NCBI GenBank assembly: GCA_030390025.1
Contig: CM059443.1
Span: 15,934,001-15,998,000 of the forward strand
Length of the DNA: 64,000 bases
Reading direction: 5' to 3'
Source: Squalus acanthias
Lineage: Eukaryota
The notes under the pieces are model-generated. The model ran no database searches. It saw nothing but the letters and a program-made list of their open reading frames with translations, and was not told the origin of the DNA. This document shows positions 1 to 64,000 of this stretch, piece by piece. Made by a program: the position numbers and the translations under genes. Positions within the stretch are counted from its first letter, which is position 1, and the number at the start of each line of letters is the position of its first letter.

Positions 1-1732
1 TGAAACAAGAGACACCAATCCACAGCCAAGTTCTAAGCAAGATAAAAACATGGGACCAGAAGAAATTCCCACTGAACCACCTTAGCAGGCAGCAAAAGCC
101 ATATGGCTAGCTTTCAGTGGCCAAACCTTCACCTAAGTGTCCAATGCATTAACAGTCCTCCACTTGCGCAGAATACAGTCACCAAATGTACCCTCACCAA
201 CACTGCCTCTGCACTAACTGGCCTGCAATGGCTCATTTTATGTTACAATCTTGTTTTATATTATCCCAAGAAAACTGTCTGGCTACAGTTGATATAAAAT
301 GCAAATATACTACCGTAACCTGTACATTCCTCGTTATTGGCCTGTTACTTTCCACTTGGTGACAATATTTGTCACATGCATTCTAGAACCTATCCCTACT
401 GCTGCTTCTGGGTATTGTCCCAGAGACAGGAGTAAGTGAGGTGGCTTGCAGATGAGTGTTTGCAAGTCTTTTGGGATTGAAGTGTCCCTATTCACCTTTT
501 CATGTGCTAATAAGTCCTGCAAGCAGAGTAGTCTTGAGATGTTGGTACTTTGAAGAGCAAATGGACCAGTTACAGGCAAGTAACCACCCTGTATTGCAGC
601 ATGTGTACAAATAAATGAACATGTATCAGGTTAGTTTTGATAGACTTGCTTTTTTGGACATTTTTCCAATTGTAACAAGGTGAATTTGCCCACTTACTTG
701 ATACAGTGCAATACTGGCTAGCCTTACCGTGGCAGACTTCCTGAGACTATCAGCCTTTTCATCATCTGTTTCCAGGTGCTCTTGATTGTTGGGAGATTTA
801 AATTTACCCTGACAACCATATCCTGTTACACAGCTAGCATATTCTCAGAGGAGAATGCCATGTGAAGCCAAAGGCAGCAAACCTCCTTTGCTTCACTTTT
901 TCGAACAGGACTTCCAAGCATTCAAAGAATGAAGCAGAAATGCTCCTTTCCAGCACTTATTTCTTCTCCTCTGCCAGCACCAGAAGTCTACCGTTTAAAT
1001 AGCAACTGCAGCCTTTAAGTATTGCAGATGCAGACTATACGGCCTTCTTCCTACTCAGTGAACTGCTACAAGCAGACCCAGTCCTGATTTGGATCTTGTC
1101 ATGAATATGTAATGAGGCCAATCTCAGGAAATCCCTTGATTCATTATCATCTGTGCTTCTATCACCTCTTGCAATATCCCATCCCCTCTTAACACATGCC
1201 CAATCCAATTAATTTGTGTTTTTCTGATATCAAACTGCATTCTTATATTGCCAACAGCTTATTACTTTTCTTATCTATCCACTGCTCCAAAACCCCATCG
1301 CAAAGCTCTCTAGAAGTCTGACCTCCTCTTTCCTCAGCATGTCCATGTTTCAGCACCATCAAACTCTTCACCAATCTTCTGTTCATTTGTCGAGTCAATA
1401 TCCTTCCTTCTATTTAAAGCAACTTTTCCCATTATAATTCTAGTTCTCACCTCCTTGTCACATCTACCACCTTCAGTCATTAAACTGCCCAGATATTTAA
1501 ATTGTTACACCTGATCCAACTTTATTAAAATGCTCACTCTTTCACCTGTATTTCGAGAAACCTTCATAACTTTGGCCTTGCCCACTTTGATCTTCATTTC
1601 ATAACCCATTACTGCAGCATTCAGGCTATCTACAACTGTAGTAGTCATGGTACTTTCTAGAAGGCTTTGTCATCAGCAAATTTGACAGCTTTCACTAACT
1701 GACCGCCAATGTTCACTCTTACCTCTATTTAC

Positions 1733-2695
1733 TATATAGGAACATGAGTAAGCCATTCAGCTCCCCCCCAGCCTGTTCCGCCATTCAATGAGATCATAGC
1801 TGATCTGTATCCTAACTCCACCCACCAATCTTGCTCCATATCCCTTTATACCCTTGGCTAGTAAAAATCTATCGATCTCAGATTTAAATTATTAATTGAG
1901 CTGGCATCTACTGCTTTTTGTGGGAGAGAGTTTCACACTTCTACCAACCTTTGCATGAAGAAGTGTTTCCTAACTTCTCTCCTGAATGGCCTGGCTCTGA
2001 TTTTAAAGTTACATCCCCTTGTCCTAGACTCCCCCACCAGCAGAAAAAGTACTATCTACACTATCAATTTCTTTGAAAATCCTAAAAACCTCAATCAAAT
2101 CACCCCTTAACCTTCTATATTCCAGGGAAATACAAGCCTAGTTTATGTAATCTCTCCTCTTAAACTAACCCTTGGAGTCCTGGTAAAATTCTGATGAATC
2201 TGCGTTGTACTCCTTCCAAGGCCAATATATCATTTCTAAGATGCGATGCCCAGAACTGTGGTCTAACCAGAGCTTTCTATAGATATAGCAAAACTTCCTC
2301 CCTTTTATATTCTAGCCCTCTAGTTATAAAGGCTAACATTCCATTAGCCTTTTTGATTATTTTTTGTACCTGACTACATTTTAGTGATCTGTGTACATGG
2401 ACCCCTAAATCTCTTTGGAGCGCCACTGTTGTTAACTTTTCACCATTTAAATAATACTCGGATCGATCCTTTTTTGGTCCAAAATGGATGACCTCACACT
2501 TACCTGTGTTGAAATCTATCTGTCACAGTTTTGCCCACTCACTTAATGTTTCTTTGTAATTTTATGCTCCCATCTTAACTACTTACTCTACTACCAATCT
2601 TTGTGTCATCCGCAGACTTGGATATATGACTCTCTATTGTGCTAAGTCATTAATAAATATAGTGAATAGTTGAGGCCCAGCACAGATCCTTGAAC
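1733..2695 (-). mobile_element. CR1 LINE 3' fragment (decayed)
   Basis: Same 3' end motif (gccattcaatgagatcatagctgatc) and RT C-terminal sequence as the copy at 35930. Confidence 0.8.
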
Positions 2696-2699
2696 ACCA

Positions 2700-3915
2700 T
2701 GCATATACATGTAAATGACCTGGATTTAGGAATTGAGGGAAAGATATTGGAATCTGCTGACACCAAATTGTGGTATGACAAATCATGATAATGATTGTGA
2801 CGGAACGCAGGACATAGGTAGGCTATCAAAATGGGTAGCTAGTTGGCAGATGCAGCTCAATGTGGAAAAATGTTAAGTAATGCATTTGGAAGTAAGAACA
2901 GGGAAAATAAATACATTTAAATGGTAAGATTTTAGAGTAGAGGTGCAAATAGATAGGCCATTAAAGATGTCACCACAAATAGGTAAGGTTATAAAGAGGC
3001 TAGCAGAATCCCTTGTTTTTTTTTTAATCTAGAAGTACCGAATACAAAAGCATGGAGGTAATGTTGAACTTGTACAAGACCTTAGTTAAGTCACAGTTGG
3101 AGTATTGTATATAGTTTTGGGCACCTCATTACAGGAAACTCTCTTTTAACCGGCACCCAAATAACCGGAAATCTCTCTTAACCGGCAAAATTCTTGAGTA
3201 GGTAACCGGGGTTTTCCTTCATCTCTCCTTTAAAAATAACTTTAAAAAAACCCCCGAGGCGTTTGCCTTGTATCGGAGCATGTAGATTGGGAGGGGAATG
3301 TGCAGCCCGGGTAGGCAGCGGACACGACAGATGGTCAGCTGGCGGTCCCCGGGGAGACGGAGCTCCGAATGCAGGCGCATGTCAGTGTGTACGGGGCTCT
3401 CGTACGTTGGGAGATATAACTCTCCATTATCCGGACTTTTTGATTAACCGGCACCACGCCGGTCCCGGTTAATAAAGAGTTTCCTGTATAAGGATATAAA
3501 GCAAAGGAAAAGATTCACTAGGAATGAGGGTGTTAGTTATGAACAAAGAAGTTAGATCTTTTTTCACTAGATTTGAGGAGGTTAAGAGGTGACCTTTTAG
3601 AGATCTTCAAGATTTTGCTAAGTCAGATTGATTCCGCTGATCGGCGAGACAATAACAAGATGATATAAATTTAAGATAATACAAAAAGAATTATAAGGGA
3701 GTTAAAAAAAAATCTTTAGAGTGGTTAGAATGTAAAATTCTCTACGCAAACCACAGTTGAAGCAGATTCTGTAAATTTATTCAAAAGGAAATTAGATTGT
3801 TGGTTGAATATTCAAGGGTATGAGGAGCGAGCAGGGGAGTGGGATTAGACTATTTTACTTGCAGATTAGATGGGTCAAATGGCACGTTTCTATGCTGTAA
3901 CATTGTATGATTCTA
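2700..3915 (+). mobile_element. Old CR1 LINE fragment interrupted by a MITE
   Basis: Remnants of LEYC.QFWAPHY-KDI flank the 3132-3486 insertion. Confidence 0.7.
3132..3486. mobile_element. Tc1/mariner (Tigger/pogo-like) MITE, 355 bp
   Basis: 22-bp TIRs CAGGAAACTCTCTTTTAACCGG and its inverse with 2 mismatches; TA on both sides (3130-31, 3487-88). Confidence 0.85.
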
Positions 3916-3979
3916 AAGGGGGAGGTGCAAAGTGAAAACTAGGGTTTTTTTTAATGCACCACAACTGATCAGGAGTGCA

Positions 3980-4720
3980 ACAGATGATACATTTTGGTAG
4001 GTAGAATGAGGAGAGACCATACACACTAAATGGTACAATTTTAAAGGGCGTGCAAGAATAGAGAGACCTGGGGGTGCTTGTGCACAAATCTTTGAAGGTG
4101 GCAGGACAGGTTAACAAAACAGTTAATAAAGCAAATGGGATCCTGGGCTTTATAAATAGAGGCATAAAGTACAAAAGCCAGGAAGTTATGCTAAACCTAT
4201 ATAAAACACTAGTTCGGCCCCCGCTGGAGTATTGTGTCCAATTCTGGACACCACACTTTAGGAAGGACGTGAAGGCTTTGGAGAGGGTACAGAAGATATT
4301 TACTAGAATGGTTCCAGGGATGAGAGAATTCAGTTACGTGGATAGACTAAAGAAGCTGGGGTTGTTCTCCTTGGAGCAGAGAAGGCGAAGAGGAGATTTG
4401 ATAGAGGTGTTTAAAATCATGAAGGCTTTAGATAGAAATAAAGAGAAATTGGCTCCAATGGTTGAAGGGTCGATAACGAGAGGGCTCAGATTTAAGGTGA
4501 TTGGCAAAAAAACCCGAGGTGACACGAGGAAAAACGTTTTTCCACAACGAGTGGTTAGGATTTGGAATACACTGCCTAATAGGGTAGTAGATACAGATTC
4601 AATAGTAACCTTCAAAAGGGAATTGGATAAATACTTGAAGGAGAAAAAATTGCAGGGATCTGGGGAAAGAACAGCAGAGTGGGACTAACTGGAACACTCT
4701 TCGAAAGAGCCGGGATGGGT
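3980..4720 (+). mobile_element. CR1 LINE 3' fragment (RT C-terminus, ORF 4074..4688)
   Basis: [17 protein letters not shown] and [13 protein letters not shown], the CR1 ORF2 C-terminus. Confidence 0.9.
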
Positions 4721-5354
4721 AAGAACTGAAATTCAACCTATGTATTGTGTTCTGTAGTATAGCTGTCAGTGAAGACCTTTACCATATCCACTTTCCACCT
4801 CGATTATTATATATCTATCCCTGCTGGATGCCTCCCCCACAGCTGGAATAAGACTGGGAACTCACTATTTAGGGAATCACTGGCACCTTATTCACATTGC
4901 CATCACATAGCTGAGGTTTAGAATGACATTTTTACACAAATGCAGCCTTTATTTCATAAGTACCCTTACTCTTCAATTGATGATGCTTTGTATACCATGG
5001 GTAAGATGAGTTGTGAATTTGAGAAAATGAATGCCATTCGCAATGTGAAAGTAATCAGGACTGCAACAAAAATGTAAAAAAATCTATTTTTAGACCAGTT
5101 TCAGGAAAGCTTAATTCTATTTAGGTCAGATTCTATGTATAAATTTAGCATAAGCTAGACTAAACCTTTCCCAATTACTAACAGATACTCCAAGGAACCT
5201 AGTATCATCTGCTAAACCCCACTTTCACAGATTGTGAATACTGCCAAAATGTGCAAGAAAAAAGAGCCTGGCTTCAGACACTCAGTGACATTACTGATTG
5301 TAAAATGGCTAGATTGGCACTCTGGAAACAAAGCTAGTCAAGAGAGATAAAGAG

Positions 5355-6613
5355 CACAACACCCCCACACAACCTATATAACATAAGCAAAGTGTTTTGT
5401 TAAATGTTTAATGTAATTCAGAAATACATTTTGATATAGTAATCTTACACAAACTTTTCAACCACATCAGTAATGATTTCCTCTAGGAGCTAAGGCTTTT
5501 AGCAGAAAGTAACCACTTTCCAGCTCGGTCCTGTTGGGAGGGGGTGGGAGAGGACAGGATGGGTTTTATTCTATTCTTGTTTCAGAACTCTCAACTATTC
5601 AGTGTAAAGAAAGCTACTATCAGTCCAAAAAGGACTAGCTACAGAGACAGAGAAAACACAAACTGACCTACACGGATCCAACCCCAAACTACATGGAGCG
5701 CTTCTGAAGAAATAAACAAAAAAATAAATTGGAGGTTTTTTGTCTTTTTCTTTTTTGAACAAGGAAACATTACATACTAATTGTTTCTGTGCTAAAATTT
5801 AACTATTACATTTCCGCTTCCAAGGCTTGCTGCAAAAGCAAGTAGACAGGTAAAGGGAAAAGCACACTTTAATTTACAGCTCAGTAACCTCCCAGCATCT
5901 CCCTGTGTTTTTTTCCCCAAATTTACCAAAGTTCTTGGTTACTTCAAGAACAAAAACATTAATGTGTACAAAAAAGCCCGAATTGCAGGATTCTGTGAAC
6001 ACACAAGCGTAACTCTTTAAAGAAATAAAAAAAAACAGCACAACACAAATCCCAGTAATAACATTGGAAAAATGAGAAATGGGGGCTCTTTGCCTAAAGT
6101 CCATTGTAAGTCAAAGTCTGTTAATATTACTGCTGCTTTGAGATGCAATCCTGGCAAATTCTCCTCTTCTAAGTTGCAAAATCTGACCTCTGTGCACTCA
6201 TCCGCCAGAACATAAAATGTGTATATGTGTGGGTGTGTGAGAGAGACAGACACTGGTAACTACAACCCAGAACTTCGTGCACACTGGCTGTACTGAATAG
6301 ACAAGTCCCATTGGAAAATTGAAGTGCCTTGCTGAGCTATTCAAGAGACAGAGAGCAAGTTTCACTCATCAATATGATGAGCCTTTGCATCCCAAACTGA
6401 AAATCAGCAGTTTCTCAGTCTACCGGTGTGAAAGCCATTAATTCGGACAAAACACAAGAATAGGAAGGCACAGGCTGCCAGTGAGCTGTGCTGGGCCCAG
6501 TCTGGAGTTCATCTTCAACACTGCCTGAAAAAAAACACTGGTCTGGGGTGTCCACAGAGGTGCCTGCAAGACCCTGGAGCAGAAAACTTGCAAGCGGATT
6601 AGTTCCAATGTCG
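5355..6613 (-). other. Probable RANBP3 3' UTR and polyadenylation region
   Basis: Repeat-free, U-rich on the minus strand. ATTAAA at 5412-5407 is followed by a GU-rich tract (5375-5355). Other AATAAA hexamers at 5570-5565 and 4953-4948. Confidence 0.55.
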
Positions 6614-6657
6614 CTATGTGCTTCCTGTAGTCTGTTTGTCATCTGTGTCACATGGGC
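6614..6657 (-). CDS. RANBP3: RANBP3 last coding exon ([14 protein letters not shown])
   Basis: Acceptor ttccttattgatgcag; TAG at 6616-6614; C-terminus matches RANBP3 QTTGST. Confidence 0.9.
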
Positions 6658-9600
6658 CTGCATCAATAAGGAAACAAGTATTAGTTACTCCACATTGGCT
6701 GTGTTCTGAAAGACCTTTTTTTAAAAATTAGAACCTTAAAATTCCATGATATCAGGTGCGTGTGAGATATCACGCAAAAAATCCAAGGAAAAGATGATCT
6801 AGCACAACAACCATATAAAACAGGCCGCTGGGGTAACCTACTTTTCAAATCTGTTTTCTCAAATGTCTTACAATTAAATTGATTGTTGTATTCCAAAGTG
6901 AAATCAAGTCAAATCTATCAGGCTAGAATGTAGAACAACCATCAATTCATACTCTGATGTGGCAAAATAATCCAAGGACCCGACTCTAGCAGAGCACAGA
7001 ACAGTAATCTATTAATACAAATATCACACAAGTACAAGAAATCTTGGCACTAACAGGTTGGATACAATCATTACAACTTTGTGTTTCAAATTATTGGTTG
7101 AAACAGACTTTGAGAAATAGACTGGGAAATGTTTCAGATAATCAGTGACACTTTTAAAAAGTCCAGAATATTAATCTTGGGGAATTTCAATTACTCAGAT
7201 ATTAATTACGAAACAGCGGAAGAACGAGTAAGAATAAAAAAAGACTTGCAGTTATATATTGCTTTTCACGACCTCAGGACGTCCCAAAGCGCTTCACAGC
7301 GAATGAAGTACTTTTGAAGCGTAGTCACTGTTGTAATGTAGGAAACATGGCAGCCATTTTGAGCACAGCAAGCTCCCATAAACAGCAATGTGATAATGAC
7401 CAGATAATCTGTTTTTTAGTGATGTAGGTTGAGGGATGAATATTGACCAGCACACCAGGGAAAACTCCCCTGCTCTGCTTCGAAATAATGTCATGGAATC
7501 TTTTAAGTCCACCTGAGAGGGCAGACGGGGCCTCGGTTTGTCATCTCATCCGAAAGACGGCACCGCCGACAGTGCAGTACTCCCTCAGTACTGCACTGGA
7601 GTGTCAGCCTGGATTTTGTGCTCAAGTTTCTGGAGTGGCGCTTGAACCCACAACCTTCTGACTCAGAGGCGAGCGTGTTACCACTGAACCACGGCTGACA
7701 CTATGAAAAGTGCCTGTATCTAAAAGGTGGTACAGTATTGATTCCTTATTTTACTTATCAAACAACAAACTTAGTCAGCGGCTATTCTGGATCTAATCTT
7801 TAGCAGCGGATGTTGTATACCTGGATTTCAGGTGGTCAGCACAGAAACATGCCATTTGGCCCATGAGGTCTGCCCTGGTGCTTCACGTGCACTTATTTTA
7901 ATCCCACTCTCCTGCTCACTCCCCAAAACCTTTAACATCACTCTTTTGAAACTACTATCCAATTCACTTTTAAAATAATTAATGTACTCTTCTGTAAAAA
8001 TGATTTGTGGCAGAATTCCACATCTAAACTACCCTTAAAAAAATTTCTTCTAAGCTTCATTTTAATGTTTTTTCTGATTATCTTAAAATTGTGCTCTCTC
8101 ATTATTGTCTTGCCAACCAACGGAGACAATCTATCTCTATAAATAACCCTTCATAATCTTGAATACCTCTATCAGATCAGCCCTTAACCTACTTAGCTTT
8201 AGTGAAAAAGGCCCTAACTTCTCACTGAAGAGGCCATTCATTGCAGCCGCTGAACATCACTGCAGGTGTTCCTTAGGGAAGTGTCCTTTGCCCAACTAAC
8301 TTCAGCTGCTTCAGCAGTGACCTTCCCTTTGTCATAAGGTCAGGAGTAAGGTTGTTCACTGACGCTTCCTCAGTATTCAGCTTCACTCGCAACCCCTCCA
8401 ATAATGAAGCAGCCATGCCAGCCTACAGCAGGGCCTTGATAACATCCAGACTTGGGCTGACAAGTGGCAGGTAACATTCTCGTCACACAAGTGCCAGGTA
8501 ATGACCATTTCCCCATGACCTTCAATCGCACCACCAGCACCAAGTTCCCCACCATAAACTTCTTTTGGGGGGTGTAACCATTGACGCTTAACTGGACCAG
8601 CCATTTCAACATCGTGGTTACAAGAGTGGGGCAGAGGCTGGTTACTCTGGAACGAGTGGCTCACTTCCCATCAACTCAAGGCTCAAGTCAGGTATGTGAT
8701 GGAATTATCACTATTCGCCTGAATGGGTACAGTTGCAGCAACGCTTTGGTATCTCGACACCATCCAACTTAGAGCAGTTTGCTTCATCAGTGCTCCTGCC
8801 ATTGGACTCAATAACCACCCTCCATTACTAAAGAATGGTGGTTATGGTATGTACTATCTACAGGATGCAGTGCAGCAACTCACCAAGGTTACCTCGTCAG
8901 CATCTCCCTCCCCTCCAACCTCTACCATCAAGGACATGAGCAATGTTGCGAGAACACCTCCAGGTTCCTCTCCAAGTCTCTCACTCTCCTGACTTGGACA
9001 TACTGCCATTTCTTCATCGTAGCTGGGTGAATATCCTGGAATTCCCTACCTAACACCATCATGGGAGCACCATCAACACAAGGACTGCAGCGATTCAAGG
9101 AGAAGGTCCACCTCCATTTTCTTGGAATAGCAACTAGGAATAGGCAATAAATGTGGCCCTGCCATCATTATGCATATCCCAAGAACAAATTCAAAAAAGA
9201 CTCAAACTTAAAAAGTGCTGTATATTACCCAGTCATTTTATAACCCCGTATTGAATGCTTGCCTCATTCCTCCGAAGAGCTTATTGAACCGATTCACTTG
9301 AATTCACGGCAGGTGTGGAGAGCCTATTTATATTGCCACTCTAAACTTGCAATCAAACTGCAAATCAAAAGCTAGCTGACAGCTCTACTCACGCCCCCAC
9401 ATTCGTGATATCAGCTGGATGACGTCACCACACTGCACACTGATGTAACTTTGTGCTGGGCACCCAAACTTCATTATTGGTTCTCAAGTGTGACATGGAA
9501 TCTGATTTGTCTCCAAGCTTGCATCAACCTTAGCATCACAGTGAAGTGGAAACTGCTTTGATACTAATGCTGTAGTATAAACTCACTTTTAAGTCTCTGA

Positions 9601-12600
9601 ATGGAGCACAATAATCAGCAGTGCACCTTTCTTTTTTAGTATGCTTCTAGGAATGTTCTCTGCCAACATGCGATTCCCTATCTGATGTAGGAGCGGGCAG
9701 TCACGACCTCAAGGTCTCTGCACCAGAAAGAATCAAGGTAAAAAGTTCTTGCAGACCAGCTAACCTTCCGGCCCTTCTGGCTTCTAAACTATCTTTGTGT
9801 TTCAGTAAACTGTCCAAAGACAGCATCATTCAAGTTGGTCGCTGAGAAGTATCTATGACATTTTATTATGTCTACGGCAATGGATTTCTCTTGTCAGAAA
9901 AAAAACTAGGACAGCCCATGATGAAGCCTTGTATACAAGTCATCTGCCCCCTGCATGTGTGAAGTTCTTAAAGGGATAGTGTCCTTAGATCATTGTTTCT
10001 TCTAGGATGATGCAAGTTCCTACCCTGAGTTGTGGAAAACAAATGAATTAGGATTGATTTTCTATTCAAAAACATTCAAGGATTTTTATTTTACATTAAG
10101 GAAGGTGGAAGACGACAGTTAAGCATAAGTGACATGCTTATACTTTAAATTGAGAATAGCACAGGATCTGCTTGAAGTTCTTTTCCTGCAGTTTCCTTCT
10201 CAAATTAATTGCTCAGCAGACATTATTGTGCTCTCCAACAAATTATGGGCTCAGGAAAACTCATCATTACTTATCACCTAACATCATGCTTACCACTTGC
10301 TGATGTTGCAGGAACAATAACTTCATCGTCATCATCGCTATCTTCCTCATTTGACTGTGTCACCCCCGACTCGGAGGCTATGCATGGAGGTTCTGGTTCC
10401 TGCTCAGAACGACTTCTCAATGCCAAAATACGGTGATGTAGTGCTGCATACAGCTGTCCAGCATCCTTTGAACTGGCCTGTGAGGAACCCAAAAGAGGCA
10501 GAACTTTAGGTTGCATAGCAGCTTTCTTGATTTAAACAACAAAATCTGTAAGAGAGTCAGGGCAATGGCCAGAAAACGGTGTAGTCAAATGATTTATCTG
10601 TTGTCATTTGAGAGTAACATGTAAATTATCATGATTTCTTATTGGTCTCGAGATTATGCCTTGGGATAAAACAGATTACTGTCTCCACTAAAATAGTGGA
10701 GGAAGGAATTTTAGTTTAACTATTAAGCGTTCATATGTTTGCATCCTATGGTGCAATTTTAGTGTCTTTGTGATCATTAAGCTGAGGAGTGGAATCATTT
10801 TCACGCAGTATTAGCATGGAGCATTCCCAGGCCAGGCATACCTGAGTAGATGCAAAGTAAAGTTCCCGTATCAAGCATTCTGAGACAGGTTTAGCATGAA
10901 TTAGGTACATTGTAAATCTCCCTCTGGATTGCCCAACAATATATCTTGTTCTAAGCCTCAAACCACCACCATTTACAGCACTAATATGACATTTCCTTTC
11001 ACCACAAAAATATTATTTGGCCTCTTAATGAGGCCACTAATTTAGTAACTGGGTTGAAATAACCAAACGAATTTTTATCACCTAATGTAAGTATGGTCTT
11101 CCTCAATCTTAGAAAGTGAGTGGCACTAGTAGGGGGAACCTCTGTCAGAATACGGGGCTGACAGAGTGGGGTGCACCCTCGGTGTCGACCTGCTTTTTTC
11201 CTCCTAGGTTCCTTGGTTGGTAGAGCCTGCTCCTCTTTTGCTTTTCCAGTATTTCCTGTTTCCATTTCTACCTGCCTCTGCACCCCACAGTCCCAGTTAT
11301 TCACATGTTTCTGTACCTTTTAACAGTCTTTAATTTCTCTCATAATGCAACCCATTATCTCTTATTAATATCACTGTCGCCATTTAATCATCTACTGTCT
11401 TCCATTAAGCACATTATAGGTCAGTCTACCTCAGTGTGTGTGTATGTGTTTGTGTGCCTGTGCGTCTATATGTGCGTGCGCGCTCGTGTGCCTTTGCGTC
11501 TGTATGTACACGTGCTTCTGTATGTGCACGCGCGCTCGTGTGTTTGTGTGCCTGTGCTTCTGTATGTGTACATGCGTTCGTGTGTGTTTGTGTGCCTGTG
11601 CTTCTGTATGTGTACGTGCGTTCGTGTGTGTTTGTGTGCCTGTGCTTCTGTATGTGTACGTGCGTTCGTGTGTTTGTGTGCCTGTATGCGCACGTGCGCG
11701 TGCTAGAGTGTGTGCTTGTATGTTGTGTTTTTCCCTCCGTCTTCCCACTGTTTTGTTCCTTTTTAAATCCTGTTCTGTTGAATGGTCTGCACCTGAAACG
11801 TTAACTTGTCTGTTCTCTCCACAGACGCTGATTGACCTGCTGAGTGTTTCCAACATTTTCTGTTTTTCTTTCCCCTTTCCTCCATTTGTTTCTCTGTCCT
11901 TTTCCACTCCTGTCTTTCCCTCTGTCCCCTTCCTCTTCTGTCTCTCCCTCTATCCCCTTCTATTTCTATCCGTCTGTCTCTCTACCCTCTTCCCCTTCTG
12001 CCTATCATTAGTTTAATTTGAAGACTCTGAAGCATGGCAATGGATTTCTGTGCATCAGACACCCAGCTGATTATAAAAAAAAGACTGAAGTTTGAGTTCT
12101 TATAATGATGAAGCACTACTGAGAGACATACCGATATGAGAAAGACTTTGACACCCTGGTCCTCGGCATCCATAGCTGTGATTCGAATACTCTTCTCACT
12201 GGCTTTATCAATTTGCATCTGGGCCCAGAGTTTGGTGTTAAGAATCAATCGAAGGCTGCCCTGAGTCCGCATCACTGCAACAAAGCAAGAAAAAGCACTG
12301 AAGGTATAAAGTCAATGTTGTAGCAAGCATTCATTGTTATATAACTATTAAAGCATTTTAAACAGCTGATAAGAGTGAAACAAATATTTATAATTCACCG
12401 ACGATGATAACTTATCACGTGTTTTGCAGATTGGCCTTAGCCAGCAAAATTACAACTAGGTATTTCACACTATTATGACCTGCAACAGTGAAGAGTGAAA
12501 GGGTCGATTACTTAGTGTAGATATCATCTTCCTCATACTTTGGATGGAGTTGTACTTCACTCAGTGGGAACTCAAAACCAGTAAAGAGACAGCCTCCTGG

Positions 12601-15600
12601 AAAGAGTTTCACATCTCACAGCTTTAGTGTTCTGGGTAGTTTCCTGAGTTATACTGACACTGTGGCACACCCAAAACCACTTTGCATCAATGTAGATGTA
12701 GCAGTATAACAGAACCTTTGAAAGAAGTTAAACCTCCATATACAAGTACTACACTGCCATTATTCTATGGAGCAAAAAATGAGAACAATGGTCCTTTAGG
12801 AAATTTATATTGTGTATTGTCAGTAGATTTTCTCCCACCATGCTGTATAATAACATTATTCTGGGGACTTCAACTTCAGTTTTTTATTGCAAGACAAGTG
12901 AAACTATTTTTGTGTCATCAGCTAATTTCAATATGGTTCTTCCTATGCCCCAGTCCAAGTCATCTATATATACCGTAAGCATTGACTCCTGGGTTCCCCA
13001 TTTCCAACCCTTCTCCAATCCAAGCAACACCCATTTACACTATCCGTCAACCAATTTTCTGTCCATGCTGCCACATTTCTTCTTGTATCATACACCTGAA
13101 TTTTTTAAATCTTGTGTGTGTGTGTGTGTGTGTGTGTGCCTGTGCATCTGTATGTGCGCATACTCGTTTGTGTGCCTGTACGTCCTTCTTATAAGATACC
13201 TTAATGAGCACTGTCTGAAAATCCAGATACACTAAATCTATCCAAATTAACTCTTCAAAAAACTCAACTTGCCTTTCACAAATCCATGCTTGCTGTCCTA
13301 GATTAACCCATGCATTTCTAAATGCTTGCTAATTTTACCTTGAACTATGAATTCCAAGAGTTTTCCCACAATGGACATTAAGAGTTTGTCCAAAACTGAA
13401 GTTACACTCGTCTATCGTTGCCCCCCAAAAAATTAACCATGCTCAATTTCCCTTTTCAGTGCCAATGGCTGTCTACCCCAGTAAATCACGATCTCCTCCA
13501 TGCTGTTCAATTGTTTGAACCGTTTCTTGCAAGACCAACCAACAGCTGCTACCATCTCTTACCATTGATTTTTAACCGCTTAGCTTTTTCCTTCAACTAT
13601 TAACATCCTTGGCCTATAAACTTTCACATTATTTTCCTTTTTTTGCCAAACCATTTTCCCTCAATTCTTTATAAAATGCAAGTCATTCACAGACTTGAAT
13701 ACTACTGTATATGGGTGGGAAGTTCTTATATCTCTTGCACTTCTGGACAGGATACCAGAAGTTACCTGACATAGGCAAATATTCTGAATATACAGCAAAA
13801 TATTTTTTCCCCTACACCTAAAGAATCACTGGAAGAGAATGCAGCCACTGTAGATGTATTATTTTGCAAATTGATGGCTGAAAGTGGAGTATATAAAGTC
13901 CAAAATCAGAGAAACAGGAGTAGGCCATTCAGCCCGTTGAGCCTGTTCTGTCATTCAACTAGATCATGGCTGATCTGTACCTCAACTCCATATACGTGCC
14001 GTTGTTCCAAATGATTTAACAACCACAGCCTTTTGGGGGAAGCGAATTCCAGATTTCCACTACCTGCTGTGTGAAAAAGTGCTTCCTAATTTCATTCCTA
14101 AATGACCCTAGCTCTAATTTTAAGATCATGCCCTCTTGTTCTGGATTCCTCCACCAGAGGAAAGTTTCTTTGTAACTACCTTATCGAATGCCTTAATCAT
14201 TTTAAATACCTTGATTAGATTACCCCATAACTTCTAAACTCATGGGAATACAAGCCAGGTTTATTCAACCAGTCCTCATAATTTAACCCATTAAGCCCTG
14301 GTATTCTGGTGAATCTGTGCTGTACCCTCTCCAAGGCCAAGCTGATATTTGGCAATGGCAATGTGCAAAATCACAAACACTGAGAACCTATTTAACACTT
14401 TGAATTTGGTTTATATTAATCACAATATTCTGATGTGGAAAATGTCACAATTGGCGAAAGCAACGCTGGAGTCATGTGTACAGCCTTCCACAAGTCTTCC
14501 AGTGTCGCCAGCAGCTGAGAGTAACTAGAACAGGAGTAAAAGATACATTGCTGAACATCTATTACTTTAATAGTACCACAAAACAAAAAGAGCATGATCA
14601 GCACCAGCAATCATGTAATGCGTTTGAGCTGGGCCTCAAACATTGTGGTACAATGTGGCTGCAGCTCTTTCAGGCTGTTGTAAGATGCAATAACTAATAG
14701 AACTATGCTGCAAGAGCAAGAGCTTCTGTATCCTGTGTGTAGTTATGCACCCAATCCCTGGGAAACTCCTCAAAATATTGCTAGACCCTAATAAACCATC
14801 TCAGACCCAGGCCCATCTGGCTCACCCTGAACATTGTCACAGGAGATCTACTGGCAATGTTAAAAGTTTTACACTTACATGCTCTTGGTCTGATCCCTAC
14901 CAGGGTGCCATTTCTGGCAGTCAACCCAATTTCTGTGTTGAGCCTCTTTTCGAGGGAGGTTCTGCACTGATAAAGCAATAGTTCCCTCCTTAGAGGAACC
15001 TGGTGTTTCTATTTTGGCTGAGATGATACTAAGCACTGATTAGCGCCTGTGTGCCCATGGCACTGTACAGCACTGGCAAGTCTTAGTGTAGGCTGCTGTC
15101 AGTGAGTGTTCAGCTGAAATTGGTCTGATACGTTGAAGAGTCTCGGTTCAGACCAATTTTGTCATGAACAACACAGGACATATGGTTGAGTTGCTCTTTA
15201 CAGAGTTGCTCTTTGGCAGCTAGTGCCAATTCTCACTTGCCATGATTCCTGAAACATAAAGCTGAAAGAAAATGAACTAGCTGGTTTGAAAACAGAATAT
15301 ACTTACAAACTGTGAAAGACCAAAAGGACTATCTAATCTAAGCTACTTCTTTGAGAGACTGAAGGCCTTGCCTGAATTCAACATCCAGAGTGCAACGCAA
15401 GGAGCTCAGAATACAACCCTTTTAGCTGGAGAGAAATGAACTGACAACCATCTACAACATCATGACACTATTTTTGTGTGTGTGCTAAGTAGCAGCACTA
15501 ATCAAGCTAGATTTTAGTCAATTGTGTGTGGATGATGCTTAAATGAATACGGAAATATTTCAGTGTGTACGGTGCATGGTCAAGATCCTTCTCCTAGTGC

Positions 15601-18600
15601 ATGACTGCACACAGGATACAGATCTGTCCCTCTCCTGTGGCTGAGTCTCCCACAAAATAAGGCTTTTCACTTCTACAAGCGAGTTATTTCACAAGTCCAA
15701 ATATACTGTGCTGCACAAGGAAACAAATCAGTAACACTCCTTGTCATTGCAAATTCTCCTCACCCCACCACCCCCCCACCTCCTCCTCACCAGCTGGAGT
15801 TGCTGAGGCCAATTGTAGGATTGCTCCAACTGAGATCAGCAAACTCAGGACAGGAAGGGTATCAAACATGGGACTTTGCTGGTGTGTGTGAATCATCAGT
15901 TCTGCATTGGGCAGTGCAGGTATCAACCATTCAATTAGGTCGTGTGTGTTTTGGGTACTTTAACGTACTTAAAAAAGAGAAAACAAAACAGGATTTCCAA
16001 CATCATTTTCTATGAGGTATCGCAGTGTTTAGAACACTAACATTTCTACTTATACAGACTATAAACTTCATTTACGAAAAGCAAATAACTATTAATTGCA
16101 GCAAGTGTCACAACGTAGCATCAGTAGTGTCAACGGATAGTATAGAAGATGGACTCATACCTAGTCTTGACTGCAAGGCTCCATCGTCAGCAGATGCCAT
16201 ATCGTTGAGTCTCAAGAGACCTCTTCCCCTCTCTACCCAGGATTGTGATGTCTTGTCAAACACAAATAGCTTGCATTGAATCTGAAATTAAACAAGAATA
16301 TTCTGAAGCCAAGAAATATTGCCCTCCCACAATTGCCAGGGAAACATCCACCCTATATGGAGTTATATTCAGCTATGAAAAGAAAAAAATTAAAGATGAT
16401 TATCATGAAACTTAAAAGCACACCTTTCACCAAACTGTTAAATTCACCAAAAATCTGTTTATAATAATTTCTCACTTGAAAAGTTGTCTTAGTTGAAGCG
16501 TCCTCTTGTTTGCTCTCCTTCCACTGGCCCTTCTGTAGTTCTCTCATTCTGGAGGCTCCTGAATGGAGCCTGACCTTCGCACTAGATGGCCTAGCTGATA
16601 TCAGAGTCATATCTGAGGCATTCTGAGCGGTGACCGATATCTTTCACCAATGCAGTAGTGCACTGAATTGGAGAACCGCACAGCGAGCTCCTGATCTTAG
16701 CTATGCCACCAGAGCAAAGTAAAGTAGAAGGCAAGTGCAAGAAGCACGGAGAAAAATCATTATATTACCTAACTTTCTCATTTTTTGAATGCAGTTCCAC
16801 TTTTATGTACAAATGACTATAGTCATCCAAAAGGGTTGTGTGGGGCCAAGATATACAGCGTCCCTTTAAGAAGTTGACACTACACAGCATCCATGTTAAG
16901 CACACACATCTTCCTTAGCCCCACTGTTTTTATGGCCTCATTCTATTTATGTATCTCATTTGAAGGAAGCAACAGGAGGACAGACGGAATTGGTAGAATA
17001 AGAAAAACACATGAACATAGCTTTAAGTCAAATGGGCAAGTATGGAGGTAGCTTTGTTTATGGAATTCAAACTACATTCAAAGAAGGCAGGTCATACCAA
17101 ATGTAGGTTACCTAATACTATTTCCTCACTCTTTCAGTCTCTATAACATATTAAAATTCTTACCTAGGCCTCTTGTTACATTGAGATGTGCTATGTATAC
17201 ATTTCCTACGGAGATACCAATGTTAAAATGGTCACACTGGGCTGTTAGGCTTACCAGTTATGTTTCTCTGTGTCGTCAGTAGGTGGTGCTCTCATAATAC
17301 TTTTGATATTCATTTTATAACTTGCCTGTCATACCAGCACTTGGTACTGTGAAGCCTTGCCACAATTTCTGTAGAGCTCCATCTATTGTGAGTTATTGTG
17401 AATTCGACTACTTTTAAAATGTAAATATTAATTGCCGCCCTTTATATATTTGAAGATTTTATACTTTAACACCATACTCTTCTTCCTCTCGGCCAGCCTC
17501 TTTTGATAGCTCTTACTCACAGCACCATCCTAAAAATATTCATTACTGCATCTCAGCCCTGGTGTGGAATCTATACTTAAATTTTAAAAATCATCTTCTG
17601 CCTCCTGCAATGTCGAATCCAACCTGACCTGGCCCCACTCCTAGTGGCTCTTAATCTCAGCCTTCCCCCGGATGGAGAGAGAGATTGGGGTGAGCGAGAG
17701 AATGGGGCGAGCCAGAGAAAGGAGAGAGAGAGATTGGGGCAAGAGAAATATTGGTAACAGAAAAGAGAGGATTGGGTGGAAAAGGTGAGCAGGTTGGAAT
17801 ACTGAATTAGTGTAACGGACTGCAATGGCTGCCATGTGAACGCTCAATGGCTGAATTTATTATCCTGCCACCAGCCTTTAAAGTGGATGCTGTTCATGAA
17901 ACTAAAAAGGTATTTCCGAATGAGGGAAAAAGCCCTTGTGTAGCTGAAATGAGAAGTCGCACAACACCAGGTTATAGTCCAACAGTTTTATTTGAAATTA
18001 CAAGCTTTCGGAGCTCTGCTCCTTCGTCAGGTACAGTTCCCTCACTGTACCTGACGAAGGAGCAGAGCTCCGAAAGCTCGTAATTTCAAATAAAACTGTT
18101 GGACTATAACCTGGTGTTGTGCGACTTCTCATTTTTGTCCACCCCAGTCCAACACCGGCATCTCCGCATCATGGCCACTTGTGTAGCTGGGTTAGCTGAA
18201 GAGCATTAATGTCAAATGGCAGCTGTACTTTGGCCAGTGCTCTCTTCATCTCTCTTAAATACTTTTGGATGGGTCAACCAATGCTTAGTTTTAATATATC
18301 CAATAATATTTTGCCTAGTGTTTGCCATACTCAGATTTTATGAAAGGAAAAGATGGCAATGCATATAAAAACCTGCTTGCATACTGCAGGATGATCCCAG
18401 CGACCTTAGGCTCTGAGGATTCAAGAGTTTAAAAGTGTACTGAAATCAGCGAAGGTTACATGGATTTCTTGGATTTTGGTACTTCGGATATATACATTAA
18501 AGATCTACCAAATACTGCAAATTTCAGTAGCACTAAGTATTGAGTGTTGAGAGGGTCTTTCCTTAGTTCGGAGGGTGCTTTCAGGTTCCCACTGGTCTCT

Positions 18601-21600
18601 TCTGGGAACATATGAATGGAAGTGTGTTTAGCCGGCAACAGGGCACCCCTCCTTCCCATGGGCGTTCTTAGCAAGCTGCCTGCTCACAAATCTGGAGATG
18701 TGATTGGGGAAGATGAGCACTACATAGAACATGTCTACTTTACTTCCTACCATCCACACCTCAGTAAGTCAGGAGTTGGTCACCTGGTGGAGAGCCCACT
18801 TATGCAGCTGGCCATGCATTTGCTCATGTCTGCTGCAACATTTTGCACTCTATGTGATATTGAGCAGTTTCTGATGACAGTACCACCATACTTGGATAGC
18901 ATCCACCTGTAAGAATTCCTGCTAACTTTGGGTTTCACTGTGGCAGGTTAATAAATCTGTTCTATTTTCCATAAGTTTATTCCTTGAATAACATCTATCG
19001 ACGCTGCTCAAAGTTTGCTTATGTGCCATAACAGATGTGGCTAGACCCCACACACCTCACATTCATTGTTCCTCAGAAAAAGGTAAATTATTCTGAGGCA
19101 AGACATAGCTGTGGACCATTCATTTGCAATCTACTTAATGCCTGTCTCGAGATCTCACTCTGGTTGACATCAAAGTTCTGGGACAACAGACTGTCTCTGG
19201 AGAAAGTTAAGTTGCAAGAGCATCAAAAGTCTTGCATCCCACGCCATGCAGATGGCTGGTGTTCTCAAGTCTTAGGATACACATATAACATTAAATCTAA
19301 ATCCTGCATTCTAGGAGGAAAACAAAATATTTAGGAATGAAAGTCTGGGATAAGAAGTGTACTCATGGAAAATATGTAATGCCAGGACCTACAAGATGTA
19401 CAAGTCTGGATTAGGATACCTACATCAATCACCGCCCACAAGGAAAGATGTTCACTCAGCACAGTGACAGCACCCACTCATGTTTCAACTGATTAGCTTA
19501 ATACAACAAACATCACAGAAAGTTAACATGCAGGTACAGCAAGCAATTAGGAAGGCAAATGGTATATTTGCCTTTATTGCAAGGGGGTTGGAGTATAAGA
19601 GTAAGGAAGTCTTGCTGCAATTATACAGGGCTTTGCTGAGACCACACCTGGAGTACTGTGTACAGTTTTGGTCTCCTTACCTAAGGAAGGATATACTTGC
19701 CTTAGAGGGAGTGCAACAAAGGTTCACTAGATTGACTTCTGGGATGAGAAGGCTGTCCTATGAGGAAAGATTGAGTAGAATGGGCCTATATTCTCTGGAG
19801 TTTAGAAGAATGAGAGGTGATCTCCTTAAAACGTATAAAATTCTTAGAGGGCTTGACAGGGCAGATGCTGAGAGGCTGTTTTCCCTGGCTGGAGAGTCTA
19901 GAACTAGGGGTCATAGACTCAGAATAAGGGGTCAGCCATTTAGGACTGAGATGAGGAGAAATTTCTTCACTCGAGGGTTGTGAATCTTTGGAATTCTCTA
20001 CCCCAGAGGGCTGTGGCTGTTCAGTCGATGAGTATATTCAAGACTAAGATAGATAGATTTTTGGACACTAAGGGAATCAAGGGATATGGAGATAGGACGG
20101 GAAAATGGAGTTGATGTAAAAGTTCAGCCATGATCTTATTGAATGGCAGAGCAGGCTTGATAGGCCATATGGTCTACTCCTACTGCTATTTCTTAAGTTT
20201 CTTATGTTCTTATAATAAAACTAATTCTAAAACTCAAGATTTACACCAATGACCATACAGAAGTCTAAAACTCAGGAAAAAAACCCTCAAAAAACTATTT
20301 TACAGAGCTTCAGAAGAACTTTATGAAGGACTGCAGGCAATACTTGAACATAACATACATAACATCTTTCTAGTGTGCCAGCATCAGAATGAACTGCTAC
20401 TGATGACAGATAAAAGAAAGAATTCAGGTATGTTACCAGAAGATGGCTTATAAGAAGCAAGTGTTTGGATAAGATTAACATTACTCCTACATGGACTCAA
20501 ACTCTGAAATGGTTAGTGAACCATAAGCTTTCCTTCATGTTTAAAAATGAGATAGATATAAGATTTTAAGGAAAATGGAAAAGGGGGAGGTAACTGGGAT
20601 TAAAAAGATTAACTGCCATGGCTAACAAAATGGCAGAGTAGACTCAATGAGCCAACTGAGCTACGCCTGTTCCTATTAAGAACTGGATGGCCAATCACCA
20701 AAGGCTGCTTTTACACACTTATCAGTAGTGACCTTGGGAGCAGGCTTCCAGCTGGGACAGCGACAAAGAGGGAAAATATAAAGATTTTAAAATTTACCGC
20801 ATCAATTCAGTAGAATGGGCAGCACTTTCCAAGAAGTAGTCAAATCAAATATAAACAATAGACATTTTTGGAGTTTCAATCACATACCTGTAAGACATTA
20901 CTCTCTGCTTCCTCCCCAGTGATGACTTCCACTTTTTCCAACAAACATTTCTTAGCTGTTGCTTTGGTGTAAGCAGCTGCAGACTCCTCCAGTGATTCTG
21001 TCACATTGTTTACTGGTATTAAACAGAAGTTAATTAATACTTGCATCTATTTGGGATTTTATCAGGTCTCAAAGTGCTTCACATGATGATTTTCTCTTCA
21101 AGTGCAGCAACTGTTGTTACATAGAAAAATGCAGCGCCCATTCTGTGCTAGCATCATCCCATAACAGCAAATGAGAATGGCCAATTAATCTTTCCCCTCC
21201 CCCCCAAAAAATATATTTAACATCTATCAAAGAAGGTTGACTGGACTTGTTTAAAGTCTCATCCAAGGAAGGCACCTACAACAATTCAGCACTCTATCAG
21301 TATTGCACTGGAGTCACAGCCCTCTTATGGCATTTGAACCCATCAGCTTATGACCAATGCTACCAAAACTGATAGATCATCAGTTTTGAACTTATATTGA
21401 ATGTTAAGTTGGTGCAACCCTAACAAAACTTTTCAAAATCTTTGGAAAACAGGATTCCTATAAATTCAAAAAAATTAGCCAAAAGGTAGGACCCCACCAT
21501 TGAACTCTCTCTTTTCCCAGCTCCCTTTGTAACACCCCTGAAGATAGTTTAAACTTTCGACTGTGCAGAATACCACACAGAAAGAGGGCAAAGTTTTGGC

Positions 21601-24600
21601 AGGGTTTATATAAGATGACATGAGGTGAACATAGGCAGCAAACACCGTATACCAGAAGCGCATACCGCAATCTAATTTCTCAAACAAATGCTCGTGAGAG
21701 ATGAGTCTTAAGGAAATATGTTGAAGAATTTTGTAAAAATTACAACTTATAACAATGAAAAACTAATCTGTATGAAGAAAATTAAAGAGAAAATTTCAAT
21801 GACAAGTTTGTGCGCATAACAAATGTACAAGTTTTGAAGCGGCAGTATTGAACACTTACCTGTCCTGTAAAAAACTAAGCTGCTCAGGGAGGAGCAAGTG
21901 CTAATATACTGCACAGGAGCAAAGCTGGTCATAGGAGAGGAAGCTGTCGGGGGGCTGTGTACAATGTTCCCTTTAAGTTGCCCGGCCGTGCTCCACTCTG
22001 GAGGTCCCGCACAGCCGGTGAGCCAGCTTTTAAATTGAAAAACTGCGTATGCGCGGAATTTTGAATGGGCCACGCAGCCCGTTAAAGGGGCCGCGCGGCC
22101 CAAAAGAAAATTAGAGGGAACACTGGTTCTGTACTCAAAACGGGAGAAATGCAAAGTCTTTGATAGAATAGTAATTTTTTCTTTAAGGTGATGGGAGTTT
22201 CCATTTGTATGTAGATTTGAATGCATAACGAACGAGACACTGTTAGCAGATACAATATACTGGGTTAAAGGTCAGGGTAACCATTTTTAAAATCCCTTAC
22301 CTAACCAGTCGTTACCTTTCTCTGGCATAGGTTCCTGTAATGGTTCAGACACAGATCCAGATGCAGCAGCTGCACTTTCTCCAAATAGCTGATCTTTGTT
22401 GCTTTCATTGCTCACATCACCTGGCCGTGGCAAACTCTGCAAATGCAATTCCCTTGCAGTTAGTAATTCTAGGCACATTGCTGATCATTTCCCTGTATTG
22501 TTACTTCATTGCAAATTATATTCAAATATAGCAATCCTTACAAACTGTCAGCTATCAAATTAATGCTTGTACCATGTCAAGCTAGAAAAAACTTAAAAAT
22601 ATTCAACAGCAGTTCAGCAGTTCTCAGAATAAACCAGTTATGTGTGTTAGTGCTCTTCTTCCACTTGGCACATACACAATAACTTGCAACCATCTGTACA
22701 ACAAAATGAAGAGAATATTGGATAGATCATGAATGAAGTATTTAATTTGCTACACTCACCAGTACCCTCTCACTCATGTTCTCCCCAAAAACGAACTTGG
22801 CACTTTTTGCGTTACTCTCTGCATTTTCTCCAGAGTCCAGCAAACTACAGTTGGGAGAGAAAAATAAATAAATAACACCAATGCAATTGGGCAGAAATAT
22901 GGCAGATGTAATTCAATACGGGTAAGTGCAAAGCATTACACATTGAAAGAATAGCAGACACACTGAATGAATGGTGTTGAACTGGTTATGAGAGAGGCTG
23001 AAAGCGATCTGGAAGTGATAGCGGATTCTACACTTAGCACGTCCAGCAATCAATGAAGCAAAGAGAATGCTAAGCTTTAATGCCAAATCAAGTCTGAGGC
23101 TGTCATATATAATGCTCTGCTAAGGCCACATCAAGTTCTGGTCATGACACAGAGGAAACATCTCAACCCTGGAAGTGCTGCAGAGAAAGTCCAAGGGGCT
23201 GATCCCTGGAATCTGAGAACTTCGTTATGAGGAAAGGCTAGAAAAATTCAGAGGTTTCAGTCTTCACAGGAGGTGAATAAGAGCAGCCTTATAGAAGTAT
23301 ATAAGATACCAAGGGGAAACAGAAACTAAGTGAGATGGAAAGATTAAATTTAGAACACAATTTTAAGGTAAACCAGAACTGCAGGATAAAGGGACATAGA
23401 TACAAACTAGTAAAAGGCAAGATAGGACTGATGTCAGAAAGCACTTCTTCATGCAAACAATTACTTGCAATAACTTTTGGGTAGTGCAGTAGAAGGAAAA
23501 ACTCTAGAAGCATTCAAGAGTTAGATACTGTTAGGGGTGGGTGGGAATTATAGGTTTCTACGGAAGGATAAGCTGAATAGTCATCCTCACCTCTACATAT
23601 CTTTCGGATCTTTGTGATTAATTTAATTGGGCATCATTTATTGCAGGGTCAGAATAAGAACAGTGGAAGCATCCAAGTTCTTGACCCTCATTAAATGCTG
23701 CCGTACTCATGTTATCACCAGAAGTCCCTGACTAGAGGCCCAGTGCTCCTCTATGGGGTGGTGGGAAAAGAAGAAATCAGAACAACAGTAATTGTCAGGA
23801 TTCGTACGTATCTCCATGTTAGAAGCAGCATTGGTACAGCTACAGGCAGTGGGTCTTTCATCTGTGCACAGATAATAATGTTGTTGTTTAGCTTAGTGTG
23901 AGCAAGAGATAGGAAGGAAAGAAACATGTTATATCGCTTATTTTGGGTATGATTTTTCTCATTCTTTGAATGCAGCTTAACCCCCACAATAAAGCCAAGG
24001 GTGGCACTTGGATTTTGGTAAGAGTAGTTGAGGAGGATAAGAGTTTGGGACAAAAGATAAAACCTAAAGACAGCTTTGCCAATGGAGGAGATGTGGTATC
24101 TCTATTTGAGATAGTGAGGACAAGAATGTTAATAGATTTAAGAAGGACTAAGGTTGGAGCCAGAGATAAGAGGTGGTAGCTATTGTTAGACTTAAGAGAA
24201 ACATGAAGAAACTGCGTCTTTGATGAACTGAAAGAAAATACTTTTCACTGCTCAAATGGAGGGCATGGAGATCAAGTTGCACCATTAGAAGTCTGGAAGT
24301 TGATGAATGTAGAGTGGAAATATAAATAAAATTGGATTAGGTTAGATGATGTGGTTTACGGATGTTTAATATTAATGTGTTTTGCTCACTCTCCACAGTT
24401 TATAATTATTTTTATTTTAAAAACTTATTACAGTCATGATGTTTACAGTTAAAAGTAGAACTGAAATGACTCTGAAATTTGAGTCTACAGCAGTATCATT
24501 GCAGAATATGATTGCAATTACTCGGATGGTACAATATGAGAATTCTGAATTTAGAATTTTGAAATTGTACAGTAGAGTGATAAAGGGAGGTCGCACTACA

Positions 24601-27600
24601 AGGCATCATTGAGGCACGTTTAAACCGCATGGACAAAGACACCGATCATTGCCAATGTCCACAGACAAGCAAACAATAAAACAGCACCCTGAGAACATCC
24701 AATCCTCATTTCTAAACAGAAGTGGCTGTATGTTAGCAGTAGCCCCCTACAGCCCTGCATGTTGTTTAAGTGTCAAGTACTTTACTAGTTTGAACTTCAC
24801 TATGCTATCTATTTAGAACACCTTGGTGGAAGTTGTGGGCTATTGTTGATTCTATATATTCAAATGGATTAAGCCACTTACTTTGCAGTGTTTTGCTTGA
24901 TGTACTGGAGAAAGTAGTTGGTTGCTGGCAATGTTTCTCCATCCGTAGAACTTTCCTTCACATCACTTGAAACGTCACAGCCCTCCACAATCTGCAACAC
25001 ATCACATATATAACAGGTATGCACAAGATAGAACATGGCACAGCACATATACAAGTTTCCAATACGATTCTCCACCAGTTACCTTTACCCATCTCTTGCT
25101 ACTCAGCTCTTGCCAAGTGTCATATTATAGATATGCAACAATAGATAGAAAAATGTAATCAAGGTGATTTTCATTTTCCAAATATTTATGTTATGGAGAC
25201 TTCAGAAGAAGCTGATGGCTACTGTGCAAAACTGGTATCAAACCTTGGGCTATTATATTCTATGAAACATTTTTTATAAGAACAAAAGAATTTTTAGGAA
25301 CAGAAAATCCTAACAAACCCACCCTTTTTCTTAGAACAACCCCACTTTCTCACCATATCCCTCAAGATTGCTTCCTTCAATGAAACCTCCCATATAACTT
25401 ATCAAAGGATGGGAGAAGGGTGGAGCATAAACACTGGCATAGACCTGTTGTGCCAAATGGCTGTACATTCTATGTAAGTCTATTACACTTTGAATCAAAA
25501 AGATCTTCCTTCATACTTTTAACACTCATGTCCCCTAGTATTTGAACTTTTTGCTCTAGTGAACAATTTGCCAGGGGCAATTTTGTTAGTTCTCTGCATT
25601 ATCTGGAAAACTTTATTGAGTCACCTCAAAGTCTCTTCAAAGAAAACAAGCCTAACTGCCTTAACCTTGCCTCATAATTTAACTTTTAGATATCAAGAAT
25701 CATAATCATAGTTTTCATCTGCACAAATTCAAGGACAAAATATCCGTCATATGATTTAACAAGACTTACCTTCCACCTAGAAGCTACAGGCTTTTAAAAC
25801 TCGAGTTTGTTGTCACCTACTACGTGATTTACCTGCTCTCCTCCTCTTTTCAAATTGGTAGTGTCTTGCTTGATCAGCAACCTCTCTCCATGCAACTGGC
25901 ACCTGTTTTTTTGCTGGAGGGGGGCCATCAGTCATAAATAGGTCACCCTTCTTTGGTTCATTACTTGCAACAGGACCTCCAACTCTCAAGCAGCAAAGGG
26001 AACAGTGTTCCCCGCATGTCTCCATTGTGCCACTGTGAACAATTAGTTCACTTTGCTACTACCACTACAATTTTCCCTTTTATGAGGAGCTGCAGTCTGT
26101 TATTAGCTGCCGCCTTGCCAAATGTTTCATCCCCTACCCAGTGTGCTTACAAGACAAACCCTCTGTGAAGCTTTTCTTGTGCTTGTAGTCTATTTAAATT
26201 AGGGGGGGGGGAAGGACTCGCATCACAAAATTCGGCAAGGCCCACTTATGCACTAAGGATGGGCGCGCACCTGTGTCACAGGCATGCGCAGCCCCAATTT
26301 TTCCAGAATCATATTATCATTTTAATAGATTACTGAAGGAAGTGTGAAACTCCTCCCTGGCTGTAACTGTACTGTACCATAACTCCTGTTGTGTTGTATA
26401 AGGTGCAAATTTCTTTGTGTGTCCGCTTTCTCAGCGGAGGCTTTACTACAAATTTCTGGAATTTGAACAAATTTCACAAAAGGACGCGAGAGTCGGTAAA
26501 AAGGCGCAGGAAAGATACACGCACAAAAAGCAAAAAAATGTGAGAAGTAAAATGAAAAAAACGCAACTACTCAAAACATAGAAATACAAAAAAGTTAAAG
26601 ACAGCCCAACATTCTGAGTGCAGGCTTTGCATTCTGACAAAAGGGTCAACATACGAAACATCAACTTGCTTTACCTTTACCCGAATGCTCACAAGCCTGC
26701 GGTGCATCCCCTTCTAAGAAAATGGGGAAGTTAGCTAAGGTTTGAATATAATATTTTCATGCTCCTTTGTTCTTTTAATACCTTCTCATTACCTCACTGA
26801 GCTGATCTTTGTATACCATCTTACAGTTGTCACCTCTTTCCAGCATTTCAAAAACACGTTTGCTGACCACTTAATTCATCATCTTATCTCTGACAAGGGT
26901 TACTATTTAAGATTCATGTTTTCTATCTGTTGTTCTCTTTCTCTCCTCTCACTTTTGTTTTGTTCAGTTCTTTTAACTTCCAAGTTTCTTCTTTTACAGA
27001 TGCTGACAGACTTGCTGTGCATTTACAGCTTTTTTTTAAAAACAGAATCATTAAAATTACAGTTAAGGAGGCCATTCGATACATCACACATGTGCCAGTT
27101 CTTGCTCTTCAACTGGAGTTATCTACTCTATTTCCTTGCAGTTTCTCTACATACTTTCAGAGTCTTCCATTTCAAATATTTATCCCATTGCCTTTCAAAT
27201 ATTATTGTCTGACTCAGTAACTACCTGTGGTAAAGAATTCCATGATCCAGTAACTGTGCAAAAATCTCTTCTAACCTGCCCCTACATTCTTCTAAAGATA
27301 ATGCTCCCTCTAGTCCTTTGTTACTCATTCGCCAACCACTAGAAACAATCTTTCATCGTGTGCCCTCTCAAATCCTTTCATTATTTTGATAATTTTCCCC
27401 ATTAATCTTCTCTATTCCAAGGATAAGTCGTCCTAATTTTTTGAGCAAGTTCTTCATAACTATAACCTCTCACCCTGGTATAATTCTACTGAACCTTCAC
27501 TGTACCCTTTCCATGGCTTTAATATCTTTCCTACAATGGGGTGTCCAGAACTGCATGCAATACGCCAAAGGTGGCCCAATCAATGTCTGTACAACTTCAA

Positions 27601-30600
27601 CATCATTTCCATACTGTAATGTTCAAGCCCCCATGCATAAAACTGAGAACCCCATTTAACTTTCTATGACCCTTTCCACCTATACTCCCACCTGAAAAGA
27701 TTTATGAATCTGCACCCTTCTGTTCCTTCACTCTGTTTAAAATCTTACCATTTAATCAAAAATGTAATACTTCATATTTTTCTACATCTGTCAATTACCT
27801 GCACACTTCAGTAACCTGTCTGATACCTACTGCAATTTCCTGCATGCTTCCCCCCAGTTTTCTATCACCCCCTCCCCCAACCCCATATTTGGTTTCAGCA
27901 AAATCATTGTTATTCCGCTTGTATCCATGTTCAAATCATTTATATATGAACGGAAAATGAAACTGGATGCAGCACAGATCTCTGGGGCACACTACTACCT
28001 ATATCCTGGCAATCTGCAAAACATCCACTCACTCCTAATCTTTGCTTCCTGTCCTAACTATCTCACTACTCATAGCCTTCAATACCATATGCTTTAATTT
28101 TTGTAACAAGCCTCTTATATGACACTTTATTAAATACCTTTGTAACTCCATATATTAACCACCGACTTCATTCCCTTTATCTATACACTGATTGCCTCAA
28201 AAAATTAAATTAAATTAGTCAAGCACCTGGCCTCTGCAAATCCATGCTGACTGTTAGAAATCATGATGCGGAGATGCCGGCGTTGGACTGGGGTGGACAA
28301 AAATGAGAAGTCGCACAACACCAGGTTATAGTCCAACAGATTTATTTAAAATTACAAGCTTTCGGAGCTGCTGCCCCTTCTTCAGGTAAAGTTATTGTGC
28401 TGTTAGAAAGGCATGGGCTAAACTAAGTGTTGCTAATTTAATCCTGTATTATGGATTCTAAAAGTTTACCCACACCAAGTTAAGACTATTTGACCTATAA
28501 TTTCCTCTTATCCCTTCCCCCTTTCTTAAACAAGAACGTAACATTTTCACCCTCCACTCCTTTCCTATAAGTCCCATTTCTAAAAATGCCTGTTGTATGT
28601 CCTCCCTGACCTACTTCAACAAACCATCTGGGTATGGTGACCATTACACTTTCATAATATATAGTCCTCTTTTGAATATTTACTTTGAATAGCTGTGTAT
28701 CTTCAAAATCCTCCTCTGATATTCCGACAATCCCACTTTCATACATACTTAGCAATTCTACCATTCCCTCACGCTCGAGTACAAGATGACATCCTTCATC
28801 TCCAAATACGCAACCTTCTTTCATTATACTTTTAAATCTTAGGCACTTATAAAAGGCCTTGCTATTTCTCTGCTGAATTCCAGTCTTTGCTTCTTAATTT
28901 CTATAGTTCTGTACTATGCCCCTACATTTAGTAAGATTCCTTTTTTAAACCTAATTTTTGCTCTAACCTCTATTTATCCATGGAATCCCAGCTTTTGATA
29001 CATCCCCTTCACTCCTAGCCAGAATATATTTCATCTATTCAGTGCCTTATGTATCTCATACTTAAATAACTCTTACTGCTCGTCTACTGTTTGATTTACC
29101 TTTTTTCTGAACCATTTAACCTGGGCTAGCTTCCCTTCCATCCCATTGAAATTATAACTAGTTACCAGTCCAAAACCTTTGTCTGCGACTTTTGAAAATT
29201 TTTAATTTTCAATGTGAACCCAATGAGGTTATGGTCACGACTTCCCAAGTGTTCTACTACCTTCAGGTCGCTTATTTGTCCGGCTTCATTACCAGAACCA
29301 GATCCTACCACTGCATCCATCCTTGTTGGACATGCAACGTACTAATACAGTTCTGGAAATATTTAGTCCAGAGCAAATTAACCCGTGTTATTTCGCTAGC
29401 CGCCACTTGATCCTAATGGCCCTTTTTACATTAGAAGTAGCTTTGTAATTGTGTAATTGCTTCTATATCATGGGCGAGTAACTTGTTTGCACTGCAGGAC
29501 AGCCTTGGCAACAATGGATCACTGCGCTTGTGCAACAGTTGCATGCTTATAACTGATAATTTAGCTGGCACCTTCCCTGATTTCGGGATGAATTACACAC
29601 AGGCCCCTAATGATGAAAGCACATTGAAAAAAAGAGACCCGAGAAGACTCTTTGCCCACAGCCAGAGCCAAGATGGTGGACGCAGCAGCAAATATGCGAG
29701 TGAGAACCACTGAGCTTTTCCCCAGTGACACCTTTCAACAGAGGCATCCAGCAAAAGCCCACTCAAGGTAAGTTTCACTGGCTCTGATGGCTACAAGATT
29801 ATCTCCGATGGTGCTCTTCACAAGCTTCCACTTTGTGAGAGATATATAGTTAGGCTGTTATGCATTCATATTCATAGCTAGACTCTGTATTCCATCTTTC
29901 TTGTTACACCATGATTTATGCCAAAACAAAATCCGTTAATAAAAGAAAAAAATGAAACCATCATTTGACCACCACCATCCAACCAGCCAATTGTTTATTC
30001 CAACACATCCACTATTTCTACCAATGACTGGAAATAATTCAGAAATCAGAAATTTACAACTCTTTTTCAATTTCCCAGCATCTGTCTAAAACTACTGTTC
30101 AGCTTCTGAGTATTTTTACCCTGTTTACACCACCTGTTCTTCTCACACACAACACACAAGCTCACTCACCCTCTCCTGTTACAGGTGCATCCTAGTTCTG
30201 GTAGACAGCTCACCGCTTTATTGATGTCACTGCAGCAAAAATACTATTCACTAAGTGCACCACTGAATTCCATACTACTATAACCATCTGTTTTTTTCCT
30301 ACTTCACTGTCACTTATTTCTCCCAGTTATTCTGACTTCTCAGTTTCAACTTCCTTTTCATGATTAACATCCTTGCTGCCATCCAATGCCTAAGACCCAT
30401 TTCACACAGTAACGTTTTGTGTCATTCACCGTGACTTTTCCAATTTCTTACTACCCTTCTTCAATTCACTCTTCACAGGCATGACTGGTGCTCCATTTCC
30501 ATACACTAAGCTCTCAATAGATTCTTACTACAGCATTAGGTACATATTGCTCATGCTTAAGTCACCCAAGGGTATACTGCCACTATTCTTCACCTATCAC

Positions 30601-33600
30601 GTATTAAAATATAAAAAAGCTACAAGCAGCTAATTACACAGCAGAGTATGCACTGGATTAACCAAGTTACAATTAATCCAAAGATCAACTGTTCAATGCA
30701 AGCATACCACAGGAGGGTTTGTAAGATCACTGAACAGCACATGGAGACTTTTCAATAGTGTAATAACATGAACCTTCACTCTGTCTCGAAGATTTTCCCC
30801 AAACACGAAGTTCGTCTGTTCCACAAGCTGCTCAGGCTGCTCCTGGCTATCCTCCTTCTCTTCCTTCTCATCTACTTCACAGCTGCTCTTGGACTCTGAT
30901 GAGACTGCTAATTTTGTATTCTCCTGGAAATGTGGAGAAATCATTTTAAGTGAACTCTGTACACCATCTCAGCAACCCAAATATCCAGGCAGTAAGGATT
31001 TATATATAAAGTAAACTTTCCAATCCCCATTTCGGGGGCACTTGCCAAACAGAAAGAGTGATCGCCTCAAAGGTCTACTGCTATCATTATCACTAAAAAT
31101 TTAATCTGCACTTAAACAGGAACATTAACAGACAAAGGAATGTTACATTCTTCCTTATTCGGTCAACCTCGACATACAAATAGTTGCGTACCAAAGTTCA
31201 AGATACGGCTCCACCGATGGCTCAGTTGGTAAACTGGTGCCCAGTGAGGAACTGAGCCATACAACCAAGAAGATCCCAGGTTCGATCCCTGGTCTATCCT
31301 GAGTTAGCTGATCTCAGCTGCAGCAGATGTAGGGGTGCTCCAATTGGCCTTAGCGCCCCTGGGCTAGGGAGGAGAGAAAAAAATAATCAGCCAGGGTTCC
31401 CACTCCTGATCATTATCCAGTGACTTGCTAGAAAGTGCATTTGTGGTCATCGGACAAGGACAGGATTGGCTTGGCTGTGGTGCCTCCCACGATTACTGCT
31501 GCCACTTTCTGCCTTTACAGATTCTGCTCCTCTGCTCTCCAGGACATTGCATAATCACCTCTCAAGCTGCTTCTCATTCAGTCTCCAACCTCATGGCCCC
31601 TGCCCTGATGCTGAACTGCACATACTTCTGCATCTGCTGACTTCCTGCTACTTCTCCAACATATGCTCAAGCAGCACCAAAATCACCAATACCCCAGTCA
31701 AGGAAGGCAATCAAAGAAGGAAACAGGTAAGTTGGCTGAACATGGTCCAAAGCTGAAGGTAAAGAAAGCGTGGGGCTAACTGACTCAGCTGCTATCAAGG
31801 GGAACATGTCAAATCCTGTAAGAAGAGACATACCCCATGTGATCAAGATAGAAGACGATAACTGCAAAAATGAAAAAGCCCCAGTTCTCCTCATGCCAGG
31901 CTCGCCAGGATCCTGGAGCCCACCAGGTTGCCCCTGAGCCACCATTTTCTCCTGTATCGCTCAAATCACAGTCAGCCTCGCAGCACTGTCCAACTGGCCT
32001 TGGGCCTCCTCCAATGGTTTGACTGCCTGCTCAAGAACCTTGTACCACCAACCACCAGACAACCTTGTGTCGATGAATCTACAAACATCTTGCAGCTGAC
32101 AGAAGTTTGGCTTGCAGTCAATGACTCTCCATCAAATCTCATCTCGGTTTCTCCTGCTACTCTGCGTGCAACTTTTGCTCATTACCATCTTCCGTTCCTC
32201 CTTCAGTTCTCTATGGCCCTCTCAAATTCCATGGTGACTTCCTTGCTGAGATCGCCTGCCTTCAGTGGCTATTTAACCTCAGTACCTTCAACCTCTACCT
32301 TAATTCCCCATACTGCATGGCTCCTGATTTCTCCTCAATGTTTACATCAATTCCCACATCCACAGCTACCCCATCTCATTTTATGTGGCCTTGCACCCCA
32401 ATTCACATCTGCCTGCCTAGCTCCAACCTTACCATCCTCCACCCTGAAGGAAAAAACTCCTCCCAGCTCTCAACTCCCCCTCCTGTGGCCCTCCATTAAT
32501 CATGGCACCACTGTTGGTGTTCACCTACTCAACATCTTAATCCCCACCAAGTTACTCATTGTCTTCCACCACCACCCTTTGTACCACAGACTTGAAAACA
32601 CCTGGCACATGACTGATTTTGTCACCCACTGTCAAATCTTGCTTGACCATGTTAAACTTTATCATGCCTCCCTTCCACAGCCAAATCCTCTTCCTACTCG
32701 AGGATAATTCTGGAGGACAAGCCAGAACTCCTTTTCTCCATAACAAACCGCCTCCTTAAGTTCCCTTCCACCCTAGTCTCTAATAACAAAAGTGAGTTGT
32801 TCATGGATTTCTAGCTTCTTTCTATCTTCCTGCCCTCTCTAAACTAATTTATTTCATGAGATCCACCTCTTGCTCCTTCAACACCCTCCCCACCCAACTC
32901 CTGATCACACCTTTCCTCACCCCGTGCTTGACAATGTCGCTAATGGCTTCCTTTGTTCAGGTTCTGTCCTCACCCCTCTTAAAACTGCTTTCATCACCCC
33001 TGCCTCAAAAAAGAAACACCCATGACCCGGCTGTTCCCTCCAAGCTCATCTCTAACCTCCCTTTCTTTTCTTGGTCCTTGAATGTGTCATCACCTCCCAG
33101 ATCTGAGCCATCCTCTCCCATAACTGAATTCTTTCAATTCAGGTTCCACCCTGCTCAAATCAGAGCCTGTCCTGGTCAAAGACAGACAGTATCCTGTGAC
33201 AGCGACTGTGGTACACCATCCCTACTTATCCTCGATGACCTCTGAGGCGTTCGAAGAAAGAAAAAATGAACTTGCATTTACTTAGCGTCTTTCACATCCT
33301 CAAGATGCCCTGAAGCACTTCAGAGTTGAATATGCCATCCTCCTCCATTGTAGTTCTGCTCTGTGAGACTGCACAGTTCCATTCTTAACTGTCCCAATGC
33401 AGCCAGTGCATTTTAAGCAAAGGGTTCCTCTCCTTCCTCTGCACGGTGACCTCTGAAGTTTAAGGATCAATTATTGCCCCCTCCTTTTCCTCACCTAAAT
33501 GCAGCCATCAATTACAGCATCCACAGGCAATCGACAGTTTCTATATGTATACTAATGAAACTCAGCTCTAGTTCCCCACCATTTCCTTCAATGCCATGGC

Positions 33601-36600
33601 CACCTGTATGACACTGAATGAACCAGAATTTCCTGATATTAGAATATCGGGAAAACCAAAGCCAGCGTTTTTGGCCCCCCACAGACAACAATAACTTGCA
33701 TTTATACAGCACCTTTAATGTAGAAAAAAGTCCCCAAGACGCTTCACAGAGAGAAAATAAAAGAATGGATGCCAAGCCAAATAGGAGATGAAAGGAGGGA
33801 TGACCAAAAGTTTGGTGTGAAGAGGTGGGTTTTAAAGAGGGTCTTAAAAGGAGAGAGGCTCTTAAAGAAGGAAAGAGGGAATACACAAAAGGTCAGAGTC
33901 AGAGGAATGGAGAATTCTGGATTGGGGGGGGGGGGGGGCGGTGGTTGGAGGGCTGCAGGAGGTTAGAGATAGAAGGATTTAAACACAAAGATGACTGGAT
34001 GTAGGACTAGTTTGACAACACACGAGGTAGATACAGGTGGTGGAGAGGTAGTGCTGGGCATTGTCAGCATATATATGGAAGCTGACCCCAAGTCTTCAGA
34101 TGATGTTGCTAAGGTGCAGCATGGATGATGACGAAGAGGGGGTCAAGGATAGATCCCTTCATGCAGAGGGTTGTGAATCTTTGGAATTCTCTACCCCAAA
34201 GGCCTGTAGATGCTGAATCATTGAGTATATTCAAGGCTGAGATAGACAGATTTTTGGACTCTAGGGGAATCAAGGGATATGGAGATCAAGTGGGAAAGTA
34301 GAGTTGAGGTCGAAGGTCAGCCATGATCTTATTAAATGGCGGAGCAGGCTTGAGGGGCCATATGGCCTACTCATGCTCCTAATTCTTATGTTCTTATGAT
34401 CCTTGGGGGACTCCAGAGGCAACAGTGAGGGGGTGGGAAGAGAAGCCATTGCTGGAGATGCTCTGGTTTCAACTGAATGAGTGAAACCAAGTGAGAGAAG
34501 TCCCACCATGCTGGATAGCAGCAGAGATGTTGAAGATTGATGGTGTAATTGGCTGTGTCAAAAGCTGCAGAGAGGTCGGGGATGGTGATGAAAGATAATG
34601 TACCACGGTCACAGTTACAGAGAATGCCATTTGTGATTTTGGTTAGGGCCATTTTGGTACTGTGGGAGGAGCAGAAGCTTGATTGAGGAGATTCAAACAG
34701 AGAGTTGAGGCAGAGATGGGTACAGATTGGTGAAGTAACAACACCTTCAAGAATTTGGAGAGAAAGAGAGGTTGGAGATGGGGTAGTAGTTTGCAAGGAC
34801 AGAGTGGGCGATGATGGCAGTTTTGAAAGGGAGGAGGATAGGACCTGAAGAGGGAACCATTTACAGTGTCAACTAGCACAAGGGCCAGGAAGGGAAATTA
34901 GGTGGTCAGCAGCTTAGTGCGAATGGGATCACAGGAGCAGGAGGTGGGTCTCATAGACGAGATGAGTTCGGAGAGGGCATGAGGGAAGATGGGAGAGAAA
35001 CTAGAGAGATACAGGCTCAACAACATGCAGCTACTTCTTGACAATGATGAACTCTTCGACCAGAATACCGAACACAACAGCACTCGAATCAGACAAAGCA
35101 GATGTAATTGCCAACCTCTTTCAGATTTCCTTAAGCAATTCTATCTGACCAGGTTAATAACATTAGCCGACAGTTAGTCGTGCAATTGTGAGAGTAGTGC
35201 AACACAAGATAGCTCTAGAGCACCTCATACCATTTTCAGAAGAACAGGCTGGTCGAGAAGTTCAACAGCACACTAAAGTGAACGCGAAGTGTAGGCAGTA
35301 GTCAAAACTCCTGTGATTGGGATAAAAAATTACTTTACCTGTGTGTAGAGAGATAACCCAGTAATTGATAGATTCTCGCTCTTTAGGTTACTCTGCGGAT
35401 GCTGAATACCTGGACTATTGTCATTGACCAAACCGACTTGCAAATTATTAGAGTTCTTCGTCACTGATTTCAAGCAAATTGTTTAGCGCAGCTATTAGAT
35501 AGTAAACAGAAGAAAATACAGGACCTATCGAGCATCTGTGTAGTATTCATTCTAAGAAAATTAAGGCTGCTCCATTCTGATTAGATTACCACAAATGAAT
35601 TAACTCAACAGAAGTTGATATCTTGCACATGAGATCCTTGCAAATGCTGTTGAAAGCCTCATTAACTACAAGTTCAGCAAAAGATATTGGAAGGTCCCGT
35701 TAAGTGCCAAGCCCCATAGAGTTGTGCAAGTTTACAGTCACACCCTTCACCAAGAAAAATGCAGTAGTCACGTTCCAGTAGCTCATGGATTCCATGTGAT
35801 GGGGGCCGGGGATTAGTTAGCAGCATACATAGACAACATGGCTGCTTTCAATCAGATCTGGGCCACCACATCTCTTGACAGAAACTGCTTAACGCATACT
35901 GCTTACTTTATCCTGAAAACAATGAATTTAAGAACATAAGAAATAGGAGCAGGAGTAGGCCATTCGGCCCTTCGAGCCTGCTCCGCCATTCAATGAGATC
36001 ATGGCTGATCTTCTGCCTCGACTCCATTCACCGGCCCTATCGCTATATCCCTTGATGCCCTTACTAGTCAGAAATCTATCGACTTCTGTTTTGAATATAC
36101 TCAATGACTGAGCCTCCACAGCCATTTGGGGTAGAGAATTCCAAAGATTCACCATCCTCTGTGTGAAGAAATTTCTTCTCAACTCAGTCTTGAATGTCCT
36201 ACCCTTTATCCTGAGGCTGTGGCCCCTGGTTCTAGACTCCCCAGCTAAGGGAAACATTCTCCCAGCATCCATCCTATCAAGCCCTGTAATAATTTTGTAT
36301 GCTTCAATGAGATCCCCTCTCATTCTTCTGAATTCAAGAGAACACAGGCCTAGTTTACTCAATCTCTTCTCATACGACAGTCCCGCCATCCCAGGAATCA
36401 ATCTTGTGAACCTTCGTTGCACTCCCTCGATGGCAAGTATATCCTTCCTTAGGTAAGGAGACCAAAATTGTACACAGTACTCCAGGTGTGGTCTCACCAG
36501 GGCCCTATATAATTGGAGTAAGACTTCTTTACTCCTGTACTCAAATCCTCTTGTAATGAAGGCCAGCATACCATTTGCCTTCCTAATGGCTTGCTGCACC

Positions 36601-39600
36601 TGCACATTCACTTTCAGTGACTCATGAACAAGGACACCCAGGTCCCTTTGAGCATCTGCATTCCCCAATCTTTCACCATTTAGGAAATACTCTGCCTTTC
36701 TGTTTTTTCTACCAAAGTGGATAACTTCACATTTATCACATTACATTCCATCTGCCATGTTCTCGCCCACTCACTGAGCCCGTCGAGATCCCCTTGAAGC
36801 TTCTTCACATCCTCTGCACAACTGACACTGCCACTAGCTTTGTATCATCAGCAAATTTGGAAATGTTACATTTAGTCCCCTCATCCAAATCATTGATATA
36901 GATTGTGAATAGTTGGGGCCCAAGCACTGATCCTTGCGGTACCCCACTAGTCGCAGCCTGCCATCCTGAAAAAGACCCGTTTATCCCTACTCTTTGTTTT
37001 CTGTCTGTTAATCAATTCTCAATCCATGCTAGTATATTACCCCCAATTCCACGTGCTCTAATTCTGTTCACCAACCTCTTGTGTGGGACTTTATCGAAGG
37101 CCTTCTGAAAATCCAAATACACATCTACCGGTTCCCCTTTGTCTACTCCACTAGTTACATCCTCAAAGAACTCCAATAGGTTTGTTAAACAGGATTTCCC
37201 TTTCATAAATCCATGTTGACTCTGCCCAATCTTACTATTAGTTTCTAAGTGGCCAGTTATTGCATCCTTTATAATAGATTCCAGCATTTTCCCAACTACT
37301 GATGTGAGGCTAACAGGTCTGTAGTTCCCCGTTTTCTCTCTCTCTCCTTTCTTAAATAGCGGGGTTACATTTGCTTTCCCCCAATCTGCAGGAACCGTTC
37401 CAGAATCTATAGAATTTTGGAAGGTGACAACCAATTCGTCCACTATCCCAGTGGCCACCTCTTTCAAAACCCTAGGATGTAGGTCATCCGGTCCTTGGGA
37501 TTTATCGACTTTTAGTCCCATTAATTTTGCTAGTACTGTTTTTTTACTAATAATAATTTCTTTAAGTTCCTCATTCTCGCCAAACCCTTGGTTTTCTCGT
37601 ATTTCTGGGAGGTTTTTTGTGTCTTCCTCCGTGAAGTCAGAAACAAAGTATTTATTTAATTTCTCTGCCATTTCCTCATTCCCCATTATAAATTCTCCCG
37701 TCTCTGACTGTAAAGGACCTACATTTACCTTCGCCAGTCTTTTCCTTTTCACATACCTATAGAAGCTTTTACAATCCGTTTTTATATTTTTTCGCTAGTT
37801 TGTGCTCATATTCCATTTTCCCTTTCTTTATCAATTTCTTGGTCCCCCTTTGCTGATTTCTAAAAAGATCCCAATCCTCAGGCTGACCGCTTTTTCTGGC
37901 AACTTTATAAGCTTCCTCCTTTGACTTAATACTAGCTTTAATTTCTTTTGTTAGCCATGGTTGGATCACTTTTCCTTTTGGGTTTTTATGCCCTAGAGGA
38001 ATATATGTTTGTTGCAAATTATGCATTATTTCCTTGAATGTTAGCCATTGTATGTCCACCTTCATACTTTTTAGTGTAGTCTCCCAATCTACCATGGCCA
38101 ACTTGTCCCTCATACCCTTGTAGTTACCTCTGTTTAGATTGAAGACCTTAGTTTCAGATTGGACTACATCACTCTCAAACTTAATGTAAAATTCAATCAT
38201 ATTATGGTCACTTGTCCCTAAAGGCCCCTTTACCACAAGATTATTGATTAGCCCTTTCTCATTACACAGTACCAGATCCAGAATAGCCTGTGCCCTGGTT
38301 GGTTCCTCCACATACTGATCCAGGAAACCATCTCGCATGCATTCCAAGAATTCGTCCTCCACACCATTAGTGGCAATTTGATTTGCCCAGTCAATATGTA
38401 GATTAAAGTCCCCCATGATTACCGTATTGCCCTTGTTACATGCACTTCTAATTTCTTGATTGATACTGTGCCCTACATTACCACTACTGTTTGGTGGCCT
38501 ATACACAACTCCCACCAATGTTTTCCGCCCTTTGCTGTTTCTTAGCTCCACCCAAACTGATTCCAGTTCTACATCACGATCTGCCGAGCCAAGATCTTTT
38601 ATCTCTACCGTACCGATCTCATCCCTTATTAACAGCGCTACGCCACCTCCTTTTCCTTTTTGTCTGTCCTTCCTAAATGTTGAGAACCCTGGAACATTCA
38701 GTTCCCAGCTTTGGTTACCCTGCAACCATGTCTCTGTAATGGCAATTACATCATACCCATTTACTTCTATTTGTGCCATTAATTCATCCACCTTGTTGCG
38801 AATGCTACGTGCATTTAGATAAAGTGCCTTCAACTTTGCCTGTTTAATATTTTTCTGCACTTTGACCCTCTTTACTGTTGGCCTTTGTTTCTGCTCCCTA
38901 CTAGTTTTGCTGACTACTTTTCTAACTTGCACTTCCAGCTTTGTTTCTCTCCTTTCTGGGCCCACACTTAGGTTCCCAGCCCCCTGACAAACTAGTTTAC
39001 GGTCAAGTGGTCAGTAATGCATGCAATTGGATTTGTGTCTGCCATCTACTGTGTGGCTCAGGCCAGATACCACTTCGTCTGCAGGATGTGGATTGACAGC
39101 CTGAGAGCTGACATGGAGTGGCAGAGTTCACAAGGTGTCTCGGTGAAAGGGGTTGACAGACAGTTCATCAAGATAGAGAAGGTATAAGTTTTATGTTATG
39201 GACACTGGTCAAAGTTTAGAATTACTAGGAAAATGCCTTTAATTATTTTTGTATATCCAAGGAGGTGCAAGTGAAACATTCGGCAATCAAGTGAAGTCCG
39301 CTGTAGTTGTATTAATATTCAGCTAGTCTATCTTTTACTTTCAAAAACCTGCTTTGTAGTTTAGAGTCTAAGTTGCACTATGTGAAAGTATTTTTTATTC
39401 TTAAATGCTAAGAATAGGAGAACAAGAGGGTTTGTGACAATTCAGTAAGCTTATTACAGTAGCCAGTTTCTGTTCAACCGTTACACAATGCATATAAAAT
39501 ACGCTCTGTAGATTCATTCAGGAGAGCGGCCTTTTCTGCTGAGCACAAGAAAAATATTTGGTAAAAGCTGAAAGTATTAACAGTCATCTGTGCACTGACA

Positions 39601-42600
39601 TCATGTGGTGTATTTGGATTTTCAGAAGGCATTCGATAAGATGCCACACAAGAGGTTATTAAACAAAATTAGGGCTCATGGGATGGGGGTAATATACTAG
39701 CATGGATTGAGGATTGGTTAACGGACAGAAAACAGAGAGTAGGAATAAACGGGTCATTTTCGGGTTGGCAGGCTGTAACTAGTCGGGTACCGCAAGGATC
39801 AGTACTTGGGCCTCAGCTATTCACAATCTACATCAATGATTTGGATGAGGGGACCAAATGTAATATATCCAAGTTTGCTGATGATACAAAGCTGGGTGGG
39901 AATGTAAATTGTGAGGAGGGTGCAAGGAGGCTTCAAGGGGATATAGACAGGCTAAGTGAGTGGGCAAGAACATGGCAAATGGAATATAATGTGGAGAAAT
40001 GTGAAGTTATCCACTTTGGTAGGAAAAATAGAAAAGCAGAGTATTTTTTTTTAAAATGGTGAGAGATTGGGAAATGTTGGTGTTCAGAGGGACCTGGGTG
40101 TCCTTGTACATGAATCACTGAAAGTTAACATGCAGGTACAGCAAGCAATAAGGAAAGCAAATGGTATGTTGGCCTTTATTACAAGAGGATTTGAGTATAA
40201 GAGTAAAGACATCTTACTGCAATTATATAGGGCCCTGGTGAGACCATACCTGGAGTAGTGTGTAGTTTTGGTCTCCTTACCTAAGGAAGGATATACTTGC
40301 CATAGAGGGAGTGCAACGAAGGTTCATCAGACTGGTTCCTGGGATGGGGGGATTGTCCTATGAGGAGAGATTGAGTAGACTAGGCCTATATTCTCTAGAG
40401 TTTAGAAGAATGAGAGGTGATCTCATTGAAACATGCAAAATTCTTACAGGGAGGATATTTCCCCTGGCTGGGGAGTCTAGAACCAGGGGTCACAGTCTCA
40501 GAATAAAGGGTCGGCCATTTAGGACTGAGATGAGGAGAAATTTCTTCACTCAGAGGGTGGTGAATCATTGGAATTCTCTGCCCCAGAGGGCTATGGAGGC
40601 TCAGTCATTGAGTATATTCAAGACAGAGAGCGATAGATTTAGAATATTAAGGGAATCAAGGGATATGGGGATAGTGCAGGAAAGTGGAGATGAGGTAGAA
40701 GATCAGCCATGATCTTATTGAATGGCGGAGCAGGCTCGAAGGGCCAAATGGCCTACTCCTGCTCCTATTTCTTATGTTCTTATTACAAAAGCTAGCATTA
40801 AGAGCACAAGATAGAAAAAAGTCACGGGGGGTATGGCTGAGGTGTTGTACCTTGATCATTCTGTAAGTGAGGAGAAACAGAAATCTTATCGGGCAGAATG
40901 GACTCTTGCACTACAGGAACAGACAATACTTGGCTATTAATGAACAACAAATCCATTTATAGCAACATAGCTACAATGTTGCGATAGCAAAATACTGCGG
41001 ATGCTGGAAATCCAAAATAACAACAGAAAACGCTGGAAAAACTCAGCAGGCCAGGCAACATCCGTGGAGAGAGAAACAGAGTTAACGTTTCAGGTCGAAA
41101 CCCTTCGTCGGAACTGAGAACAGAGCAGGAAATTAAACAGATAAAAATGCAAGGGGGAGGCTGGGGGGAGGAATAAAAGAACAAAAGGGATGGTCTATGG
41201 TAAGTAGAGACATTAAGAGATGCTCAAGGCAAGACGAGATGGTAATGGGACAGGTTAAGAAACAAAAGGTGAGGTGTGAAATGCTGGCAGAATGAGAGAC
41301 AGCTGCCGTGGGGGGAGAGAGAGAGGGAAAAAAAGGAAAAAGGCACGGACCAAAAGGGTGGATAAAATGTATACATATGTGGTAGGGGCTGGGGTTATGA
41401 TCTAAAATTGTTGAATTCTATATTGAGTCCGGAATGTTAATGGACTTCACCAAGAAACAGCCCCCAAGTCTGTGCGCAGATTATGTTTTGGCTAGTCCTG
41501 ATTATACCCAGGACTTCACACTCCACATGGATGTTTCAGACAGGAGTGTTGAGCCAAGTGAATAACTGAGGGGAGGGACACCGCATTGTTTCCATGAGCT
41601 TCAAGTTAATGCCACAGGAAATGGTGTACTCAGTGGTTAAAAATGATTGTGTCAGTGCTGTGTGGACATCACAAAGACCCCAATTGTTTGTGACCTATTC
41701 TGACCAAAATCCTTTTGCATCCTTAAACTAACATAACAAAAATGTGCTGCTGTTACAGTGGAACATAACCGTAGATGCATATAATATGGCCACCAGGAAA
41801 GAACAGTAAATGATAAACCAAACAGGCTATTGTTACAGAACAGTTGGCTCACATGGACATTATAATGTAGGAAACTTTTTGATGGAAAGGGGTGGTGGGA
41901 TGGAGTGTTCACATGGTAGGTTCAGTTAAAGGTGATGCTTCAGTTCATTTGATTTTATCCTTCCAGAACACTAATCCTGCAATCATCCATGACAGCATCT
42001 AGCCGTTTCCTATAATGAGTCCAATGTCTGGCCTCAACTGCCCTTCCTGGAAATCCATTTCAGCTGTTGATCACGCTCTATGAAAATATTTCATGATGTT
42101 TGGCCTAAATTTACTCTTTACAACCCTCAACCTGTCACCTCTTACTGCTTAACATAAATGAACATATTGTTATGGATTTCCTGTTAAGTATCTTACAGAC
42201 CTTTAGATGGTTCTCGATGAAATTTTTTTGACGGGCTGAAAGGACAATTTGTCAGTCCTTTCCTTTTGTACTTTGGATCAGTTACCGCATTATTTCTCAG
42301 GGCTGACAACCCCCTTATATCATGGTGACCGCTAATGTACACAGTATTCCAGATGTGGCCTGCCCAGGCCAATGCAGTTTTCACGTGACTTTTGGGATAT
42401 GAAGTTCCTTGATTTGGCCATCTACTAAAGCATCCTATTCACTTTGTTTATTGCTATTGCACTTTGCTTGGACATGATAGAGGATGAGTCTACACCAGTA
42501 ACTCTCTCAAATTACAGCTTGCCAAGTTCTAAAACATACATGAAGTAGATTGAGCTCCTATTTTTACTTCTGACATGAATAATTTCTGTGTAATTTCATA

Positions 42601-45600
42601 TTCTGCCCAATCGTTACCCTCTACATTCTCTTTAAATGCTCTGCATTTTTTTCTTGAATCTATTTTTTATTTTCTATTTTTGATCCATCTTGGAGAATTA
42701 ATTCCCTGCCTTTACTGCACAAGGTATGTATTTGCCCTACACAATATTTTTGAATATGACCCATTTATTGCCAACAGACTTATTCTTCATGAATACTCCC
42801 AGCCTATGTTACTAAACACAGGTCATATAACCTGAATACAAAAGCAAAATACTGCGGATGCTGAAAATCTGAAATAAAAACAGAAAATGCCGGAAATACT
42901 CAGCAGGTCAGGCAGCATCTGTGGAGAGCGAAACAGAGTTAACGTTTCAGGTCGATGACCCTTCGTCAGAACTTCATATAACCTGAAGTTTGCCTGCCTA
43001 AAGTTGTATGCGAGGGTTTTGTTATGTGCCTGTGCTGTTGTTGCAAGTGTGTGGCTTTGTCCATAGACTTTTAAAAAAGTGTGGCTGTTCAAGATTTGAA
43101 ACCAAAAAACACTTTAATTCCACGTTGAAATTGATGCGCAGCTATAACTGCTAATGACAGCTACAGTGTAATAACCAACTTCCATTTCCTGATCAACACT
43201 GATCGAGTCATCCATTGTTTCTATGGGCAACATGCAAATGAAGGTGCACTTACAATCAAAAATGCATGTTAAATAAGACGGGAAACTATGTTTGTTATTG
43301 GAACTGGTTAGTCTGCTTCAAGTGTGATATCATTAACCTCCGCTGCTGAATATTTCCAGATGTGATTCACTGAATTGCATATTACTTTATTATTAACTAT
43401 ATTTATTTATGAAGAATGATTGGCTGGATACTTAACTTCAAAGAACATTCATTTGATAAGAACAGATGAAGGGCTGTGCCTGAAACATTTTCCCTTTCTT
43501 TACAGATACTGCCTGACTTGCAGTTTCCAACATTTTCTGTTTCAGATTTGCAGCATCTGCAGTACTTTGTTTTGATTTTGATAAGAACAGGAACTTGCTG
43601 CAGCTCAGAAGCTGACCTCTGAATTCTCAGACTGGGTTCAACAGTGTGGACTTTGTAACGTATGGTTTGTGTTACATACATAACCGTTCAATTCCAAATG
43701 ACAGAAGGCGTATACTAGAGAGAGGAGGAAAAAGGGATTGTCGTTGCGGTATAATTATTAAAACTTTGCTGTTTGAAAGAGAGAGGACCGTAACTGTGCT
43801 TCTGGAGAAGTTATTGGAAAGTATAAATTAATCCCTTTATGGTCTTTGCTCATCAGCTTTCTGTTTAGTATTGCATCCTCAATATCTACTGAAGTCTGTT
43901 ATATGTCATTTTCCCCAATTAACTGTATATACATATTTTTAGTCACTTCAACCACTAAAAGCCTGATCTGCATTGATATTCTAACAATTTTATTGCACAG
44001 ATCACTCCAATTAGGATAATTGTTAAATCTACAGGCATGCACATCTGCAAGGGAAGAGTACAAAAAAGATATAACTTTGGATAATAGGGGACAAGAAAAG
44101 TGCACCTATAAGAACTACTAACAGATTGTTGAGAAACGGATCAATAAAAACCTTAAATTGTAATGAGATGCAATACTGAATGAACTATACAGACCAGGAA
44201 GGTTTCAGGTTCAATCTCTGGTGCTGAATTTGCCACACTCAGCTAGGAAAATGGTGAAAGTGGTACAACTGGCTTCATCTTTTCTGAGTAAATCAGCAAG
44301 AATTCCTATTCCTAATCAGTATTCACAGATCCTGGCTGGAAAACGTACACACATAGATGATGGGTAAGGACTGGATTAAGTCGGCTAAGATACGCATGGT
44401 CGAATACCCTGTGCCCATGCATGCTCACACAGTGCCCAATTGGCAAGATACTGGAGCCGTACCCCAGTGACTCATCAGTTTGAGGAGAAAACAATTGGTG
44501 GGGGGGGGGGATGTTGTTTGGGAAGAAAGTAATCTTATGTCCCCTGTTCACTTACAATTAGATTACACACTTGTGCCAGGCACACAGCCATCTCTATACA
44601 TCAGGCATCCTCACAAGTGAGATAGACAATTTATACCACACATCATTGCATATAACATCGAATCAGAGAATTGACAACATAAAAAATGGCTTCTTCTTCT
44701 TACAGTGGCATCAACATATCCAATTCAAAATCCATGCATCAATATAGTGCAAATTTAAATGCTCATGGAAGTAACACGATGGCTGCGTACGTAACAGCAG
44801 TATGGAGTGGGATCGTACAGGTTTAACTCTCATCTACTTTTCTGCCTCACCTATGTCAAACAGGGAGTGAGAACTGCAAGAATCCTTACTAGGTTACTGT
44901 TATATACTCCTATCTGCCAATAGATGACATCTGCAGGGCTATGGGAGCAGACCAACTGCCTATTCCTTTGGCTGCAAGTCCATGTGACCAGGCAGCTACA
45001 AATTTAACGTGGCCAACATGTAATATTAAAAAAATGCACAAGGATCGATGAGATAACAATTAACACAAAACCATAACTCAGTCACAACTTCACTTGAGAG
45101 TTATCAGGTCAGTCAACATTTAAGACATAAAAATGATGCTCCTGAGCTCATCATGTACACCATATCTATATTGTTGTTAGACGTTTACTCTTGTTTAGAT
45201 GCTCCAAATTCAATAAATTCCAATTGTTTCCAGCAGTGTTACATACCGTATGACTAATTGAGGCTGTAGAACTGTTGATAGATGGAGACTCTTTGTCTGA
45301 TGTGCTGTTCAGGGTTACAGAAGAGGCTGTGGTACCTTCCTCGCTTTGTTTGCTCACACCATTGGTGCCACTGCTGGCAACTGGAATATACATAAATAGG
45401 ATTGCAATTAGATTCAATTGTGCAGCTCTCATACAGTACTGGCTTTGGGTTACTTGAATAAGGACAGTTATCAGGAAGTGGATATAGCTGGAAGATAATG
45501 CTATAGAGGTATGCAGCATGTTCAGCGCTGCATTTCCAAATCACCCATTCATTTCAAAAGGCAGAATGTTGGCACATACAACAGAAACCATTCAAGCGAA

Positions 45601-48600
45601 CTGAGGAGCAAACTCTCCAGATCGGATTCAGTAAACAAAACAGATCTTCTGAAATACAGGAGATTGGACTGTACAGCACATACTTGTAGAAATGCTCAGT
45701 TAAAGGAAATATTTACTTGCACAGACGCAACTGTCATACTTTAAGCGCTTTAAAGAAAGGTTGGGTATCTGTTACAGCAGAAAATTTTCAGTTAGAATTT
45801 AGTACGGTCACATCTTATCCTCCATTTCTACATTCTTTCAACTTCCTCGAAGTTGCTGCAGCTATAAAACAATCAATCATTGACCTAAACAACCCCACAA
45901 CATGACAACAGCCATATAAACCAACAATGGGGGTGGGGAGGGTAAAGCAGGTTCTGCCTCCTTACCAAAATAAACCACACACAACCTCCTTCATTGCTGT
46001 CCAACCCCTTCTGGTTACTTAGATTTCATCAATATCTGTAGTATATGAAGCACACTTTAACATCCATACTGAGTTATGCTGAAAACCTGGCATGTACAAC
46101 TGAGAGGAGGAGTCACCATTTCACAGGTGATTTTCTGATATTACATGCTCCTATTCCAAGTGTCGTGCTAGCAATAACAGCTTTGTTGAATTTACCCAGT
46201 ATTTCTTCTGTGACTCCCACTTTTGAGAGTGTCCTGGATACTCAGTACCAAGGAAATTTAGTGAGCAATTCGGGAGCGTGCCGTTCTGCAGCCGTTCTGT
46301 ACTCCCAGCTGCAGGATTATAGTTGGAGGGCGGAACTGTCAAGGAGGAAATACAGGGAAAGTCAAGACATTTACAATTTGGGTAGGTGCTATTTCTCATC
46401 TATCCAAGCAAGCCAAATTGTAATCCAAGAACTATCCTCCAGACAAAGTAAACCTCCACCTAGCTGTGTAATTTTTTAAAAGCCAACAGATAATGGCTCC
46501 CTTAGTAAAGCTGAAGGGTTCAAATGTTTAGTGACAAATTTACATTGCAACTTCTCATTTCAGAAGTGTTTTAATGGAGAACGTCAAGTTGATGACATGG
46601 AAGAATATCTAAAATTTAATCCATAACATCACCAGTAAATAGGCCATTAAAAACATAAATTTGAAAGCTAATATTCAGATTACAATTTCAAAAAGGGATT
46701 CATTACTCATCAAAAAAAATTAATTTTGTATTAGTAATTAATATTTATAATTGGATATTATCCATGCACACAGCCAGATGACAAGTAAGAATTTGCAGTT
46801 TTGGTCACCCTACCTGAAGGATGTACTGGAAAGGGTTCAGAGAAGAATGACCGGGATGATTCCAGGCCTTATGGGACTAAGTTCTGACTCAAGCAACTAA
46901 ACATTTTTGTTGTTTACTGGTAAAAAGATTGAGGGAGACATAATAAAGGACTTTAAAATAATGAAAAGCATAAATAATATTGAAGTAAACGACCTCTTTA
47001 GCTTGGATAACGAGCACAGAACTGGAGAACACAAATGATAAATTCCCACGCCTTAAGCAAGGTTAGAAATTAGAAATAAAAATCTTTCCTGCCCCCAGAC
47101 GGATAGTGAACATGTAGAGCAAACTCCTAGAAAAGGCAGCTGATTTGGGGTGGGGATACTGACACCCTTAAACGGGAGCTGGATCTGTAGAGAAGGGGGT
47201 AATGAGCGTTATTGAGATATTCATGGCCCTGCTTAAAGTTTTTTCAGGGGATGTAAGGGAAGTGTTCTTTAAAGTAGGTGATCAACAGATGGGGTGGAGG
47301 TGGGTGAATAATCACGCATAGTCTCTCGATGAAGCAGTTTTGATTGGATTAATTGTCTTTTCTCGACCCAAATGTTATGCTCTTCAAATTTCTTGGAAAA
47401 TGTGGGTATTCATTTTTAATAAAATTATTCTTTATGCAGAGGATTGCGAGAACATGAAATACTTTAAACAGAAGGAGGAGTTGAGGCAGAGATTAAGGGA
47501 AAAGTGGATAAATAATTGAAGCAGAGGAAGATCAGGGCAGTGAAATTAGTTTTTAATTTTTCTAGTCAAGAGCCAGTACAGACAAAATGGGCTGAATGGC
47601 CTCCTTCTGTGCTGTAGTTTCCTACATTAACAAGAGTGACTACACTTCAAAAGTTTTTCATTGGCTGTAAAGCGCTTTGGGACATGAAAGGCGCTATATA
47701 AATGCAAGTCTTTCTTACTTTCTTTCTCCCTGTAAACGTCCATGACTATCTAAATCACTGCCTGGGAATCCAGACTCAACAGCATCAATATCCTGCCCCT
47801 TTCACATTGTAACTTTCATAACTGGTATGTTTGTTTCTGAAGAAAAGTTTTGAATCTACCTTGAAGAGCTAGCGGCAGCATGGTTATTTAATGAGCTAAT
47901 TATGCAACATTCTTTAACAAACCATTTCTGTAAATCCTTCCTGAACAGCATTACCCCAATTCTACAATTGCTCACAAACAAATAGCTCAATCACACAAAA
48001 ATGCAAAGACTAAAGTATACAGGATACAATTAGTTTAATCTGTAGCAGTGTGAGCTGCCACAAGAGAATACTGCAAAACAAATTCATACACATATATACC
48101 TGAAAGTACAAAAACTTGACAGACTCCACCCATTGGAAAAAAAGACAAAGAGCAGACAAATCCAGCAAGACTAGCATTAGCATTTATTGGTTTTGATTTA
48201 GATTGTTGAGTTTGTTAGAACTGCAAATGTGACTAAATGTTTTGAAATACATTCTGTATTTTTCTCATCAAAGACAATGAGCAATCAACTTTGTAAAACT
48301 GATGTCACTCAAGCACGCTTATCTCCCTCGTACCAACATTTGTGATCAGGAAATTGACATAGAAATATTTATATCGATAACAGCAAAGAGCTTTCTAAAC
48401 CTGCTGGATATGTGCAGAGGGAAATTATAACTGAATGGGTTTCGTGAGATGTGCACTATACAGGAGATCCATGGCCCACTCTTGACTGGGCCTGAATCAT
48501 ACTAACTGGGAACAAAGATGGTTGGTCACATTGCGGCTGCACTGCTCCAAGATAAGCTTCTTGTCCACCAAAGGTAGGAACTACAGGAATAATGTTCTAA

Positions 48601-51600
48601 AAAGTGTGGCTGAAGCTTTTGAATGCTTCCAATTAACCAATAGTTCAGAGGCTACATTATTAAAAAATAGTTAAGAACCTCCAACGACAATTCACTACAT
48701 AACTTCCCATCAATATACGCAGCCTATAGACCAAAGTAGTTTCTTGCATATGAAACATCATGACACAAGATATTTTTTTTTCCATATATGCAACTCCTGG
48801 ATACATAATTTTTGATCCAAGCACAACATTCTATGCAACACACTCTTATACAGAATCCCATTCTTCTCCAATGTATAAATATATTCTCCAACGTTTCAAG
48901 AAAATGAGTTACACGTCTGTTAAGATTCAGATTCAATTCTGTAAGTGTAAATAACTGCACATCACTCCACCAAATGGAGAATTACAGAGATGGCAACAAG
49001 AAGAAAATGTATGAAACAGCAAGTTATCCATACAAAAGATTGGCAAAATGCTAAACAAATGAAAGCCTTGCCGTAAACCATAAAATTAGCTTATAACAAT
49101 CAGTACTGATCCATGCAATGAATGTCTATCATCTCCAGATCAACAGACTGTCATAGTTCTCTTCCTTCATGTGAAGATGCATTTTTTTTTTACACTGTTC
49201 TGGATTTCTATAATGGTGCAACTTGTACTGTAACATGCTCACAATCACTGAGCTGGATTAGTAGCAATGCGTTGCCATCAACAGAGAAGGTGAGAGATTG
49301 AGTGTGGGAAGATCCACAGAATTCTGAAATTCTGAAGCAAGATGCCATAGCATGGCCTGAAGCGCATTCAAATTCCTCTCTTCATTCTTCCATTTCATTG
49401 AGCACTGCTTTTCCCTCTACTTTTTCTCACTTCTTCCCCAATTTCATTACTTCTTTTACTGGTTTTCATTCCTACTTTTTCTTTTTGATCCTGTTTTAAC
49501 ATTTATCTTTGATTCTATTGATTTCTCTTGTTCTAATTCTTTAATTCTTCTTTTTTTAAAACATGTTCTCTATCCATTCCTTTTATTCTCTTTCCTTTTT
49601 ATTGCATTGTGTTGATTCTCTTCTTTTTCAATCCCTGCAGAGGTACAGAGTCTGTTCCATCAGTTACTGCTGCCAAGTCATGAATAACAGCTGCCCTTGC
49701 TCCTACTGTGAATTGAAAACCCCAAGCACAAGGATCATTTAAGTCCAGGATGAGGTACTGGCAGTGAAAGGGATGTGCTAGGGGAGGGGTTCAGTGCACA
49801 CAATCTGTGAAAAGCAAGCATTTCATATGGAGCTTGCGGATGGATGAAAATGATGCATCACCAGCCCTTGTACAGGACCATACCAAGTATCCACGATTCA
49901 ACAACTGCAGCACAATCCACTGGTTTTCTTGTGCATATTATAATAGTGATGATTATTCAGAGCCCTGCACTTCGTGTTGTTATTAGATGTTCCAATCTTT
50001 CCCACATGTTCAATGATAATTGGCTCACTGGTTAGGCCCTGGTTCCTAGGCGCAGTGTAAACGAAATTTCCTTTATGGTGGCTCACGCAGATTCTCCAGT
50101 GGTTTAAATCTGAATCCTGGCTTTGTGAAGGGTGTGGTTCCCCTAGATGTTCTTTAAATTGTGTCAGCTGTTTGAGTCGACTAGATGAACAGTCTTTGTG
50201 TACATGAAGATTAAAGGTACATTCCTTTACAATTTAAAATTTAAACTGAAAGATTCTCAGAAATAATCCTTACCTTTGTTTAAAAAAAAAGGTTCACTGG
50301 TGCTTACAGCAAAATCAGTCATTTGCAGGAGAGTGATTTGGATGTAGTAACTGGGGGAGGGGATGTGGGGAAAGGGAAGGGGGAAAAAAGTACAAAAAGG
50401 AGAATTTGGGGGAGGGTTCACAGCTGACCATAGCTGGAGGTGGGAACATGGAACATTTCAGAGCTAGTGAATCCCCACAGCTGATTGGTGTTTACGTAAA
50501 CACCAATGAAACAATTGTGCTTATTAAAGCAAACATCTCAGAATTTGAATTTATATTTCAGGTGAGGTTTATTTTGAGGATTACATTTAAATTGGATGAA
50601 AATTGTAAGAGGAATGCAGCTTTAATAGCATATGCAGACTGGCAACAAAATCTCTGAGAGGTTATACAGTACAAAGAGGAATCGCAGTTCCAACCAGTTA
50701 CCGTTTTGTGTAAAGGACTTCGGCTGTGGTGGCTGCAGGACAGCTGGACGTAGGACGCTCCGCTGCTGCTCCTTGGACTTCTGACTAGGAAGACCTGCAA
50801 GACCAAACAACTGATTTTACATCACCTCAGCTTTGTTGTTATTCAAGCATACTGCTTTGAATAAAGCTGCAATTCTAGTATAGTACAACACTGTGTTGTA
50901 ATGTTAAGGAGAACTGTTCCAAAACAGTCACCCCTCCTCTGTTGAACAGTGTTCGGGTGCAGATCGTGTTGCTACAAAGCAAAACAGGGACGGTGAGTAA
51001 CTCTCAGAGTTTTTAAAAAACACATCACTGAGTGATGAATTTTACTGGTAGAAAAGCATCTCTGGGCAATCCATACAACCTCTAGCCAGGTACATTTCCA
51101 CAAGGAAATGAAAGCTGCAAGCAGCAGTAAGATTAATACAGGAAATTGAGCAATAGTGTCCTGTGCTGATTAGAAAGATGTTTAAACATCAGCATAGCAG
51201 TTTAATTCCAAAAAGATGCCTAACAGAAAAGGGAAGGGAGTTATTGCTATTGCACTAGAGTTCAGAAACTGAAGACTTAACCCTCTAGTATCTGCAGCAT
51301 TGAAGCTCCCCCCTCCATGGTTGTCACAACGTCGCAGCCAAACAAAAGGTACAACTGGTTCATGGTAACTGCAAAGTGATTCACCAGTGTATATCATGAA
51401 GTAAATGGTCATACGACCAAGTAGAGATGTGGAATAAGGTTGTGCATGTGACCATAGTCTGCGTTATAATACATTAGTCTGGGAACGCTTAAAGTTCCAA
51501 ATACTTACCTCTATAATACAGTTCCAACATAATGCAGTTTCTGCTGAAGGATTTACTATGACATAGGAACATAATCTGTGCAACACATTGGATTGGAGCA

Positions 51601-54600
51601 TGAGAAAGTCTGAGAGTGTACTTTAATTTGCGAATCCGTGAGCATCATTTTTTTCAGCCAACCTTTAAACTGGACTTCAAGTCCCCCACATAAAATGCAA
51701 GAGGTGTTCTTCTTCAAAGGCTGCAGCCCTGCATCTCTCTAAAGGCGCTCAATGGGATTTGGACACAAAAGTGTTTCAGTTCCGTTAGTGAAATTGATTA
51801 CAAGAACAGCAGCGCCTAATTTCCTACTACTGTACAACCATGCTTTTTAAGCATTTTGACTTAAGTCAACATTTGGTACAAATGAATTTGGTTGCACTAC
51901 ATCAAAGAATTCTTTCTATGGTGCAACAACTGCTGAGCACATGGTAAGACAGCATAAGATTCTACCCAGAAGGAACTATAGAAGCATAGATTTCACATAC
52001 TTTCTTGATCTAGTTACTTAAGTCATATACGGATCTACATATGCCAAAGTTACAGCCAAAAAGAGCACTTTAACAACATCTTGCATTTAATGCTTTTTTT
52101 TAAAAACAGTGCTTTTTTTGTAGATGTGCTCTCTATTATCACAGAAAGTAACATTATGCAAGGAAACAGCAAACCTTGACATCCCAAAAGCAATGTGGTA
52201 CTACAGGACAGCAATTTTTAAAATTTAAAATTTTTAAAGTGAAGTTCACTTTTAAAACTGCTCTGCACATAACTAAGATATAGTTTACTGCCATTTTCAA
52301 AAGATGCTGATAGAAATTACAGCAGCCCAAGTTCATTTAGCCCATCGTGCATCTGCCGGTGCCAGCTCATCCACAGGAACTACCTACTCGAATCTAGTTT
52401 CCCTGTGTACTTTCATATCCTTCCTTTTCAAATACTTATTTAATTCTATTTTAAATCAAGTTATGGTGTCTGCCTCAATAGATACTTGTAATTAAGCTTT
52501 CCTTGTTCTAATCATTGTGAAAAACTTTCTTCTAGTGATAATCCTGAGTCTAGCCCATAGCAATTTACTAACCCCTGAAATAAGCTTTTACATTTACCTT
52601 TACAACACCTCCCATAATTTTGAAAACCAACATTACATTCCTCTTAACTTTCTCTGTTCCAATGAAAAAAGCCCCATTTTTTGAGCCTTCCTTCATAAAT
52701 GTAACCTTTAATTCCCAATATCATTCTTTCCATAGTGTCAGCTGTGGCTCAGTTGGTAGCACACTCGCCTCTGAGTCAGAAGGTTGTGGGTTCAAGTCCC
52801 ACTCCAGGGACTTGAGCACATAAATCTAGGCTGACACTCCAGTGCAGTGCTGAGGGAGTGCTGCACTGTCGGAAGTGCCGTCTTTCGGATGAGACGTTAA
52901 ACCGAGGCCCCATCTGCTCTCTCAGGTGGACGTAAAAGATCCCGTGGCACTATTTTGAAGAAGAGTAGGGGAGTTATCCCCGGTCTCCTGGCCAATATTT
53001 ATCCCTCAATCAACATAACAAAAACATTTATCTGGTCATTGCTGTTTGTGGGAGCTTGCTGTGCGCAAATTGGCTGTCGCGTTTCCCACATTACAACAAT
53101 GACTACTCTCCAAAAAAGTACTTAATTGACTGTAAAGCACTTTGAGACGTCCGGTGGTCGTGAAAGGCGCTCTATAAATGTAAGTCTTTCCTTCTTTCTT
53201 TCTTCTTTCATAGCTGTAATATTATTTCTATGAGGTGCCCAGAACTGCCCAGTGGGTATTTCACACAAGGTCTGGAACCTCTATTGTTCACAATATTTGT
53301 GAAGGATATTGAATAGGCTGTAGTAGTATCTGATGATACAAAGGTGCGTCAGCAGGCAAGGGTAGAATGATTATCTTCAGATAGTCTCGGACCAATTATG
53401 CTGAAATATGGCAGACGATATTTTATTTATGGATAAATATAGGAGAGTGCATATAGGAAGAGATAACAGTAAACATGTACAAGATGAAATTTGAGATGAA
53501 TGTGTGGAGTAACCCCAGGGATACATCAAGTGCCTCCCCTCACAGGGAGGGCCACCATTAGAAATTCAGGGAAGAGGGCCCCATCCAGATTTATCTTTAG
53601 ACAAATTAAACCAAAACAGTAAAGTCAGGGGAAGTCAAAACAAAAATACCACTTGGTGCCCCCTAGTCACAGAAGGCATCCAGTGAATCAGTAGACACCA
53701 CATGTTGGCATTCAAGGGTCACTTGGACATGAATCAAAGTGCGAAACATAGGCAGTGAAATCCCTCCTGATGATCCTATATATTCTGGACCTGTGGCTGG
53801 CAGAATTTACCAGGCTCAGGAGTAGACATGGCAGGAGGACCAATCTGCTCACCCTGAGACCAAAAATTAACAGTAATTTGTCCTCCACTGGCAGAGGCTG
53901 AAAATGAAAAGAATTTGGGTTATCATTAATCATATCCTGAAGGCAGGTGTCTGGTATGAGGCAGTCATCAATAAGCAAAATCAATTACTACACTGCATCT
54001 GGAGGGCACTGGACTACAAGTCAGGGCACTATATTGGTATTGTACAGATTAATGACGAAGCCAATGTTGGAGTAAGATGCTCTTTTAATGACTACTTCTA
54101 AAACCATGTAGATGCATTAGAAAGGGCTCAGATGAGAATGATCAGGGTGATTCCAGGACCAGGGTGACTAAGTTATGAAGAAAGGCTTAAGCCACTAAAC
54201 TTATTTTTTGCTGTTGAAAAAATCTTGGAGGATACATGATACAGTTTTTTAAAATAATGAAAGGTATAGACAATGTTGAAGCAAGAAGCTTTTTAACTTG
54301 GATAATTATCACAGAACTAGAGGACAAAAGTACAAAATTCTGAAGTCCCAGGCAAGGCTATTAGAAAAACTCTCCAGGACAGGAGACATGTAGAACAGAT
54401 TCCCAGAGATGGTAATTACAGCTGCATCGCTATCTGTTGAGGTTAGGTACTAATAGCAATGCTAAGTTTTCCTTAGCAAATCACATATATATGATAGAAT
54501 ACTACACTGGATGGAACAGGCTTGATGGGCTCAATGACCCATTTCTTACTCTGGACCTCATGTTCTTATATTCATACTGTATCTTTCAGAGTATTGAATT

Positions 54601-57600
54601 TGCATAAATGGTTGCTCAACACCCCCCCCACCATCCGCCAACTCAAAAACTACCCATAACACTGGATAATTCTTTTTAAATTTAAAAACTGGGTTCAATT
54701 TAAATGAGAAAGTTTGCAAGCCTTGTTTGTACCAATGAAAAGCTATTCTTGTTTTCTATGGTTTGTGGATAGAGTCCATGCATTGTGAGAATCCTCAAGG
54801 TTAAATATTCATTTATGGAACATATTACTAGTATGTTTTTCTTCCTCTTGCAAACATGAGATCACCTTGTAGTAACATTACGTCCAGTCACTAGTAGTCA
54901 TGGGTGGAAAGTAACTATCTTAGGCTGTGTCAAGAGATTGAGAATTCTCATTTCATTTCGTCCTGATGGTTTGACATGATTCTTACGCAGGTCTATCTGC
55001 AAGGATTTTTTCTGTTTTTAAGCCTTTTCTCTGGATTCTGAATAAGAGCAAGGTAAAATAAGTGGTTAGGTTTCCTGGGTATTCTCTTGACCATGAATGT
55101 CAAGTGGTTGTATGTGTGTATGATGGGACCAACTTTAGACTTTTCCATTACGGAGGTCAGCTGGAGGGCAATTCCATAAAATACATAAAGCATGCATAGC
55201 AACAGAATTTCCAAATTAGTTCATGTCTTACAGTATTCTGCAGGAAAAAGATTATGTGCCTGAGCAGATTGGAGGGTCTCATGTAGATCATTTGATCTGC
55301 ACTCCCTCTCAATGTTCACCAGCAATATAATTGTAGTCAAAAAATTGAATCATATTGAAACAAAAAAAGTATTTTGTTTCAATGCAAAGATACTCACATA
55401 AATGTTTATTTACAAAGCTTTGCAATTTAAACCGTGACACAGCATTAGTCTGAAAATCCACCTGCAGAACTGCAAATAAGTAAGATCCAGCCCAGCCACA
55501 AACACTTTCAAAAACAAAATCACTTTTTAAAGCCAATATTTAACTGCCTAAAAATCAGACCCCAATAGTTTTTTTTTGAAGAGGGAGCAGGAGGAATGAA
55601 AAAGAGGCAAAAATGGCAATAACTTGTTCAGCTACTGACTTTTACTGCAAACATACAAAGGAATGGAGTTTCCCTTGGGATACCACTTTACGGAATCATT
55701 CATTCAACAGCAGGACAAACAAAAGGCTATCTATACTGTATACAGATAATCGCTAAGATAGGTGCCATTACCTGTCATTTATGCTAGAAACCAATCCTGT
55801 TTAATTTGGTGATGAAATACAGAAATCGGCAAAACTAGCCACTGTGTGGAAGATCAGCGCATGCTTATTCTCTCTACTACAAAACTGTCAGTGTTTATAG
55901 AGTACTACCACAAAAGAACTGACACAGCAGCCCAGCAAGTTATTTCCCCATCAATTCTGGGAAAAATGGTCTATTTTAAATTATTTAGCACTGCCAGATG
56001 CAATACATTTACACAGGCTACTGATCTAAGTATACATACCAACAGAGGACTTCTGCAAAGATTCCTTTTAGCTGCCCTTCAGCATCACTAGAAAAACTTG
56101 GTTTGCTGGATGAGGATCTCTAGGAAATTAATTCTTTAAAAATTCATCAAACACAAATATATGAAAATACCTTCTCAGAGGAACTATCTGCCATGATTTC
56201 CCTTCTAAATATATGCAGATAGAATAGATGAAATGTGGCATACACCACAAACAAGAACGATTCCCACATTCACAAATACCATGTGAGCACAAACAACAAC
56301 ATTAAAATATACTATTTTAATGCTAATCCACTCTTCTCAAATATTTGCTTTCTGCCAACATTAACTGTTCTAAAGTGAGATATTGAAAAAGTGTACACAA
56401 AAGAACATCAGCAATAATGCTTGTCGAAATAGAAAGGACCTATAATTTTAGCTGAATGCTATATAAACTAACAGTGTCTGATGAGGGACGACAGTTATAA
56501 GATTCGTTCACACCTGTTGTATTTTAGATCACAATTCACTTTCTGAGTTCATAAATACAGTATCAAAAGGATCAAATGGTCTGAGGAAAGGAAAGCTCAC
56601 ATTACATTTGGGGGAAACCAAATTCAATGTTTTTAAGTTACTTAGTTGACAATTTAGTGATCTGATACAGAGCATTTACAGACACACGATGCAGACTGAC
56701 ATCCTGGAAGAGCCCGAGCCACAGAGGCAGTCACTTGTCACAATTGAAAAAAAGTTGAAGAGAACTCAGATAATGTCCATTTTCAAAAAGAACATGGTTT
56801 TGGGGAGTACACGTACAAGGTTTGGTTACATCTGGTGAAGCACCTTTTAAGTTTGGATGCCCAGTTAATGTTTATATTCTACATTAACATAAATTTCTCT
56901 CCAAATTTTTTTTACCTTTCTCTAACAACTTCTTCTTAGGCAGTCCCTCAGAGCCGAGGATGACTTGCTTCCATACTAAAAATGAGTTCTCAGGTGACTG
57001 ATGAGTCCAATGCGGGACCTACAGTCTCTGTCACAGGTGGGGCAGACTGTGGTTGAAGGGGCGGGTGGGTGGGGTGCTTGGGTTGACGTGCGCTCCTTCC
57101 GCTGTTTGCGCTTGGCTTCCGCTTGCTCCCGGCGAAGAGACTCGAGGTGTTCGGCGCCTTCCCGGATGCTTCTCCTCCACTTTCTGCGGTCTTGGGCCAA
57201 GGATTCCCAGGTGTCGGTGGTAATGTTGCACTTTTTCAAGGAGGCTTTGAGGGTGTCCTTGAAACGCTTCCTCTGCCCACCTGGGGCTCTCTTGCCGTGT
57301 CGGAGCTCCGAGTAGAGCGCTTGTTTTGGGAGTCTCGTATCGGGCATGCGGACGATGTGGCCCGTCCATCGGAGCTGATCGAGCGTGGTCAAAGTTTCGA
57401 TGCTGGGTATGTTGGCCTGAGCGAGAACACCGACGTTGGTGCGCCTATCCTGCCAATGGATTTGCATGATCTTGCGGAGGCAGCGTTGGTGGTACCTCTC
57501 CAGTGTTTTGAGGTGCCTGCTGTACATGATCCATGTCTCTGAAGCATACAGGAGGGCAGGTATCACTACTGCTCTGTAGATCATGAGCTTGGTGCTGGGT

Positions 57601-60600
57601 TTGAGGTCCTGGTCTTCAAACACTCTCTTCCTCAGGCGACCGAAGGCTGCACTGGCACACTGAAGGCGGTGTTGGACTTCGTCATCGACGTCTGCCCTTG
57701 TTGACAATAAGCTCCCGAGGTATGGAAAGTGGTCCACGTTGTCCAAGGCCCCGTCATGGATTTTGATAATCGGGGAGCAGTACTGTGTGGCAGGGACAGA
57801 TTGGTAGAGGACCTTGTTTAGTGTAAGGCCCATGCTCTCGTACGCTTCGGTGAAGGTGTTGATGATGGTTTGGAGTTCGACCTCCAAGTGTGCGCGGACA
57901 CAAGCGTCGTCTGCATACTGTAATTCGATGACAGAGGATGGGACAACCTTGGATCTGGACTGGAGGTGACGGAGGTTGAACAGTTTCCCGTTTGTTCTGT
58001 AGATTAGCTCCACACCAGCGGGGAGCTTACTGAGGGTGAGATGGAGCATTGCAGCCAGGAAGAGCGAGAAGAGCGTTGGTGCGATGACACAGCCTTGCTT
58101 GGCCCCGGTCCGTACGTGAATTGGGTCTGTGGTGGATCCGTTGGTCAGGATCACGGCTTGCATGTCGTTGTGAAGCAGGCGGAGGATGGTGACAAACTAT
58201 TGAGGGCAGCCGAATTTGAGGAGGGCACTCCATAATCCCTCACGGTTGACAGTGTCAAAGGCCTTTGTGAGGTCAAAGAAGGCCATGTACAGCAGTTGGT
58301 TCTGTTCCCTGCATTTCTCTTGTAGTTGACGCGCGGTGAAGATCATGTCCTTTATGCCCCTTAATGGGCGGAATCCGCATTGCGACTCTGGGAGGAGCTC
58401 TTCAGCCACTGGGAGAAGGCGATTGAGGAGGATTCTTGCGATGACTTTCCCTGTGGCAGACAGCAGGGAAGCTCCTCTGTAATTACCGCAATCGGACTTG
58501 TCACCTTTCTTGAAGATGGTCACGATTACGGCGTCTCTGAGATCCCCTGGCATGCTCTCCTCCTTCCAAATAAGAGAAATGAGTTCATGTATTTGCGCCA
58601 ATAGTGCTTCTCCGCCATGTTTTAGCGCCTCGGCGGGGAGTCCATCTGCTCCTGAGGCTTTGTTGTTCTTCAGTTGTCGGATGGCCTTTTCAACCTCATG
58701 CCGGGCTGGGGTTGTGCTGAGGTGGTGGCGGGTAGCATGCTTCGGGATGGAGTTGAGGACACACGCGTCGAAGACAGAGTCTCGGTTAAGGAGATCTTCG
58801 AAGTGCTCCTTCCAGCGGGCACTGACTGCCTCTCTGTCCTTGATGAGTACCTCTCCGTTCTTGGCCCTCAGGTGCTTGGGCCGTAGGTGGTCTTGACTGC
58901 GCTAAAGAATCCACGCACGTCGTGGTTGTCTGCTAGCTGCTGGATCTCCTGCGCTTTCTCCACCCACCATCTGTTCTTTAGGTCGCGAGTTTTTTGTTGG
59001 ACCTCAGCCTTCAGGTGTCTGTAGAGCTGCTTTCTTGCTCTCGAGTTCTGTTGCTGTTTCCAGATCAGGTCAGCTGGGCTCAGAGCACTGAGCTCGCGCG
59101 TTGCCAGTGTCTGTCCGCCCGTCTCACTAGAAGGAGACACACTATAAGGAGGACGGGACCCAGGAGCGAGGACGGGGCCCAGGGGCAAGGACGGGGCCCA
59201 GGGGCGAGGTATATGATATACCACAACAGCAAGAAAATATTACTGCGAATGTTCTGTGACAGGCAGACGCCATTTTTGCAAAGTTAAAATACAACGATCA
59301 CTGAATGTTTTCAGCTCTGCAGTAAGATGCAGATACACAGAACATATATGAGCGTTCCTAGAGACACAATACAATATAGACATGTCTTCAGCAGGCAATA
59401 AAGAGGGTACAGCGCAGATTCACTATGATGCAGCCGGATGTGAGGAAAAACAAATATGAAGAAAGATTTGGAAAACTGGGGCTGTTTTTGTTAGAATATA
59501 GGAGATTATGGAATTATTTGATCATAGGAGATTAAGAAATGATTTGATCGAGGTGTTTAAAATTATGAAGGTGTGTTAAGAGAAACATATTGTTTCCAAT
59601 TATTGAGGGGCTAAAACAAGCAGACATAGATATAAAATTAAATGAGAGTTAGGGCAGAGAGCAGGAGTAACTCTTTTTATGAGGCTGTGGAATACCCTAC
59701 CAGAGTATGTCATCGAAGCAGAGACTAAACACCAACACGGAATGGTTGGGCCAATGACTTTAAGTCAGAAACACCTGTCTACAAAGGAGTTGGTCTGGTT
59801 CACAGGGTAGAGCACCATGGTGGTGGGGTTTTCAGAGAGCTTGAAAAATATATTATCGAAAGATTACACTTCGGAAACTGTCTGCCAACATCTTTACCAA
59901 AAATACTGGGGCACAGTTACATTTCACATGCATACGCTACTGAAATGGCTCACCCACGCAGGAGACAACAGGCTTCCACTCCACATATTTCGGTTTCCAA
60001 AAATGAGAGGTAAACTGTCCACTACTAGACCTCAGAGTTTTAAAAAAGCTCCTCAGGCATGAAAGGCCATTACAATGTTCTAATCTATTTAGGTAGGATA
60101 TCCTAAGGTTGGCTAGTGATAATATATCTAAAAAACGTCCACAAAATGATGAAGTAAATTGTCAAAGGCTGTATCCACTGGGTGGCAAGTTAGTAACAAG
60201 AAGGCCCAAATTTAAATAATCACAAAAATAATTAAATTGGAATTTAAAACAATTTCTTTACAGAGATTCTGTCACAAACCATTGTAAAATTATTTTAAAA
60301 GAGATCATCAAAGACTTGCGCAAAAAAGAGAAATATTATGGGTTATGAGCAGCAAGCAGGTGAGTGGAATTAGACCAGCAGAGTTGATGGGTCAAACGGC
60401 CTATATCTGCGCTGTAGCATTCTATGATTCTGTAATGTTACATTGCACTCAATTCAACATTAGCGCTGCATTAACTACAGCAATGTTGTGCTTCCCGTAA
60501 TTAGGCTTTCTTTATCAATCCTGATACAGACCCTTAAGATTTCAAAACAAGGATGTGGAAAACCAAATCACAGCACCAAAAAAAAATCTAAATTCAAGTC

Positions 60601-62741
60601 TGCACTTAGATCCTGTTAAAACCAGCTGGCATAGATAACACAGTAATGCCGATCCCACATTTTGGACACCTGCTGTCTAAAAAACATGTCATGCTTGCAG
60701 ATTGGACAGAAGGATCTACACAATATTAATCTATCATTTCAAGTTACAGTACTCACTGTAGAGCTTCTCCCTCGGATAGTAATGCTAGCTGTGCATACTG
60801 CCCACAGAACACAACAGGCTCAGTTGCAATTGGACTTACCTCTGAGTGAAAATACGAAAGCATCATGATGAACATTAATCTACATGTGATTCGGAGATTG
60901 TTTTATGACTGTTTTAATATTCACATCAGTGCTTCAAACTCAGGGAGAACACAAGTTATAAAGGGAGGCTGCTATCTATTAGTTCATTTACGCTGTGAAG
61001 GTTTTGTGTGAAACAGAATTAATTTTCAAATTAAATTACACACTATAAATGTAAAACTGTCTCAGGTAAACTACTCTGCAAAAAAATAATACAATTTTCT
61101 CCAACATAGAAATGTTTCAGCCATTAATAGTTTTTTTTACAGAATGTTTAAACAATATTAGACAGGCTAATGTTCAAACAACTTAAAAAGTCTAATTTAT
61201 CTTGCAGAAAATACGTCTACAAAAACAATTGCATAAAGACAAATAGACCCACATACGCACAACTTCTTGCCACAATCAGGGTACACGCACATAGCTGGTC
61301 TCTGAAAACAGCTTACATAGACACACAGGCAAAACTGAGTTAGACAGACCTGTGTACACATACTGAAGCATGCTCACGCATGCACACCAGTCTCGAGCAG
61401 CAATTAGGCAAGCCTGTAAATATCGATACTAGCTTCTTAATGCAATCATAGGCTTGCGTAAAATCAGACTGTGTGCATAAAACAGGAAATATCTGACAAT
61501 AGTTGCACAGAAATGTGCTTCATAATAGAGATATTTAGAAGATGCATCAGCCCGATATTTTATTATTTGATGCATGTGACCTGTCACAGATTCTCCAGCT
61601 CTACACACTGATATGGTGTTTTCTGATTCTTACATTCATTAAAAATATTTTTTACATTGCAGATGTATGTTATTAAGCAATTTTTTTAGTTACAAGTTAC
61701 TTCAGAAGAATGTAATGTGTCATGTTTTCAGCACACTTTACCACAACTATCTTTTTGGATCAACAGTAGTTTGGAATGTGTTTTTCCCCTCCTTAATAAA
61801 TCTCTGGATCTTAAGAGAAACATCAGTTTGATGGATCCTGAGCCAAAATTGCTGTTGATATAGGAATTCAGTGGGTGAGTCACACATTCCAAAGAACTTA
61901 ATTTCTGACACACTTTCAAACTAAATATGTATCCCAGTTATATTTAAAGTATATGTTAAAACAGACAAGACTTAATTTTTATCCATTTGAAAATCACAAC
62001 GTCAATTAATAAAAAGATTGTAAACAGGAAATTATTTGCACTTTATTGCCTGCTTGAATCAACAACCTCATTCTAAATCTCAAAATAGCCACTATATAGC
62101 TGAAATCAGTACTGTACACAGCTCCATGTCTCTACTGTCTCAAATACAGTACCTAACAGTGTTGAACATGTCTTTGCTGCAGCCGAGAACACACGGTAGC
62201 ACTGGACAAATGTTGCCCTTGCTGCCTTATATATAGCTCCCATTGGGCAGTATTGAACATTCACCTCTTTCCTGCCTCAAGTACTGAGGACACTGGAATA
62301 TTAGAGAGAGTTTGCCTCTGCTGTTACAGGGAATATTGCAGCATTAAACAGTCATGCATCTTTCCTGCCTCAGGTACACAGATCACTACACTATTGTGAA
62401 GAGTCCACCTCTGCTGCTCGAGGTACAACGCCCAAATGATTTCCCCCCCTGGGTAAAATGCAGAGTGGGCGTGACGGTATTGTATACTGTTCCTGTTGCA
62501 ACAAGGACACAATCCAGCAGGCACAGTTATTGTATTGTTGCCTCAGGTATAGTACTCAGTGGATATAGCAGTGTCATATTTTGCTCCAGTAATCCACCAC
62601 CTCAGGCACAGCGTCCAGAAGGTACTAGACTGCTAAGATACCAGTCTCTCCAAGACCTCAGATAATATTACTCACCAGCACTGGGAGCCTGGCCATGGAT
62701 TAAAGTTGGAGGTTTCAGCCGAAAGCCAACGTTCTTCTCAT
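6614..62741 (-). CDS. RANBP3: RANBP3, spliced CDS (12 coding exons in the window; 5' exons lie upstream of the window)
   Basis: Joined exons 62741-62676, 50794-50702, 45380-45247, 30923-30774, 24991-24882, 22844-22760, 22436-22316, 21012-20888, 16281-16161, 12274-12132, 10477-10294 and 6657-6614 total 1376 nt. All introns are GT-AG and phases are consistent. The peptide matches recalled vertebrate RANBP3 ([22 protein letters not shown] motifs, RanBD1, QTTGST*). Confidence 0.95.
7236..7702 (-). mobile_element. tRNA-derived DeuSINE-type SINE (SacSINE1-like)
   Basis: A/B-box head, Deu-like core and L2-like tail; reverse-complement relative of 52734-53205. Confidence 0.8.
8245..9195 (+). mobile_element. 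Decayed CR1/L2-clade LINE 3' fragment (second family)
   Basis: RT motif remnant GVP.GSVL.P..FSCF..DLP near 8265; 3' end shared with 63795-64000. Confidence 0.7.
10294..10477 (-). CDS. RANBP3: RANBP3 exon ([23 protein letters not shown]...acidic tail), 184 nt
   Basis: Within ORF 10274..10516; acceptor ctcacag, donor gtaagc. Confidence 0.94.
11431..11720. repeat. GT-rich minisatellite (unit about 40-42 bp, gtgtgtttgtgtgcctgtgcttctgtatgtgtacgtgcgttc)
   Basis: Direct tandem copies are visible; they explain the spurious Cys/Val-rich and His/Thr-rich ORFs. Confidence 0.9.
11765..11870 (+). mobile_element. Decayed Penelope-like terminus (family B)
   Basis: cctgaaacgttaact...ctctccacagacgctg..gacctgctgagt matches the reverse complement of 42837-42973. 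Confidence 0.7.
12132..12274 (-). CDS. RANBP3: RANBP3 RanBD1 exon ([48 protein letters not shown]), 143 nt
   Basis: Within ORF 11982..12275; acceptor gttgcag, donor gtatgt. Confidence 0.95.
13113..13185. repeat. (TG)n microsatellite plus one unit of the 11.4-kb minisatellite
   Basis: tgtgtg...gcctgtgcatctgtatgtgcgcatactcgtttgtgtgcctg. Confidence 0.8.
13908..14340 (-). mobile_element. CR1 LINE 3' fragment
   Basis: CR1 3' end (aggagtaggccattcagccc...agatcatggctgatc). Confidence 0.75.
16161..16281 (-). CDS. RANBP3: RANBP3 RanBD1 exon ([40 protein letters not shown]), 121 nt
   Basis: RanBD1 W-x-E-R-G-x-G motif; acceptor atttcag, donor gtatga. Confidence 0.95.
17947..18177. mobile_element. Penelope-like mini-element (family A) with inverted duplication and hammerhead motifs
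   Basis: 91-bp inverted repeat; CTGACGA-stem-GAAA motif; direct repeat cttgtgtagctg on both flanks. Confidence 0.8.
19505..20215 (+). mobile_element. CR1 LINE 3' fragment (ORF 19480..19983)
   Basis: [20 protein letters not shown]; CR1 3' tail ttcttatgttctta. Confidence 0.9.
20888..21012 (-). CDS. RANBP3: RANBP3 exon ([42 protein letters not shown]), start of RanBD1, 125 nt
   Basis: Translated by hand; acceptor ataccag, donor gtatgt. Confidence 0.93.
21962..22125. mobile_element. hAT-type MITE, 164 bp
   Basis: TIRs CAATGTTCCCTTTAA and TTAGAGGGAACACTG; 8-bp flanks gctgtgta and gttctgta (6 of 8 match). Confidence 0.7.
22316..22436 (-). CDS. RANBP3: RANBP3 exon ([14 protein letters not shown]...EPMPEK), 121 nt
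   Basis: Acceptor tttgcag, donor gtaacg; a second in-frame donor lies at 22301. Confidence 0.88.
22760..22844 (-). CDS. RANBP3: RANBP3 exon ([28 protein letters not shown]), second FxFG motif, 85 nt
   Basis: Translated by hand; acceptor actgtag, donor gtgagt; not in the ORF track. Confidence 0.92.
22895..23590 (+). mobile_element. Old CR1 LINE fragment
   Basis: Degenerate RT C-terminal motifs (YEERL.K, RT.GH.YKL). Confidence 0.55.
24882..24991 (-). CDS. RANBP3: RANBP3 exon (IVEGCDV...[15 protein letters not shown]), 110 nt
   Basis: Acceptor gttgcag, donor gtaagt; ATNYFLQYI motif. Confidence 0.92.
25770..26000 (-). pseudogene. Fossil Myb/SANT-like ORF, probably from a PIF/Harbinger transposon
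   Basis: [17 protein letters not shown], a frameshift, then [25 protein letters not shown]. Confidence 0.45.
27050..29400 (-). mobile_element. Long, old CR1 LINE remnant
   Basis: [11 protein letters not shown] (RT N-terminus) in ORF 28495..28824, plus other decayed CR1 motifs. Confidence 0.65.
28261..28399 (-). mobile_element. Penelope-like mini-element (family A), single unit with a hammerhead motif
   Basis: Near-identical to the 18044-18173 unit; 10-bp TSD ctgttagaaa (28251-60 and 28400-09). Confidence 0.8.
30774..30923 (-). CDS. RANBP3: RANBP3 exon (ENTKLAV...[14 protein letters not shown]), first FxFG motif, 150 nt
   Basis: Acceptor tttccag, donor gttcat; [12 protein letters not shown]. 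Confidence 0.92.
31207..31490 (+). mobile_element. tRNA-derived SINE (second family)
   Basis: A box TGGCTCAGTTGG and B box GGTTCGATCCC; decayed relative near 44170-44400. Confidence 0.65.
31990..33680 (+). mobile_element. Decayed L2 LINE
   Basis: Remnants such as ISNLPF and LLIL.DL; C/T-rich sense strand typical of L2. Confidence 0.6.
33685..35010 (-). mobile_element. Decayed L2 LINE containing a CR1 3' fragment (34160-34398, + strand)
   Basis: PDLSAAFDT and [12 protein letters not shown] in ORF 34386..34796; L2 tail (ataaatgcaagttattgttg). Confidence 0.7.
35075..35870 (+). mobile_element. Ty3/Gypsy integrase fossil
   Basis: [20 protein letters not shown] (35219-35278) and DWDKKLLYL resemble the rve core TTPYHPQTNGLVERFN.TLK and DWD..LP.LL. 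Confidence 0.7.
35929..38998 (-). mobile_element. Young CR1 LINE with almost complete ORF2 (APE endonuclease plus RT), broken by a few lesions
   Basis: ORF 37769..38965 ([22 protein letters not shown]), ORF 37012..37752 ([21 protein letters not shown]) and ORF 35928..36668; intact 3' tail. Confidence 0.95.
39605..40783 (+). mobile_element. CR1 LINE 3' 1.2 kb (RT core KFADDTK)
   Basis: ORFs 39841..40062, 40067..40258 and 40311..40712; same family as 35929-38998, in the opposite orientation. Confidence 0.92.
40981..41433 (-). mobile_element. Penelope-like element 3' fragment (ORF C-terminus plus pLTR, family B)
   Basis: Minus strand reads [12 protein letters not shown] (41433-41395), typical of the PLE GIY-YIG end, followed by a terminus with a hammerhead-like motif at 41115-41080. 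Confidence 0.75.
41465..41655 (+). mobile_element. Ty3/Gypsy RNase H fossil
   Basis: [24 protein letters not shown] and GVLSQ...[25 protein letters not shown]. Confidence 0.7.
42837..42973 (-). mobile_element. Penelope-like mini-element (family B), 137 bp, with an intact minimal hammerhead motif
   Basis: 14-bp TSD tcatataacctgaa (42823-36 and 42974-87); AGTT-CTGACGA-AGG..CCT-GAAA-CGTT-AACT. Confidence 0.85.
43460..43580 (+). mobile_element. Decayed family-B Penelope-like terminus
   Basis: gatgaagggctgtgcctgaaacatt...cagatactgcctgacttgc...cagcatctgcagta. Confidence 0.6.
45247..45380 (-). CDS. RANBP3: RANBP3 exon ([16 protein letters not shown]...ISHT), 134 nt
   Basis: Acceptor attccag, donor gtatgt; SSGTNGVS motif; phase 1 to 0 fits both neighbours. 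Confidence 0.88.
46785..47380 (+). mobile_element. Old CR1 LINE fragment
   Basis: [16 protein letters not shown] remnant. Confidence 0.6.
50702..50794 (-). CDS. RANBP3: RANBP3 exon ([31 protein letters not shown]), 93 nt
   Basis: Acceptor tcttgcag, donor gtaac; conserved [12 protein letters not shown] motif. Confidence 0.93.
52734..53205 (+). mobile_element. tRNA-derived DeuSINE-type SINE, full length
   Basis: A box TGGCTCAGTTGG, B box GGTTCAAGTCC, Deu-like core, L2-like tail ending in (TTTC)n, and a ttcttt(c)catag repeat on both flanks. Confidence 0.85.
53930..54570 (+). mobile_element. Old CR1 LINE fragment
   Basis: [14 protein letters not shown] and RTRGQKYK remnants. Confidence 0.55.
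56929..59068 (-). mobile_element. Young RTE-clade LINE, 5'-truncated (RT and C-terminal C2H2-like knuckle)
   Basis: ORF 58197..58601 ([20 protein letters not shown]) and ORF 56976..58163 ([34 protein letters not shown]); (AAG)n 3' tail. Confidence 0.93.
59170..59209. repeat. Core of three tandem 19-bp GC-rich repeats (aggacggggcccaggggc.)
   Basis: Direct copies spanning about 59150-59209. Confidence 0.75.
62676..62741 (-). CDS. RANBP3: RANBP3 exon ([23 protein letters not shown]), 66 nt, phase 1-1
   Basis: Acceptor tttttctttag, donor gtgagt; peptide nearly identical to RANBP3. Confidence 0.93.
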
Positions 62742-63311
62742 CTAAAGAAAAAGGAACCCAGTGAATAAGTCTGTAGCACGTATGAAGTAGACATATCAAA
62801 AGTAAATCCAGCAGCACAGCTGATTTACTCATATCACCTTGCAGGTTCTTGTTTAAGTCCGAGACGTACATTCAGACTTATGCTCACCTGCTCATTTCTT
62901 TACGGGACCAGTACATTGGGTACTCCACAAAGGAGAGCACACACAGAGCACCCATCCTTCCAACTTCTAGAGGTTATATGGAAGGAAACAGGTAAAGCAC
63001 AGAAGAGGACTAAGGAAGTGGAAACACTTCCCAATGCTGGATTGTAGGACTTACCTGGCTCTGAGTCAGAGTTGCTGGCTGCTGCCTGGCAGAAACTCAA
63101 TGGCATAAAGACATTATTCTTTGGAACTGCAAGATAAAGACAGCGGCAGTGAGTGTCAACAGATCACACCAGTTTTAACAACCCCTAATTCTGCAGCCTG
63201 CCCAATAATGCCCCATCCTTTTAGTGTATATACAGGGATTTTACAGTTAAGGATAAGGACTGCAAACAGTGTCAGCGGCATAAACAAATGGTCACTGGTC
63301 AAGGCAACATA

Positions 63312-63357
63312 CCGACCCGACAACACTCTCTTGTCCGACCCGACAACACTCTCTTGT
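63312..63357. repeat. Perfect 23-bp tandem duplication (ccgacccgacaacactctcttgt x2)
   Basis: Read directly from the sequence. Confidence 0.9.
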
Positions 63358-63794
63358 CTGACACACCAAGCTATGAAAGACCATACTGAAGCTTGGCGAT
63401 TAACTTTGTCATCATTCGTTTATCCACCACATATTAGAATATCACAGTTGCGCCAAAAAGGTGACCAATTCAGGATTTAATTTTAAAACCTGCCTTAACT
63501 TTAGAATACTAATGATTTCTCTCATTTCAGCAACAGTCTGACCTGGGACCTCTGATGAGATGATCTGTTGAGTAATTGGCAAAATAGTGCATTTTAGTTT
63601 GAACTGGTCATGTCTATGATGTCACGAGGCCGAATTTCAAAAAGGGCAGATCACATTGGTTGAAAAAAAACAATGGATTTTAAATTAGTCTGCTTATCAA
63701 AAATTAAATTTTCTTTCAAGTGTCCTATTTGGCTCTCCCACAGCAATAGAATAAATTATCCGGCCATTATCTCATTGCTATTTGTGGTCATTAT

Positions 63795-64000
63795 TTTTTT
63801 TATTCGTTCCGGGATGTGGGCGTCGCTGGCAAGGCCAGCATTTATTGCCCATCCCTAATTGCCCTCGAGAAGGTGCTGGTGAGCCACCTTCTTGAACTGC
63901 TGCAGTCTGTGCGGGGAACGTACTCCCACAGTGCTGTTAGGGTGGTAGCTCCAGGATTTGACCCAGCGACTATGAAGGAACGACGATATATTTCCAAGTC
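63795..64000 (-). mobile_element. LINE 3' end (same family as 8245-9195), running off the window
   Basis: A-rich tail and gggatgggcaataaatgctggcc motif on the minus strand. Confidence 0.7.

Follow-up and report, generated by a model that had tools for sequence, protein, structure and literature searches.

A target-site-flanked hammerhead stub within RANBP3 as a pseudo-LTR piece of a Penelope-like element

Introduction

How did a 137-bp insertion that is little more than a minimal hammerhead ribozyme and a tail come to lie between perfect target-site duplications (TSDs), and is it a mobile family in its own right or a fragment of something larger? It stands in the window, the 64,000-nucleotide stretch of Squalus acanthias DNA analyzed here, and an earlier note had read it as a non-autonomous, retrozyme-like unit mobilized by Penelope-like elements (PLEs), or else as a solo pseudo-LTR (pLTR). 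We conclude that the insert is the hammerhead-plus-tail piece of an autonomous PLE's pLTR, its PLE identity being almost certain, and belongs to a known kind: solo pLTR pieces with a minimal hammerhead. Signed positions count along the minus strand from +1, the first base of helix I at window 42973.

Results and Discussion

Window sequence comparison confirmed the perfect 14-bp TSD: identical, non-extendable 14-mers at 42823-42836, at the element's 3' end, and at 42974-42987, at its 5' end (plus-strand coordinates), enclose 137 bp (42837-42973, minus strand). The 5' duplication abuts +1 with zero extra bases. Behind the predicted minimal type I hammerhead (42937-42973) follow a pLTR segment (42873-42936) reaching the first of two clusters of 3' ends (~+101..+105, a candidate first site of reverse transcriptase (RT) initiation) and a PLE "tail" of ~36 nt (42837-42872) reaching the second (+135..+137, a candidate second site), all on the minus strand.

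All the elements of a minimal type I hammerhead follow in order on the minus strand, as the earlier note had recognized: the helix I 5' strand (42973-42970), the CUGACGA core (42969-42963), a bulged A (42962), helix II (42961-42949), GAAA (42948-42945), an ACGU palindrome (42945-42942), the GUU cleavage triplet (+31..+33), the predicted cut between 42941 and 42940, and the helix I 3' strand AACU (42940-42937), the assignment being predicted from pairing and copy comparison. An exact 36-nt core matches the genome 5,477 times and the reversed control not once, and therefore the hammerhead match is not due to chance. Core, GUU triplet and helix I stand as first described, but helix II needs another register: RNAfold and the copies favor a bulged A12 followed by five pairs (13-25 to 17-21). 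The three-pair register first proposed is broken by the A13 subfamily, its pair 13-24 being kept in 40/57 copies and pair 13-25 in 55/57. Helix III is indeed a loopless palindrome, but its extent in the dimer is ACGU rather than AACGUU, the flanking A and U being core positions in hammerhead numbering.

The core is intact in the window copy and in 36/57 copies. Helix II pairs are kept in 50-57 of 57, and it is only subfamily variants that keep the fold, with pair 13-25 as G-U, A-U or G-C and a UUCG loop variant; copies decay neutrally with peaks at CpG, so the covariation check proposed at the outset does not inform on function. A search with Rfam at the gathering score gave no match in the window, and shuffled versions of the monomer fold just as stably (z -0.5), both as expected for a minimal hammerhead. 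When two monomers were cofolded, the lowest-energy structure was not the active dimer. Cleavage would require dimerization, and probably the assistance of a protein as well.

This architecture (intact core, helix I of 4-5 bp, a bulged base, helix II and a palindromic helix III) is that of the minimal type I hammerheads of metazoan PLEs (Cervera and De la Pena, 2014, PMC4209133), which share the short helix I, the unpaired base before helix II, the palindromic loopless helix III and pairs of copies on opposite strands. The first pair of helix II differs: it is G-C (G10.1-C11.1) in the published hammerheads described there, and here G-U in 38 and A-U in 17 of 57 copies, with G-C in a single copy of another subfamily. 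PLE motifs are mostly solo in that survey, "probably related to truncated PLEs", and they are likewise so here. Another repeat, with short inverted termini, has repeatedly inserted in the hammerhead palindrome (~+33), splitting copies (L153, L171, L382-L398).

We searched the 3.7-Gb genome for copies. An exact 37-mer anchor 3' of the hammerhead (+46..+82) has 13,338 matches, and 26 of the best 30 matches of the insert continue upstream into shared element sequence, comprising a pyrimidine-rich 3' UTR, a GIY-YIG endonuclease with CCHH, a cysteine linker and an RT with YIDD. Read as motifs in the copies, the parent's gene order is thus RT (YIDD), a linker CxxC finger and GIY-YIG with CCHH: a single ORF in which RT precedes a C-terminal GIY-YIG, as in endonuclease-bearing (EN+) PLEs. 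Pfam RVT_1 (E 0.0045) and GIY-YIG (E 0.009) were found in copies, both under the cut-off. A search with the N-terminal part of the ORF recovered partial tandems in which +1..+137 runs straight into the ORF start, so that in intact elements the tail continues into the ORF-start region; the element unit is ~3.2 kb, and the insert differs from two ORF-linked copies at 4-5 positions. The "solo pLTR" alternative of the earlier note, an insertion made by a PLE, was correct: the same 137 nt are positions +1..+137 of the pLTR and form the 3' end of the RT-endonuclease element.

Partial-tandem and inverted pLTRs, a 30-40 nt tail and TSDs of variable length are further EN+ PLE features present in this family. 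Elements of the Neptune/Nematis type share RT, a linker zinc finger and, at the C terminus, GIY-YIG, and EN+ PLEs share 5' truncation, variable TSDs and, in inverted pairs, a tail of 30-40 nt on one of the arms (PMC8557442, PMC3846280). Between RT and endonuclease the copies carry a zinc-finger-like C-x4-C-x2-C motif, and an extra motif of this kind is described for Neptune and Nematis (PMC8557442). The linker finger thus points to Neptune/Nematis, and because a recent preprint finds only Neptune and Poseidon in vertebrates (Li, Clavereau and Pollet, 2026) we prefer to read the parent as a putative Neptune-type PLE.

Its 3' ends cluster at ~+100..+105 and ~+134..+137 (231 ends), with the same places in other organisms' contigs, and head-to-head pairs combine one long and one short arm in 24/30 and 21/28 cases. 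The two clusters fit the two fixed internal RT starts that bound the tail in PAc, a Poseidon element of Anolis (Frangieh, 2024, PMC11167929). PAc, as described there, also uses uncut RNA as template and primes on both target strands, as appears to be the case here. It belongs to another clade, and its ORF starts inside the hammerhead; the long ORF of the present element appears to start near +173, behind a conserved stop. An ATG at +56, preceded by AG, starts a run of 30 codons that shares the main ORF's frame, the stop at its end being conserved in 14/15 copies (L189-L217), and pyrimidine-AG motifs resembling splice acceptors lie at +2, +55, +105 and +170 of the pLTR. The stretch from +56 to ~+173 may be an upstream ORF or an unrecognized intron.

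Is the insert nonetheless a retrozyme? Non-LTR retrozymes are by definition tandem, at least 2 consecutive units each holding a complete hammerhead (Li, Clavereau and Pollet, 2026). Such a tandem was absent among the best 30 matches, and the window copy is single. Copies starting at the edge (26) have no private substitution relative to long copies (40), and both sets carry both subfamily variants. Retrozymes share with the insert a non-coding nature, a type I hammerhead and a relation to PLE pLTRs, but they are tandem units with a sequence of their own and circular RNA (PMC7229834, PMC6155905; Li, Clavereau and Pollet, 2026), whereas the insert is one TSD-flanked piece identical to its parent's end. 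A single TSD-flanked unit and the lack of private sequence place the insert outside the retrozyme definition. The retrozyme-like unit of the earlier note is not supported: its 137 nt form the 3' end of thousands of longer, randomly truncated copies.

We mapped 5' ends in the first 90 of the 13,338 anchor matches, which after removal of two satellite-borne duplicates gave 88 arms; edge-starting copies were taken from the first 90 of 805 exact cores lacking the two upstream C's (of 6,528 genome-wide), 89 remaining after one duplicate was dropped. Samples are the first matches on three contigs (C1-C3) and represent exact-match, young copies, with two loci contributing both arms. Rows removed were L084 and L085 (satellite-borne repeats of L083), L257 (a duplicate of L256) and, for shared flanks, L333, L336 and L337.

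Among 70 arms at risk, 26 end at -1..+7 (0.041/nt) and 44 go on past +1. Further upstream, from -11 to -1000, the end rate is 0.0015-0.002/nt, so that the edge shows a roughly 20-fold excess (P ~1e-26), smeared over 9 nt; without inverted neighbors 16/55 arms end there. TSDs of 8-16 bp (mode 13-14) flank 63 of the 89 edge-starting copies. In most cases the duplication meets +1/+2, either over 0-4 nt of microhomology or across a few added bases that are often an inverted-tail stub. The check proposed at the outset, whether copies share their 5' end and carry TSDs, thus came out positive, but its counterpart, that random ends would mark mere truncated PLE copies, posed a false choice: the insert is both a PLE piece and a copy with a preferred end. 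A purely random truncation that happened to stop at helix I is barely credible here. It is the rule upstream in this family and in PLEs generally (PMC8557442), but the excess at -1..+7 refutes it for the family, leaving perhaps 1 in 20 edge copies that could be such.

The hotspot is a property of PLE copying and not of a separate family, as edge and long copies have no private base. A sharp hotspot at helix I that yields TSD-flanked solo pLTR stubs sets the present element apart from EN+ PLEs as described in PMC8557442 and PMC3846280; the rotifer solo pLTRs reported in the latter mostly lack TSDs and are attributed to recombination. In open-access full text we found no paper on this hotspot.

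Hammerhead self-cleavage followed by circularization, the retrozyme cycle, would place the ends elsewhere, and we regard it as a very improbable origin of the unit. The insert begins 33 nt before the predicted cut, and just 1 of 85 5' ends lies at +34. Counts at +34 and at a control position are polluted by small deletions and later insertions, and only inspected loci (30 and 20, respectively) were used; of 156 genome-wide candidates at +34 the 30 inspected were mostly such deletions or insertions, with true ends no more frequent than at the control position. Cleavage-defined ends are accordingly rejected, +34 being not enriched, in line with the uncut RNA that serves as template in PAc (PMC11167929). 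Cleavage and circles are what PMC4209133 proposes for its hammerheads, whereas the cDNAs seen here cross the uncut site and end 33 nt upstream. On the other side, two contig joints in another organism (H) land on +34, and at one locus (L305) a unit spanning +34..+343 recurs, its start lying at the predicted cut and an identical junction occurring twice. This rolling-type repeat, a single case here, is possibly a trace of cleavage in vivo and hints that cut RNA may be used now and then.

What fixes the edge at +1/+2 (42973-42972, minus strand)? A spliced-exon origin is rejected, the 89 edge copies having no common upstream exon or sequence. Four observations favor a putative transcription start. 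First, a G directly precedes the first templated base in 27/51 direct edge copies vs 8/34 upstream truncations (p 0.008). The excess is modest and is absent from inverted copies starting at +2 (2/11); among TSD-resolved copies only 6/16 non-target extras end in G. In another organism, G is the plurality letter next to the loose ends that 107 contigs show at +1. For L1, an untemplated G of this kind has been interpreted as the trace of a cap (PMC6425141). The window copy has no extra G before +1. Second and third, TTAAAA stands at -29..-31 in 26/30 long copies and a YYANWYY initiator at +1 in 29/30; the window copy lacks the TATA-like box at -31. Fourth, a second, more abundant hammerhead PLE family (40,661 exact 35-mer matches in the genome; L348-L377) has TATATA at -30..-33 of an initiator A that lies 3 nt before helix I, and 11/30 of its arms, counted by eye, start or join at -3..+8. 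That family has an AGCU palindrome and the same long and short tail arms.

Given the TATA-like box, the initiator, the G excess and the second family's pattern, we think it probable that +1/+2 is the start of a capped RNA and that the insert is a complete run-off copy of that RNA's first 137 nt. Against this stand the 44/70 arms that run past +1 and the ORF-linked 5' pLTRs, which stop at +1 in just 3/22 cases (1/19 in the best-match sample) vs 26/70; the full-length RNA therefore does not simply begin there, or transfer is efficient. In Drosophila virilis the mapped start lies ~120 nt before the end of the intron at which the hammerhead begins (PMC2377424, PMC4209133).

The same counts bear on a rival, which we consider rather unlikely: that RT, copying an RNA of greater length (tandem or circular), pauses or drops off at the leading edge of a folded or dimerized hammerhead or at splicing factors bound to the pyrimidine tract and AG before +3. 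Most copies do pass +1, and the hotspot is weaker in ORF-linked pLTRs. The bases preceding +3 also form a strong 3' splice acceptor, and the edge, like the end of the D. virilis intron (PMC4209133), falls at helix I and at an acceptor-like AG. However, RT would meet the structure at its 3' side (+37), where 5' ends are not enriched; the second family, which lacks the AG but has a textbook TATA and initiator, shows the hotspot too; and pausing yields no excess of G.

A further rival is a self-propagating non-autonomous family, SINE- or retrozyme-like, whose solo 137-nt units would be transcribed from an internal promoter and copied anew by the enzyme of the PLE. Copies starting at the edge make up between about a fifth and a third of the total, the D. 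virilis promoter is internal (PMC2377424), and A13 is commoner in edge copies (13/26 vs 9/39, p 0.017 uncorrected). We nevertheless hold this reading improbable: no position is private to edge copies, the window locus has no tandem, PAc needs RNA beyond the tail that solo copies lack (PMC11167929), and among the chimeric copies described below every junction differs, so no master was amplified.

The capped-start reading would translate into the following sequence of events. Pol II would start at the initiator that coincides with helix I, with the TATA-like box at -31; the RT-endonuclease would nick the target and start inside the RNA at +137 (or +101), copy the uncut ribozyme and run up to the cap, opposite which a C would often be added; and microhomology of 0-4 nt would serve to join the cDNA to the target, leaving in this case the 14-bp duplication. 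Copies extending past +1 would need strand transfer to a 3' pLTR, or a read-through tandem RNA. The resulting stub was probably dead on arrival, as it lacks the upstream box and any sequence behind the tail.

Template jumps are apparent in copies anchored at the ORF start. From the first 70 of 528 matches we obtained 67 non-redundant copies (among loci L279-L346), 33 of which are not long elements: their ORF-start piece ends at +221..+343 (for example L303, L338 and L342), and 31 of these 33 are joined directly to a pLTR piece, each by a different junction. Landing is strongly concentrated just behind the tail; take-off falls at -4..+1 in five, two with an extra G, and at -28..-250 in most others. 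None was found among the unbiased 3'-anchored copies, and chimeras are therefore rare overall (~2% by counts). These junctions show that RT jumps between the pLTR and the stretch immediately following the tail, which is what a single complex containing both would lead one to expect.

In LTR retroelements, minus-strand strong-stop DNA arises when synthesis begins internally and halts at the capped 5' end, and this short cDNA is then transferred to the 3' repeat. PLEs would work alike if the run-off reading holds; they differ in being target-primed, without tRNA primer or integrase, and the likeness is one of analogy only. We tentatively propose, as a possibility we do not hold to be the likelier outcome, that PLEs replicate in this strong-stop manner: the capped RNA would begin at helix I, RT would start 101 or 137 nt inside the 5' copy, run off at the cap and jump to the 3' pLTR, rebuilding the pseudo-LTR. 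Failed jumps would leave solo stubs, long/short head-to-head pairs and chimeras landing at +220..+345, and the hammerhead's main role would be to bring together a pair of RNAs, or a pair of RNA ends, in preparation for the jump, rather than template cleavage. A cDNA end that is fixed at the first base of the ribozyme and marked by a cap, together with frequent template jumps, would name the RNA start, and the strand-transfer model can be tested directly in the in vitro PLE assay that already exists. Annotators of such genomes are warned against taking hammerhead stubs with flanking TSDs for retrozymes or SINEs.

As to the host gene, a minus-strand frame at 16111-16287 holds the RANBP3 Ran-binding-domain exon (match to RanBP3, E 1.5e-21), and the insert sits in an intron upstream of it, sense to RANBP3 pre-mRNA as the earlier note had claimed. 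Minus-strand frames recognized as RANBP3-like by their motifs (62871, 50816, 30968, 22912, 21046 and 12311) flank the insert on both sides, which likewise makes it intronic and sense. A genome search with Pfam Ran_BP1 missed this RANBP3 gene, whose exons are short. The insert is one among many thousands of dead repeat fragments and is probably without effect on RANBP3.

Contigs of other organisms whose flanks differ by 0.7-4% (X17, X18, X20 and X1, compared over window 42500-43400) run from the flank to the element edge, and the insertion is therefore probably older than their split. A single contig, X20 (33 letters), satisfies the bridging rule of the search; an empty site was not seen among the 15 of 76 joints listed for these contigs.

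The window holds further relatives. Older, decayed pLTRs lie antisense to RANBP3 at 11772-11872, 43502-43573 and 26996-27034 (all plus strand). A longer copy of a sister subfamily (40986-~41400, minus strand) lies sense in the same intron, 1.9 kb downstream of the insert; its core is broken (CCGA), its palindrome and cut site are intact, and it could in principle pair with the copy at 42973 within the pre-mRNA.
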